DNA from: Eremomyces bilateralis CBS 781.70
Taxonomy: Eukaryota
NCBI GenBank assembly: GCA_010015585.1
Contig: ML975149.1
Direction: 5' to 3' (one strand)
Length of the DNA stretch: 64,000 nucleotides
The notes below the pieces were generated by a model. The model did no database searches, had not been told where the DNA came from, and saw nothing but the letters and a program-made list of their open reading frames with translations. Below, in pieces: positions 1 to 64,000 of the stretch; position 1 is the first letter of the stretch; every line of letters starts with the position of its first letter. A program made the position numbers and the translations under genes.

Positions 1-488
1 CCAGCGCCGGGGTGTCGCCGCCGCCACCGCCGCGGAGCACGCGCGACCGCGACGATCGGGGCCGGCGGGTGAGCGGCGGGGGCCACTATGATCGGGAAAG
101 GAGGGAACGGGAGGCGGAGCGGGAGCGGCTGTATGTCAACCGGGGGGATCCAAGGGAGCGGAGCAGTGAGTTGGATTATGGGGATTCGCGGTCGGGGAGC
201 GTGCGGAGGAGGAGGGAAAGCGATGCGGAGAGTTTGGGGAGTCGGCGGGAGGTGAAGGTGAGTGGCATTCCCGGATTTTTTTTCCCGCGAGTTTCTAGAG
301 AGGGTGGGCTGACGTGCTGGAAATAGCGAACACGACGCGAGCATGAGGTTCGCGAACCGGCGCTCTCCCCGCGCGAGTCGAAGAACCCGCGGAGGTCGCG
401 GACGAGAACGCCGGCGCCGCTGCCGAAGGAGGATCCGGCGGGTGGGTATAAATCAGGGAGCGAGGAGGGCGAGATCGAGGAAGATTGA
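1..488 (+). CDS. 3' end of a gene encoding an Arg/Glu/Ser-rich (RS-like) C-terminus; identity unknown, starts upstream of the window
   Basis: Open frame to 257; phase-0 intron 258-326 (GTGAGT..GCTGAC..TAG); last exon RTRREHEV...GYKSGSEEGEIEED, TGA at 486-488. Confidence 0.7.
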
Positions 489-1416
489 GGGGAATCATGG
501 AGACAATGGGGATCACCTTGCTGAAAGAGTCGTGGGCTTCGAGAAGGCCATCAGAGCGTTTTCAGAGTGGAGTTGACCGGTGAGTGGATACGTAAATCAT
601 GAACTGCTTCACACGCTACTCATCTGGATCCGCACCGGGCGAAGAAAATAACGGGGAAAACGCAATGGCTTCTTTTGCGTCGTTGTCGTCCTCCTCGATG
701 AAGCGCGATGGGTTCGAGGGAGGGGTTGTTGGGACCGTGTATGTTGTTCCAATTACCTTCGCACCTTTTTTTGCAGGTTTATCAAAAGTTTTAATTGCCC
801 CAGGCATGCAGCAAGCGCACAATTCATGGTCCAGTAAGAAGACGCGAGAGAGAGACACGTATCGTAGCACGCACGACCAGACCATGTTCGGATCTCGGGC
901 TCACAACGCGAGAGGAGACGTGAGACATCCCACGACGTATGTCAGCTGGCAGAGGAATGTTTGCATTCTAATCTACCTCATAGTGAAATATCCTGTTGCC
1001 TGGAAAGGAAAATTCATGTCTCCAGCGAGTGAACAATTGGTCGGTGAGAATCTCAAACAAGCATCCGAACGGTAAGTTGTCCCATCCGTTCTTCCATCTG
1101 GCACCCCCCGGCGCGTCAGGCAACTCCACACCCTCCTGTCGCCCGCGCCCTCCCTTCGGTTGACGAAGGGAGGATCTCATCATCCATGTGTCCCCGACGC
1201 TCTACCAGCCAGGGCGGACCGCATCCGCGCGAGAATCTTCAAGAGCACGCCTCTCTATCTCGGTAGCCGTCGAGGATCGTGTCATCATCGTCGTCCGCAT
1301 CGTCATCGTCGCTGTCTGCTTCCCCAGTCGCCGACTTTTGGCCACTGCCCGATTTTTTAGTCTTGCTCTTCACGCGCTTGCGCGAGGAGCGCTTCTTGGA
1401 ATCATCCGAGGCGTCT

Positions 1417-3606
1417 TCAACTATCATCTTCTAGGAAGAACTGTGGGAGGGAAAAGGTCAGTGGTGAATCTACGGAGGTGGGTTCCCGAGAGTACTTACG
1501 TAGTTTCCGCCCAACTTCTGCTCCTGGTCCAACTGGCTGCCAGCCTTGTTGATCCGCGGGCGGTAGCTGGTCGGATCGCGGCGGAAGGTGACGTCGAGGT
1601 TCTTGAGGAACTTGTTGCAGCCCGTCAGGAGGCTCTCCGGGGTGTTGGCACGGGCCTTGATGGCCGGCTTCCCGTCGAACACGATGACGCGGTCAGCGAG
1701 GTAGGTGGCCATGATGAAATCGTGCTCGACGACGAAGGCGGTCTTCTTCGCGTGCATGATGAAGCGTTTGATGACGCGGGCGGCCACGATACGCTGCTCG
1801 GAGTCGAGGTAACTGCAAACTTGTTAGATAGGCAATCAATATAATCTGTGATGATACTTACGCGCTCGGTTCGTCGATGACGTAGATGTCGGCCGGCATT
1901 CCCAGTGCCAGAACGATGGCGACACGTTGCAATTCACCACCGGACAGATGCTGCACCTCCTGGTCGATGAAGTCGTCGATCTTCAGCGGCTTGTAGACAT
2001 CGGTCTGGAACTGCGGGCTAATGAACGCGGACTTGATCTTCTTGAAGAAGAGCTGGCGCACGGTGCCCGTGAACTTGGGCGTGATGGTCTGCGGCTTCAT
2101 GCTGATGCTCATCTTCGGGATGCGGGTGGTGCCGTCGGGGGTCTCGTAGCCGGCCAGCATACGGCAGAAAGTCGTCTTTCCGGTGCCGTTTTCGCCCATC
2201 ATGACGATGATCTCGGAGTCGGTGAATTGACCGGTTTCCACGAACAGCTGGAACGAACCGAGGGTCTTCTTCATCTTCGGGTAGCTGTATGCGTGGGCCT
2301 TGTCGATCAGGAACTCCTCGCCACCCTCACCGACGCGGAATTGCAAGGATTCATCACGGAAACGCAAATTCTCGGACGGGATGAAGCCGTCAAGGAAGTG
2401 GTTGATGCCCTCTCGGACGGAGGACGGCAAAGCGACCACACCATAAGCAGCGGGCTTGCCGTAGAGCACGCAGACGAAGTCGGACAGGTAGTCGAGGACG
2501 GACAAATCGTGCTCGACGACAATCACGTAGTCGTCGGTGCGAAGCAGGCCCCGAATCATGCGAGCGGCGTTGAGACGCTGCTTGACATCCAAGAACGAAG
2601 ATGGCTCGTCGAACATGTACACGTCGGCTCGTTGGACGCAGACCATGGCGATGGCGAACCGCTGCAATTCTCCACCGGAAAGGTTGGAGATGTCACGGTC
2701 CAGAATTTCCTTCAGCTCTGTGTAGGTGTTAGTGATTGTTTGACCACCGGACCATGATGAACTTACCAAGCTCTTCAATGATTTCATCCTTGTTCTCCAT
2801 CTGTGACTGCTTGTTGATAAGAGCCCTAACGGTGCGCTCTTGGCCCGGTCGGATGGCCTTAGGAAGTTGGTCCACATACTGAGGCTTGATAACAGCCTTC
2901 AGGTTGTCTTCGAGGATCTTGGTGAAGTAGTCTGATTGAAGTCAGCCAAGCAATATCGGGCAGGGCCACGCAACTCACTCTGCAACTCGGATCCACGGAA
3001 GTACTTCAGGATCTCCTCCCAGTCCGGCGGGTTGTCAAACCGTCCCAGATTAGGCTTGACCTTGCCGCTGAGGATCTTCAACGCCGTGCTCTTTCCAATA
3101 CCGTTTGTCCCGACCAGTCCCAGCACCTGCCCGGGGCGGGGCATCGGCAGGCGATGCAGTTTGAAGCTATTCGCCGAGTATCGGTGGGTGACTTGGGTCT
3201 CGAGATTGGTGGGCAGATTGATGATATTTATAGCGTCGAAGGGGCATTTCTTCGGGCAGATACCGCATCCAATGCAGAGACGCTCCGAGATGAAGGCGAT
3301 CTTCGACGTGGCGTCCACTTCGATGCAGAGCTTGCCGGTTCGAACCACAGGGCACGACTTCTTGCATTCTTGGCGGCATTTCTACAATAGCATTAGAATA
3401 AGCATGATAGTGTGAGTGCGGAGAACTACCTTAGGTTTGCACTATTCAGAGGAGTGACGAGTCAGCGTATTGCTAGAGGTAATGGATTTGGTGAGAGTGT
3501 TTACCTTGTCAGAGCTGACAATAGCAATCCTATAGACGACAACCGTTAGAATATGTCACTTATTTGATCAAAGGAAGGGTATTCACCTGGTAAGTCTGTC
3601 TGCCAT
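1417..3606 (-). CDS. RLI1: ABCE1/Rli1 ribosome recycling ATPase (Fe-S domain plus two ABC domains), multi-exon
   Basis: Spliced N-terminus [26 protein letters not shown] from 20/25/12-nt coding exons; [13 protein letters not shown]e-S motif; Walker A GTNGIGKS and [16 protein letters not shown] twice; last exon FFLEDDS-TGA (1440-1417). Confidence 0.97.
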
Positions 3607-4168
3607 TTTGCTGTAGCCTGAAGGCGTGAAATAGTGCTATGGAGGATATTGGACTTGTTTCGGTTCGCTTGAGGCGGGGGAGGCAATGGATAAATAGTCG
3701 TCGTGAAATTTCGGAGGGCCACCTTCAGACTTGACTTCTTCGCACAAGCACCTGCAAATCTGCTGATTCTTTTCTGGAAACTTTCCAACCGACTTGATTT
3801 ACGACCAAGAGCAATTTCCTTTGAATTTACAGACTCTTTCACAAAATTCAAGATCACTCGGTAAGTGCAACGGATTTCCCACACTATTTTGGTGATGATG
3901 GCAGAGTTATGCCAAGACTGGCTGATGACGGCGAAACATGCGCCATCCGATTGGTCCAACGCAGCGGTTGCTTGTGTGGCTGATCCCGTCGTTCGGGTCT
4001 GGCTGGGGTCTCTCATTGGCTGAACGGATGAGTGGCTTGAGACAGGCGCGGGGCAGGGGTTTTGGGCGGCACGTGATGTACATGTCAGGCAGCGACACTT
4101 GGTATTCACCAAATCATTCACTGTATCAGGCACTAATTAGCTAACCAAAAATTCGTTTTGCTGTGGTT

Positions 4169-4206
4169 CCTCAGTGGGTGAAAAAATTGATTGCCCATAC
4201 AACCCG
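4169..4206 (+). repeat. Left terminal inverted repeat (38 bp)
   Basis: CCTCAGTGGGTGAAAAAATTGATTGCCCATACAACCCG, the exact reverse complement of 5607-5644. Confidence 0.95.
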
Positions 4207-4292
4207 CCTTGGCACTCGTCACCCGTTTTCCTACACCTATATCCAACAGACCTTAATCTTCAACCCATCTCTAAGTCCATCATTTTCTCTTC

Positions 4293-5558
4293 ATGGAGCG
4301 TCAGATTACGCCAGATCGGCCGATTAGGCGCGAGGAATATACTACAATCCAAAAATCGAGGTTTTTCGAAGCCTATGATAGCCGTACCGCAGATCAACCA
4401 TTGTCAGACATCCTCCGCAAGCTCGACCTCCCTCGGCGTACAGCAAATTACTGGCTTTCTCAACGCCGTCGTATTGGAAAAGAGGCTTACCGACGAACGC
4501 GCCCTAACAGCGACCGATTAGGGCGACGCCGCGCTATTACATCTCCTCAGTTAGATGCTATTGTATCTTCACAGAACCCTATAAGAGAGCTTCCATATGA
4601 AGCGAATATCACGCATTTCAATCTCGATATTACAACCGGTCGCGCCCTCCATAACAATCTAAAAGATCGACGGGATGCAGGCCGTTTCGTTGAACAGCAG
4701 GGGAAACCCGTTTCTCCTCGGAATCGCAGGCTACGGGAGGACTATGGCCGCTTCGGAAGAGAACAACCTCTTATCGGCTATTGAGACTCAATTGAATTTA
4801 CAGACGAGATGCACTACGATCCTTCGGAGCAGCCGAAACAGTGAATTATACGCCAAAAAGGTACACGTTATAATTCGGAGAATCTTCAAAAGCGGCCGCA
4901 GAAAACGGGCGTTGCACTTCATATTGCTGCGTCTTGCAATTGGTACTCAAAGAGCAGTCTTATCTTCTATCACGACAAGTCTGAGGATCTTCCAAAACCA
5001 CGAAGGCCTAGAAAGCCTAGGCAAAAACAGACTGAGACAGACGAACAGTTCCCTTCTAGATTGCAAGAGTGGAAGGCAAGAATACCTCACGAGATTCAGG
5101 TCAAACGGAAGGGGAATTCTATGACCCAGGAGCATTATGCTAAGCATATTCTCCCAGCCTATATCGCGCGTATTGAGGCTGCTCGTTTATACCACCGCGG
5201 ATCGTTCGGTGCTGACGTCTGTGGACCATTTATGATGTTACAAGAGGATAACGATCCATCGCACGGTACACAGTCATTTAACGTCGCGTCGGCATTAAAA
5301 CATGCCCATTGGATTACATGCATAAAGCATCCACCACAATCCCCAGACCTAAACCCGATTGAAGCACTTTGGGGGATCCTAAAGCAGAGTGGACGCAAAC
5401 GGGTATGGCGATCGATTACGGAGCTGAAGCAAGTCCTAATTGATGAATGGGACAAGATCTCAATGGAAGAGGTACGCGCTAGGATCGCAGAGATGCCGTC
5501 TAGATGTCAATTACTTGTAGATAGCAAGGGGAACATCGTAAAAACTGCGCTGTGGTAA
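4293..5558 (+). pseudogene. DDE transposase interrupted by two in-frame TGA codons
   Basis: One frame from ATG 4293 to TAA 5558 with TGA at 4782-4784 and 4842-4844; catalytic D (4803), D (5247), E (5361), with 37 residues between the second D and E. Confidence 0.9.
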
Positions 5559-5606
5559 GATAGCGATATTCAAATCAAGTTTGATATTGGGATTGCGTGC
5601 CAAGAC

Positions 5607-5644
5607 CGGGTTGTATGGGCAATCAATTTTTTCACCCACTGAGG
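5607..5644 (-). repeat. Right terminal inverted repeat (38 bp)
   Basis: Exact reverse complement of 4169-4206. Confidence 0.95.
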
Positions 5645-5656
5645 GTTGATAATTTA

Positions 5657-5710
5657 TGCCTTGCTGCCTTGCTGCCTTGACGCCTTGACGCCTTGCAGCC
5701 TCGCAGCCTC
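5657..5710. repeat. Degenerate 8-bp tandem repeat (about 7 units)
   Basis: tgccttgc tgccttgc tgccttga cgccttga cgccttgc agcctcgc agcctc. Confidence 0.8.
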
Positions 5711-5891
5711 ACTTCCCTTGCCCGTCCTGCACCGCCATCCTACGCCCCAAGGGTTCCCTCTCTACTTCTCACTAACCAACGACAACTTCCATAGATCTTC
5801 ACACTGCGACCTGTCTCTCTCTGCGGACAGAATCCACACCAGCCTCTACTCTTGTCGACTCCTCCTATCCCTCCCTGCGGGCACTTGGATC

Positions 5892-8800
5892 ATGGCCTGT
5901 AAGTACAATTTTATTGCTTTCAATTTCGTTGTGGGAGTCAGGATCAGCCCCTCTCCAATGTCACTCACCCAGGCACGCCCGCATCATGGCCGGTCCATCA
6001 ACCGTCATCCCAAAGATATCCATACGCGATCAGAGGCTTTCAGGTACAAATTTGTGCTTGTTAGCTTCGTTAGATCCGCTGGTTGGCTCTATCAACACCG
6101 TCTTGCTCTCCTCAGCCTGCCATTGACGGCAGAGCCCTTCGGCCATCAACCTCGTCTACGGTTCATCGACCAAGCCTGACTATCATCACCATATGCCTAT
6201 TCCATCTCGTGTGGTTCCGACAAGTCGCATTACATGTCTTTGGGGCCGCCCAGGGTCGCTGTCTATGCGCCATCACTCCACACAAACTCAATCACTCGAA
6301 ATCATAGTCCAAGCCTTGCTGACCACAATTCCATCACAGCCGGGTCGGTTCTGATACCCGCCGCCCCCGAGTCGGCTCCATCGTTCATCGATGGGGTTGA
6401 CCAGAATCCCACCAACACCGCCGATCCCTCTCCTTCCAACAGTCCGGCTTCCGAGAGCGGAAGCGACCTCTCCGATGCCAAAGACCTCAACGACTCGAAC
6501 ACCTCCGACGCAGACATCGACCTCTTTCACTCCGGGGAGGCAGACACTCCCGCGGAAGATGCTTCAGATTCTTCTGACCAGGAAGATGATGAGAAAGATG
6601 GCGATTACTCGGAAGACGCCTTTGTTGCGGCACCCCAGCAAGAACCCCCATCACGTCGGGAGTCTACCGCATCACGAGCGTCGTCAAACTCATCAAATTC
6701 GTCGAAGCGAAAGGCAGAGGATGATCTCGCTTTCGCTATGAGCTTGAACCCTGATCTCTACGGAGTTAGGCGAACTGCAAGCGCTCCCTCTACTGTCAAT
6801 CTTCATCGGGCTAACATTTCAACTAGCGACGGAACGTCACCAACAATCGCCGAGTTGTAAGGCTCCTTACTTGCCCTTTTTTGCGCTCGACTAACGTCGT
6901 TTAGGTTGAATCAGATTCAGAAGACGATGACTCCGATGTTCCCATTCCTATCAAACGAAGGCGACTAGCTGCCTCCATCCAAAGTATGCCCCATTGTACA
7001 ATGCCCTTTCGCCCGCTTCTCTTCATGCTGACCGATTCTAGACTCTCATGCGCCCACACCCCGCTCGACCTTTGTCAGCGACCTCGAGGAGGAAGAGGAC
7101 ACGTACATCAACTCCCGCCGATCTCGTCTCACCAAAAAGCAGAAGACCCGTCAGCAACAGGTCGCGGCAGGATTGGCCCCCCCTTCGGCCGGAGAAGTAC
7201 GATTCACGTCGAGGAACGTAAAGAAAATCAACTACAACGAAACGGAGGATGAAGATGAAGACGACCGCGAGTACACGTACGAGGAGGCAGACGCTTCGCC
7301 AATCATTGACGTTGTGTTGGACCATCGTGAGAAAGAGGGCTTGAGTCAGTCGCCAATTGAGCCAGATGGACGCGCTTGCTGACGAATACCTAGCCATCAA
7401 ACCGGAACGACGCATGAAAGAGGATTACGAGTATTACGTAGGTCTCTTCCTCTTCCCGGAACAACTCATTTACTCACATTATGACAGATCAAATGGCAAG
7501 GCAAAGCGCACTTGCATGCCACTTGGGTTACCGTTGATTCCATCCCTTCCGGGCGCGTCCGAAAAATTGAGAACTATTTCGTCAAGACCGTACAAAAGGA
7601 ACTCTCCGTTAAGCATGACCCTTCTATCCCCGAAGAAGAACTGGAGAAGTTCAACCTCGAACGCGACCGAGAGCGAGAGAGGGCGGAAAAGAGCAAGGAG
7701 ACCGAACGTGTGATTGGGTCACGCCTGAATGAAGCTGAAGAGACGGAATACCTCGTGAAATGTAAGTGTCAGCGCTTTTCTCAATGCCTTTCAGCAACTG
7801 ACCGTGTGTTAGGGTGCGAGGTTGGCTATGATGGCTGTACGTGGGAGTCTACCGAAACTCTCGAGCCGATCGCCGACACTCAGATCGATTCCTATCTCAC
7901 ACGCGCTTCCAAACCTTTCACGCACAATCTGACCGGTGCAAACCTTCCTGATTTCCATCATTGGCCTCCAGGTACTCAACCTGACTATATCAAGAAGGAG
8001 GTACTCAAAGACTTCCAGCGGGTCGGTGTCGAATGGATCGCCTTCAACTGGACCATCCATCGAAATATCATCCTTGCCGACGAGATGGGATTAGGAAAAA
8101 CTGTGCAATCTGTCACAGCCATCAACCGAATGTACCAGGAGCACGGCCAGGAGGGTCCCTATCTCGTCGTCGCTCCTCTCTCCACCATTTCCCAATGGCA
8201 AACCACATTCAATGACTGGGCGCCAGACTTGCATTATGTCGTCTATCTGGGCAATGCCACGGCCCGAGACACGATACAACAGTTTGAACTCTTCTCGAAT
8301 GGCGATCCTCGGAGGTGCAGATTTAACGTGGTAATCACTTCGTACGAATATATCTTGCTGGAGAAGACCATCTTGTCGCAAGTCAAGTGGCTTGCCCTCA
8401 TTGTGGACGAAGCACATCGCTTGAAGAATCCCGAAGCTCAACTCTTCAGAGCACTCATGGATTTCAATATCCAACATAAACTCCTACTTACCGGAACTCC
8501 TTTGCAGAACACCATTCCCGAGCTTTCTGCTCTGCTGCACTTCTTACATCCGGCCAAATTCGACGTCAACAGTGATGTCGACATCACCGAAAAGGAGGCC
8601 GGGAAGAAACTGGCCGTCTTCATCAATGAAATCAAAAACAACTTCCTTCGACGGGTGAAGGATACTGTCACGACAGACCTGCCCAAGAAAACGGAAAAAA
8701 TTCTTCGCTTTGTTTGCGCTGAAGACCAGCTGGAAGTTTACCGCAACATCCTCACCAAAAATTACGAAGCGTTACGTGCAGGTCCGAATGCACCCAAGCA

Positions 8801-11800
8801 AACATTCCTCAATGTCATGATGGAACTCCGAAAGGCAGCCAATCATCTATTCCTTATTGCAGGTGGACAAGAGATGGCGATGGGAAATGACCAGTCTCAG
8901 GAGAACTACTACCGCAAGCTCATCACCTCGAGTGGGAAGATGATTGTCCTCGACAAGTTGCTCAAGAAGCTCAAGGGGGAAGGACACCGAGTCCTTATCT
9001 TCTCCCAAATGGTCAAGATGCTTGATATTCTCCAACAGTATCTGAACTTCCGCAACCATCAACATCAGAGACTCGATGGGACGATGCCTGCCGCTCAGCG
9101 CAAAGCAGCGATTGACAGCTTCAGCGCCCCTGAGAGCAAAGATTTTTGTTTCCTTCTCTCCACGCGTGCCGGTGGACTTGGCCTCAATCTCACAGCCGCA
9201 GATGTCGTCATCATTTTCGACTCGGATTTCAATCCGCAGATGGACATCCAAGCAATGTCTCGAGCCCACCGCATCGGCCAGACTAGGCCTGTCACTGTGT
9301 TCCGTCTCGTCATGGAGAAGACAGTCGAAGAGGACATCCTGGAGCGCAGTGAGCAGAAGTTGATGCTGGAGGAGGCGATCATCAAAGAAGGAATCACCGA
9401 CAAGAAGGCTCAAAAATACAGTCATGATGCTGCAACGAAAGGGCTCACGGACGCCCCAACCACCGCCGAGGCTCTCAACAATCTCTTGAAACGACGTGGT
9501 CAGGGTATCTTTGCCCAGAAGGGTAACCAGAAACGACTGGACGAGCTTGATATTGACGCAGTCATCGAGACGGCCGAAGTCAAGAAGACGGCTCAGCCCA
9601 AGGCTGACATGTCTGTTGGTGGTGACGATTTCATGAGGAGCATAGAGATCACGAACATCAAGATCGATGACTTGAGCTGGGACGACATCATCCCCAAAGA
9701 GGAGGTCGAGAAGATCCGCGCTCAAGAGAAGGAGAAGGAGCAAAAAGCCTTCCTTCAAAAGATCATTGCCGAGAATCAGCCACGAAAAGCGAAGCTCCTG
9801 GCCGGCGAAGGTGGCCGAAGTGCCAAGAAGGAGGCGCAGCGAAACATGAAAAAGCGCCATGAGGACGAGTCCGATGAGTCCGAACTGGAACGTCCAAAGA
9901 AGAAACAGAAGAAGTCGGCTGTACGCAGCGATCAACTTGGTGAAGCCGAGATCCGAAATTTGCTCAAGGCTTACGGCGTTTTCGGCTCTTTCGAAGATTG
10001 CCAGGATCAAATCATCAAATTTGCTGACCTTGGCGGTTTCGACCCAGCAGTTCTCAAGAAGGTGCTCGACGACATTTCGGATCGAGCAAGGAGGGAGCTG
10101 AGGGAGCGTGATGAAAAGATCAAGGAGCTCCAAAGCAAAGAGAACAAGATCTTGACGAAGAAGGAAATCAAAGCGGCCATGTTCTCCTATGGCAAGATCA
10201 AGCAGATCAACGCTGAGAAATTCTTAGAGCGACCCGAAGAACTGCGTCTCCTTCGACAGTTCGTGAGCAGCAGCCCTTCTGCGGCCGATTTCCGATTTCC
10301 CAAATCTGCATGGGAAAAGCTCAGCAAGGCGGATTACACTGGCTCGCCTGATTGGGGTGAACGCGAAGACGCCATGTTGGCAGTGGGGGTTTGCCGATAT
10401 GGACTTGGAGAATGGCGTCTCATCCAGAACGACCCTGAGCTCGGACTTCATGATCACCTTTTCTTGGACGAGCAGAAAGTTGCCGTCAAGCGAGAACGCC
10501 AGAGCACGGTCACGGATGGCAAAGTCAAGGCCAAGACCCCAGGGCCCGTCCATCTTGTCCGACGCGCAGAAGGTTTCTTCAAGGTCCTCAAGACGCACAA
10601 AGAAGAGCAAGAGAACGGAGTCGCGAAGCGAGACGGCTCCCCGGAAGCAAGCGTGCCAAGGAAGCCTTCACAGAAGCATATTCGAAGGGTCATGAAAGAT
10701 TCGGTTTCCCGTAGCCGCGCCCACAGCCAGAGCGAGTCGAGAGACGTTTCCGACCGCCGAACGGATATCGTGCATATCACCTCCCGCAAGAGTCCGAATA
10801 ATGAGGCCAAAGCCCGTCAAGGCTCGGTTGACCGGGGCGCTCGTGCCAACTCGTCCAAGCCCACGCCGGAACCCACGTCCGAAGAGTCAAAGAATCTCCA
10901 AAAGAACAACTCTCCATTTGATGAGAAGCTGGACGCGGCATCTCCAGGGGCGTCAGTGGAGACCAAGGTCAAACAGCGCAAGTACATCCCTGGCCCTGCA
11001 CCGGAATGGGTCAACCTTCCTAGTTTCAAGAGAGACACCCATCGAACGTCCAATGGCCACAACTCGAACCACATCGGCGGTGCCGAGATGGGTCGAACAG
11101 ACTCTCATGGATCGACCGATTCGCACCGTAAGCGAAGTGCAGATGACGATGGGCGAGACTACCGGGATTCGCGCGACTATCGCGACTCTCGACATGGCGA
11201 CAAGCGATCACGACACTATGAGCGTGGAGATGAACGCGATTACAAGCGCAAATCCGAGTATGATGATGACCGCGACTTCAAGCGACGTCGTCCGAGCAAC
11301 GATCATGCCGACCGCTATCGGCCCGAGTCAGTGTATTCGCGTCACTCCAGTTCAGATTATGGAAGCGATCATGGTGACTCCCATCGCTATTACGATGGCC
11401 CACCCGGCGGTGGTCAATACCGTGAACCTTCCCACCATCGACGACCATCCAATGGCCACCGCGATGACCGTCGTCCGCCTCCGCCGAGAGTTCCCGATCA
11501 GCACTCCCCCGTGAATGGGACCGACTATCGAAAGAGCTCATATGCACGTGGTGGTGAAGCTCACATCGACCGAGACGCACGCATGCGCCAGATCTTGAAC
11601 TCGGTCTTCCTGAAACTTGAAATCCTCCGCACCGCGAAACCCGCGAACTATCCCGACGCTGCGAGGCGGTTGGCGGTGATCAAAGAAAACATCCAAGACG
11701 TCGGCGACTTCATCACCCAGTTGCCGAGGAACGGTCATCGTGGCGACTTGGACGAGGTGTGGAGCTTCGCCGCACGATATCTCCCGTTCCCGCCTGAGAA

Positions 11801-11870
11801 GCAGACCTCCAAGATGTTCAAGGACTATTACCAAAAGTTGAGGGACCAGGGGAAGAAGCCCCAGTCTTAA
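5892..11870 (+). CDS. CHD1: Chromodomain helicase DNA-binding protein Chd1/Hrp3
   Basis: Tandem chromodomains, ILADEMGLGKT, DEAH, RAHRIGQ and a SANT/SLIDE-like region. The 5' model (ATGGCCT exon 5892-5898, intron 5899-6339, GC-AG intron 6777-6826) is inferred from frame-consistent splice signals. Confidence 0.93.
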
Positions 11871-12257
11871 GGGCCGACAAAATCACACGACACTCACATT
11901 ACCCATCCGAAGCGAGCTTTCCGACACGAGTTTTCTCCCCTTACATATCTCATCACCCCTTTACGAACCGTAGGCCGCCCGGATGGTACTGTCAGAAGAT
12001 TTCAGTAGACTTCGGTCCTGGTTTCTGTGAAAGTCGCTAACCTTCGTAAAGGGGTTGATTAGGGATTGGAAGAAGTGGAACCGAGGAACAGGGATTCTGG
12101 ATTGGGTTCGATGGTGATCCGTTTTATGCATGCTGGACGGTACTTCTGGGGGCACCCGTGAGGGAAGGTGCCCTCAGATTTTAGACAATACCGTATCCAG
12201 CTTTTCTTCATTTGCTTTTTTGCTTTACTTTGCGTGCGATAATTTTCATGGTGATGG

Positions 12258-12292
12258 TTTTGCGTTTGCGCGTTTGCGCGTTTGCGCGTTTG
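12258..12292. repeat. (TTTGCGCG)n short tandem repeat downstream of CHD1
   Basis: tttgcg tttgcgcg tttgcgcg tttgcgcg tttg. Confidence 0.75.
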
Positions 12293-12954
12293 ATTTTCTT
12301 CGGACCCGTGTTGGTTTTCCAGTTTAATTGCGTTTCACAACTGCCTTCATATCGTAAGGGCGATGGCATTCGGCGTTTGAGATGACACATGGGGAATCAC
12401 AGCATTGCATTTGCATAGCGACGGTGTCCTATCGGCATTCGGCCGCGCACGAGGCATTCGGAATGGTCCCACTGGGTCATGGGCATGGCCCTCGTGGCGC
12501 TTTCTTGCCTCCAGCGGTTCCATATGGCGGACATGAGGCCACATCATGATGAGATACACCTTGCTGCGTTTTGTACATTAGACATTACATGTTCCCCGAT
12601 CGAGGGACGAAAAGCGACGGGATTACACATAGTGCATGCTGGGAATGGCATGGGTCGGCACCATGCCGTACATAGATCCCGATAGCGGAATCCCGGAATG
12701 GAAAACTTAAACAACTTGATGGTCTCCTTGACTCTGCATTGTAGTTTAGATTCCTTGGGAATGGTTCTAAGAGATCGCGATGATCCCGTAAACGCACGTG
12801 ATTACTAGTTCTAACCCGGGAATAACGGTAATTACTTTCTCGTTGCATTGGTGATACGGCACAATGCCAGCAACGGCCAGAGCGTTTGACCGGCACCGGA
12901 CCATCCGAATGCTTTTTATTTCGGCATCAGTTATTTACCGTTTGCCAATGGCTA

Positions 12955-12960
12955 CCTCGG
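12955..12960. promoter_or_regulatory. Candidate FarA/FarB site (CCTCGG) about 270 bp upstream of the acyl-CoA dehydrogenase
   Basis: Exact match to the known Far core motif; a 6-mer, so supported mainly by context. Confidence 0.45.
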
Positions 12961-13225
12961 TGTGGACTCCGGCCGCACGTGTGGCGGCCCTGGCAGAATG
13001 TTCAAGTCTTCAGAGATCATCGGTTAAGGGAACAGGAAACCCCCGCTTCCGGGCAGCGGAATAAGCGCGGCTCCAAAGGCGTGGAAATTATATTTCTGAT
13101 TCGGATCCGTCTCTCTTTGAATCCGTGAAGGTCATATACGAGAACCACCCTCGCCCTCACCATATCACCAGTCCATTCGACATCTCACGCCTTCCGAGAC
13201 CCCTTTCCACGCGACATCCCTCACA

Positions 13226-14728
13226 ATGACCTCCGCGCAGACCCCGATCCCCTTCGCCGAGCCGCCATGGTTGAACGGCCTGCCGTCTCCATACTACAAT
13301 GAGAGTCACAGGAGATGGCAGAAGGCATGCCGGGCGTTCATCTCGGAGCACCTGCTGAAGAACGCGATGGAGTGGGAGCGGGAGGAGACGGTCCCGGAGC
13401 ATGTGTTCGGGCAGTTCGCGGAGGGCCTGATGCTGATCCCCTGCCTCCCTGCTCCGCTGCCAGTGGAGTGGTTGAAGAGCCTGGGGATCCACGAGTTGCC
13501 TGGTGGCGTCAAGGTGGAGGAGTTCGACTACATTCACTCGGCGATTTATGGCGACGAGGTATGCTACCTACCCTGGTATTGGGAAGAGTTGGAAGCATGA
13601 CAAGAGGTAGCTAACATGTTCTAGATGGCCCGATCCGGCCTCTCCGGCCCGTCCGGCTCCCTGACCACCGGCATGGCCTTTGGCGTTCCCCCCATCATCA
13701 AGTTCGGCAACCGCGCGCTCCAAGAGCGCTACCTCCCCGAGCTGCTCACAGGCAAGAAGCGGACCTGCATCGCCATCACCGAGCCAAGCGCCGGATCCGA
13801 TGTCGCCAACATCCAGACCACCGCGGTCAAGTCAGCATGCGGGAAATTCTTCATCGTCAACGGCACGAAGAAGTGGATCTCCAACGGCATCTGGTCGGAT
13901 TACTCCAGCATGGCCGTCCGCACGGGCGGGCCAGGTCCGTCGGGGCTGAGCATGTTGGTGGTGCCGTTGAAGGGATACCCGGGCGTCACCATGCGGAGGT
14001 TGAAGGTGCAGGGCCAGATTTCGGCCGGAACGACGTTCATCGAGTTGGACGATGTAAAGGTGCCAGTGGAGAACCTGATCGGTGAGGAGGGCATGGGCAT
14101 GAAATACATCATGACCAACTTCAATCACGAGCGGTTGTTGTAAGTGTCTGCACTTCCTCAGGCCAATATCTTGGTGGTTAACGCATTCCATAGCATCGCC
14201 GTCGGCGCTACCCGACAAGCTCGCGTCGCCCTTTCCGCCGCCTTCGAATACGTCATGAAGCGTGAGGCATTCGGCAAGACTCTAATGGAGCAACCTGTTG
14301 TGCGCCACCGCCTGGCAAAGGCGGGTGCCCTGCTCGAGAGCCAGTGGGCCTGGGTTGAGAGCTTCGTCTACCAAATGACGAAGCTGACTAAGGCGGAGGC
14401 CGACGTAGAGTTGGGCGGCTTGACCGCCCTCACCAAAGCGAACTCCGGCATGGTACTCAACGAGTGCGCGCAGTGCGCGATCCTCCTGTTCGGTGGCAAC
14501 GGCTACACGAGGACGGGGATGGGTGAGATTGCGGAGAGGATGTACCGTGAGGTTCCCGGTGTTAGGTAAGCCGCTTCGTTCATTCTGACGTGAGAGGATG
14601 GATGTTAACTACGATTCAGGATTCCCGGTGGCTCGGAGGACGTCATGCTCGACCTTGCTATTCGCCAGCTCGTGAAGAACTACAAGGCCAAGACGAAGGC
14701 GTTGGAGAGTGAGGGCTCGAAGCTTTGA
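13226..14728 (+). CDS. Acyl-CoA dehydrogenase, predicted peroxisomal (PTS1 SKL)
   Basis: CIAITEPSAGSDVA, NGTKKWISNG, NFNHER, REAFGK, LFGGNGY, IPGGSEDVM; 3 introns; ends ESEGSKL-TGA. Confidence 0.93.
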
Positions 14729-17700
14729 GTGGGTGACTAGCAGGACAACATGATCGGTCTCGTTGAGACCATGGTACAATATATTGTATAGCATCTCCGT
14801 CGACATCGGCTTTTGGCGCATTTACACATCACACTCTGCAACTTCAGCGTCTCTATTGTCTGGATTTCGAGCGCATGGATTTCCAGCGACCACAAAATCT
14901 GCATTACCGTTCGATCTACAACCGGCGTCAATTGCTCGTCATGATGTTCTCTGCCTACCATCTTGGGGGCTTTGACGGAGAGATCATCAACTTCAAGTGT
15001 AGCGTGATCACGGCCTTGCATTCTGCAATCACCAGAACCTCGAGATCACATTTCCATCCAGATTTGACACGAGTGACCAACATTGCGCCTCTGCCCAAGT
15101 TCGACCTCGCCCCTCCCTCCAACACCAACTTCCGTGAGTCGTCACTCGTCACTCGTCACCCTAGCCCATACCCTTGTCAACTGAGTAGTTCTGTTCGTGT
15201 CAGTTCCCACACTTCCCAACCAGCTGACGGCGCCTCTCGGCAACGGCACTTTTCGGCGCTTTTTGTCGAAAACACCCTGTTCAGGCCTTCGAAGCTAGTG
15301 GATGCAGAGTGCAGGGCCACACGAGCTTCTTACTCGGGCCTTTTACACAACAACTGATTCGATTGGGCTGGCGAAAAAAGGCGATCAGTTGGCTGGTGTA
15401 CCAGTGCCCCGCAACGTGGCGGGATGAAGGATTGTGGGGTAATGGGAGGTGAACTGGGGGCAGGGGTAGGGAACGGAGGTTTTACCACGTTGGGAGTTGA
15501 GAGGCACTGGAGGCCTGCTAAGGTTCTCGTACGGTTGTACGGAGCAGGGAATTGATGCGGATTGCAGAGGTTCTAAACTTTAAGGGAAGAGAGGCTAACT
15601 TGGATACGAATTATGTCTTCAGTCAAGTTGCACCAGATCGGGTGCTCTCTGCCAGGCCTTCTCGAGGGGATATGAAAATTCGTTGAGACAGGCCATTCAT
15701 ACTAGGAGAGGTCTCGACTATTGTCTATTGGGCACAAGTACGGAGTAGACTTGACGGAATACAATCCAGGAGTGGGTAAGTAGGCGGGTACTCGCCCTCC
15801 GATGTCGTCTCTACTATGGTAGGAAATAAACCTATTCCCACCTCCAAACCCCAGGTTCTAACTATCTCTAGGATCCATGATAAAATCCGGGGAATACACC
15901 AGTTTAGATCCCTTCCTGGTTCCTGCCCAAACTCACCCAAGGGGCCAAGTCTCAAAAACCAAAGTCCAAAGTCCCGCAACAAACATCCAGGACCGATACG
16001 ACATCGTGTGCCGTGAACTCCGGAGTGGAGCGCTTTAGAGCAGTGGTCGCGCTCTTCCCTGTTTCCCCAAGATGTCCAAGCGACGGCGGGATGGCGAGAT
16101 GCGCGCAATCCTTAGTGCGACATGATCAGCCTGTCAAACGAAGCGTCTCTTTACTTAGCAAAACTGCACTGAGCCGCTACTACTCCACTGCGGCTGCGCA
16201 AGCGTTTGACCTACGAAAAGTCCTCATGAACTATTGGTTGGCAAAAGCGCTCCTCGATTGAATAATGAATCAAGATGCTCGAGTCGGGCGATTAGCTTGA
16301 TAGCTTTCCAGTAAGCGAACGCGGGGCCCCAGCAATGGCCAGTATGGACCTAGATTTTCCACTAGTCTCCTGGCTAACCAGATAACCAGAGGCAAGAAAC
16401 GTCAGCCGTCCCTGTCGCGTGTGTGGCTGGTTTCTGTCGTGCCTTAGCCTCACGAACCGCCTTCTCCTTGGCAGCGTGGTCCCTCCATCTCCCCACTGGT
16501 TCGAGACCGTATGTGGAGAGGCTGGAGCAATTCCAAGGCAGAAGATCAGAAGTGTATCGCCGTTTGTGGAGAAACTGGGGATAGTGAGCTTCGTGACTCT
16601 GAAAAACACGGGAGGGAGTGGCGAGCTGGCGATGGAAATGAGACGGACACAACGAACGGTGGGGAACTGGAGATGAGGCTGACTTGGGAACCCGCTCTTT
16701 AGGAGGCGAAGAATCAATGATTGACTCGCTAACTACTTCCCACGTTCCATCGCTTCGTGGAGACGTGGGAATTGGAAATAATTAGATTACTAGAGGGTCC
16801 ATCTCGATATTCATATTCCCGTCCAATTCCCAGGACCAGACGGCGACGGTGAGTGTCAAACTCAGCAGACATAGAGTGTCATGAAGACTGGAGAAGTGTG
16901 ACGGGAGAAGACCAACACGAAATTGAATGATCAGTGAGGTCACGTGCTCGGAGAAAAGTCGGCAGCGCCAAGGCCGTTCTCATCAATCAACCATTCTGCT
17001 CTTCAGTTGTGCAACAATAATTAGTGTGCCATGCCAGGCAATAATGCGGCGAATTTTGGGTTGATCTAAGGGTTGAGGAACATGAGCATATTAGAGCATG
17101 CTTGTTGAGAATGATACTCTTCGAATTCAAAGTGAAACGACATCTCAATTTGTAAACTTCTGTTCGACTTCCTACCTACATTATCAACCATCATCATCTG
17201 CTCCAACCTTGAGTCTCATATACAACTGGCGAATCCAGGCCAAAATTCACCCGTCGATCTCAATAGTTAGGGGGGCTCAGAGTGAGCTTGTTGCTGATTT
17301 CACGCGCCCCTTTCATTTCTCTCCACCTGACGGTCGCCATTGCGGGATATGAGCCAAGCTGGAAGTCGGCACGAACTCCCCCCATGTAGCCATGCACGAG
17401 TCCTATTCGATACGAAGACAATCAGGCCGGAGTCGGCAACCCGCTGTGGCGCTCTGAGGCCTTTTTGGTGCCGTAAAGCCGGCCGATGGACCATTCAGGA
17501 ACTCCTTTCGTCCGATACGCTGGTGCCACGCCGTCATGAACGGTCTTCTCCAGGATAGACCTTTCTTTGGAATCGCGGGGTCCTAGTAGGTAATGGCGTT
17601 ATTTTCAACCCAGTTGTCTCCGCCGTGAACAATTGGATGGTTGTCAGTCATCATCGTTCTGCTCGAGACACAATTACTTGGGTACATTTGCAAAGCTAAA

Positions 17701-18813
17701 TCTTTCTTATCCAACTCTCGGGATAGCGAGCTGGTTCATCAGATTGAACCGCAATTTCGGTCGGGACTGGCGGCTGGTTTTGGGCCGGTTTCAAATATCA
17801 CAAACTGAACAACAAACTGAACAACTGGGTCGGATTTGAATCCACCCTGCCGGCATCACGGCATTTTGGCCGTCCGCAATGATGAGATCCATGGTACTTC
17901 CCGTTTACCTCGACTGGCCAACGACAGAGATGAAATTCCGTATTACGGTGTATTCTGGATTACTAGGCCAAATATTTGGCAGCATCTCGGGACTTCCGGC
18001 CTGCTCAGGGAACAGGACAAATTCACAGCCTAATAATCTAAACGCTAACAAAATGCTATGCAGCCAATTTCATCGAATAGAGTCGACATTCCCTTGATAT
18101 GAAGGCCTAATTAGGCCCAATCTGTGTCAACTGCATTAGATATCTAAGGGATCGTCTTGTGAACGAAATTCGTTCTACACTTCTACCTAGTCGAATACGA
18201 CTCCTGGTGCAGCGTATCAGCCCTGCATTCTAGATTAAGTCAATCTACCCCTATACTAGGCGGCGTTATTGCCTCTCATCTGTCCTTGCCTCCCTTATGC
18301 TTCTATTTCGCCATCCACATGTCACATATACCTGCCTACATTATAATACCAAGTCATATCACCATGAGGCGAACTCGGGAGCATGTGAACCTTTGTCTTC
18401 GGCACGGAGGCGGACTGAGGAAATCAAGAAGTCGGAAATCATCTTCCGAAGCCATCCGAGCAGGGGTCACTGAGGCATGCAGACGACTGTTCTGACCGAA
18501 ACACGAACCAACAAACACTGAGCGTCAACTGTCAAGGAAGCGAAATTTCCCTCGTGCCGCTCACTACCGTGGGTTGTGTGGGGAGTTTGGGGGATTTGTC
18601 TAGTTGGGGTGGATTATTGGGGAGGCTTTGCGGCGCTCGGGATGGCACCGATTCCGTTAATCCGGGGCGTGACCCTAAAGGAGCCAAACTTCTAATACGG
18701 AGGGGCAACCACCCGCAAAACCCTCCCCAAATCCCAATGCCCATGCCCCCGCAGAGCGACTTTTGCTAGTTTGGCTGGTCTGAGGTTTCTTAGTTCGGCA
18801 TCCAACTGGGGCT

Positions 18814-18819
18814 CCGAGG
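18814..18819. promoter_or_regulatory. Candidate Far site (CCGAGG) upstream of farB
   Basis: Exact core motif about 410 bp upstream of ATG 19232; short motif. Confidence 0.35.
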
Positions 18820-19231
18820 GGCACATGATTGAGTTTTTTTGGAGACTTGTCGTTAGGAGGCCGACGTACGCCGTGGCCGAAGATTCTTAAGCGCAATGCC
18901 GCAATCGTCGCAGACCCTGATGATTTGCGGGGCCCCGACTCCAGTGATGTGAAGTAACCTGTTCCCTCGAACGGGCGGACCTGGATAGCGCTCCAGAGGC
19001 CCAGACAGAACGAACATGCGTCTACGCTGGGCCTACTAAAGATCGTGCATCCCCCTGCTTCCCCGTACTTTGTTAGAGACGTTGGATTTTCTGAATCGAC
19101 CCAAAGCCATTTGCCTGAGGGATTGATATACATATACATCTTGTTAGCCCCTCCGCACGTTTGGGATCTGGGAAGCAATCATCTTACCCCTCCCTCTTTT
19201 CTCTTAGTTCTAGTCTTCAAGGCCTACAACC

Positions 19232-22200
19232 ATGGTCGATAGTCCTTCCAGCTCCTCAGACGTGCCAGATATCCAGATGGCTACTCAGCCACCTGCTCAG
19301 AAACGAAAAGTTTCGCAAGCAGGTCTAGATGGCACGACTCAACCTCGATCCGTCAAACGACGAGCCTCGAAAGCATGCCAGTGCTGTAGGTCGCGAAAGG
19401 TTCGGTGCAATGTCACGGAGCACGGCGCACCTTGCACCAATTGTCGCCTGGACGAGGTCGAGTGCATTGTGTCGGAGAGTCGGAGAAAAAAGTGAGTACG
19501 ATCCGATCATTTTTTGGGATTTGTTATCCATTCCGAAGCACGCCCTTGTCCGGCTCCTTTCGGCCGTTTTTCTTGGTGTTCATCTCCTGGGTTCGTTCTC
19601 GTTCAACGGCAAATTCCACGCCATCTATACAAATTTGTTCCAAGGAGTATTTTTCCTCAAGGACCACTCTATGCTTCTAGAATGCATGTCGCACGGATGC
19701 AATTAATTCCCATCCTTACTTGCGGTGTTTGTTCTCGATTGCATACATGATCAATCTCTCCCTCCTCGACCAAGCTGACAGGTGATTCGCAGGAAATGGA
19801 GCAAGGATGACGGCACGCAGGGGACAGTCGAAGCGAATGCCTCGGCTCAGAATAACAGCAACGCCAACCTCAGTTCACGGAGATTGGAGTCGCGCAATGT
19901 TGCTGATGGGCTCCAAAATCTGCCAAATCTGACCAATCTGCCGGCCGCTTCAGGTACATGCGGGTCACATGACCAGGAGAATGGCGATGAACATGTACCA
20001 CATTCGATCTGTAAGTGGTCTCCAATATTCTGTAACGCCTGAGATATATCGATCAATGCGTCTCGGGGCTGGTCCCCGGGTGGGAATAGGTGGCTGCTTG
20101 GACCGAGATATCTGCAGATATCTACAGATATACTCCTCGCTGTCACCATTCCTTTGGCATCATGGGATGAATTCACGACCTTCATTGGACCATTTTACTG
20201 ACCATGATGTCCTTCTTTACAGACCAGACCACTTCTCAGCGGATCAACTTGACAATGCAGGCCATGAACCGCCGCATGTCCATGAACACTCAAACAACAC
20301 CGTTCCCTATCATGGGTCAATCCCCGATGGCCAATGACAACACTCCTTTCTTCTCCGGCATGGCCAATCCTCACATGGCCGCACCGAACATTCCTTATTT
20401 CATCAAGCCACTCCCACCGCGGATTGGACCCGATGAGGTGGCTTACCTTGAGAAGAAGGGTGCCCTCACGGTCCCGACAGGAACGCTCAGAAACGAGCTC
20501 CTTAAGGCTTATATCGACTATGTACATCCGTATATGCCCTTGCTTGACCTGTACGACTTTGTCATGATCGTGGAGAGTGGGAATGGCACCCTTGGGCGGA
20601 TCAGCTTGATACTGTTCCAAGCGGTCATGTTCGCAGGCTGTGGTTTCGTCGACATGAATCACCTTCACGCAGCTGGTTACCTGACCAGAAAAGAAGCACG
20701 AAGGGACTTCTTCCAAAAGACCAGGGTATGTAACCATCATCGGACCGTATTATTGCCCAGCTAATGGTTTCAATAGCTCTTGTACGATTTTGATTACGAG
20801 TCAGATCGTGTGTCGCTCGTCCAAGCACTGCTTCTGCTCACGTATTATTACGAGACCCCCGATGACCAGAAGGACACGTGGCACTGGATGGGCGTTGCGA
20901 CAGCCGTTGCTCACACCATCGGCCTTCATCGAAACCCCGAACGGTCGAACATGGATTCCAAGCGAACGAAGCTATGGAAGCGAATTTGGTGGTCCACTTA
21001 CATGCGTGATCGCCTCATCGCTCTTGGGATGCGTCGCCCGACGCGCATCAAGAGTGAAGACTTTAACGTGCCGATGCTCACCCTCGATGACTTCGAGTGC
21101 GTTCCGATCCCCGAGAGCGTGACTTGCGTCAGCTCGGATTGCTTGGTTGCCCGCGATGTTGAGAGGCAGCGCCAATTGGCGGTCATGTGCATTGAGAAGG
21201 CCAAACTGTGCCTCTGCATCTCGCATGTGCTCAGCAAGCAGTACTGTGTCCTCAACAACAACCAAGGCCTTGTCAATGATCGAACCACCATGATGCTCCT
21301 ACCCAAGAAATTGGATCCAGAGACATCGGAGGTCCGAATCTGCGATGATGAGTTGCAAGCCTGGTATGACGGTCTTCCTCCGGAAGCTCAATACCACGAA
21401 GGCTCGAGCGGCAATGACTCAATCGATCTCAACAAGAGCTTGCTGCACATGGTGTTCTTCACCACCCTTTCTGCTCTTCACCGACCGCAAGTTCTGCCCT
21501 CCACGCCGTCAAGTTCGCCGAGTAGCCCAGCGGGTTCCGAGCTGCTTGACCGGTCCCGCACCAGCGTGCGTCGGGCAGCCACCGCCATCACGGCGATCGC
21601 CCAGCAGCTCGACAAGCAAAACCTTGTCCGCTTCCTACCGACGACCGGCGTGACGGTCCTCCTCCCTGCCATCATCATCCACCTCCTCGACATCAAATGC
21701 CCCAACGAAGAGACCCGCAAAGCTAGCCTCCGCGGATTCTGCCAATGCATGCACGTTATGGGCAAACTACGCGAGCTGTACGCCGCCGCGGACTACAGCA
21801 CCGCCTTCTTGGAAGCCGCGATCCGCAAGGCCGGCATCCAGATTGGTCCCGCCAATGCCGTCTCCTCCCCTCAGATCACCAAACACGGCAAGCAGCGCTC
21901 CAAACCTGCCACCGTCGCCGACCTCGTCTCCGCCAGTCGCTCCCTCGACGGCCTCATCTCCACCGCCCCTTCCACTACCCCCCTAAATCTCGGCACCATG
22001 GCCGCCACCGCGTCCGCCCGCACCCTCACTCCACCACCCGATCCCGCCACCCTCTCCCCCGGCCATCAGGCCATGCGCGTCCCAGCCGTCCCTGGCACCA
22101 TCTCCGACCCCGCGCAGTCCCTCACCGACACGTCCGGGATCCCCGACGAGGAGGTGGCGCGGCGACTGGAGACGTTCCTGGCGAGCACGCCGCCGGGATC

Positions 22201-22579
22201 GCACACGAGCGAGTCGGGCGCACACGCGGCGGTGCCGGCGAGTGGTGATAGCTCGTACGGGTCGCATGATGACGACGTGATGATGATGGATGTCATGGGC
22301 GCGAAGGGTGCGAAGTTGGCCCCTGTCGGCGCGGGCCTGGATGGGTTCCGCGAGCTGAGTGCGAATCTGAAGTTGGATGACCTGACTGGGAAGGATGGCG
22401 AGGCGCTGATGTTGTGGGGTGCCGGTGGAGTACCGGAGTTTGAAGGCGATGATGCCGGTGCGTTTGAGAGCTTGTTGGATTGGGAGGGTGTCGCCGGGGG
22501 AGATATGGGGGAGTTGAAGTGGGATGAGTTGGATGGCGCTGGAAACGATATTTGGGTCACTGGAGGGCTACTGCCCTGA
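19232..22579 (+). CDS. farB: Zn(II)2Cys6 transcription factor, FarB/cutinase transcription factor 1-beta type
   Basis: RASKACQCCRSRKVRCNVTEHGAPCTNCRLDEVEC binuclear cluster; fungal TF middle domain (YETPDDQKDTWHWMG, KLWKRIWWSTYMRDR); 3 introns. Confidence 0.88.
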
Positions 22580-23066
22580 GTCTGCTTGGTAACGACGGAT
22601 CGATACGATTTTGCTATGGGAGGTTGGTGTTAGAAAAGTGCATTTTACATATCTGGATTAGGGCGCTTCATTGCTTGTCTTCACGACATCAGACACGGCC
22701 GTCGAAACGATTTAGATATGGCTCAGATACGTTTTCACAAATGAAATAAATGTTAATAAAAAAATATGCGCACATCGTCCACTGAATTATAGGAATAGAA
22801 ACGAATTCAAGAGTCCGCTTGAATTGGTTCGGTGCGAGCTGGCCTCCGCTCAAGCACATCGTACGTCCCCAAACACCCCAAGACTTTTGCTACGGCAAAG
22901 CTCGTGGCCTACTCTTATTATACATCATAAAAACCGCGTGTGTTGAGCTCGCAGTGTTGCATCTCTCCTTCGTCCGGATGTTTAATCCGAAAGTACACAA
23001 AAAGCTTCGCTATATAAAAGGCCAAAAATCACAAGAGTCCGCCCCGTGGTATGATGACCACCTACC

Positions 23067-24610
23067 TTACTCTTCCTCTTGCCAACGCCGTTCCCTCAGG
23101 CTATCCGCCTTGCCCCGGCCCTCCACCGTCGGATACGCTGACTTCTTCCAATCCCAATACTCCTGCAATCGTACGATTGCATACTCCGCGTAGTCGAAAT
23201 CGATCTGGGAGATCTGCGCTTGGATCAGCGCCCAAATGCCCCAGTAGAAGCCCGGCAGGCCTCGGAAGAGGTCGACTTCCTGCGTGAGCCGGTCCAGCTC
23301 CTCCTCCGGATTGGTTTGCGCGTCGGCGGCGACGCTCGCGCCGGGGGAGAATGCGCGGACGGAGGTGAGATAGGACCGAAGGAAGTCGCGGCGTTGACGG
23401 CGCGTGGGGAGGACGGAGTAATCGCAGTCGAATCCACCCCATTCGGCAAAATGGTTCGCAAGGTCGAATGACGCCGGCGCCGGCGTGGCGTATTCGTAGT
23501 CAATGAATGTGACGTGGGTATCTCGCAGCTCGTCGATGGTTTCCTCCGGGACTGCAGCTGAAACGTGGGTGGGCGCAGAGGAGGACGTCGATTTAGGGGT
23601 GGATGACGGGGACGTGCTACGGCTATCGGTTGATGATCGGGTCGTCGAACTCGGGCCGGTTGCAATGGAGGAAACACCCTTCGGCAAGACGATCACATTC
23701 CCGGAGAGGAGGTCACAATGGGCGAAAACCAAGGGCCGGAACTGGCCAAATGTCTCTACCAACCAGGCCAGCTCTCGCTGCAATGCCGTTCTTTGCGTAC
23801 AATCTTCCTCCTTGTGGCATGGTAGCGCAGTTACCCAGCCTTGTAGCACAGTCCAAAGATTTGGGGTTGGCGCATCGAGGATATTTGCATGGTCGTTCAC
23901 TAAACGATCAAACGGGGAGGCAGCTCTTTCGGTATTCGTGCCTGGCTTTGCGGAACCGTTCAGAGATTTGTTTATTGAAAGAGCGCTGCTCGCTGGAGGA
24001 ACTGGAAGCTTCGTGTGCCATTCTGCTAAGCGACGTGCAACGGCGTGATAAACGGGAGGTTTCCGAAGATCGGCTGGCGAGCAGACCGTTCCAATGATGA
24101 ATCGGTATAAGAGACCGTTAGAGAATCGAGCAAGGAGAGCGGGTGCGAGAGAGTGGTCGGCGAGTAGGGAGTGGGACAGAAGTTCCCCTATTGCATCGTT
24201 AGTCGGTTTCGGGCGGAGATAGCGATAGACCAACTATTTCGGTCAATTAAGATGTCCGTTCCCTCTCCATATGCTCGGAGAAGAATGGCTTCCGAATCAA
24301 CCTCTGATGATGATAAGCCCGGTTTTAGCTTGATCGCTTTCATTAGCTGTACCACACACCAGGAGTTAGCCTCCTGCCCTCCATAAATTCAACAATGCCT
24401 TCCAAGGAATTCGGACTTGACGCGGGTTTTGTGATCACTAACCGTATTTGTTATGCCGTCCGTGAAGCGGACGAACTCTAACTTCCCATCTTCACCGTCC
24501 CATTCTGGCCGTAAAGCATGAATGAGTGCTCTTGCGGTCTCGTCGCTCTCCTGGGCGGTTGAATTTCTGTACGACAAGGGTATAAACGGAACGCGCGTTT
24601 TCGAAGCCAT
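23067..24610 (-). CDS. EKI1: Ethanolamine/choline kinase
   Basis: RFTDGITNT, FAHCDLLSGNVI (Brenner motif), FIDYEY, FDLANHFAEWGG; one intron at about 24339-24441. Confidence 0.9.
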
Positions 24611-26593
24611 TACGCGCGAATCGAGGGGGAAAAGTAGGGTGCGGAGGTATCAGGACTCGAGAAATACCTTCCCTCGATCAATTCCCAAGGAGAAATTGGA
24701 GTTAGTGTGGGCGTGCAGCCAAAAATTGGCAGCACCGAGCAAAGGATGTGGAGGAGTTGATTGTTGAGGTTCTGTGTGCTGCACGTGTAAGAATCCACGT
24801 TTCGGAAAGCTTTCGGAGCCCATGTCGTGGAACAGAACGTACCTTGATGCTCCGATCTTGGATGGTTCTAAAGAGACAAGCAGGTATAGAGGTTGGGATG
24901 CACAAACGGCGTTATCGGATTCGCCACGAAAGAACAAAATGAGGAAATGTAAGAGATACCTCTAAAACTAAGATGGCCGATGGTCTCGTGCCCACCTTCC
25001 CTGACGTGTGGACTGTGGAGTGCCGACGTGGAGGCACAAGGGGAAGCACGAGTGAAGAGAATTATCAGAGAGCTTCCATGGTTGAGAGGTCGAGCTAAGG
25101 TTTCGTCCTCCGAACCCGCTGGACCCTAAAGTCTTAAACCATCAGTGATCATCGCTCCCCAGACTTGGAAGATAGGGTCCAATATTTGATATTTCATTCA
25201 TATGAAACGAAACGAATTCATCCAATACCTGTGTTCTCTCGACTTGAGGTGATGAATGCGAATTTATCACTAATAACAATAGATGGTCGAAAAGGTAGAA
25301 AACTAATCGCCAACGCCAGGAGGTTTAAGTACACAGTTGTGCTGTTTGCTCCTCCAAACACATTCTGATCATGCCGTTTCACCGTTTCTAGTGCTGGTCA
25401 GTCATTCCAAAAACGATGGAAGTGCTGGAACGGTGAGCAATCTCAAGTGTCAGCCCAGTTGTACTCGGTGACTGGGTTACGGTACCGGTATACCATGGGA
25501 CAATATAATTTCGTTGGATAGAGGACGGGAAGAATCGGACATGGTGGCTTTACCAGCAAACCGTGAGATTTGCCCTCGTATGAACTCTCAGCTCGAATAG
25601 AGACACTAGGGACTCAGTTGATTAGAAAGAAAATTGACTTAATAATAATTAGAGAGCACGATCAAGTTCGTATTGTATAGGTAAAGGTACGGAGTAGCCC
25701 GTCTAGCCTTGGAGTTTCGATTCGTCACCGTCATGCTCTGTCGACTGTCAGGAATCACTGTAACGTTGCCAGCGACCTAGAGTTTTCAGGGTAGCAATCT
25801 TCAGCCAAAGCCAGACGATATGTTTGTGTGGAAGGATTTAGATAGGAAAAGGTGACAAACAAGAGAGGATACTGACGAATCGGAGATAGAATACGACGGG
25901 GACAAGGCGATTTCTGAAAACAGATTGGAGGTTTGGCAGGGGGGCAGGGAGGCGCGGACTGGCGGGGCGACTGCCATTGTTGATCATGGAATATTAATAG
26001 TGAACATACTTCAGCTACTACTATAACATACATTTCTATTTCTGCGTACCGATACTTTCGTGATCTTTCTATACGGTACCTAGGTATATACATATAAATT
26101 TAACCAGCACGGCCTTCATTCTCGAGTGTCTATCGCCCAGTGCAGAGGAGCAGTTCGGAGCAGCATCCCCTTTCGTGATACAGTTGACCAATGTTCCTCC
26201 ATCCCCGGGAAAACGAATCCTGGATCATACTAGGACATATTGACCTTTCCAACCTTTGAGGTTCTTATTAACTAAAGTCATGTTGGATCTTCATTGGATA
26301 TTCGATGCTGAAGCTCAGGATCGCCGAATTTCTAGCCGTCCCGCGTGTAACCTCATGACCGCAAGTCTTACCAACCCTTGCACTATTTCCAACCTCATGC
26401 TTGCTGCAGGCACCAGAGATAACGATAGTCATCCGTATCTAAGGCAGCCATGGCGTCGATTCCGTCGGCAAATTTGCCGCTCCGAAGGATCTCGCGAGGG
26501 AGGGATACAGCCTGGGAGATGCCAGCTCTGCTGTTATTCCCCCTTCCGCATTGAGGAGACGATATCGAGTATCCAGACCAATCAACAAACCAA

Positions 26594-29117
26594 ATGGCGG
26601 GCGAGCAATCGAGCCCGAACGAGCGAACGCATCTCTTGGGCGCTCATAGTGATAGGACGCCACGTCGAAATAGCCGGGCTAGAGAATCGGAAGTACAGTC
26701 CGTTGTGGGGAGTGCAGTGAGCAAGGAAGAAGCAGCACTGGGACAGAGCATCATTGGAGAACGACTCCCCTACAGCGAGTATACGACCATCGATTGGCTT
26801 CATGACATAGTATGACCTCCACTGAGCTTCCAAACGAATGGGTTCTAGGATATGACGCTGACGTCTATGCGAAGGTCAAATCCTCATACCGCTACCGGTC
26901 TCTACGTCCACCACTCACGACACCCACTCTCCGTACCCGCCTCGATAACATCCTCGACCTTCTGACACCATGGATTGCCGTTGCACTCATTGGAGCACTC
27001 ACGGCCATAATCGCGTTCCTAGTCGACGTTGCCGTCGCCGTCGTCTCAGATTACAAGCTTGGGTATTGTCCCTGGGCCCTGACCCCTCGAGAAGAGTGCG
27101 CCAGCTTCCGGTTTTGGTTCACCGACAAGAACATTGAGCAAGTCGATATATCGAGAAGCGGGTTTTGGGCTGCGTACGCGGTTTACGTGACGTGGGCTCT
27201 GCTGTTCGGAGTCATTTCGTCGGGCTTGACCATGACGACTAAGAAAGAGCTGCCAACTGCGTCGGCAAACGAGGGAGGGGTCAAGGTCCCAGATACAGGT
27301 TCTGGTGAGACACGTACATATAATAATAAGGAGACGGGAAAGATCATGTACATGGCAGCAGGGTCGGGTATCCCCGAGCTCAAGACCATCCTCTCGGGGT
27401 TCCAAATCCCGCATATCCTCTCCTTCCCTATCCTCGTGGTTAAGGCGATCGGTTCGATCTTCGCGGTCGCTACAGGCATGTGTTTGGGGAAAGAAGGGCC
27501 TTTCGTCCATATCTCCGGCTGCGTGGGCAATCTGGTCGGCGAGCGGTTCGAGAAGTTCCGCGAGAACGGTCGTATGATGAGAGAGCTGCTGTCCGCCAGT
27601 TGCGCCGCTGGTCTCAGCGTCGCTTTCGGTGCCCCTATCGGCGGTGTTCTCTTCAGTTACGAGGAAATCAGCACGTATTTTCCCCGTAAAGTCCTCTGGA
27701 GAGCGTTCCTGTGCAGCATGGTGGCTGCTGTGGTCCTGAAGGAGCTCAATCCCACTGGAACTGGGAAGTTGGTTTTGTTTGAGACGAAATTCAATGCGAC
27801 ATACGAGCCACTGCATTACGTCATATTTGTTTTCCTCGGCGTCGCTGGTGGCATATTTGGAGGGATCTTCTGTCAGGCAAACTACCTGTGGAGCAAGTGG
27901 TTCCGATCGTTTCCAGTCATTAAGAAGTATCCAGTCTTTGAGTGTTTCCTGGTCGTATTCGCTACCGCAGTTTTGCAGTTCCCTAATCCGGTTCTGAGAG
28001 AGACTGGCGATACGATAGTGGAGAGACTGTTGGTCGACTGCTCCTCGGGCATCACATATCATGAGTGGATTTGCGTCCATGAGCGGCAGATGGAATCCAG
28101 CTCCAATTGGGGCTATGTCGCGTGGCTCATTTACGGGACGCTGGTCAAGCTGGTATTGATGATCATCACTTTTGGCCTCAAGGTTCCGAGTGGTGTCATT
28201 ATTCCCGCGCTGGATGGCGGAGCCTTCTTTGGTCGGCTCGTGGGGCAATTTGTCCCTGATATCAACCCTGGGATCTTCGCCATGGTGGGAGCGGGTGCCT
28301 TTCTCGCCGGCGTTAGTCGGATGACCATATCGCTTTGCGTCATCATGTTCGAGGTAGGGAGTTTCGCATCCGCTGGGGCATTTTGCTAACGCTCTTATAG
28401 CTAACCGGTGAACTTGAATTCACGCTACCGAATATGATCGCCATCCTGACGGCCAAGTTCGTCGCTGACGCCATCTCCTTAGAAAGCGTATATGATCTCG
28501 CTCAAACCGTCCTGGGCCACCCCTTCCTAGATAACGAGCATGCTCTTCAGCGCGTGCAGCACTCGACGACACCGCTCACCGCCGCGGAGTTAATGCCACC
28601 GAAGCAGACCATGGACGAGATCACCATCCACGTCCCTCGTTCCAACAAAGTAAGCCTGAAGCTTCTCAACGAACGCCTGGAGCTCCTTCGACGTCGGGGC
28701 CTCCACGACGCTGGGCTGGTGCTGGTCCAAAAGCATGCTGGCGTCGACATCTGCCAAGGGTATCTGGCCCAGGCAGAGCTTGCGTTCGGGGTGGAAGAGA
28801 TGGCCCCCGTTTATCTTAGCGCCGAGGACACGAGTTACGCACGCACAGAAATCGAGATCCGCCTGCTTGGGTCCGCGGCCGAGTTGGATGAAGCCACAGA
28901 GTCTCCAACAGGGACACCAGTGCTGGATCTCACCGCGTTTGTGGACCGGACGCCGTTGTCGTTAACGGCGAATGCACCGTTGGAGTATGCGGTCGAGATG
29001 TTTGGTAAGCTTGGATTGAGGTATTTAATGTTGACGGAGGAGAGTACCGGTGCGTTGGCTGGGGTGGTCATCAAGAAGAGGATGGTCGGGTACTTGGATA
29101 CTCTCGGTCATCATTAA
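26594..29117 (+). CDS. CLC chloride channel / Cl-/H+ antiporter with CBS domains
   Basis: YTTIDWLHD, GSGIPE, GKEGP, AFGAPIGGVLFSYEE; introns at about 26810-26874 and 28354-28400; C-terminal CBS-like repeats. Confidence 0.93.
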
Positions 29118-29679
29118 TTGATATTCGGATTGTCGAGGGCTTGGGTTGGGTCTAACATGTTGAGTAAAGGTAGTACCTTACCTACCTGCCACTAAGTTCG
29201 GATTAGAGCCACAAGTCGTGATGTATGTAGTAGAGCTGGACGCGATACATAGTAGATCAATGCATACCCTTATTACGGCCAAAGACTTCCCGGTATCAAT
29301 GGCATTCCCTCAGCTTTCTTGACTGATCGAATTCATTACACATACGGTAGTCGGACCCCATCCCATGAATTGGGCTGACGAGATCATAGCCTGTGTGGGG
29401 GCAAATAATCATAGCATCGACAACCATGCTCTAGACCGCGACTATCGCTTACTTTACTAGCTAAAGATATGAAGAGTCATTATTTAGGCATGCAGAGAAT
29501 ATCTCCAAGTATTTCTTAAAAGGAGGTATCGCCATGCCACACGATGAGGACGCGTTGCCTCGGATGATGCCATCACAGCTTTTTCAAACCACCCCACTGT
29601 TAGACTGCTAACTTCCAAACCACGCGAAAAGGATCTCCATTAACGCTTATTGATTGAAATACTATTAGCCACTGCAACC

Positions 29680-31440
29680 ATGGATGAAGAAGTACTTCAT
29701 GTCGCGCCGATCGATACGGCGCACTACCACGCGATACCTCCTGCGCCGCGTCATGCCGTTTCAACACATCTTCCCGGGTATTTATGATTTTGACAACTTT
29801 GTGTAGTTGACAGGTAGCTAATTGTTAACCGTAGGTGGGACAATGTTATTCGACTTGGAAAGAAGGATCCGGGACTCATTGCTCAATTTGTGAATATGTA
29901 TCCACGATTTGTGCTCCATAAGGACGTGAAGTCGGTATGAAAATCCTCCAGTGCCAGGCGTAGATGTCTGGCTGATTTGCTCAAGCTCATTGCGTCCGTC
30001 CTCCAACATGTCAAGTCGGCAGGTCTCTTCTGCTTCCCGTTTCCGAGCAGGAAATCTGCACAGGAATTCGTGGACTACGTTACGACATCACCAAGGCCAG
30101 ACGGCTTGGACGCGTTGGATGCGAGCGAAGTCACCATCCGAGGCTTTGAGATCGTGAATCGGCTCTTCTTCGTCTTCTTTCCGGTGACCAAAATCCCTCT
30201 GGTCATGAATTTCTGGACGAATACAGGCCTTGGTACTTCTAGTCGGCTGGCGGAAGCGAACCTCGCAGACGGTGACAAGATCCAAGAGGTCTCAATATCC
30301 GAAAGCCTCAGTCACAGGAGCTTGGAATCGCCGGCTCATGAGAAGTTGCGAAATCGAATCGTAGATTTACTGCAGAGAGCCCCGTTAGATGAAGCTCGAG
30401 CAAAGAAGGTGTCACCCAAAGACGTCTTTTTGTATCAAAACGGGATGGCCGCGATATTTAACGTCCACGACACTCTGAGACGCTGGAAGAAGCTCCCATC
30501 CAAGACCATCATGTTCGGAGTGCCGTTCCATCAGACCCTCCGGATATTCGAATACTGGGGCGCCGGTGTGGAGTTATTGCCACTGGGCGCTGAGTATGAC
30601 GAGCTCGAGCGAATACTGGATTCCGAGGCCGCGGATGGCAGACCTGTGCAGGCCATCTGGGCGGAAATACCTTCAAATCCACTCCTAGTCACTTCGGACT
30701 TGAAGCGACTCCGTTCGCTGGCTGACAAGCACTCCTGTGCCTTCGTTATCGATGACACCGTCGGGAGCTTTTCAAACGTTGACGTCCTGGGACTTGCCGA
30801 TATTATCCTGACCTCCTTAACGAAGAGCTTCAGTGGTTATGCGGATGTCATGGGAGGAAGCGCCACCCTTAATCCTTCCTCGACTATTTACGAAGAGCTC
30901 CGGCCCCTTTTCGAAAAGAATTACGAGACTGAAATGTTCTCTGCTGATGCCGAAGTCCTATTTCAGAATAGCGAGGATTACCTGAAGCGATCGACAACAC
31001 TGAACCGCAACGCAGAGTCACTTGTGAATTATCTGCAGTCATTGACGAAGAGATCGAGTAGCAGTGTTTCTCGCGTGTTCTACCCGACGGTGTCATCGAC
31101 GAGAGCGAATTTCGATGCGCTCAAACGACCAGCGACAGAAGAATTCGAGCCAGGATATGGTTGTCTATTTAGCGTTGAGTTGGACACTGTCGAGGCAGTG
31201 ATCGCGTTCTACAATAATCTGCACGTTCATAATGGACCACATCTCGGTGCCCATAGAACCATTGCCCTAGCGTACGTGAAGGGACTCTACCTTACAGAAC
31301 TGGACCGGGTGGCAAAATGGGGTTTGAAGGAAAGCCAGATACGGATTTCGGTTGGGCTTGAAGATTCCGAAGATTTGCTTCGAGCATTCAAATACGCTGT
31401 TCAATGCGCCGATGCTACAAGAAGCACCTTGGATATCTGA
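29680..31440 (+). CDS. Cystathionine gamma-synthase-like PLP enzyme (Str2 type)
   Basis: HAVSTHLP, YPRF, EIPSNPLL, FVIDDTVG, TSLTKSFSGYADVMGGS (PLP lysine), IRISVGLED; two 5' introns. Confidence 0.88.
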
Positions 31441-32600
31441 TCATACTAGAGTATAGGAAGATGAAAGGTGGAGTCTTTAGATTAAAGACATGTTAGATAT
31501 CAGACTCATTTAGATCGCATGGCTTAAGAGAGCGGAGAAGGGTCATGCTCTGAGCGTTTGCTTCCTTTTTTTTTAGATTGATTGAGGAAGGTACCTTATC
31601 CTTCAACCTCTGAAGAGACTTGTAACAAAATAAACGGTCGAAGTCCACGGATAGACCACTGGGTGTACCTCGTACCTTACTCGTGCAAGAAGCCAATCGA
31701 TGATCCCCTTCTTGAGGGAGTCTGTTTTAAAGCTCACATCCCTATTCTGGTCTGTCATTTCCTGGGCATTGATGGCTCGCTGAAACATGTCAGTTTCTAA
31801 CTTCTCGATATGCCGGTGCATTTTCACCTGTGTATCTCGGACCAACGCATCCCCCGATATGCAGGCATGGATGCGATCGTTCGCAAGAAGTTTCCGAGCA
31901 TTTGAGTTGGGCAAGGCAGTTCACGACTGATTATATTCGGCGTCTTAATCTTTCCATTAATAGAGTTTGAAAACCGGCAACTATATCGGTCAGAATATAC
32001 ACTGACCGACCTCCATGCAGTCTCTTTGCCCGCACTGATTTCACTCTGCAGTCTCATCCCTCAGCCTCGTCCCTCAGCCTCGTCCAACAAAGGCTACCCA
32101 AGCGTCGATGCCTATATATAGGGTGTGCCGCGGCCTTGACTTTCAAGTCGATGCATGGCTGTGGTGTGATACAGGTTACTGACAGGACTGACCTGACCGG
32201 CTCTTTCATGGTCGTCTTTGGCCTGCTCGAAAACAGTCCGTGGTGTGCTCTCATGTTAATGGAGTCGGAAATGGACGAGAATGATGATATATTCGACGAA
32301 ATTAGCAACGCATTTTCCCGGGACAGCATCCATAATGATAGGGCAAGTATCTGTCTTCGGGGACATAACTGGCGATTCGAAGTGGAGATGTCGGTGGCTT
32401 TCCGATGTGCGCGGAGTGCGACAGATGCGAAGTAATCCCTATCCATCAACAGTAGCTAAGGAAAAATCTGCCGGGAAGAAAAAGAAGGCCGGTGGTAAGC
32501 GTAGGAAGCGCATCCGGCGTGCGAAATCCTGATAGAGTGGCACATGAGTACTGGGAAACGCCGGTCAGCATAGAATTTGTAACGCTACGAAGACAAAGCG

Positions 32601-35108
32601 CTAATTATTTTCCCAGTGAAGTTGAAACCCCCGCGACCCTGTCCCGAATTGTATCGTCTCCTCATCGTCCTCGAATGGCGTTGGATCAAGCATGGCCATT
32701 TCACCATCATAGTCGGAACCCGCTGATTCGTCATCGTAATCACTATCTTCACTCGCCGTAAAAGTTCCGGGGTCGAGGGTTCTGCTTGGTTGGTTGGATT
32801 GTGTTGTCTCCGTGGGATCCTGATCTTTCGGCTTGGGACTACTCGTTCGAGCGTCTGGTGTCGGCAATGCTTTTTCATGCGATACCTTTTCATGGGATTC
32901 CCCTTTCTGTGATGTTCCTTTCAGCAATTCCCCTTTTTGTGATGGCCCTTTTTGCGAAGCTTCTTTCAGCGATTCCTCTTTTTGCGAGGGTCCTTTCTGC
33001 AATGCTCCTTCCTGCGATACCTCTTCATTCGATACGACTTTATTATGTGGCGCCCCTTGATGCGGCTTCCACTCAAGCGGTGCCTCTCTCTGTACTGAAA
33101 GCTGTGCGTTCATCTTAGACAAACCCGGTTGGACAGTCGCTTGTTCGACAACACCCTTCTTAGCATCGTCGATATGCAGGTTCTCAAGTACTGCAAGGTG
33201 ACTCTCGATCTCGCCTCGAATCTGCGCATCGTCTACAATATGCTGACGAGGTCTTGGCGGTAGCGGAGGTTTTTCTTCCGAAGCGTCCGCTCCCAAATCC
33301 GCCCATCCGATCTTTTCCAAGATTTTGCCGATCTTGCTCTGGTAACTGGCATGCCCGTCGACGATATCGCAAACGTCGAAATTCTCGACTCCGTGAACGT
33401 ATTTGACGGGTTGGAGGCCAGCGACACCGAACTGGATGCTGCTCGCGCGGTATAGGAAGCCTAGAATGAGGTCATCGCCGTTGTAGACATTCACAACGCG
33501 ACCAGTCACGATTGCTCGAATGTTGGTCCAGGGCCCGGATGAGCCCGGTACTGGACTTCCGATGAGGACGACGTTTTCGATAATCCCGAAAGCATTCTGG
33601 GTCGCGAGTTCCAGAAGACAGGCGTATATCAGTCGAGCCCCAAGACTGTATCCGATGAGTGTGACGGGACGTTCTCCTTGGACTTTCGCCAGGAGGGCTT
33701 TTGCCAGGACTTTGCCCGCTTTATCCGCTCGAGCCTTGCCGACAGAGAACGGATTATCGACGATGCTTGCAACTTTCAACAGCCCTAACGGCCATAGTCC
33801 AGCGGCCAAACTGCCGAGTAACGTCCGCCGGAGGATCTCATATTTTGCAGAATCCCAAACGTATGTTTTCAGGACCGTGTTTAAGGAGACACCCAGGCGA
33901 AGAAGTGTTTCAACCTCCCATTGGAGGGCAAAGGCTTCGGACGAACCGGAATCGCAAGCTAGCCATGGACGAGTGATGTCGGATTCCTCATTAATCCATC
34001 CTGAAATTCCGATGCTCACTCGCAGATGATGTTCAGCCTCACCGGCATCTGGAGCAGCGTCGTTCACAGTATCCGGCTTGAGCGGAACAAACTTGAAGTC
34101 TTGGACTTCCTTCGCGTAGCTGTCCATCATTTTCCCGGTCATTTTGGCACCGTAGGCGCCGAACAACGCGCCGATAATGACACCGTTGCCTGCCAGTGCT
34201 CCAAGGAGACCGGACACGGCTCCTAAACCTAGTCCACCGAACACGGTCGAGATCCCCGCGGCGAGGAGGGGCGCTGCTAGGCCTCCAGTCACCCCAATCA
34301 CCGCGGCACCAGCAACGGCGGCAAGACCGACTTTCCATTTCCGTGCGGTTGCCTCACCTGCATCGTTGCTGTTTGTGTGTGCAGCCAGAGCCGCCTGGAG
34401 AAGTAGATGGGCCACATCGCTTTCGTACTTCACCAGATCTTGGTATGTGACCTGAAGACTTGCGGCCAGCTGCAGCAACAGGATTCGAGAATGCCCAGTG
34501 TAAGACTCCAGGCTCAAAAGCAGTAGCAGAGCGCTCTGAACCAACTTCGACTTCTGCTCTGCAGACATCGTAGACAATTTTGTGGGGATTGGATCAAATG
34601 GAAGTAGACGCAGATTCTGTTTCACTTCGCGTTCTTCTCCATTCGCCCAAGACATGAAATCTTCCTCTTCCTTGGCTTTGGAAACCTTAGCTTGTCGGTC
34701 CGCATAAGACTTTCGAGCCTGTCGAACCGTCTCTGGTCTAACGTTGAGGACCTCGCATGATCGTTTGAGAACTCTTGACCGCCAGGAGTCGAAGTATGTT
34801 AGGCTCTCCCGCTTTATACCTTGGATGGCCGAAGATGACAATTCCCGTGATCTCTCAGCTAGAACTGCGGCTTCTCCATCCTTGGCTCGTGACGGAACTC
34901 CATCGTCTAGATCGATCAAAGAGTGACTCTCCTGTTTCTCCTGTCTCTCGGGCGGTTCGAAGACCGCGCAATGAGCCTTCCGCATCGCATCGGTGGAGAG
35001 GAGCAGCAGAAGAGCAAACTCGACTTTCAAGCTCGGGGAGGGAAGGAGGTCGGATAACGAGTCCCCGTCATTTTGAGACGCCGGCGGAGCTTTCAAGAAC
35101 GAGAGCAT
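32601..35108 (-). CDS. DUF726 (Mil1/TMCO4-like) membrane-associated alpha/beta-hydrolase-like protein
   Basis: GVTGGLAAPL glycine-rich hydrophobic segment; RPVTLIGYSLGAR nucleophile elbow; first ATG at 35108. Confidence 0.88.
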   Translation of the reverse strand: MLSFLKAPPASQNDGDSLSDLLPSPSLKVEFALLLLLSTDAMRKAHCAVFEPPERQEKQESHSLIDLDDGVPSRAKDGEAAVLAERSRELSSSAIQGIKRESLTYFDSWRSRVLKRSCEVLNVRPETVRQARKSYADRQAKVSKAKEEEDFMSWANGEEREVKQNLRLLPFDPIPTKLSTMSAEQKSKLVQSALLLLLSLESYTGHSRILLLQLAASLQVTYQDLVKYESDVAHLLLQAALAAHTNSNDAGEATARKWKVGLAAVAGAAVIGVTGGLAAPLLAAGISTVFGGLGLGAVSGLLGALAGNGVIIGALFGAYGAKMTGKMMDSYAKEVQDFKFVPLKPDTVNDAAPDAGEAEHHLRVSIGISGWINEESDITRPWLACDSGSSEAFALQWEVETLLRLGVSLNTVLKTYVWDSAKYEILRRTLLGSLAAGLWPLGLLKVASIVDNPFSVGKARADKAGKVLAKALLAKVQGERPVTLIGYSLGARLIYACLLELATQNAFGIIENVVLIGSPVPGSSGPWTNIRAIVTGRVVNVYNGDDLILGFLYRASSIQFGVAGLQPVKYVHGVENFDVCDIVDGHASYQSKIGKILEKIGWADLGADASEEKPPLPPRPRQHIVDDAQIRGEIESHLAVLENLHIDDAKKGVVEQATVQPGLSKMNAQLSVQREAPLEWKPHQGAPHNKVVSNEEVSQEGALQKGPSQKEESLKEASQKGPSQKGELLKGTSQKGESHEKVSHEKALPTPDARTSSPKPKDQDPTETTQSNQPSRTLDPGTFTASEDSDYDDESAGSDYDGEMAMLDPTPFEDDEETIQFGTGSRGFQLHWENN
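32866..33030 (-). repeat. Coding 15-bp minisatellite (pentapeptide repeats) in the DUF726 C-terminus
   Basis: EEVSQ EGALQ KGPSQ KEESL KEASQ KGPSQ KGELL KGTSQ KGESH EKVSH EKA. Confidence 0.8.
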
Positions 35109-36066
35109 GTCGGAATTTACCACTCAAACGCGTCCCAATCGTCTAGAGTGGGAGGCTCAATTCAAAAATCGAAACTGCTGGTTTATCTCCTCTCTGACTA
35201 TGGGTTCGAAGGACCACCTCGTGCAGTTCCAGTTGACAACTAAGGGCCCGATATCCTAGAACAAGCGACGGAAGGAGGTCAGAACGAGGATAGAAGGATT
35301 GGATTCTGGTTGATATACAGGTACGAGCCTTGAATCGAAGCCAGAACAGGCGATTCACTCCGCCTCTTGGCCTCTATCGGACAGATGTCATCATCACTTT
35401 TGATGCTCTGTCTAAGCGTCTATATGAGTATTCCCTAGGCACTTTAGGAGTGGTTCATCACGTTTGGTCCTCAGGAATGCCTGGTAATTCCGAGCTGCCT
35501 CCCTTACCGCTTCTAAATGAGGTGAACGTGGCTAGAACGCGACACGTCGCGTAAATTTCGGAAGTATCAGCTCGAGCGGTGATTGGTTACACAGCACACG
35601 GTTAAATAATGTACGTACATGGATGCGTGGATGCGTCTCGGCCCGCCCTTGTCTGGTCACGTGCCAGGCGGTGCCCCCTTTCGAAATTTCCTGAATTTTG
35701 GTTCAAGCCACCACATCGAACCAGAGATCTGCTGAACCCTTCATCCGCGACGGTTACTGACGACGGTTCACCATTCGGTTAATACCCCCTTCATCACGAT
35801 ATGGTCCACTATCGCGTCCACTCCTCTAATCTTTGCTTTGATTCTTTCGCGTCTGCGTAGTCACTCTTTGGACTGGTTTTCTTTTGTTGGAAGAAGAGAG
35901 TCGCGTTGAACCGTGGGAGTGAGCTCTGAGCTGTCACCTCCCGCTGACGTCGTACGCGTCCCGAAACCCCCGGTTGCTTTCGGTGCCATCCGAACTCTGC
36001 TCGAGGATCTTCGAAGTGAATGGTTTGATCATGGTCATGGACGTGGTCTGTTAATGAGGTTGTTGA

Positions 36067-39000
36067 ATGCAATCCCGACGCGACTTATCACCCCCTTCTC
36101 CGGTGCATACGTCTCCGAGAGACGACCGAGGTCGAGACTCTGACCGTGGTGGGATCGTGTCGCCGGGTGAGACTCTATTTGGGACGCCGTCTTCGACAAG
36201 GACACTTGCACATTCGAGTCCGGATCTCCCGCCTCTGCCAGCGTTTCCGATATCTGGAGCTTTGCCTTCTACACCGCCACGGACTTCGAACGACGACAAG
36301 AAATACTTCACTGCAAGTTGGGGATCACCATATCAAGCTCCGGATCCAAGTAGTGGACGACGAGGGATTGCGCCTGGGAACTGGACAGCGAATAGCGACG
36401 ACTTGGACGACGAGTCTTCTCCGAATCTACGTTTCGGACTTTCTCACCTTATACCGTCAAGGTTGCCGACCTTCCAAGTCACCCCTACCCGTCCGAGTAC
36501 CCCTTCCAGTGGGGTTGTAACGGACCAGACGCCTCGCTCGTTGAACTTTGCACCCAGCATTTTCACTAAAAGACCCGCGCGTGTCACTTCGCTGGTACCT
36601 GTTCGCGAGCATTCACCTTTCGAGGAGGAACCGGATTTGTGGGTGCAACAAGGCAACGAAGAATCAATACCATCGTCCCCACCTTCCGACCCTCTCGCTC
36701 GATATCAAAGACATAAATCCCGAGACAGTAACCTGACTCTCACACCGGAAGACTTTTGGGAAATCGGTCCCATTGGAAATCAAGTCGGCAACATGCATAA
36801 GTCTAGGTGGGCCAACCCTGACTCCTCGTCAGCGCCGAAGTCTATGGGATCGTCGGAGCCGAAGCGTCAAGATACAATGGAGTCGGAGAGGAAAGCCCCA
36901 GCTCTAGCTAGGTCGGAAGCACTGCCCTTACCCCGACAGGAGACGGAGTCGCCTGCTTCTTCCAAGGGCAGTATTCAGCCGAGACAGAGGAAGAAGATGC
37001 AAGTGAAGGGGAAGTCGTGTTTTGTGATGCTCCCAAGCATCCACGATAACCGAAACCCCATGAAAGCGGAGGAAATTGAAGCCCGCATGAAGCGATTTCA
37101 AAGCCATGGATACGACACGCGGGGCTATGTTGAGTATTACAAGAGCGATACCATTGCGGAGCAGAGCGGTCACACACAAGATCGTGCGGTGATCCCAGGA
37201 TTGACTGATGATCATGGCGACAAAGCCCCGGCCAAGCTCCAGGTTGTTTTCCCAGACCTAAACAGATGGAAATCGCATATGGAGGCCTTTCGAGAGGCGA
37301 AATTGGCAGCCTTGGGCGTCACCGTTGGTGGAGATTCACCTCAAGAGTCACAGCCGTTGTCCCGTCAATCTTCATCTCAATACCGCCCCTCTCAATTCTC
37401 TCCCCCTGTACCTTCGACCTCCGCGACTAGCAACCGGATGAGCTTCCAGGGACCTAATCTTCCGGCTGCATTCACACCCGGGTCATCCAACCATACGTCC
37501 ACGCGATCGATCGCATCGCCGATGTCGTCTCTTGGAAACCCTCGTTCTGCAATGCATATGCATCGTCAATCGATGTATGCGTCTCCCACCATGTTTTCAC
37601 AGGGACAGCCGGTTTCACCCGCCCTTTCAGGCTGGCCACAGCAACCATTCCATGGTCAGCAGCTATCAAGAGGCGCGTCTCCAGCCCATTCGGGGTCTCG
37701 ACCCGCCATTCAGGACGGCAGATCTTCCGGATCTCCGTTCAGCCCACACGGCGAGCTCCCGGGCGGTTTTGGCTATCCTGGAGATTTGTTGGCAGGCGTT
37801 CAACAACGACAGCAGCATCATCTTCAACTGCAACAACAACAGCAGCAACACCTGATGCAGCAGCAGGCAAAGCAACAGGCGCTGAGTGGTGTACGGTCAC
37901 CCCCCGCCCTCGAAGGGGTGCCTGAAGTCGATAACGAAGGCGAAACTGTGGATGAGGGTTTGAAAACCCCACTGGTGAAGAAATCAGAGCCGGAAATCCA
38001 CACGCCAAAACCCGGCCATCGTCACAACATCAGCGTCAATTTAGAACGGAATGTGCATAGCGCAGGCTACAAGCTAAACGATTATATCGCGCGGGACCTT
38101 GCTGAAGAAGTATCTGAAGACTCGATGGAATCGTCGCAGACGAACGCATTCGGACCAAGCATACCTACTGATCCCAGCTTGCTGCCGGTCCATCGTCCTT
38201 CGCTTCAGGAACTGCGCTCGCCGCCATCAGGATTGAGCCCCGACCTACCGGATCGCTCACACTCGACCAACGAGCTGCCGGAGCCAAATCACGTGAAGTT
38301 CTCCTCTCTAGCGGCGACTGCGGATTCCGAGAACGAGCGCGATGAAAAGGATGAAGAAAAAGATCATGCAACGGACGAGACGAGGACGAACCCACCACCA
38401 GGTCCACGACATGCTCACATGCCGTCTCATGTGACAAGTGTTTGGAGCGAAAGCGACTCGGTCATGGAAAGCTTGGCTTCGCAGCACAGTGAAGGACAGA
38501 AACAATCCAACAACCACTCCAAGCAGTCTTCCGTCTCGAAATTCAATGTGGAAGCAAAGGAGTTCGTGTTCAACCCCAAGTCCTCATTCAACCCCGGGAT
38601 TTTCTCTCCAGGTCTCTCGTTCCAGCCGAAAATCGTCAAGCCATTTGGCGGCTCCGATAGTCCCAGTAGCGCATTGACGCAAACCACAAAGTTCAACATC
38701 GGTGCCCCGAGCTTCGCGCCGCGAAATGGCGAGAGAAATGGAGAATTCAGCTTCACCTCGCGTGGCCCCGTCTTCAAACCGGACGCTCCGGTCTTCGAGC
38801 CGTCGAAATCCTTCGCTTCCAACTCATCCGTCACCGGGGACGAGAATCGGATTTTTACCAATCTCGCCGATGCCGTCAGGCCGCCGAAGAAGTCGAAGGC
38901 TGTTCCGATTGTCAAACCCGTGTCTCGTGGAAAATCTGCCCCAGATGAGGAGGAGGATGAGAAGGAGCACTTCGACGCTTTTGATCGGCTCAGTCAGTCC

Positions 39001-42000
39001 GATGCGAGGTTCAAGCGCTCGAAGCGGTGGGACGATGGCGACCAAGTTCCACTATTCGCAATTCCCTCGTCGCCACCAGTTGTTGCTCAGCACCAACACA
39101 GCATTTCTTCGTTCCAGGAGGCAATAGATGACATTGACGACTCCGTTCTGGATGGAGACAAGGTCGAACATCATTCGGAAACTGAGAAAGCTCCCAAGAA
39201 TGTGAAGGAAACCAATGTTGCAGGTGAAGACGAGACCAAGACCTTGCAAGAGGCCGCAATCCTTCATGATAGTGGGTTCCAGGACGGATCGCTACATTCG
39301 GATCCTTCCAGACGCCTAGACGAGGCCCCAGTCGATGTCACCGAAGATCCAGTTGATGTCACCGATGTGAGGGAAGCTGTGCAGCCATCGTTACTCGGCC
39401 ACGCCAAGCAATTCTCCCTCTCTGCTGCGGCCAAACCGTTCGAATTCAAGCCGTTCTCACCCACCGCGCCGGCCTTTTCTCCTGGTATTGCGAGAACGTC
39501 AGTATCCTACCAGCCGCGGACGAGCCTCGGTGATGATCATACCCCGATTGAGAGCGGCAACAGTCATCTCCAATCGCCCACCGAAGTTCATCATCCGGCA
39601 CCTGCGCTGGAACGTTACATACCAAGCACGGAAGATGAATATCACCCATCTTTCAATGAGATCGACGCTGTCATGAAACACATGGATGAGGAGGGCTCGG
39701 ACTTCGGCGTGGAACGGGACGAAATCTCTTATGTGCAGTATACACCGGAGAAGACGTCCGCCATCGATGTCAACCGAGCAGATCTGCCTCCGACTCACTT
39801 CCGTAGTGATGCTCCCAGCCCTAGTCCCCGCCGTGTCAATTACCAGCGACAATATCGCGCCGACGATGGGTCGAATTCTGATTCGTTTAACGACGAGCGC
39901 AACGCTATTCCCTACGCGACACCGATCCACAAGCTCAACGACGCTGCTGACGTTCCAGTCAGCGATTGGGACGACATGGTTTCTTCGACTGAAGACGACA
40001 AGCTTCACGCCCGGAGTACATTCTTCGACAGCCACGTGGAAGAATTGATGAACGCTGCCCTGACGGCTCGCCTTGACCCTCTCACTCAGACTCTCGCTGC
40101 CATTCAGAACTCAATGGCAAGCTTTAACACCAGCCCCTACCCGCGACGTGGACGACGGGTGGTCTCTAGTGAAGCCATCGACAGCGATGCGGATGATGAA
40201 GATGAAGATGACGAGATTCCATTGGACTTGGGCCGCAGTCGCTCTCCGAGGAAAGATCGTCGGTTCGAGAAAATCAAGAACGTCGTGTTGGAGGCCATTG
40301 AGTCAAGAACCCCACCGGTTGCGCAAGCATCTGCCGCGCCCGCCGCTCCATTAGATCTCTCTGAGATCCAGGACGCCATTGCCAGCGTCAAGGAGACGAT
40401 GTTCCACCTGAGCGATGTCAAAGATGTCGTCGAAAACGTGGTCGGAGAGATCTTCGAGCGAAAGCAGGCTTCCGACCAGGACACCACGGCCTTGTCGCTC
40501 AAAGATGATGGCGAGCGTTATGCAAACTTGGTCAATATGATGAACGAATCGAACTCTCGTCTTCTGGAGGAGAAAGCGGCTCGTTCAAAGCTGGAAGCGC
40601 AACAAGCAGAGACACAACGTGCGTTGAAGCTTGCGGAGGAGGAGGTTGTTCTCCTTCGAGCTTCGGCCGAAGACGATGCGGATCGCTATCGGGCTCATGA
40701 TGCTGAGGCCCAACACTTGCGATCGAAAGTCGCTGCAACCGAAATCATGCATGATGACTTGAAGGTGGCTTCATCCGGTCTCAAGCAACAGGTTACTGCG
40801 TTAGAAGCCACTCTGGAAGAGTATCGCACGTCAAGCGCCCAATGGAGAGACGAAGTCGATGCACTCCGCGATGAGAAAGAAGCTCTCCGGAAGACGTTGG
40901 AGACGTTTAAGTTCCAGACCGAGGAGGCGATGCGCATCCGCGAAAACATGCGAGACAGACTCAACACCCTGCGGAAGGACATGACCACTGCCGCCCGCCA
41001 AATGGGCGATGAGAAGACGAAGTGGCAGCGTAGCGACGATGAGCACTGCAAGCGCTACGAAGTATTGATGGCACGGCTTGGTGCGGAGGCAAGGACGCGG
41101 GAGCGACTGGAGGATGAGCTGGAGCGACTGGAGAAGCAGGAGCGGGAAGGCATGAAGCTTCGCGTGCTTCTTGAGCAGGCTCAGAACGCAAACGCGAAGC
41201 TCGAGGAGACGGTGGACGGGCTGCGTCTGGAGTCCGCAGAGCATCAGAAGACGGCGGATCAATATGCGAGGGAGTTCCGCGAGGCTCGCGAGGCGGGACG
41301 GAACGAGGTCCAGCGGACACGCATGCTGATGGAGGCTCAACTGGATGCCGCGAGCAATGAAGTCAACATTGTGCGAGCGGACCTGGAGAGCGAGGTTTCT
41401 CGCGTTCGTGCGGAACTTGACCATGCTAGGATGGAAGCCGATACTGCGAAGGAGAAACATGAACTTGTCTTGGAGGAGGAAGCGGATACTCGAAGGGACG
41501 CTTTGCACGAAGCCACCGTGAAGATGGACGCGACGTTGCAGGAGCAGACAGCTCGTTATGAGCAACGAATTGCCGACTTCCAGCAACAACACCAGCGATA
41601 TCTGCAGAATGCGCTCGAGGACAAAGAGCGCTCGGAAGCATTCCTCAACGAGAAGCTTTCTCTCGCCGATTCAAAGGCCAATCACCTGCAGGACAAGGTG
41701 GTTCTTCTGGAGGAGAGGCTTGAGGTTGCCAAATCCGCAGCTCAAGCCGCCATCGAGGCCGCAAAGTCAGCCAAAGCGCCCACTACTGCACCGGTTGAAC
41801 AATCCACGACCCCTCGAATGCCAGAGAAGGTATCGGCGCAAGCACTTCGGGAAACAATCCAGGCGCTCCAGGAGCAGCTACAAGAACGCGAGACCCGCAT
41901 TGAGACGCTCGACAAGGAGCTTTCCGAAGTCGACCAAGAGGCTCCCGCCAAGCTTAAAGAACGCGAAACCGAAATCGGCTGGCTCCGTGAACTCCTCGGT

Positions 42001-42720
42001 GTCCGCGTTGACGACATCTCCGACCTCATCAACACCCTGGCCGACCCGACTTTCGATCGAGAATCCGTTCGCGACGCCGCCATCCGCATCCGGACGAACC
42101 TCCAGATGGAACAGCAAGTGAAGGAGCGGATCATGGCGGGTAGTATGGCTTTCCCCAGCCTCGCCAGTATCTCCAACTTCGCGACCCCGAAAGCCGCCCA
42201 GCTTGCCGCGGCGTTTGGGAATTGGCGGAAGGGAAGCCAGGCTCGACAGTTCAGTATCGCCTCGAACGCGTCTACTGCTACGGACTCAACTCCGTCGAAG
42301 TCGCTCTCTTCGGCGCAAGGATTCCTTTCGGGCCTCATGACACCGCCTGCTTCGAACGTGAGACGAACACCCTCGCCTAATGGCACGGTGATCGCGCACA
42401 GGCGAGGAAGCGTCCGTCCCGGATCCTCCGCGTCAGCTGTGGAGCTACGGACACCTCGACAACGCGGTAAGGCGCGCATGAATCCGCCCACCACCCCGCC
42501 ATTGATGCGACGTGACTCTTACGACACGGATGCGCAAGCGAGCAGCTTCCCTTCCGGGCGCTTCGAAGACGACGATGCAAGCAGCATTGGCGGGTTCGTG
42601 CACGACGAGAAAAGGCAGCCGTTGGACGAGTTCGGGCCAGCCATGGGTGAATCGGAAGCAGACGCGGAGACATACTCGCCGGCGTTCGTCTCGCCCAGAC
42701 GAACATCACATACAGACTGA
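36067..42720 (+). CDS. 2,217-aa protein: disordered N-half with polyQ and about 5 PAM2-like motifs, long C-terminal coiled coil, no motor domain
   Basis: Single uninterrupted ORF; heptad-rich E/R/K/L region at about 40500-42130; motifs FNVEAKEFVF, FNIGAPSFAP, FKPDAPVFEP, LSAAAKPFEF, FSPTAPAFSP. Confidence 0.9.
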   Translation: MQSRRDLSPPSPVHTSPRDDRGRDSDRGGIVSPGETLFGTPSSTRTLAHSSPDLPPLPAFPISGALPSTPPRTSNDDKKYFTASWGSPYQAPDPSSGRRGIAPGNWTANSDDLDDESSPNLRFGLSHLIPSRLPTFQVTPTRPSTPSSGVVTDQTPRSLNFAPSIFTKRPARVTSLVPVREHSPFEEEPDLWVQQGNEESIPSSPPSDPLARYQRHKSRDSNLTLTPEDFWEIGPIGNQVGNMHKSRWANPDSSSAPKSMGSSEPKRQDTMESERKAPALARSEALPLPRQETESPASSKGSIQPRQRKKMQVKGKSCFVMLPSIHDNRNPMKAEEIEARMKRFQSHGYDTRGYVEYYKSDTIAEQSGHTQDRAVIPGLTDDHGDKAPAKLQVVFPDLNRWKSHMEAFREAKLAALGVTVGGDSPQESQPLSRQSSSQYRPSQFSPPVPSTSATSNRMSFQGPNLPAAFTPGSSNHTSTRSIASPMSSLGNPRSAMHMHRQSMYASPTMFSQGQPVSPALSGWPQQPFHGQQLSRGASPAHSGSRPAIQDGRSSGSPFSPHGELPGGFGYPGDLLAGVQQRQQHHLQLQQQQQQHLMQQQAKQQALSGVRSPPALEGVPEVDNEGETVDEGLKTPLVKKSEPEIHTPKPGHRHNISVNLERNVHSAGYKLNDYIARDLAEEVSEDSMESSQTNAFGPSIPTDPSLLPVHRPSLQELRSPPSGLSPDLPDRSHSTNELPEPNHVKFSSLAATADSENERDEKDEEKDHATDETRTNPPPGPRHAHMPSHVTSVWSESDSVMESLASQHSEGQKQSNNHSKQSSVSKFNVEAKEFVFNPKSSFNPGIFSPGLSFQPKIVKPFGGSDSPSSALTQTTKFNIGAPSFAPRNGERNGEFSFTSRGPVFKPDAPVFEPSKSFASNSSVTGDENRIFTNLADAVRPPKKSKAVPIVKPVSRGKSAPDEEEDEKEHFDAFDRLSQSDARFKRSKRWDDGDQVPLFAIPSSPPVVAQHQHSISSFQEAIDDIDDSVLDGDKVEHHSETEKAPKNVKETNVAGEDETKTLQEAAILHDSGFQDGSLHSDPSRRLDEAPVDVTEDPVDVTDVREAVQPSLLGHAKQFSLSAAAKPFEFKPFSPTAPAFSPGIARTSVSYQPRTSLGDDHTPIESGNSHLQSPTEVHHPAPALERYIPSTEDEYHPSFNEIDAVMKHMDEEGSDFGVERDEISYVQYTPEKTSAIDVNRADLPPTHFRSDAPSPSPRRVNYQRQYRADDGSNSDSFNDERNAIPYATPIHKLNDAADVPVSDWDDMVSSTEDDKLHARSTFFDSHVEELMNAALTARLDPLTQTLAAIQNSMASFNTSPYPRRGRRVVSSEAIDSDADDEDEDDEIPLDLGRSRSPRKDRRFEKIKNVVLEAIESRTPPVAQASAAPAAPLDLSEIQDAIASVKETMFHLSDVKDVVENVVGEIFERKQASDQDTTALSLKDDGERYANLVNMMNESNSRLLEEKAARSKLEAQQAETQRALKLAEEEVVLLRASAEDDADRYRAHDAEAQHLRSKVAATEIMHDDLKVASSGLKQQVTALEATLEEYRTSSAQWRDEVDALRDEKEALRKTLETFKFQTEEAMRIRENMRDRLNTLRKDMTTAARQMGDEKTKWQRSDDEHCKRYEVLMARLGAEARTRERLEDELERLEKQEREGMKLRVLLEQAQNANAKLEETVDGLRLESAEHQKTADQYAREFREAREAGRNEVQRTRMLMEAQLDAASNEVNIVRADLESEVSRVRAELDHARMEADTAKEKHELVLEEEADTRRDALHEATVKMDATLQEQTARYEQRIADFQQQHQRYLQNALEDKERSEAFLNEKLSLADSKANHLQDKVVLLEERLEVAKSAAQAAIEAAKSAKAPTTAPVEQSTTPRMPEKVSAQALRETIQALQEQLQERETRIETLDKELSEVDQEAPAKLKERETEIGWLRELLGVRVDDISDLINTLADPTFDRESVRDAAIRIRTNLQMEQQVKERIMAGSMAFPSLASISNFATPKAAQLAAAFGNWRKGSQARQFSIASNASTATDSTPSKSLSSAQGFLSGLMTPPASNVRRTPSPNGTVIAHRRGSVRPGSSASAVELRTPRQRGKARMNPPTTPPLMRRDSYDTDAQASSFPSGRFEDDDASSIGGFVHDEKRQPLDEFGPAMGESEADAETYSPAFVSPRRTSHTD

Positions 42721-43303
42721 CATAACGTACCCCAATTTCCTTTGTTGAATTGATATATTCGGTTCGGAGTGCAAACGACCCCTCACCGCGATGAGAGCCC
42801 GCACCCTTTTTTCTGCTGGGCTCCGTCTACATGTATTTAATATTTTGAGATTCGTTGCGCATTCTTTTTTTTCTTTCGCTTAAGGTCCCTTTGAGATCGA
42901 GAACGCATAATTCTCACACAACTTGATACCCCGGAGACACAGATTGACTCCCTTGCCTGAGAAGAGGACACGGAAGAAAGGTGGTTCATAGAGCTGCACG
43001 GGAAAGAAGGGGAGGAATCAGAATGCTTACCTAGCTGCGGAACTGCCTATGGCAGATAATTATCACATGTTTATCCTCAACTGGCACTACTCATCATCTG
43101 TATTTTGCAACGTGTTCCGGAAGTGGTATACATTGAAGGTCATGCACTTTCTAGTCTTTGGTTCCAGCACTCCTAGGGACACATATTGGTACGTTTGCCC
43201 GGATTTGCTGCGCCAACCCCTTCAGTCCTTTTACCAACGTCTACACACAAAGATATCTCCACCGGTGTCTCCTGTTGACCAGTATCAGCATATGACCGAA
43301 GTG

Positions 43304-44750
43304 TCATACCCATATATCGGAGTTCTCCTCCTCGAATTCCAAGGTCAAGCCCAGCTCTTGTGAGACAGTATTCAACCTATCCATGATATCCCACGGGAAA
43401 TTGCAGTCGCTTTTACATGAATCACGGGTAAACACAATCTTGATGCGCCGCAACCTAGACCTCCGCTGGCAAGCTAAGCCCATGAATTGCGGAAGCACTC
43501 GTCCAGATACGTCCTGTGAGACTCCCCAGGGCAAGAACCAACTTCATCAAATCGGGTCATAACTATAGTAAGCTCTCGTAATTGCGGAGCTAGCAACTGG
43601 TCGACCACGATGGGAGGATCGAGCGTTTCGGGCGAAAGTCCGTCTCGGTAGCTGAATGAAGACCACGGAATCACGAGGGTATCCAAGACAGGGGAGCCGG
43701 AGACAATAACAGGTCTACCATGCCTTTGCTCGCAATCCGCGATTTTTATCGACCTCAGAGTAGCGCAATGAGGCTCCAGGAGCCACTCGAAAAAGGGCGT
43801 GCCAGGTGGTTCGGTAAGATGTACATTCCGACGTTCTACAAATGTAAAGTGCTCGAGTTTCCTGCACCACTGCACGATCGCCAAAACAGCCTCAGGGTTT
43901 ACTGAAAATTGGCAAATATCCAATGTCGTGAAGGGTGCAGCTCCCTTTTGTTTCTAAAAGGCTATTAGTAGGAGGTCCATGATACCAGTAGCCGAGATGA
44001 GCAAGGGGACTGTGAAAGAAGGCGATCAACGCTATGCGAACTTGCCTTAAGTTCCCTAATGTCATACCAGATTAGAGGAGCCGGACCATAGAGTTGCAAC
44101 CTTCCATGGCAGAGCGCCGATCTGGAGCGCATCAGACGTCTCGCGATTGCGAATTCTTGTTTTTCCCGCAGAATCTTCGTATTGGCGATTAGGAGATGAT
44201 TGACACAAGGCATATCCCAGATGGCGTCTGGCAGTTTCTCCCACCCACTTAACGTTCCAGGAGGGTTGTTGGCGAGTTTTAAGCATTGGAGATCCTTTGA
44301 CATTGATACAATATCATTGACGACATGATAAACAGACGCTGGTATCTCCTTACCCCCCATAGCGAGGTCAATGGACAAGCTGTGGCAGAGCGGCCGAAGT
44401 GCTGGATTTTTTTGAAGGGATCGCTGCAAGCCTTAGGATTGCTTCTCATAGCCATTGCGAGATCCCCCTCGACCTCTACAAATGGCGATTCTGATATGCG
44501 GGTAGAGCAAAGGTTGCGAAATCCGGTAGAAGCGGCGACATACTCGGAGAATTCTGTATATCCCTTCCTGGACATCAAGTCCATGTGGGTAACATCGTAG
44601 CTCTTTACGATAATCAACACCAAAACTCTTCCTTTCGAGGACGCGCTTCAGAATATCCTCAAGGAGCTCGTCTGGCAAGCACAAGAGGGGGGTTGTTCGT
44701 TTGGGTTAGATGTATCCAGATTTTTGGTCAAGACATTCTGCAGATTCCAT
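43304..44750 (-). pseudogene. F-box protein pseudogene
   Basis: LLCLPDELLEDIL..LRVCRRFYRISQPLLY F-box; in-frame TAA at 44706-44708 and 44433-44435; frameshift near 43500 before LRRIKIVF..FPWDIMDRL. Confidence 0.8.
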
Positions 44751-45224
44751 GTCACTCAGACTGATGGCCCTTTCGATACAAGTTAGAGGATGTAGGCCCG
44801 GGGGGTTTATTGGGGTCAGATACAATTTCCAGCTCCGACGTGAAGAAGAAAGGGACCGGACCTACGGTAAGGCAGACAACCAGAATGTATAAAGGGTGAG
44901 CGATCGTCAAATGCATTGACTAACGTGCGGACAGAATTCTGGCACTGGGAATCTAATCCGAATTCATCGGTTGACTCTATTTCTCCATCCACATGGGCAC
45001 TAATTACTTCTTCCTCCTTTTTCAAACTATCACAAAGTCATTCAAGGCGCCAACGTTAAAATGGAAGAAGTGACGACTCCGGCGCACCAGACACGCCAGT
45101 TGCACACAGCACTATCGCCTCAGGGGTCAGGACGACTCCACCCCACACATACATAGTACATTGTAATGAATCTCCAGCGACACTGGGCGATCTATTTGCA
45201 AACACGTCTAGTTTTCTTTTATTG

Positions 45225-45314
45225 GGTCCGTTGGTCTAATGGATGTAGTACTTACCTCTCATATAACGATTAGATTATGCTCTGACGATCTGGATTCAAT
45301 TCCCTGTCGTGGAG
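45225..45314 (+). pseudogene. Degenerate tRNA-like relic (A box, imperfect B box, T-runs downstream)
   Basis: TGGTCTAATGG A box; GGATTCAATTCC B-box-like motif; 3' end CTGTCGTGGAG resembles tRNA-Asp/Glu; acceptor stem does not pair. Confidence 0.4.
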
Positions 45315-45536
45315 TTTATCTTTTGCTTTTTTGGCCCAGTGTTCTGCAATGTAGTGTTTTGTGACCTCGACTACTATCTCAGACCACGAATATTATTATT
45401 GCTCGCGTTGAACTTGCGGGATAAACGCAATGAAACTTTCTTTTATCCTACAGGTGCTTAAGAGCCAATGCCGTATGAGTAATAGCGAGGGGGCCAGAGA
45501 ACTATAAAAACCACTATCCTTTTGCACCAGGACCTC

Positions 45537-46878
45537 TCACAACCGGCTTCTGCGCTCTTCTAGCCGCTCACTGAGCAACCTAACTACCTTCTTCGCAGAT
45601 CCAATCGAAAGCTGGTACCCAGCCGCCCCATGGCCATACGCATGACACACAAGGCGGCCATCGATCTCCTCCAACTCCACCCTTGGCCCTCCTTTTCGTC
45701 CTGGCCGGAGACCAACTTGCACGCTCAGCACGTCAAATTCGCCATCCTTGTTCAGCAGCTCCGGCGCCCACCGCTTCGCTCGACGAAGGATTTCTTTAGT
45801 CGTCGCTGGGTCGGGCTCGCCATTCCAGTCTCCCTCCTGCTTTGTGCCCCCTAAAACCGTGGTATTGGATCGCGGGCGCGGGATGATGTACATGACTGAC
45901 GTCTTTGAAGTTGGAGAATCAATCTCGAATGATTCGAGGGTCGTTAGTTGAGTCGCTTCCCCGGCTACTAAGACCGTCTGTCCCCGGATGGGAAACATGT
46001 TGGGGTCCGGGACAAGCTTGTGTGCAGAGAGACCTGTTGCGTTAACGAAAGCTGAGATCTTGGGAGGCGCTCCGTGACCAAGCTCTTTAACCCGTGACGC
46101 TACCACGTTCCCGGCACACTGAAGTGTTTCCGACAGCGAGCCATGATGAGGAAGAGTCGCGCGAATATCAATGACACCTAGCGCCTGTGCAGTTTCGTAC
46201 AGGTGCTGGATATACATTGGAGCGTTAGTCAGAATGCTGATAAACGTGTGACCATGCTTAAAGCCTTTTTCCAGCGACGCTTCTGGAATAGACTGATAGG
46301 AGAGCACGGCATCTGAAAACCAAGGCTCCTCTGGTAATGCACTATATGATTCAGCGATGAACCATAGGTTTGGTTAGGAAATATTACCCGTAAAAGAGTG
46401 ATTTACAACGCTATGCATACGTCAGCACCCAAAAATGTGAGCTTGAAATCGATTCCACCTACCGCAAGGCCCGAGGGCGTCTTAGACGAAGGGCCGGTAG
46501 CCTCTTCCTCTTCAATGACCTTAAGCCAGTGTCTGTAGCTTTCTGAATCCCATTGCTGCAGCTCAACCTCATTTTCAGTGGCAAAGGAGCGCCATTGAGC
46601 TCCCGCCCTACGAATCAATCAGAACAACCATTCTGGAAGCTGTGCCGGAGCCGGCGAGATGTATTTCATCACAACATACCATGGCGAGGTGTATTCTATC
46701 GACTTATCCCCTGGAAAATGCTTGGCTACGATAGCAACATCATATCCAAATTGTAGAAGAGAAATGGAAGTTTGAAGACCGGTCACACCGGCACTGAACG
46801 GAAGTCAGCTACATAGAGAGCGTGTACGGAATAAACGTCATACCCTACAACCACAACTAGATTCTTATCGGGATTCAT
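45537..46878 (-). CDS. D-amino acid oxidase family flavoprotein, PTS1 (SRL)
   Basis: VVVVG/AGVTGL dinucleotide-binding start; VNATGL, PIRGQTVLV, VGLRPGR, HAYGHGAAGYQLSIG; ends RRSRL. Confidence 0.9.
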
Positions 46879-47347
46879 ATTTTCAACCGCTGAAAAGCTG
46901 ATAGTATTATTCGGTGAGGCGAGAAGTGGACTATATAGAACGCAATAAATAGAAGATGTTGTACAATTTCGCTCAGCTGTAGGATTTCTCTAATATATGT
47001 CGTGATTTGTCTAGTGGGCGGAATGTGGATAGCTCCACCACCCTAGTATGGATAAGGTATTTCGTTCTTTGATACCGAAGAGATCATGCTCTGGTGTTAA
47101 AGGAGCATCACTTAGGCACCGAAAGCATGTACACACATCCCATCCTGCTGAGGCTATATTACGCTGAGAGTTATCTATTTCTAGAAAGATCTCAGAGAGC
47201 AATTAATTCATTTGGAAACGGTGGAATCCTATGTATTCATTGTCGTCTATCCAGTATACCTAAGGTAAGGCCAGAGTTACCTGCCACTGAATCTAATCCA
47301 AACAGCACATATAATGCACTCTGAGTCGATGGTGCTCCATTATCCCT

Positions 47348-48785
47348 TCACGCTACGGACTTCTCTACTTCCGGGCCTTTGTAAGGGTCAGTTGCTAGAC
47401 CCATGATATTGTAACATACTGCAGCAGTCATTAGCATGGAACATTCGGTTTCACATCCACGGATAAGAATACTCACTATTAAACCCGAGATCGTCCTGGA
47501 AGAAGTTCTGCATGACTTCATCTCCATACTTGAGACCCGTGTCCGGGTGGTATGCCACTGCTGTGGCACCCACCGCCAACGCGATCATCGGCGGGATCGG
47601 CGGCAGTTCATCGAACTTTGGCTCTGTACCGTTGTGCTTCTGTACCATTTGCTGGTAGATATTCGACGCGGAGATTGCGCCGGCAAACATCGCTGCACCG
47701 CAGCGTTTGATGCCGGACCAGGCGATCATATCGCCAGCCGCGAAATGCGAAGTGTTGTTTGGGATATCGCCGGTGAACTCAAGTCTGTACTAGGTTAGCA
47801 TGGGCGTGGATGAATTGGTTGAAAGAACTCTCTATACCGGCTGTTGACCTTGACCAAACCCTCATCGTTCAGCGCCCCGGCTGGGATATATGAGCTGGTT
47901 GGCATCGGTCTGGAAATGGCACTGATGACATGGCTGGCGCGCATGTGTGTTCCATCGGTGAATGTGACGTCGTATAATGTTGTACCGTCGTTTGTGGACA
48001 CCGGTTCTGAGCCCTTCACCCGGTGACCAAGTATTACCTCCACCCCTCCCTCAACCAGAAGTTCTTTGGTTTTCTCTGCCATCTCATCTGGCAGCTCTTC
48101 AGACGAGAGCAGTCTGTCTCTGGAATGCACGAGTGTGACTCTAACCTGCGGGTGCACCAGCTGGAGCTCCGCGGCCATTTCAATTCCCACTGCACCACCG
48201 CCGATTACTACGACCCGTTCTTTAGCTTCCTTGATTGACTGAATATGCCCGTCTGCCTCCACCAGCCACTTCTTCTTTTTCAAGGCCTGTGGAACCGTGG
48301 GCCACACACGTCTGAGGCCGGATGCAGCGACAAGATAGTCGTAGTCATGCTGTGTGTGTTCGTTGGAATCGGTTCTTGATATGGTCGCAGTACGGGTATT
48401 AGGGTCGATGGAGGTCACTGTTCCTTGGAGAAATGAGACGTCGGTGTGTTTCAAAGCCGGGATTTCAGAGAAAGGAACCCATGCTTTTCTTGCGTACTCT
48501 TCAGTAGCTAAAGCGAGGGGCGAACCGATGAGATGGACTATTCAGAGATGTTAGCGTCTTGTGTTCTCTAAATATCGAAGGGGAAGACTAACAGAATCCG
48601 TCTCGTTCATCGACGATTGTGATTTGGACTGGAAGCGCTGGCCTGTCCGACGCCGGCCGGTCAGTTGGAGCAGATCGAGCCTTTCTGCCTTGACTCATAT
48701 CGAGAAGATTGAGGGCGGCAGCCAGGCCACCATATGATCCTCCAGCCACGAGGATTCTCGTTCGAGCTAAGTTTGCTACGGCCAT
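47348..48785 (-). CDS. AIF/AMID-like FAD/NAD(P)H pyridine nucleotide-disulfide oxidoreductase
   Basis: ILVAGGSYGG, YDYLVAASG, VVVIGGGAVGIEMA, FAAGD, GIKRCGAAM; 3 introns. Confidence 0.88.
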
Positions 48786-49812
48786 TCTTGCGGCGTTTTA
48801 AGAGATCTGTATACTGAGAAAGACGAGGTGGTTACGGAGGAGATCAGACTTAATTGGTACGTGGTAAATGGGCAGTAGAGTGTGAAAAGACTTCAAACCA
48901 GGGTATGGGTATCAGGCTACTGGAGAGCAAGAAGAATGAAGGAGGAGAGTCTGCTTAGGACACGAAATATGAGGACATCGGGCTCATGATCACCCCGCAG
49001 CTTTCAGGCTAGCGGGGGTCATGAAGAAAGCGACGATTTCATGTTAGTCCCGCCGAAATCGCCCGTGCCGAGCATCTTAGGCCGTTGGGCGCTGGTTTAT
49101 CATGAACAACCCACGTGCGTCTCACGGCAACCCGTACCCGACTATCCGTTGAGGGGATGGGATGTCCATGTTGAAACCCAGCACAAGCATGGCTTATGCA
49201 CTTACAAAAATCCGCCTAGTATCTCGCCATGTGCCCTCGAAAAGTCGAAAGACTCCGGTATCGCGGACAATGGAAGATTCGATGGAAGGATGTGGTTGAA
49301 ACCTCGGGGGTAATTTGCGTGTGGTGGTTCCAGGGCCCCAGTTTTCATGCATGTAAACGCGGATCTGATAACTTTAACGGATCTGATAATTCCAATTGCA
49401 AGGAAGAATTTGAATCAGATAAGCCCGCTACGCCAGATACGTCGGAGGCTTCGCTCTACCGGCTTAGTGCTATCCACTCCGGCTTGAAGACCGAGAGCCC
49501 GCGAGGGACGAGGGTTTGTGTGGAAATTCATCATGGTTTGTGTTCAGATGAACAGTACCTACACATTCTCGGCAGCATAAAGAGGAGAACTCTAATTCAC
49601 GAGGAAAAGACACCAGATTGTTCCTGGCAATCGATAATGCCATGAAATCATGAAAAGGGCTGGTATGAGTCCTCCCTAGAATATATGGAATGAGGATTTG
49701 CCCAACAGCTCAGTCCTCCCCAAATCAGACTTCAAAAACCAACCTAGCGAGCCTTCGGATGGGCTACTACGTATGGATTACGTTGCTTATTCAAATAGCG
49801 ATACAATAATCC

Positions 49813-51436
49813 TCATTCCCGGCGCGTATCTAGAATCGTTGGTTCCAAAGTCCATGCGCCGTAACCAAAAGAGAAACTAATGATAGAGATAGAAGTACCG
49901 TTAGACACCCTGTCTCGGACACTTGCGCTGATATCGGCAGTTCTCGAAAAATCCCCTTCTTTTATGATACCTAGTACCTTCATGGATCTGGACATTTCCG
50001 TCCCACTTGGCAAATACGAATTGAATAATACTTCGGCTTCCCCTTTATATTTCACTTCGGTAACATGTACCCAAGGTACACGGTTCGATAATGAGCCAAA
50101 TATCACGATGTGATATCTATCCTCTGCCTGGATGCAGATGGCACCAAGTTTGCCGGGCGCTGGAGATGGAGGAATAAAGACACTCGTTTGTGGCTCCCAA
50201 TACTCTCTTGGGTAGACTCAGTACGGCCGCCCGGAGTCGTTGATCCTGAATACCCTTATCCAGTTGCTGTAGATCGATGATACCGACCCGGAAAGGGGCT
50301 TTCCAAGCACATAGATCTCTTTATACTCGCCGCCAAACTTCGACCTCCTTGGTAGTACGTCAAGCTGGTGGGTATGCATCCTACCGAACTGGAGGTCCGA
50401 CATCGAATGCCACTGATGAACTACTTTCAAGCGTTCTGAGATAGATTATCGCCGTGTTTTCCTTGTCACCGCCTACACAGCAATCCAGTGAGGCGCGATA
50501 GAAAGTTTCGTTACCCCCTAACCGCTCGTCCGGCAAGAGGTATAGTCGTACCCGGATGCCTTTGTTCGTCATTGAAAACGCGCCAGCCTTTCCCCAGGGT
50601 CCCTTTGAGTGGATATTTTTCTAATGTTCGAAACACCTCGGTGATCGAGCTAGAAGGCCACTCGTCTGATTAGGCGTCGAGTTTTTCCAAGCAAATAAGG
50701 ATTGGTCGTCGGACTGCTTCACGATTTCCTGCTGTAGTCAAATAAAAGCCTTGGGGCCTTCGCCATAAAGTAAGGGCATGTTGACGCCGAACAGACCCAT
50801 GAGGGAGTATGATTGATCCTCGACGCGGGTGGTTGTCCGTCTTGATGCCCACGACATTCATTGTGCAACGGAGAATATCTCTAGATCATGACCAGATAGA
50901 GCGGGTTGCGGGATTCCAGTGGTTTCATGGATCAGCAGCCATAACGTATCTCTCCGCCTGAGCCCTCTCCAGTCTTAGGAATAATAGAACCTGACGGATT
51001 TGGGTGCAAGGAGCTCTTGGAGTGTCCAGCCCCGCGTGAACCATCGACTAGATTTGAACACGATGCTAGAATCGTGGGAACGCAAGGAGCCCGAGTTTGG
51101 GATGTCCACGTCGGAGAGGTAAGCGCTGCAGGCAGCGGCTTCCTTATACCAGAGATACATGGAGTTGATTGCCTCTGAAAGCTCCGCGCTAGACGTTTTG
51201 TCAATACAGCAGGTATCCACCCAGAAATAATCACCCTGCTTTGAAGAAACAAGTTCCTTAAACTTCAAGATTTTCTGCAACCCCAGCTTTTGCTCTCCCG
51301 CTCCATTCAGGACGTCTTGATACGGGATTTCCTGATTGTTTGGATACCAAGTATGGGATATGATGTAATATGATGGGATGTCCGAGTAAAACTCCTCGAA
51401 CTGGAGTCCGGGTTTCTTCGAGTGGAGGAGACCCAT
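49813..51436 (-). pseudogene. HET-domain (heterokaryon incompatibility) gene, pseudogenised
   Basis: ISHTW, WVDTCCIDKTSSAELSEAINSM, WFTRGWTLQELLAP, VNMPLLYGEG; in-frame stops at 50975, 50858, 50738 and 50621; frameshift at about 50430; a further stop at 50218. Confidence 0.9.
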
Positions 51437-52787
51437 TGGATGGAGCTGGTGTAGGTGTTGGCGAGATGAGAACGGCGATAGGTGATATACACGAGCGCTC
51501 ACCAAGCTACCTGTCACGTCCCTAGGTGATCAAGGTCTTACATGGGCAGCGAGTATCGGTTTGCTTTCACGGAGTAGGTCGCGGGTAGGATAGTCCGAGG
51601 ATGCGTTGTCAGTTGTGTCTTTGCTCTTTACTAAAGACCCTGATGACGATGGTCAGATCTCTTCCATAACAAGGCTGAGGAAAGCGTCGGTCAGTGGGAA
51701 AAGCGAACACCGCCCGGCTCCATTACTTCCTCTGCTGTTGAGACGTGGTTGAGAACTTGAGATCAGTTGGCCGAGAGGGGCAGAGAGCGTGAGTACTGAG
51801 TCGGCATGGCTTGACGAATGCGGTTTAGCGTCACTTCTCCCCGATTGATCATTGATGGCTCGTCTCCTCCATGTCAGGCCTCGACGTTCCTTTATTGAAC
51901 AACATCAATTCATGGCCAAAACAGCACGGTGTGAAGAACCTTATTTGGAACCAGTGAATCGGAACGTCAATTCGTCTAAGTTAGCTACATACTCATCAAC
52001 TATCTCATAACTCGACCTCGGCGCTGTGCTAGATGCCGCTCAGCCGTCCCGTATGCCGTTAATGAATTGACTGGATACCTACCGACGACCTAGACCTTTT
52101 CCACTCCGGATTCAAAACGACCCAAATGAAATATCGCAGATCATCCGGGGTTGGCAAGGGAATATTTGATATCTCATTAACATTTCGACCAAGCCTTTCT
52201 AATTCTCACCAAGCGTATTCTATTCTATCTTGACAATATCTGCCAAGTGATATATCTGAGGGACGACGCAAGGGTTCCTCTTCTAGGTTGATTACGTCGA
52301 ACGCGACGCCAGATTTCGATATTGGACTGGCTTCTTTTATACCACATTCACTGCCAATGTGGGGAAATGCGATTTTTCGTTCCTCGAGTCTGTATTCAAG
52401 GCGCTCTGATTTGTCTTCAGTGTCGACCATCCGGAATAACGATATTTTCATATGTTATTTGGCCAGTCGAGTACTTTGCAAACCCCTGGCTACTATATGA
52501 GTCGAATATCCTTTCTGTTCTGGAAGACTCTAGTTATGCTATAGGTTCATAAGTATTGTGTAACTCATCCAAGTCTGTTGACTCCTCGGGCTTCTCGATA
52601 TAACTTATGCACAAAAATGAAGGGGCGATAGCTCGTCTATAATCAAAAGCGGGATTCATACATGATTCTCCTTTCTATAGATTATTATAAGTATCCGTGG
52701 AGTATGGAGTGGAAAATGTCAGGCCGCACCCTTCACAGGATTCATTTGATTGTTTTCAGTCTGTCTACAAGTTCGTTGTGAGTCACG

Positions 52788-54313
52788 ATGAAGCAATTTT
52801 ATTTCCTGTCCTTTTCCGCCCTTGCGGGCGCGGTGGCTATCCGAAAGGACCATGGTCAGTCAGACTATTTCGGCCATCACGAATTACTTGCATTGACACC
52901 GAATTAGCCAAACGACAAGACTCGGGCTTGATCGGAGCCTTCGTGGGGTCGTTGGCCCCGAAGGAAGCCATCACCGCGAACTTAACCAAGACTCTGACGC
53001 CGGAGATCGACCCGAAGGCTACGCGCGAGCTCAAAGTCTGGGGACCATTCAGAATGGGGCCTGCAAATGTCTGTCAATCCTATCACCGATGCCGCTCTTG
53101 GCACTTCTTCCCTTCGCACAAGCAAGCTAATATGTCCAGGGAACTCATGCCCCAGTCGGTGGCCTTAAAGCAGACCCAACCACCGACGCCTTCTACTTTT
53201 CCCTTGCCGACGTCTGCAAGGAATGCATGGTCCTGGGAGGTCAGGCCCAAGTCTCGTTTGCCAATGGATCCCGCCAGGACACCACTGCCGGCGTGTACAC
53301 CCACCATCTGATCACGACAGATGTCGGGAGGAAGAGCCCTCAGTTGCCAGTGACTCCAGTCTGCCCCAATGGCACAGCCGCTGCACCCCCGGGCGGAGCG
53401 TCTGGTATGGGCGGTATGGGCGGTATGGGCGGTATGGGTGGCATGGAAGGTGCTGGTCACTCTCACGGACGGCGTCACTCTCTCGGACGTCGTCAAGATA
53501 GCACGGTTATCCCCGGATTACCTGAGGGGGCAGCTTCTATGGCCGCGTCGATGTTCGTCTCATCGGGTGAAGACGCCTCCCCATCATTCTACGCGTCCAA
53601 CGACCCAACTGTTAAGACTGGGTTCTACATCGCAAAAGACGACAAGATCAGCGGCATGCTTGAACTTGTCAACTATGACAACTGGGAGAAAGACATCTAT
53701 ATGGCCTTGGACTACGAATACCTCCCTGGCCCACGTGAACCAGGATGGTTGGATGTTGGCAAGGGAACGGTCAATATTGACGGATGTGGTGGTTCAATTG
53801 ATTTCCATCCGCCAGCAGACCGTGCCGTGACGTATAACGGAACCGACTGGAAGATCGGAGGAGACGGGTACGTGTTGAACTTCACCCCCCATCTCCACGA
53901 TGGCGCGATCGATGTCAATATATTTTTGAATGGAGAGTCCATCTGCAACTCCAAGGCAATCTACGGCAATGGTGAAGGGAAAATGGAAGTCGATGGTGAG
54001 GATTGGGAGACGATTACGGCGTATGAGCCATGCGAGAAGGCGATCAAGGTCAAGAAAGGCGACATCATGAGGTTGGACTCCACGTACGACTTGACCAAGC
54101 ACCGACTGTAAGTGATCCCCGCCCTTGCACTGTTTAAGCATGAATCCATGCTGGTTCCTTGCGTCTTTGGACCTGGCTAACAACATGCTTTATAGCCGAC
54201 CGGACTCTCAGAATCACGAGATGGGCGCAGAGGCAATGGCGCTTGCTGCGTTTATCTTCGCTCTGCCTGAAGAAGTCGCAGCAACGCCCGCGGATCCGGG
54301 GCATGCTCATTAG
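52788..54313 (+). CDS. Secreted protein with HH, HxH and Met motifs; putative copper-monooxygenase-fold (SURNod19/PHM-like)
   Basis: Signal peptide MKQFYFLSFSALAGAVA; KR site; GVYTHH, PHLHDG, EAMA; 3 introns with frame-consistent splice sites. The function is inferred. Confidence 0.75.
53404..53445 (+). repeat. 9-bp tandem repeat encoding (GGM)n
   Basis: ggtatg ggcggtatg x3 ggtggcatg. Confidence 0.85.
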
Positions 54314-54909
54314 CAGCTCGAGGGGGTGGTGGATGGTGGATAGATATCTCTACAAGTAGGGCAATGAAAATCGTGCAATATGATTATATGAATTAGTTGC
54401 CATCAAATGAAATTGTATCATGGGTGTATCAGTTAAGTGGGAGAGCCTTGCCATGCCGTGGCGGAAGCAAATCATTGAAAGTTGAAACCGAGTGCCAATC
54501 CTTGTGAGTTGTGAGCTGGTCCTGAAGGTGATGGCCAGGAGCGGCGGAAAGTGCGATTTGTTTGATCATCGTATCATGGCATGCTCTTGAAATTCTTCGT
54601 AATTACACGGCACAATCATTCGAAGAACCAACGCCGATCACCAGACGAAACACCAAGATGCCACTCTCCGTGTTGATAGACAAATTATCGTTGACCGATA
54701 GGTATGGCGGCTGAAGTTCATCCTGAGATGTTGGAGACATCGCGCACGGACCACACTGTTTTGTTTACACTTTCAAGATCGCCCGCATCCATTTTAACGT
54801 GGAGCTACATCATTCAGCATTATTATTTCCACCATGATTTCAAAGCCTACCAGGCTCATATTTATTACATTGGATAGCCGGACATCTATTTGAAGGATAT
54901 TGCTAAACA

Positions 54910-56401
54910 ATGGATTTCAACCCCAGGATGAGCACCGTCCGCGGATCCACAAACCACAAACAGTCGCATAAGCAACAGGAGGAAGATGCGTTCATGAACC
55001 TTGTATGTTCATAACCATAACAATGTACAGATCGTTGAATATACTGACGACAGTAGCCTGACAAAGAGATCGCATCATGCATCAGCGACATCGGCCTCAA
55101 CTTCACCCTCGCCGACCTCCAAAAGCCCAACCCACAACAGATCCAGAAGGTCTTCGAATGGTTCGCTGAGCTGCTCATGAACACGACACGAGACGTCGTC
55201 GCACCGGCGATGCGTGCAGCAGCAGATGATATAGCCGGCCAGAACGCCGACGGAGTATTCACAAGCGACACGCGCGATCTGATGGGATTCTTCGTGCAGT
55301 TGCGCCGCTTGCTGCAAGAATGCCAGATCAACGACTTCACCTTCAACGACCTTTACAAACCGACGTACCCCCGCCTCGTCAAGATCTTCAGCTATATCAT
55401 CAACTTCATCCGGTTCCGCGAGTCGCACACTGAGACCATCGATGCGCACTTCAATAAGTCCGAGCGCACGAAGCTGCGCATCGAGCAGCTCTACTCCGAC
55501 AACGCCGCCGCCGAAGCCCACCTGATCTCCCTCCAACGCCACCGCGAAGCTACCGACGCCTCCTTGCGCGAGAAGGAGAAGCGCTCCAACGAGCTCAAGC
55601 AACGTCTGCTCGACCTCAAGAAAGGCCAGGAGCGCGTGTCCGAGCAGCTTGGCCTCATCCGCGCGGAGCAGAGCCGACTGAAAAATCTACTCGAGCAGAA
55701 GACCGAGTCGGCGATGGCGCTGCGGCAGGAGGCGACGAAGCTGCGGCCGTATACCACGCAGAGCCCAGCGGCGTTGGAGACATCGCTGCGGGAGCTGAAC
55801 GCGACGTTGGCGGGCGACAAAGCGAGCGTGGAGGCGCTGGACCGGCGCGCACGTGCATTGCAGACGTCGGCGAACTCGTTCACGCAGGTGACGACGAGCG
55901 TGGTGGACACCTCCCGGCTGCTCAGCGAAGTGTCGGCGGACCTCGCGAAGGAAGACGAGGAAGGGATGAAAGCGACACGACATCGGGAGGCGCTGTCGGA
56001 GCGGTCGAACAACGTGCGGGAAGTGGAGAAGCAGGAGCAGCTGCTGCGGAAGCAGTTGGCGAGCTGGCAGGCGCGGACGGAGAAGTTGCGGCGGCAGGCG
56101 GAGGAGCGGGGGGAGCGGGCACGGGAGCGGATGGAGGTGTTGAGGGGGGAGCATGAGGAGTTGAAGAGGGAGAAGAGGGAGAGGGGGCAGGAGGTGGAGA
56201 GGAGGAGGGTGAGGATCGAGCAGGTGGAGAAGAAGGTGAGTGGACGGCGTAGTTGGATGTGGGCTGTGCTAACTGATCTTGCAGATGGCCGATCTCAAGG
56301 AGAATATCGAGAATGAGGTTAACCACGCGAGGGATGAGTATATGAAGATGGAGAGCCATATTCGGCTCTACGTCACCGAGATGGAACAGTCCATCAATTG
56401 A
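54910..56401 (+). CDS. NUF2: Kinetochore protein Nuf2
   Basis: [40 protein letters not shown], coiled-coil tail, YVTEMEQSI; introns at about 55003-55056 and 56236-56285. Confidence 0.93.
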
Positions 56402-57005
56402 GGTGGGCTTCTCCGTGGATCGCGGGTTGGGTTGGGGGTTTGGGCGCTTGGTTGGCCTCGATATCCGGGAATATGACTTTTTCTGTAGACATAGGAGTTT
56501 ACGAGTACGGATGGTAATGATACCCTTGCTTGATGATTTGGAGCCTGTCTCTAACAATATCTCTCCGTGTTCATAGTTCGGGCTGAAAGGAGCCAGATGA
56601 GTTGATTTGCTGCTCCCGAACGAATGCTTACTGTATTAAATCATGCGGGACAGATGGAGACCTTTTACGTTTTATGATGAATGCTACGCCGTCGAACGAC
56701 GGGCTTTGAAATTGTTCTGGCCATGATAGCATCAATACCAATCGGTTGCGCAACGACAACGAATGTTTCATCAATGTTCTTCTTATCCTCCCTCAACGCC
56801 ATCTCCAATATTCGCCTATCCGTATGCAAGCCCTACTAAAGCTACCCATTCGATGCCCGCTAAAACGCCTCAATCACTGCCCGCGCGCCAAGTACCATCA
56901 GTAATCTCTCGTCCTTAACGATCGAGGTCGAAGATGCGAGAGTCGACTAATAGGCGTCGGGCAACTGTCATCTCCCAGTTAACCTAAGTGATTTAAATCA
57001 TGACC

Positions 57006-58152
57006 TCAAGTTTGCATCGCATCACCATGAGCACCATGAGCACGTCGAGAGTGGCTCCCATTGACAGCGTCATCTTCCCCATCTTCCTCTTCGTCATTAT
57101 CAAGGCCCAGTGGGATCGTCTTCGGTAGATGCAAGCCCTTTTTGCGGGCCTCTTCCTCGGCCCACGATCGTAGCTTAACCAACCCGCGAATCCGTGCCTC
57201 TTTTGGGAGGCCTTGACTCGACAGAATGGCTTCGTTGACTTCAATTGCGACTTTTTTCTTCAAAGCTGGGTCGAGGAGCTCGGACAACTGAGCAGGCAGG
57301 TTGTCGTGAGAGAAGATCAGGAGCGCCATGGTGTGTTCGAAGTCTGAGAGGAATTTTGGATGGGTGGGTGCTCGGGGAGCTAAATGTGTTGTGGCGAATG
57401 TAAGGGCTTCGGTGATGTCGGTGTTAGGCGGGGTGGTACATTTCCGGATGAGTTCGATTAATTGGAGACGGAGAAGGGAGAAGTGAAGGGAGGCGTTGAG
57501 GTCGAGGATCTAGAAGTAGAGATTGATCAGCACACATCTCGCTTAAGAATGAAGATATCGAAGAGATGTATCTGAATGCTTGATCATTTTTAATGGGTTT
57601 ATTGTTTTCGTCCTCATCACGGCCACAACGGACTATGAGTGGTGCATGAAACAGCTTTTAATCATTTCAAGCTTCAAAGAAATAGTAGTTCGACGTACCT
57701 GAGGGTCTAACTCGTTGATCTTCTCTATTGCGGTCTGAATATCGCCCGCATGGATTGCATCTCGAATGGCGACTCGGTCCTCTATTGACACGATTTCTGG
57801 TGTAACTGCAATGCCGGCTTCCTTGGCGAATCTCTTCGCGGCAGAAGGGTAGCCAGCATTGATGAGGTAGTCCATGATGAGCGCATTGATATCCCTGTGT
57901 GTGGTAAAGAGATGAGTTAGATGTCTGAACAGCATGACGAAGAATGAAGGGGCATCAAAGGTAGCGAATAGCTTCCACGTTCAGAAATAAGTTATGTAGT
58001 ACTCCTCATGTAATTATCGGAGAGATTCCCAACTTTGTAAAGATACATCATGTGAAGCTTGAAGGATGAGAGGAAGTTACATACCCTTTCGATGGACGCG
58101 CCTCCTCCACCCGCCGCTCGAAGGGCGTACGGGTGAGAGTTGCTGTCGACAT
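57006..58152 (-). CDS. GID8: CTLH/GID complex subunit (LisH-CTLH-CRA)
   Basis: DINALIMDYLINAGYPSAAKRF LisH; SLHFSLLRLQLIELIR; FEHTMALLIF; VNEAIL; two unusually long (about 190 nt) introns. Confidence 0.88.
57573..57676 (-). ncRNA. Intronic box C/D snoRNA, snR40/U32-like (18S Gm1271 yeast numbering)
   Basis: Terminal stem TGAAGCTTGA/TCAAGCATTCA; C ATGATTA, C' GTGATGA, D ATGA; guide CATGCACCAC complementary to conserved 18S GUGGUGCAUG. Confidence 0.7.
57970..58059 (-). ncRNA. Intronic box C/D snoRNA, SNORD79/Z22-like (LSU Am in GAGAUUCCC)
   Basis: Stem AGCTTCAC/GTGGAAGCT; C ATGATGT, D' CCGA, C' ATGAGGA, D CTGA; guide TGGGAATCTC complementary to LSU GAGAUUCCCA. Confidence 0.75.
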
Positions 58153-58663
58153 GGTCGATGAGCCTAAGCTCTGTAGAAGGGTTAGCGAGGCGTCGTTGTA
58201 ATGTGGGTTGACCGGAAGGGGTTTGTTGAGATAGGACATTCAAAGAAGATTTCATTGAAGGACCAAAGGCGCAGATGAACACATACCATATTTCAGAGCC
58301 GTAGCGCGGTCCTATATAGAGCACGCGAGATGAAGGTGCAGAGGACGAGAGAGTGTAGATGGAAGGTTTTGATGAGAGGGAAGTGAGGATGAAGTCGGTA
58401 CAAGCTTCAGAGCTCACGACAGGGAGCTTATCCATCAGCTGGCAAGGTGAAGGATCGCCCTGTAGGACATCTCTGACCACATTTGGCTAACAGGCACATG
58501 GAACCTGAGGCCAGATGGGTCGAGGAGGTTTTAGACAACATTGTTAAATGTGTTTGAAGAAATTGTGAGGAAGCGAGGATTTTCATTTAGCTTTTAAACT
58601 AGTTTTTGTATGCACACTCTGATTTGGGTATATTACCTAGTATTGTTCAGATTCTTATATATT

Positions 58664-58751
58664 GGGGCAATAGCTCAGTTGGGAGAGTGTGTGACTGAAG
58701 ATTCGGTTCTGGAGTATCATAAGGTCCCTGGTTCGATCCCGGGTTGCCCCA
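58664..58751 (+). tRNA. tRNA-Phe(GAA) with 15-nt intron (58701-58715)
   Basis: GGGGCAA/TTGCCCC acceptor stem; GCTC/GAGT D stem; TGTGA-CT-GAA-G..A-TCATA anticodon arm; GGTTCGATCCC; downstream T-run. Confidence 0.95.
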
Positions 58752-59003
58752 ATTTCTTTTTGTTTTTTTTTGCATTTATCTTTCGATCAGATTGATATGA
58801 AGCGTATTAGCCATCTTTTTTATTAGTTGAATATACCTTGTTCTGTGTTGCCTCACCGTTGAGATTATTGATCTGACGTCTGTCTGTTCCCGAAGGTATA
58901 TTTGATCGGTGAAGGAGTCATCATAAGCAACCACAACGCGTAGCCACTTGTTGTGATCCCACATATATATACTTTCCACTTGTGCGAACGAAGGCATGGG
59001 AAG

Positions 59004-60706
59004 ATGACAACAGATTCATTAGTATCCTTGAAGTCGCCTAACGCTGTCGAGCGAGCCGAATACACGCCGCCATGGGCGAACACGAGCATCGTCGGTATCG
59101 CAGGTAGCTCGGGATCAGGCAAGACATCGTTGGCATTAGCCATTGTCGCGCAATTGAATCTGCCATGGGTTGTGATTTTGTCGATGGTATGGATTGAACA
59201 TTTGCTATTCATCTACTACATCGTCTCGGGTACCTCTGCAATAGGAAACATCAAGCTAATATCGGGCCCAGGACTCGTTCTATAAAGTCCTCACGCCCGA
59301 TCAATCCGCCTGTGCATTCAGGAATGAATTCGATTTCGACGCGCCAGAAGCGATTGACTTCGACGTTCTGGTGGATCGATTAAGGGATATCAAAGCAGGG
59401 TACTGATCCAGCCTCGTCCCCCTCCCTCTGATTACCTATGCTATGCCCCCAACAGTGTATATCATGCTCACAACCACGCAGAAGAAAAGCGGAAATCCCC
59501 ATCTATTCCTTTGAGAAACATTCGCGACTGGACAAAACGACCACCATCTACTCCCCGCACGTCCTGATCCTTGAAGGCATCTTCGCCCTCCACGATCCCC
59601 GCGTGCTGGACATGTTAGATCTCAAGGTACCTATCTCCCCCTCACTTCCCTTACCTGTAATATTCGTTCTCCCTCTCCGTCTCACCATCCATTTATAGAT
59701 CTTCGCCGAAGCCGACGCCGACGTCTGCCTCTCCCGCCGCCTCCTCCGCGACGTCGAGCAGCGCGGCCGCGACATCGCCGGCTGCATGAAACAATGGTTC
59801 CGCTTCGTCAAGCCCAACTTCCACAAATACGTGGAGCCCCAACGCCACGTCGCGGACATCATCGTGCCGCGGGGAATCGAGAACCCCGTGGCGATCGGGA
59901 TGATCTCCGACCGGGTGCGGAAGATCCTCGAAGATAAGAGCCGCCGACACCAGGGCGAGTTGCGGCGGCTGGGGCAGTTGGCGAGGGCGGAGGGAGAGGC
60001 GCGCGGGGTGGGGCGGAATGTGGTGGTGGTGGAGCGGACGGCGCAGGTACGGGGGATGGAGACGCTGGTGATGGACAACGATCTATCGCGGGAGGAGTTC
60101 GTGTTTTACTTTGATCGGTTGGTCGGCGTGCTGGTGGAGCGGGCGGTGGGGCTGCAGGCGTTCCTGCCGAGTCAGGTGGAGACGCCGCAGCGGACGCTGT
60201 TTCTCGGGTTGCGGCCGGCGGGGGAGATCACGGCGGTGGTGTTATTGCGGGGGGGTGGCGCGCTCGAGGCGGGGTTGAGGAGGGTTATCCCGGATTGCTG
60301 TACGGGCCGGTTGCTGATCCAGACCCACGAGGAGACAGAGGAGCCGAGTCTGCATTTTCGGAAGCTGCCGCCGGATATCGGGCGGCCGCGGGCGGAGACG
60401 GCGGGTGGGAGTTGGCGAGATGGGGAGAGTAGTGGGAGTATCAGTAGTCGGGAGGGGGAGGGGGGCTTGGTGCTGTTGCTGGACAGTCAGTTGAAGACGG
60501 GGGGCGCGGCGCTGATGGCGGTGCGGGTGCTGGTGGACTTCGGCGTGCCTGAGGAGAAGATCGTGATCGTGTGCTACGAGGCGCCGCGCGTCGGGTTGAG
60601 GCGGATCTTGAGCGTGTATCCGAATGTCAGGGCGGTCGTGGTGCGGATCGTGGAGGATGGGAAGGTGACGGATCGGTGGGTGGAGCGGAGGTATTTTGGG
60701 ACTTGA
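59004..60706 (+). CDS. URK1: Uridine kinase with C-terminal UPRT-like domain
   Basis: GIAGSSGSGKT, DFDAPEAIDF, ILEGIFALHD, RRLLRDVEQRGRD, FVFYFDRL; 3 introns. Confidence 0.92.
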
Positions 60707-61260
60707 TAGGGGAACCGATTCTAGACTTTCGTGCTAGATGAGAACATAGGATGTAATGCATCAACTTGGAAGTAAGGGGTCATAGAACGAGATGGTTTAC
60801 TGATCATTACAATTTTTTTTAGCGTCAATTCAACGACCGGACGAGCTCATCCGCAAAAACCGGGCGTGCGACTAGGTAGATATATAAAAAGAGTGATGCA
60901 TTGTTTTGCCAGTAGAGAACTCCGCTCTCAGAAAGATCGGGAACCCGGACGCCGTTCACACGAAGACCATCCCGTCAGGAGCGACAAAAGTAAAAGAAAA
61001 AAAAGGGAACCAGAACGAAAGTGCATGGCCGAACTCGACCCAAATGCTGGTATCTACCTGGGAAAGCCCCTTCAACCTCCGAATTTTGTAGACGTGTCCG
61101 GATCTCCCGACTCGACCAATGTAGGCCCTCCGTCAGCAACATCAAAGCCAACCCCTCTCTCACAAGGAACCACCGAACCCACCGCTCCGTTACCCTTCAA
61201 GGGCCCGAACCCTATCACAGAACCCCCGAGCTCGAAACTTGAAGCCGATAGGAAACCATC

Positions 61261-62788
61261 CTAACCGAAGAAAAACGAAATACCCGCCCCCACCGCCAAC
61301 GTGGCCGCCAATCCGGCATAAGCTCTCGTCCTGACCTTCTCTTTCTTCACGACCGCCTCCGTCTTCGCCTTCTTCACACTCGGTCCTCCGGCCGCGACCT
61401 CCACCGCCTCCTCGGCCTCGCCCTCCTTCTCCACCTCAATCTCTTCCGCCTTTCGCTTCGCGCCCCGCTTCTTCGACGGCCCCTCCAACTTCTTCGCCTC
61501 CGATACCATCTCGCTCGCCGTCGCCACGAGATCCCCCGTATCCTGCGGCAGAGGCAGGTCCGGGTGCTCCGCGGGGATCTCCACGCGCACCGCAGTCGTC
61601 GTCACCTCCTCCGGGCCGCGCGACAACACCGCCTCGTCGACCTCCACCTGGACTCGGTCGTTCGGCCCCGTGGCCGGCGCACTCGTCTCCCCTGCCACCG
61701 CCGTGCTTCCGTTCGTCACGACTTGCTGAAGGGTCTTGCTGGCCGCGCTGGCGCCGCGCGACTTGCCAGCGCTGGGTTTCTCGGTGGCGGCCGCCTTGCC
61801 GTCTTCGGTGGGCGTCGCGTCTTTCTTGACAGTGCGCTTGCGTGGTGAGGCGATCTTGCGGGCGGGGGTGCCGGAGGTTTTGGAGGGGGAGGCGGAGCGG
61901 AGTTCACGGCGGCGCGCGGAGGTTGGGGGTGGGAGGGAGGCGCCGGAAGGTGGGTCGGCGGGGTTGGTGGACTCTTCCATTTCTTTCTTAAGGAAGCGCG
62001 GAGGGACGTTGTAATCTGGGGGGGATGAGATGTCGAGGTGGGCATCTTTGCCGGGCTTCTCGATGTTCTCCGAGGAGAGGAGGGCGATGATCCAGGGGAG
62101 CATCTTGTATTCGTCGGAGAGTTTGAGAGCTGGTCGAGAGCGTCAGTATATTGGATCTGCGTTAGATGCGCGTCGTGGGGATGGCTTACCATCTAGTGGA
62201 GAAATCCAGACGTTTCCGGCAACCTCGCTGGGACCAGCAGACTTCAGGCTCTTATGGTGAAATCGCTCTGTGGTCTCCTCTTGCACGGAAGCCCAGGGGA
62301 AAGCTGCCTTGAACATTCCCGTCGCGCTGATGAATCCATCGCTGCTTCGTCTCTGTATCATTTCCGTTAGCCCATGACCTTAATTCCCACACGCGACATC
62401 AAAGCGCGTCATTTCGTGGGGTTCGATTGCGCAAGCGAGGGGTATCCTACCATCAAAAAATACGATTCCGGGTATGTCTGGTTTTTCGCCGTGAAAATGC
62501 CCGAGCCCTTGAGGTCCTTCGGCAGGGGCACGCGCAAATGCGCGTAGTCGAACTTCCCCAGGTTCTCCGCATTCGACGCGTTGGCGACGCCGGCCTGACC
62601 CGGTTTGACGGAGAGATCGGTCTGGCCGAGTTTGCGACGTTCGGTCAAAATCTCCTCTGCGATGCGGATTAGGTTAGTTGCGAGGCTGCGACGCGCTGGA
62701 GTTCGGGCGAAGGACACGTACGAGGAGGAGTATGCTCAGCATCGACCAACGGGTTGCGCTTCTCGGGCAAGTCGCGCTTTGGAGCCAT
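61261..62788 (-). CDS. bqt4: APSES/KilA-N domain tail-anchored protein, Bqt4-like
   Basis: [61 protein letters not shown]-terminal transmembrane [20 protein letters not shown]. Confidence 0.85.
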
Positions 62789-64000
62789 TGGGAAGATTGT
62801 GCGACACGAGGATGATTGCTATCCTTGACAATAGGAGCGCGGACGCTGAGGGGGATTGAAACGGGTCGGAGACGGCGAGCAGCGCGTGCGCAGACTGGCG
62901 AATGAGACGAGACCAGCGCAGCAACGTATTAACCACTATATGAAAGGGTTGAGAAGAGAGGTGGTGCAACAGGCAATGATAAGACAATGCAAAGACAATG
63001 AAATTGCGATGCGATAAGCGAGTAAGAGAACAGAAATCTGCGCGGTATGCGACAGAAGGAAAATGGGAGGTGGTCGAATGGGGGGGACCGGGATTGGGGG
63101 GAAGTAGTATGGAGGTTCAGGGACGGGAAGGAGTAATAAGGAGAGATGGGGAGGAGCTCCAAGACAAGAAGGAGCGCAAAGTGCGTGTGAGAGCAGTAAA
63201 GTCAGCACGACAGAACCAAAGAATGAGCACAGAGAGGTGTAATGGAGCTGAACGGCCAGTCGGGGAAAGTGAGATGGACCCTGGGATGGGATGGGGGAGG
63301 GAGGGCTTGGCCATGCGAAGAATTCATTTTGATTTTCGGGACCGTTTTGGCGTAATTGGATGGCTGGTCCAATCAGAGGCCGCTCGCATCACACATTCAC
63401 AGTCGACCGTAGACTCGCAGAGGAGGATTTGAGGTGAAGGATGAAGTCACATGACGGCCATTTGATTGACATTGAATTAACTAAATAATTAATTGATTTT
63501 ACACTGTGGGATCACTTGGAGTTTGGAGGAGACGGTATCGAAAAGAAGTGAATTCAAATACGCCATCCAATGGTTGGACAGGAGAATACACTAGCAATTT
63601 AGCGTTGGAAAGAAATGGCACATGTTGATTTAACTGGCTGAACTTAGGTCGAATATTGACACTAAGCTTGTTACTAAGACAGTGCCCGACCCTCAAGTGA
63701 ATGTCCATTTCGGTTTCGGGGACTCGTCAGGAATTCCGGACTGAAGGACTAATTTGATTAATATAATCAGGCATCCAAGAACTGAAACTACCATAAGGCA
63801 ACTACACGCAACCGGAGCCACCTCCACTCAGCCACGCTGGCCACAGTCCACACAGCAACCCCACACTGCTAAACATCCCACCACACCACCTTCAGAGCTC
63901 GCTTCCATTGATGTTTACACCGCTTTCCACCCCTCTCCTCCTCCCTACATACCACCCCTCAATTGTCTTTCCCATCAATTGCCCACCATGCCCGACAATC

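Follow-up and report, generated by a model that had tools for sequence, protein, structure and literature searches.

An open reading frame (ORF), here called the tail, is conserved directly behind the stop codon of RLI1, the gene encoding the recycling factor Rli1/ABCE1. The tail is under coding-type constraint, the frame in which it follows the RLI1 stop varies between loci, it has no conserved AUG, and the stop which separates it from RLI1 is kept in the mRNA. The frame in the window (the whole 64,000-nt stretch of Eremomyces bilateralis CBS 781.70 contig ML975149.1 that was analysed) has, in our estimate, an even chance of being a diverged member of this AUG-less, variable-frame family of peptide ORFs, reached by unrecycled ribosomes that carry on past the stop and report a shortage of Rli1.

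RLI1 and the tail ORF in the window

The features of the window are as follows:
1417..3606, minus strand: RLI1/ABCE1 gene, ATG 3606-3604, TGA 1419-1417, with several short introns, as read from the sequence
1441..1499, minus strand: last RLI1 intron, 59 nt, GTAAGT..CACAG (GT..AG), phase 0
1417..1440, minus strand: final RLI1 exon, FFLEDDS plus the TGA stop; same C-terminus in relatives
1431..1433, minus strand: TAG shutting the tail frame upstream and containing the AG of the proposed distal acceptor
1239..1430, minus strand: tail ORF in the +1 frame, K-MIVEDAS...REACS, 63 codons, TGA 1241-1239
1425..1427, minus strand: ATG in the tail frame, A at -3, 5 nt before TGA 1419-1417
1353..1400, minus strand: basic stretch SKKRSSRKRVKSKTKK, matching the basic middle of the relatives' tails
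1281..1322, minus strand: acidic run EADSDDDDADDDDD, matching the relatives' conserved acidic end ..EE..S(D/E)EDDD(E/P)DD

The host gene is RLI1/ABCE1, in which a 4Fe-4S domain at the N-terminus precedes two ABC ATPase domains. Pfam searches of the exon translations returned ABC_tran and Fer4 (4Fe-4S), and the gene matched yeast Rli1 (7a1g_x) with E=1e-144 over 284 aa (residues 208-492). The sequence agrees with the first-pass annotation in that the last intron is in phase 0, with its donor at 1499 and the acceptor CACAG at 1441, followed by FFLEDDS and the stop. The C-terminus across the junction, GGNY/FFLEDDS-stop, fits the pattern ...GNY-FFL(E/D).., which is also found at related loci. In a contig of 5185 nt (run X1), taken as transcript-like because it is spliced, the source run having no RNA label on record, position 1440 is joined to 1500 and the 59 nt in between (CT..AC on the plus strand) are skipped. 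The same contig retains the RLI1 stop and the unspliced tail. Of the two junctions proposed earlier, 1500->1440 and 1500->1430, this single contig contains the canonical 1500->1440 only; contigs lose rare variants, and rare junctions, transcript ends and strand are invisible in it.

The tail frame of the window opens just past the TAG, at -11 relative to the RLI1 stop, and is open from 1430 to 1242, with 59 codons lying beyond the RLI1 stop (1418-1242). As had been noted before, the end of a second acceptor, TTCTTCCTAG, lies 10 nt beyond the first and reading from 1430 gives a 63-codon tail; the ATG at 1427, described as lying a few nucleotides ahead of the RLI1 TGA, was measured to be 5 nt from it. 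This ATG is due to the RLI1 codons GAT GAT (Asp-Asp). The next frame-compatible AG is found at exon offset 13 (1429-1428). Within the tail, SKKRSSRKRVKSKTKK is followed by EADSDDDDADDDDD and then by 13 codons to the stop, and this is the part aligned by the family profile.

The length of the open frame alone does not set the window apart from chance: when the 330 nt behind the stop were dinucleotide-shuffled 200 times, 41.5% of the shuffles contained an open run of at least 59 codons in some frame. The same shuffle test over 41 loci gave p<=0.05 in 4/41, the mean being 71 codons observed vs 45 codons shuffled. A leave-one-out profile was built from the tails of 40 relatives, with the window excluded, and scored on all 1571 six-frame ORFs of at least 25 aa in the whole stretch; the window tail was its sole match (E=2.8e-4, 18 bits, bias 10; next best E=1.7). 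Pairwise BLASTP of the window tail against the tail of L001, the locus closest to the window in the last exon of RLI1, gave no significant similarity (E=49), and a protein search at near lengths with the window tail as the query returned 0 matches. The window tail does not begin with the EKG[IV]PK motif of its relatives and has EDASDD in its place; the loci L009, L023 and L027, which group with the window (SH-aLRT 83), have degenerate starts too (EKVFF, EEVF). Judging from the profile match, the window tail is probably a weak member of the family.

Conservation and constraint of the tail in relatives

An ORF of about 44-124 codons adjoins the RLI1 stop in 41 other non-redundant RLI1 loci, all from metagenomes. 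An ORF was assigned to the family if it lay on the RLI1 strand and started about -11 to +14 nt from the RLI1 stop, as the window ORF does. The 41 loci have a common layout: the ORF opens with EKG[IV]PK, is basic in its middle part and closes with the acidic ...DEDDDEDD; in most of them the stop follows directly after the acidic run. Among 80 RLI1 loci fetched, the profile matched (E<=0.01) 46 of the 50 fungal-like loci with a readable stop, most of these 46 rows having also trained the profile, and 0 of the 27 other eukaryote or yeast-like loci. All these matches, found by scanning 6972 ORFs, were the same-strand ORF that adjoins the RLI1 stop. When 1.84 billion proteins were searched with the profile, 134 cluster representatives passed E<=1e-3, the best of them with 1.3e-15, and nearly all are ORF calls of 42-157 aa starting at the EKGIPK motif. 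An NCBI or UniRef origin was found for none of the 10 clusters and 12 matches looked up. Pfam gave two sub-threshold single matches only over all 41 tails, and the ESM Atlas contained no usable match to the tail. The sequence comparison suggests that the tail represents an unannotated conserved peptide-ORF family of filamentous-ascomycete-like fungi.

The first impression that the tail looks coding gains support from the comparison with relatives, which points to constraint in this particular frame. In protein-guided alignments, which lean towards the guiding frame, the pooled pN/pS was 0.51 in the tail frame (0.32-0.64 in 16/16 pairs), and the shifted frames gave 1.04 and 1.20. Nucleotide-only alignments of 10 pairs showed 119/108/223 mismatches at the three codon positions (p=2e-12), and the bias persisted when the acidic run was excluded (95/82/165). 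The motif codons differ at their third positions (GGC/GGT; CCA/CCG/CCT/CCC), the peptide frame is kept despite indels of 1-4 nt that shift it relative to the RLI1 stop, and the other two sense frames hold stops in 41/41 loci. Of the conserved shifted frame with synonymous-biased change that had been envisaged, the bias is seen but the shift is not constant (+1/+2/0). The substitution patterns thus argue for a translated tail.

Possible routes to translation of the tail

Relative to the RLI1 stop, the tail is in frame +1 in 27, in frame +2 in 11 and in frame 0 in 4 of the 42 non-redundant loci, and the frame varies within supported clades (L031/L040, SH-aLRT 95; L005/L016/L017, SH-aLRT 90). An AUG near the stop, a feature of termination-reinitiation of the calicivirus/victorivirus type, is present in the window and in 7/42 loci overall. 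The tail frame is closed no more than 11 nt upstream in 10 loci, 9 of which are without an ATG. As evidence at the mRNA level, four loci (L016, L018, L021 and L048) have an uninterrupted RLI1 ORF of 611-651 codons, then the stop and then the tail; L046 and L048 are without the intron present in L045, while their flanks are identical. TGA serves as the RLI1 stop in 40/42 loci, an A comes next in 39, RLI1 ends with the codon AGT in 21/42, and the nucleotides right after the stop are highly conserved. This strongly conserved AGT TGA A context hints at a signal more specific than a frame-blind accident.

The tail would be situated in the 3'UTR of the mature RLI1 mRNA, directly against the RLI1 stop. 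As it has no conserved AUG, is closed upstream and may lie in any frame, only ribosomes coming through the RLI1 ORF should be able to reach it. The most likely route would be that ribosomes improperly terminated or recycled at the RLI1 UGA carry on, either as unrecycled 80S ribosomes which reinitiate within ~10 nt of the stop and produce a free peptide, or by frame-slipping read-through, which would fuse the tail to Rli1. Since each of these events becomes more frequent as Rli1/ABCE1 runs short, translation of the tail would signal, on the RLI1 mRNA itself, that there is too little Rli1. Feedback might be exerted via the peptide or via the ribosomes clearing the 3'UTR, and a restart in the window could also make use of the ATG at 1427. 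We infer translation of the tail, its route and any feedback from the comparative pattern; a start near the stop, no need for an AUG and the use of any frame are consistent with 80S reinitiation or carry-on rather than proof of it. Of the two options considered in the first-pass annotation, the stop/restart ORF acting as a recycling sensor appears to fit this pattern best, but it would have to be widened to non-AUG restart or carry-on in any frame. Reinitiation or slipping is rare, amounting to about 0.5% in human reporters (PMC7544199), which is low for a selected peptide and counts against the carry-on reading. The more far-reaching proposal that the RLI1 mRNA of filamentous ascomycetes is a built-in recycling gauge, in which an AUG-less ORF translated only by unreleased ribosomes would adjust the Rli1 supply, either by its product or by the ribosomes moving along the 3'UTR, is tentative and we rate it as rather doubtful.

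Lineage-specific programmed recoding, which we think unlikely, would add the tail to Rli1 itself, so that a minor isoform would be extended at its C-terminus by a basic and acidic stretch. It would proceed by a +1 shift at AGU UGA A (the window included), by read-through in the frame-0 lineages and by another shift in the +2 lineages. The unusually uniform junction (TGA in 40/42, A after it in 39, AGT in 21/42) and the conserved post-stop nucleotides agree with this, and a +1-frame fusion product was described in ABCE1-depleted human cells (PMC7544199). In addition, ABCE1 has an in-frame acidic tail in four non-fungal loci (L062, ending with ...DDDDDFDDI before the stop, L066, L072 and L075), and therefore an acidic tail on ABCE1 can be useful. 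Recoding would, however, require three different shifts, with 11/42 loci needing -1/+2 and the frame flipping among close relatives. The comparison revealed neither the fixed +1 relation expected of a frameshift of the RF2/antizyme type nor the frame-0 extension expected of programmed stop-codon read-through; frame 0 of the window closes after 4 codons, and frame 0 carries the tail in just 4/42 loci. There is no known slippery heptamer, and the RNAalifold consensus structure of the region -12..+78 of 40 loci had 0 pairs, in an alignment which is poor past about +25. Natural stop-less in-frame RLI1-tail fusions were not found among the 7999 longer candidates scored: the sole match is an ORF call crossing an unspliced intron, and the same applies to P0022 and P0112.

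Still less probable, in our opinion, is an untranslated tail, i.e. a conserved purine-rich, stop-poor element of the RLI1 3'UTR (e.g. for protein binding or mRNA stability), of which the open frame and the peptide-like similarity would be by-products. This would agree with the ORF length within the shuffle range, with internal gaps showing no excess of multiples of 3 (15/40, p=0.34), with the acidic run being a GAN repeat in the DNA, and with the conservation of the post-stop motif as nucleotides. AlphaFold, too, predicted no fold or secondary structure for the putative peptide (pLDDT 65.7, pTM 0.17). A nucleotide element would nevertheless hardly account for mismatches twice as frequent at third positions, outside the acidic run as well, for a pN/pS of 0.51 in the tail frame only, or for third-position variation of the motif codons. 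Nor would it explain the stop right behind the acidic run in most loci, the survival of the peptide frame through the 1-4 nt indels relative to the RLI1 stop, and the stops in the other sense frames (41/41) and in the antisense frames (27-30/41).

The other option of the first-pass annotation, an Rli1 isoform made by a distal 3' splice site, is not supported as the route and seems very improbable to us. Use of the AG at 1432-1431 or 1429-1428 in some transcripts would yield Rli1(...GNY)-KMIVEDAS..., an isoform continuing in frame into the tail; from either AG the tail frame is read without an intervening stop, a frame-compatible downstream AG occurs in 19/25 intron-bearing loci, and rare isoforms escape contigs. 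The transcript-like contig, however, joins 1500->1440, a branch-point-like CTGAC precedes the first AG by 17 nt, the AG at offset 13 results from the Leu-Glu-Asp/Glu codons themselves, the compatible AG is missing in 6/25 intron-bearing loci, and the splice would delete the conserved FFLE residues. Moreover, at least 11 genomic loci are intron-less and have a shifted tail all the same, and the tail is also found in spliced transcript contigs with the stop kept; an alternative acceptor is therefore not the general route.

Other candidates were rejected. Intron retention was discarded because reading on through a retained intron leads into the tail frame in 9/25 loci, which is the chance level, and the frame is open through the intron in 0/25; A-to-I editing of the stop would serve frame 0 only; and an antisense gene conflicts with stops in the antisense frames at 27-30 of the 41 loci.

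Comparison with known systems

In Rli1-depleted yeast, ribosomes reinitiate no more than ~10 nt from the stop and do not favour AUG (PMC5972666, summarising Young 2015), and that review asks whether such 3'UTR peptides serve any purpose. The tail resembles this 80S 3'UTR reinitiation by its position near the main stop, the dispensable AUG and the use of any frame. Yeast reinitiation depends on the Rli1 supply; for the tail, such dependence is proposed by analogy. Unlike the tail, reinitiation in yeast is, in that account, a genome-wide accident with unconserved products, whereas the tail peptide is conserved and its ORF sits on the very transcript that encodes the recycling factor. Yeast-like RLI1 loci are without the tail.

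When ABCE1 is limiting in human cells, ribosomes pass the stop in or out of frame, giving rise to C-terminally extended fusions, and their passage through the 3'UTR stabilises NMD-sensitive mRNAs (PMC7544199). In contrast to the tail, that study, as far as its available part goes, concerns reporters and knock-down and describes no conserved extension and none on ABCE1 mRNA. Intrinsic ribosome destabilization was considered as a role of the acidic run and set aside, the effect being tied in one paper to N-terminal acidic runs, whereas 35-60 residues precede the run here.

The bacterial RF2 gene prfB contains a +1 frameshift at its own stop. Plant eRF1-1 is controlled by an autoregulation circuit of read-through plus NMD (PMC5397192). 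The tail would share with both that the mRNA of the factor itself has a stop whose bypass reports the activity of the factor. In RF2 and, reportedly, in eRF1, unlike in the tail, the frame relation is fixed, and bypass yields RF2 or protects the eRF1 mRNA, with no separate conserved peptide. In the literature searched, no autoregulatory stop-bypass circuit was found for RLI1/ABCE1.

Translation of the 3'UTR after failed recycling is already known from Rli1/ABCE1 depletion. Should the gauge proposal be true, 3'UTR translation by unrecycled ribosomes would for the first time have a selected function, and ABCE1 would join the short list of termination factors with an activity-sensing mRNA (RF2, plant eRF1). 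A selected, start-less peptide ORF in varying frames at the stop of the recycling factor, in a large group of fungi, would be a test object for the question of purpose raised in PMC5972666. The comparison also draws attention to what appears to be a conserved family of peptides without annotation.

Cryptic peroxisomal C-terminal extensions are produced in fungal glycolytic enzymes by alternative splicing or read-through. They resemble the tail in being short conserved extensions past an annotated stop, with routes that differ by species. They comprise a PTS1 of a few residues that is read in frame 0 or made accessible by one particular splice, whereas the tail has 44-124 codons and uses all three frames, and the RLI1 stop is retained in both intron-less and spliced mRNAs.

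The frame behind the RLI1 stop codon

The features of the RLI1 locus that bear on the open frame behind its stop (the tail) are:

1417-3606, minus strand: RLI1/ABCE1 gene with short fungal-type introns (sequence reading)
1499..1441, minus strand: last RLI1 intron (sequence)
1440..1417, minus strand: final RLI1 exon, encoding FFLEDDS* (translation)
1433-1431, minus strand: TAG closing the tail frame just upstream (sequence)
1430-1239, minus strand: tail ORF in the +1 frame, 63 codons from 1430 and then TGA (translation)

The first-pass annotation had described the intron, its acceptors, the FFLEDDS* terminus and the tail frame, all correctly according to a re-reading of the window. Pfam detected 4Fe-4S and ABC ATPase domains in the RLI1 exon translations, and a 284-aa exon matched yeast Rli1 (7a1g_x; E=1e-144). 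The protein search with the window tail alone gave no match. AlphaFold predicted no structure for the tail, as suits a short charged peptide.

Metagenome contigs supplied 80 loci in which the last large exon of RLI1 is encoded. L037, L050 and L054, in which the match ends short of the exon end, were omitted from the junction analysis, and the L041 contig stops before the RLI1 stop. Fifty loci (L001-L052 minus L037, L041 and L050, plus L076) were considered fungal-like; the label filamentous-ascomycete-like was inferred from intron style and RLI1 similarity. An open frame of approximately 44-142 codons lies directly behind nearly every RLI1 stop in these loci; L047 and L049, from other lineages, have no tail. 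After removal of L006, L010, L011 and L015 (tails identical to a kept locus) and of L052, L045 and L048 (near-copies of L022 and L046), 41 loci and the window, 42 in all, were used for the counts. The tails have a common layout: they open with the motif [VL]EKG[IV]PK, continue through a basic region and finish in an acidic segment (for example GLPDEEACSDEDDDEDD or SEDDDPDI), which a stop follows in most loci. Conservation is high at the nucleotide level too immediately 3' of the RLI1 stop (AGT TGA ARAGGGCATCCCAAAG).

Coding constraint and family membership

The open frame alone is unremarkable for its length. When the 330 nt following the window RLI1 stop were dinucleotide-shuffled, 41.5% of the shuffles reached at least 59 open codons in some frame, and p<=0.05 was obtained in only 4 of the 41 loci, whose mean open length was 71 codons versus 45 in shuffles. 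The first-pass view that the tail looks coding, to be checked by aligning relatives for a shifted frame with synonymous bias, was supported by substitution patterns indicative of constraint. Nei-Gojobori pN/pS in the tail frame was 0.32-0.64 in 16 pairs (pooled 0.51) and 1.04 and 1.20 when the same columns were shifted by one or two bases, in protein-guided alignments which favour the guiding frame. Nucleotide-only alignments of 10 pairs gave 119/108/223 mismatches at codon positions 1/2/3 (p=2e-12), with a third-position excess both before (95/82/165) and inside the acidic run (6/5/32). Counted against coding are the internal gaps, which were multiples of three in only 15 of 40 cases (p=0.34); many gaps, however, form compensating ±1 or ±2 pairs. 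Both other sense frames contained stops in all 41 loci and the antisense frames in 27-30.

All six-frame ORFs of the 80 loci, 6972 in total, were scanned with a profile built from the 41 tails. Its only matches were the stop-abutting ORFs on the RLI1 strand, present in 46 of the 50 fungal-like loci (L005, truncated L012, L047 and L049 were missed), and it matched nothing in the 27 remaining yeast-like or other eukaryote loci. Since most of the matched loci also trained the profile, the absence of matches elsewhere is the informative part. Independent support came from a profile search of 1.84 billion proteins, which yielded 134 cluster representatives at E<=1e-3, eight of them at E<=1e-10 (best 1.3e-15), nearly all 42-157 aa long and aligned from their first residues. 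The ten looked up were all from metagenome or run assemblies and either named 'hypothetical protein' or unnamed. Word-limited protein searches did not change this picture, and Pfam holds no family for the tails.

The window tail is a weak match to this family, its location against the RLI1 stop adding weight. The profile built without it ranked it first of 1571 window ORFs (E=2.8e-4; next best 1.7), and it aligned full length with members such as the database protein P0043. The match reached 18 bits, with high bias; the window tail lacks the EKG[IV]PK motif and showed no significant BLASTP similarity to the L001 tail. In the RLI1 last-exon tree, the window clusters with L009, L023 and L027 (SH-aLRT 83), in which the tail has the same degenerate start.

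Splicing, frame and access to the tail

RNA was represented by one public run containing the stretch (X1), the record of which does not state RNA. Its 5185-nt contig is transcript-like, because exactly 1441-1499 and 1813-1861 are skipped. The joint 1500->1440 is that of the canonical acceptor and the contig is unspliced through 1440..1000 and beyond; the main mRNA therefore retains the RLI1 stop and, 3' of it, the +1-frame tail. The joint 1500->1430, proposed earlier as the source of a tail isoform, is absent from this one contig; as contigs drop rare variants, the distal AG may be used in a minor fraction of the window transcripts. Splicing does not explain the tail. The last intron is absent from at least 11 genomic loci, and four contigs (L016, L018, L021 and L048) have an uninterrupted RLI1 ORF of 611-651 codons that runs to the stop, with the shifted tail after it; L046 and L048 represent an L045-like gene after splicing, the flanks being identical. 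A frame-compatible downstream AG, mostly an AAG formed by Glu-Asp/Glu codons, is found in 19 of the 25 intron-bearing loci and absent in six. Intron retention was rejected as well, the frame fitting in 9/25 and being open through the intron in 0/25 loci. The database proteins P0022, P0112 and P0139, which join the RLI1 C-terminal part to the tail via the unspliced last intron, are artefacts of gene calling on genomic contigs rather than natural fusions; P0147, of similar build, presumably has the same origin.

The tail frame relative to the RLI1 stop is +1 in 27, +2 in 11 and 0 in four of the 42 loci, the differences being due to indels of 1-4 nt within the GAAAAGGG run 3' of the stop. It varies within supported clades (L031/L040, SH-aLRT 95; L005/L016/L017, 90; L003, L008/L020, 88), and a quick tree of 312 nt, otherwise poorly resolved, required 11 frame changes. 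An in-frame ATG near the junction occurs in only 7/42 loci, that of the window originating from GAT GAT codons. In ten loci, either the RLI1 stop itself or another stop no more than 11 nt upstream shuts the tail frame, and in nine of the ten no ATG follows the closing stop. Ordinary initiation is thus excluded in those loci, and access must be via ribosomes on the RLI1 ORF. The RLI1 stop is TGA in 40/42 loci, followed by A in 39/42 and preceded by AGT in 21/42; no conserved RNA structure was found around the junction. Ser is the final RLI1 residue in most loci, and the length of the C-terminus varies, as seen in L005, L016, L017, L024, L026, L028, L030, L032, L036 and L051 (examples are FFLEDGDKSS*, FFLEDVEKSS*, FFLEEDKSTSS* and the Lys-rich FFLEDKEDKKDAKKPMPSTKSS* of L051).

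Putative translation under Rli1 shortage and the RLI1 neighbourhood

By elimination, ribosomes would proceed past the RLI1 stop and, needing no AUG, translate the tail in whatever frame the locus has. In Rli1-depleted yeast, unrecycled 80S ribosomes are reported to restart no further than ~10 nt from the stop and to show no AUG preference (PMC5972666), and frameshift-prone stop read-through occurs in human cells at limiting ABCE1, where NMD is also relieved (PMC7544199). Both AUG-free phenomena depend on the product of RLI1 itself, and on this basis we interpret the tail as an ORF with a putative translation that would rise when Rli1 is short. The product may be a free peptide or an Rli1-tail fusion. 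The fusion is favoured by four non-fungal, eukaryote-like loci (L062, L066, L072 and L075), in which ABCE1 itself carries an acidic tail in frame; the frame lability counts in favour of a frame-blind event. We infer that the tail might feed back on Rli1 supply. Bacterial RF2 is one analogy for feedback on own supply. The other is the plant eRF1 circuit (PMC5397192). A full-text literature search, with most subscription journals outside its coverage, brought up no account of a conserved ORF following the stop of RLI1/ABCE1, and prior publication is possible.

The four ABCE1 extensions follow FFY and end in ...DDDDDFDDI*, ...DDFDDI*, ...DEDDI* and ...EEDDDDL*, similar to the out-of-frame fungal tail ends ...DDDPDI* and ...DEDDI*. 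These ABCE1 ends are reminiscent of the C-terminal DIDDI motif of eIF1A.

Upstream of the RLI1 promoter region lies an Arg-rich ATG ORF of 163 codons (4293-4784, plus strand) without a Pfam match. Downstream of RLI1, at a distance of about 1 kb, blastn revealed blocks conserved in many loci (84-184 and 391-492 in the window). One of ~31 nt (456-486) has 87-94% identity across ~10 loci. As the blocks fall within or close to an ORF rich in Arg, Asp and Glu (3-326, plus strand; no Pfam match on 3-323), the convergent neighbour gene appears syntenic. The X1 contig extends ~3 kb past position 1000, beyond the window start, and thus spans RLI1 and this neighbour; either the two transcripts overlap at their 3' ends or they were merged during assembly.

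Follow-up and report, generated by a model that had tools for sequence, protein, structure and literature searches.

PxdA is reported as an early-endosome tether for peroxisome hitchhiking in a 2016 description, in which the A. nidulans coil alone (aa 1466-2116) rescues peroxisome hitchhiking and CC1-3 is both necessary and sufficient for endosome localisation (10.1101/034231). It is through its C-terminal coil that A. nidulans PxdA sits on motile early endosomes, where the phosphatase DipA accompanies it, and the cargoes that require PxdA are peroxisomes, Woronin bodies and SsdA/FabM mRNP particles. The endosomal movement of FabM-containing SsdA mRNPs requires both PxdA and DipA, and direct versus indirect contact between mRNPs and PxdA is stated as open (10.64898/2026.04.14.718127). 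A. nidulans PxdA with aa 1-816 deleted is functional. Peroxisome hitchhiking does not need any of the N-terminal region, and the motifs discussed below therefore have no role in the best-known function of the protein. Two 2026 preprints already overlap with the idea developed here, one through PxdA-dependent mRNP riding and the other (July 2026) through a single sentence that places 'PAM2L' motifs in the disordered N-terminal region of PxdA. Classical PAM2 motifs follow the consensus xxLNxxAxEFxP (quoted in PMC9249222), and the proteins that carry them bind the MLLE domain of poly(A)-binding protein, known pairs doing so at 0.2-40 uM. The hallmarks of PAM2L motifs are an acidic stretch ahead of the Phe, FxxP spacing and a Tyr close by, and the Pab1 MLLE does not bind them (PMC9249222).

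The window analyzed here is a 64,000-nucleotide stretch of Eremomyces bilateralis CBS 781.70 (contig ML975149.1), and all features described lie on its + strand. A complete, intron-free CDS occupies an uninterrupted single ORF at 36067..42720 and encodes 2217 aa, with an in-frame TGA immediately 5′ of the ATG and a TGA stop at 42718-42720; the N-terminus aligns with those of its orthologues from residue 1 onward. Judged by homology, the gene is almost certainly orthologous to PxdA, a coiled-coil tether that in Pezizomycotina associates with early endosomes. Compared by BLASTP with A. nidulans AN1156 (P0370), the window protein gave an E value of 3e-160; the 1509 aligned columns are 34% identical, and the alignment is colinear between aa 814 and 2186. 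A phmmer search with aa 1018-2217 against 1.84 billion representatives returned 328 matches at E<=1e-3, 280 of them at E<=1e-30, and the limits of the family in this search are sharply drawn. One of the matches, P0167 from Penicillium (E 2.5e-174), led in a further search to P0370, 'hypothetical protein AN1156.2 [Aspergillus nidulans FGSC A4]', of 2236 aa. AN1156 is the gene given for pxdA, with the same length (10.1101/034231), and the C-terminal end of P0370, ...DGPFGPQIA, equals what we obtained on translating by hand the tagging primer given in PMC8101442. The window protein is thus an additional member of a characterized family and not an unknown type. The first-pass annotation of this locus had proposed an unrecognized mRNP transport system; this does not hold, since the protein is the orthologue of a characterized tether on which mRNP particles containing poly(A)-binding protein already depend. 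Its premise that endosomal mRNA machinery is deemed missing from ascomycetes is accurate, as both Upa2 and Rrm4 are treated in the literature as absent there.

Many orthologues carry the automatic UniRef and NCBI name 'Myosin class II heavy chain', a mislabelling that had been anticipated, and a structural coiled-coil protein of that type would follow from those names. Searches with the whole protein and six pieces found no myosin head and no other Pfam family above cutoff, as the annotation had noted for the motor; searches for relatives of solved structure came back empty, both for the single sequence (E<=1) and for the family profile (E<=0.01); and the sole database family is DUF8275 (PF26916). 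The missing motor domain already refutes a myosin-II-heavy-chain-like identity, which we consider practically excluded.

The alpha-helical coil itself (~aa 1490-2025; 40534..42141) was called from composition, heptad periodicity and a proline-free run. The share of E/K/R/Q/D/L/A per 50-aa bin is 0.54-0.84 across aa 1501-2050, the hydrophobic 3.5-residue periodicity reaches 11 times background, and 476 aa (aa 1429-1904) are free of proline, all of which fits the coil of about 500 aa seen at first pass. The region aligns to AN1156 aa ~1500-2064 and corresponds to CC1-3 of PxdA (A. nidulans aa 1466-2116). A conserved CC3 patch, FDRESVRDAAIRIRTNLQMEQQVKE (aa 1996-2020; 42052..42126), aligns to A. 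nidulans aa 2034-2058, which holds R2044P, the mutation that releases PxdA from endosomes (PMC10295486); the aligned Arg is R2045 in P0370 numbering, one residue off the published number. R2007 and M2014 of the patch are invariant, and V2001, D2003, A2005, I2006, N2011, L2012, Q2013, Q2016, E2018 and E2020 nearly so.

Conservation extends to several other parts of the protein. A block in the N-terminal region (aa 305-425; 36979..37341), drawn from the conservation profile and an alignment of 15 named taxa, has no Pfam match and belongs to no known family, with E410, L413, A415, L416, G417 and V418 invariant in 26 sequences. The tract at aa 579-604 (37801..37878) lies where a polyQ tract had been noted but is Q-rich rather than pure polyQ, having 16 Q in 26 residues and a longest run of 6; the family consensus is likewise Q-rich there. 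A conserved basic block (aa 926-951; 38842..38919; consensus KIFG...IVKPxKKSKAxPIxRP) has F930 and S943 invariant and I929, K944, A945, I948 and P951 nearly so, and a pre-coil block (aa 1299-1379; 39961..40203) reads SDWDD...FFD...RLxPLE with an invariant acidic run SDADDE (invariant S1299, L1336, P1338 and S1373-E1378). Downstream of the coil, the AFGNWRK noted earlier is present at aa 2049-2055 (nt 42211-42231), 169 residues before the C-terminus, inside a conserved Trp motif, LAAAFGNWRKG (aa 2046-2056; 42202..42234; family consensus AAAWGNWRKG). The logo of this motif is W54/F34, G95, N86, W98, R99, K88, it matches 363/379 members, and W2053 and R2054 are invariant. Further along lie a tail block, TPSK...GFLSGLMTPP (aa 2075-2095; 42289..42351), with G2089 and P2094 invariant and T2075, P2076, S2077, L2090, T2092 and P2093 nearly so, and an FGP motif seen in tails and alignment (aa 2189-2191; 42631..42639), common to many orthologues as FGPGL and FGPQI types.

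The pattern [LF]-[NSK]-x-x-A-x-x-F-x-[PF] has exactly five matches, at aa 826, 876, 903, 1118 and 1130 (nt 38542, 38692, 38773, 39418 and 39454), confirming the first-pass count and positions. When the whole protein was shuffled 5000 times, 4932 shuffles had no match, 68 had one and none had more; shuffling aa 781-1180 alone 5000 times gave 4957 without a match and 43 with one. Among the 379 family members of 1500 aa or more, 378 carry at least one match, and at least two occur in 120/120, 109/125, 13/15 and 118/119 members of four fetched sets. The PAM2-pattern motifs are real, non-random and conserved, although the conservation expected in orthologues applies to motifs 1-4 and fails for the fifth, FSPTAPAFSP (aa 1130-1139; 39454..39483), which is lineage-specific: most relatives among 28 aligned Dothideomycete sequences carry SGFDFGLHVTKPS-type sequence at its position.

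Motif 1, SKFNVEAKEFVFNP (aa 824-837; 38536..38577), is a near-canonical PAM2. Its family logo (L86/F12, N95, V95, A100, K75, E90, F100, P96; 362/379 members) is the PAM2 consensus, and A830 and F833 are invariant among 26 sequences. Motif 2, TKFNIGAPSFAP (aa 874-885; 38686..38721), has the logo [LF]-N94-V86-x-A97-P92-x-F98-x-P89 (186/379 members matching at E<=1e-3); motif 3, PVFKPDAPVFEP (aa 901-912; 38767..38802), F88-[NK]-[PV]-D67-A94-P91-x-F93-x-P96 (287/379); and motif 4, FSLSAAAKPFEFKP (aa 1116-1129; 39412..39453), L98-S97-A86-x-A99-K74-P90-F99-E83-F89-[KR]-P88 (243/379). Among 23 diverse members, 13 matched Pfam PAM2 (PF07145) at E<=1, with a best value of 1.9e-7, and 10 had no PAM2 match as full-length proteins, while the runner-up family matched only 3/23; in a second set PAM2 matched 6/12, above the 20-bit cutoff in 3, with no match in the other 6. 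Scores above cutoff were 27.3 bits in A. unguis, 25.4 in A. egyptiacus and 27.1 in Cladophialophora immunda; AN1156 scores 19.9 bits. Some features of the window protein speak against a PAM2 role: motif 1 alone reaches the Pfam model, its 30-aa piece scoring below cutoff (18.4 bits, E 0.0017), and it deviates from the consensus by Phe in place of Leu and by F-x-F-x-P in place of F-x-P.

We lean toward the explanation that this is a PxdA orthologue whose PAM2 motifs hold poly(A) mRNPs on moving endosomes. Binding would follow the standard PAM2 mode, with two hydrophobic pockets taking up, from each motif, the Leu/Phe and the invariant Phe; the KITGMLLE helix is intact in Dothideomycete Pab1 proteins. 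If the PxdA coil dimerizes, as the Upa2 coil has been shown to do, one molecule would offer up to eight low-affinity sites, and the protein could then act as a multivalent clamp for poly(A) mRNPs on motile endosomes. At least motif 1 probably binds the Pab1 MLLE in vitro, while we place the importance of such binding for mRNP hitchhiking in vivo slightly short of even. Against such a role, the Upa2 protein with all four PAM2 motifs mutated has no phenotype, which indicates that conserved PAM2 arrays can be redundant. The conserved motifs suggest an attachment route for messenger RNA particles on PxdA.

The motifs of this PxdA orthologue could instead, as short linear motifs or 'sticker' repeats of the disordered region, bind another partner or tune solubility or condensation, with mRNPs reaching PxdA and DipA through separate bridging factors, as drawn (as unknown factors) in the model of the SsdA preprint (10.64898/2026.04.14.718127). 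None of the four pieces covering window motifs 2-5 matched Pfam PAM2, Pro replaces the consensus Glu in motifs 2 and 3, and motif 3 lacks Leu-Asn. Tandem DAPAFKP-type repeats occur in Pleosporales, where they could stem from the expansion of repeats within a disordered region instead of from selection to bind Pab1. The N-terminal independence of peroxisome hitchhiking reported in 10.1101/034231 points the same way, and PxdA did not co-precipitate with the peroxisomal receptor AcbdA, so indirect links exist in the hitchhiking system. However, the PAM2-consensus residues L/F, N, A, E and F of motif 1 are retained at 90-100% in 362/379 members, which come from at least four classes, PAM2 is the only Pfam family matched recurrently, and identity per 25-aa bin is 0.6 in the motifs against 0.2-0.3 in their flanks. 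Besides Pab1, PMC9249222 describes only UBR5 and Rrm4-type MLLE proteins, and Rrm4 is reported absent from ascomycetes. We regard this alternative as unlikely.

Compared with classical PAM2 proteins (Paip1/2, eRF3, ataxin-2, GW182, LARP4, Upa1), motif 1 shares both the consensus and the location in a disordered region, its key Leu, Asn, Ala, Glu and Phe being 86-100% conserved in the family logo. A single motif is the rule among PAM2 proteins, with two in eRF3 and in Tob (Upa2 paper), whereas the PxdA family has four, of which motifs 2-4 are variants (AP-x-F-x-P, LSAxAKPFEF) that are PAM2-type by sequence. PAM2L motifs (Upa1, UBR5; bound by Rrm4 MLLE3 or the UBR5 MLLE) are likewise short Phe-centred peptides of the PAM2 class, and PAM2L, not PAM2, is the preprint authors' term and the only name printed for the PxdA motifs, a usage that counts against a PAM2 role; none of its defining features appears in the PxdA family logos.

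The protein may work like Ustilago Upa2 without demonstrably belonging to its family. A descent of PxdA and Upa2, as divergent orthologues, from a single endosomal multi-PAM2 scaffold ancestral to Dikarya, which would make the window protein a literal ascomycete Upa2, seems to us less likely still. The points of likeness are taken from published descriptions: Upa2 (Ustilago maydis UMAG_10350) is of similar size (2121 aa against 2217-2236 aa, all within ~2100-2200 aa) and has a largely disordered N-terminal part, four PAM2-type motifs with a cluster in the same central stretch (aa 824-1129 in the window protein, 831-1110 in AN1156, a central triplet within aa 834-1216 in Upa2), and a C-terminal coil and tail that carry the endosome-targeting determinant, and neither protein needs the motifs for the phenotype that was described first. 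Upa2 has been reported only from Basidiomycota and PxdA only from Pezizomycotina, two distributions that complement each other, the PxdA-family tail has its own conserved Trp motif, and Songster et al. explicitly left open a sequence-divergent U. maydis PxdA homologue. Against this, published BLAST found no match in either direction; the window protein lacks both the N-terminal PAM2, which no PxdA family member has, and the terminal GWW that defines Upa2 function, its FGNW being internal, ~165 residues before the end; and the Upa2 coil is much shorter. Upa2 works with Rrm4 and Upa1 and needs Rrm4 RNA binding for its endosome association, Rrm4 being absent from ascomycetes, while PxdA, unlike Upa2, also carries peroxisomes and Woronin bodies with DipA as partner. 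A long coil with a disordered region and short motifs is moreover an easily convergent architecture.

The closest described system remains PxdA (A. nidulans AN1156; AfPxdA Afu1g11450). Identity is just 34%, motif 1 of the window protein differs by the Phe and FxFxP noted above, the Trp motif is FGNW for WGSW, and the fifth motif is extra; the experimental data on localisation and function come from A. nidulans. The two proteins nevertheless share full-length colinear homology, one length class, the same layout of a long disordered N-terminal region, a coil of ~535-650 aa and a short tail, the CC3 patch around the endosome-release mutation, and four PAM2-type motifs, those of PxdA at 831/878/915/1110 matching 826/876/903/1118 here.

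By sequence, the gene at window 36067-42720 (+), which encodes a protein of 2217 aa, is an orthologue of Aspergillus nidulans pxdA (AN1156), whose product is the early-endosome tether for peroxisome hitchhiking. The identification runs from the window protein through one Penicillium relative (P0167) to the A. nidulans entry (P0370). A word-indexed search with the window protein returned 559 relatives, the best 120 of which are all from Dothideomycetes with at most 44% identity. Searching aa 1018-2217 by phmmer against 1.84 billion representatives gave 328 matches (E<=1e-3), of which 307 remain at E<=1e-10 and 280 at E<=1e-30, and the family is sharply bounded. P0167, a phmmer representative with 31% identity to the window protein over 2054 aligned columns, retrieved P0370, deposited as 'hypothetical protein AN1156.2 [Aspergillus nidulans FGSC A4]' with 2236 aa. 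AN1156 is described as pxdA, likewise of 2236 aa (Salogiannis et al., 10.1101/034231), and the C-terminus of P0370 (...DGPFGPQIA) is the peptide encoded, on hand translation, by a tagging primer in PMC8101442. Aligned directly by BLASTP, the window protein and P0370 are colinear across aa 814-2186, with 34% identity in 1509 aligned columns (E 3e-160). The published layout of PxdA, with an uncharacterised N-terminal region (aa 1-1465), CC1-3 (aa 1466-2116) and a tail (aa 2117-2236) (10.1101/034231), is matched in the window protein by a long N-terminal region, a coil of several hundred residues and a short C-terminal region.

For the window itself, this is an ordinary orthologue. It is encoded by one unbroken open reading frame of 2217 codons, with an in-frame TGA directly upstream of the start ATG and the stop TGA at 42718-42720; alignments with orthologues begin at residue 1, so the model is complete without any intron. 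Among the sequencing runs listed, none of RNA contains this stretch and one of uncertain type does. The neighbours, all of them housekeeping genes usual in fungi, encode a DUF726 protein, a CLC channel, a choline kinase, a CHD1-type remodeller, Nuf2 and a uridine kinase/UPRTase, and GC content in 2-kb bins of the window lies between 0.48 and 0.62. An open reading frame at window 4845-5558 (+) matches the C-terminal part of the DDE_3 transposase model (E 2.2e-9) and is probably a transposon remnant. Some database models of the family fuse PxdA to its upstream neighbour, reaching 2470-3384 aa in length; an MFS transporter domain (PF07690) occurs in 6/120 Dothideomycete entries and a glycosyl hydrolase 17 domain (PF00332) in 11/120 Aspergillus/Penicillium entries. 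These are likely annotation mergers, and they hint at conserved gene neighbourhoods that are absent from the window.

Apart from one entry labelled Quercus suber, the named relatives among the matches listed in the several searches (for phmmer, 150 of the 328 representatives, mostly nameless) are all Pezizomycotina and comprise Dothideomycetes, Eurotiomycetes, Lecanoromycetes, Sareomycetes and Vezdaeales. A published survey of 33 fungi reports homologues of PxdA in all 15 Pezizomycotina included and in none of the others (Songster et al., PMC10295486). Two entries deposited as Quercus suber (cork oak), the PxdA-family protein P0198 and the Dothideomycete-like Pab1 P0414, are probably fungal contaminants in a plant assembly. 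The window protein and its relatives carry a precomputed assignment to PF26916, listed as DUF8275 in the ESM Atlas, which yielded this name and no informative neighbour for the window protein. A literature term search found no mention of either DUF8275 or PF26916; with PxdA, the domain now has a characterised member.

The first-pass annotation had warned that proteins of this type are easily mislabelled as myosins and had seen no myosin motor, and both remarks hold. Many of the best 120 of the 559 relatives are named 'Myosin class II heavy chain', and Pfam scans of the window protein, of six pieces of it and of family members returned no myosin family; for the whole window protein and the six pieces, no family at all rose above cutoff. 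Searches of PDB sequences gave no match for the whole protein, for a 30-aa piece around the first of the motifs discussed below or for a family profile. With no N-terminal myosin head in the Pfam scans and no PDB relatives, identity as a myosin II heavy chain is ruled out, and the widespread annotation of the PxdA family under this name is wrong.

A coil of about 500 residues, also proposed in the first pass, is supported at approximately aa 1490-2025 by composition and heptad periodicity: a proline-free run of 476 aa (aa 1429-1904), a very high content of E/K/R/Q/D/L/A and a 3.5-residue hydrophobic periodicity reaching 11 times background in the coil region. On the opposite strand, open reading frames as long as 279 aa (e.g., window 40831-41670 (-)) extend over DNA that encodes the coil; most likely they are not genes but a consequence of its biased codon content. 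In PxdA, CC3 contains a conserved hydrophilic patch (aa 2034-2058) in which the R2044P substitution is reported to abolish endosome association (Songster et al., PMC10295486). Window protein aa 1996-2020 aligns with this patch of AN1156, and its R2007 does not vary among 26 diverse sequences; the aligned arginine of P0370 is R2045, one off the published R2044, and for this reason the match is stated for the patch as a whole. Downstream of the coil, the AFGNWRK seen in the first pass lies at aa 2049-2055, 169 residues from the C-terminus, within a tail tryptophan motif AAA[W/F]GNWRKG (aa 2046-2056) that is found in 363/379 family members with the logo AAA[W54/F34]-G95-N86-W98-R99-K88.

The N-terminal extension of PxdA is described as having 'no discernible conserved domains' (Songster et al., PMC10295486). 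A block at window 36979-37341 (aa 305-425) is conserved in every class sampled, with six invariant residues and the consensus ...WRGKxCxIxLP...GYDxRGF...RVxIPD..WEAYV..L.EEKLRALGVS. It matches no Pfam family and may fold as a small domain within this supposedly uncharacterised region. The Q-rich tract lies where the first pass had placed it, at aa 579-604, with 16 Q in 26 residues.

Between the N-terminal block and the coil, the window protein carries five matches to the pattern [LF]-[NSK]-x-x-A-x-x-F-x-[PF] of PAM2, the short motif bound by the MLLE domain of poly(A)-binding protein (Pab1; FabM in A. nidulans). These matches, at aa 826, 876, 903, 1118 and 1130 (motifs 1 to 5), were already noted in the first pass, at exactly the right nucleotide positions. 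The pattern was absent from 4932 of 5000 shuffles of the whole protein and occurred once in the other 68; for 5000 shuffles of aa 781-1180 the figures were 4957 and 43. Because no shuffle gave more than one match, five are far beyond chance; what the first pass saw in the sequence is accurate and stands on firm statistics.

Conservation in orthologues extends to motifs 1-4 and stops at motif 5, which is replaced by unrelated sequence in an alignment of 28 Dothideomycete proteins; motif 5 was rejected as a family feature on this ground. The first four stand out in the same alignment, motif 1 reaching an identity of 0.60 per 25-aa bin against 0.2-0.3 in its surroundings. At the position of motif 5 in the window protein, after motif 4, most Dothideomycete orthologues have a conserved SGFDFG.HVTKPS. 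FGDF-type peptides bind G3BP-type NTF2-like domains, and by resemblance this stretch could be another mRNP-related short motif.

Across the family, the pattern occurs at least once in 378 of the 379 members of at least 1500 aa, the sole exception being P0189, and at least twice in 120/120 members of the word-indexed set, 109/125 of the phmmer set, 13/15 of another and 118/119 of the set from the P0167 search, counts that weigh Dothideomycetes and Aspergillus/Penicillium since these groups dominate the sets. Small HMMs built for each motif and run on the 379 members gave the following logos. Motif 1, found in 362/379 and almost unchanged in four or more classes, reads L86/F12-N95-V95-x-A100-K75-E90-F100, then P96. 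Motif 2 (186/379) reads [LF]-N94-V86-x-A97-P92-x-F98-x-P89, motif 3 (287/379) F88-[NK]-[PV]-D-A94-P91-x-F93-x-P96 and motif 4 (243/379) L98-S97-A86-x-A99-K74-P90-F99-E83-F89-[KR]-P88. In AN1156 the corresponding motifs are SSLNVEAKEFAP (aa 831), RLNVAAPSFTPG (aa 878), SLNVAAPEFNPG (aa 915) and ALSASAKPFSFKP (aa 1110). The key phenylalanines of motifs 1-4 in the window protein are F833, F883, F910 and F1125.

The published PAM2 consensus is xxLNxxAxEFxP, of which the leucine and above all the phenylalanine enter MLLE pockets (Devan et al., PMC9249222), and the family logo of motif 1 reads as this consensus. Known PAM2-MLLE pairs are reported there to bind with KD values of 0.2-40 uM. The Rrm4-type variant PAM2L is described in the same paper as an acidic stretch with FxxP spacing and an extra tyrosine, unbound by the Pab1 MLLE. 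A single sentence in the 2026 preprint of Kumar et al. speaks of PAM2L motifs in PxdA. The acidic stretch, the FxxP and the tyrosine are absent from all four family logos, and judged by these logos the motifs belong with the canonical, Pab1-binding form of PAM2 and not with Rrm4-type PAM2L. Pfam PAM2 was matched at E<=1 by 13 of 23 diverse full-length members (best 1.9e-7), with every other Pfam family reaching at most 3/23, and by 6 of 12 members of a second set, three of them above 20 bits (27.3, 25.4 and 27.1). For AN1156 the score is 19.9 bits, at aa 827-842. As a 30-aa piece, motif 1 of the window protein matches Pfam PAM2 (PF07145) with 18.4 bits (E 0.0017), below the 20-bit gathering score, and none of its motifs 2-5 matched as pieces (0/4). 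Window motif 1 departs from the consensus at two positions, and motifs 2-4 are variants of it.

The question of how filamentous ascomycetes attach mRNPs to endosomes arises from their lack of both Rrm4 and Upa2, the multi-PAM2 endosomal mRNA scaffold of Ustilago maydis (UMAG_10350); Müller et al. place Upa2 only in Basidiomycota and consider Rrm4 most likely absent from Ascomycota. The first-pass annotation had read the window protein as a multivalent Pab1 scaffold that would imply an unrecognised mRNP transport or condensate system. The mechanism was partly right, its identity as PxdA was missed, and the novelty of the system has been overtaken by recent preprints. The SsdA preprint of April 2026 (10.64898/2026.04.14.718127) states that direct contact of PxdA/DipA with mRNP components is unknown, and a term search of its text found no PxdA truncation. 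A literature term search combining 'PAM2 motif' with Pezizomycotina returned only LARP work. What the present analysis adds to the print we found is that the motifs belong to the Pab1-type PAM2 class by their logos, that four positions are conserved family-wide, and that the layout parallels that of Upa2.

PxdA is described on motile early endosomes, where both its localisation and peroxisome motility require CC1-3, which also suffices for them, and the N-terminal region is not needed (10.1101/034231); the protein is also reported to function without aa 1-816. The phosphatase DipA is reported as its working partner, the peroxisomal receptor AcbdA failed to co-precipitate with it, and in the published accounts its endosome localisation and role in peroxisome hitchhiking are demonstrated only in Aspergillus. 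Extending these experiments to the window protein, the coil and CC3 patch would place PxdA on early endosomes together with DipA, where it would be required by its cargo, FabM-positive mRNPs among them, as it is in Aspergillus. The four PAM2-type motifs would bind the MLLE domain of Pab1 and, if the PxdA coil dimerises as that of Upa2 does, would together act as a clamp on poly(A) mRNPs, multivalent and of low affinity. Dothideomycete Pab1 proteins, reached via a metagenome contig that matches the KITGMLLE-helix pattern and including those of Patellaria atrata and Coniosporium apollinis, retain this helix; as far as the helix indicates, the receptor side of the mechanism exists in the lineage. 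The P. atrata PxdA orthologue (P0006) and Pab1 (P0504) are listed with the same longest contig of 2,321,667 bases, and the two genes may lie on one scaffold, probably by coincidence.

Several observations weigh against a strong functional role of the motifs. Peroxisome transport proceeds without the N-terminal region, and mutation of all four PAM2 motifs of Upa2 is reported to give no phenotype. Motifs 2-4, being variants, would be candidate MLLE sites only, and window motif 1 deviates twice. The family-wide motif analysis narrows the question of mRNP attachment to a concrete experiment: because peroxisome transport does not require the stretch of PxdA that holds the motifs, a four-motif Phe-to-Ala mutant should uncouple mRNP from peroxisome hitchhiking.

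Upa2 was compared through its published description, not by sequence. It is a protein of 2121 aa with an effector region at aa 339-599 and a dimerising C-terminal coiled coil; its terminal GWW is reported as essential for endosomal shuttling, for which the last 163 aa suffice. The PxdA family resembles it in size, in multiple PAM2-type motifs (four of them conserved in PxdA) clustered centrally (aa 824-1129 of the window protein), and in a C-terminal coil with an endosome determinant. In both families the motifs are dispensable for the first phenotype, and in residue numbering the block at aa 305-425 roughly coincides with the Upa2 effector region. The two families differ in that PxdA is without an N-terminal PAM2. 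The terminal GWW, a defining feature of the Upa2 family, is absent: the window protein ends ...SPRRTSHTD, and 0/120 C-terminal 12-residue tails of the family contain it. The nearest PxdA-family feature is the internal AAA[W/F]GNWRKG; being internal, its GNW was rejected as an equivalent of GWW for family membership and is kept as a conserved family motif.

By analogy, the window protein plausibly works like Upa2. Published BLAST surveys report no homology between PxdA and Upa2, and the SsdA preprint (10.64898/2026.04.14.718127) treats them as unrelated lineage-specific proteins; Songster et al. (PMC10295486) leave a divergent PxdA homologue in U. maydis possible. The distributions of the two families are complementary, and the parallel in layout is close enough to merit a profile-based test of homology. 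We consider it rather unlikely, and put it forward as a speculation, that PxdA and Upa2 descend from one ancestral multi-PAM2 coiled-coil endosome scaffold of Dikarya that has diverged past the reach of BLAST, with the PAM2 array clamping Pab1 as the direct link that loads poly(A) mRNPs in Pezizomycotina. If true, peroxisome and mRNA hitchhiking would share one adaptor across most filamentous fungi.
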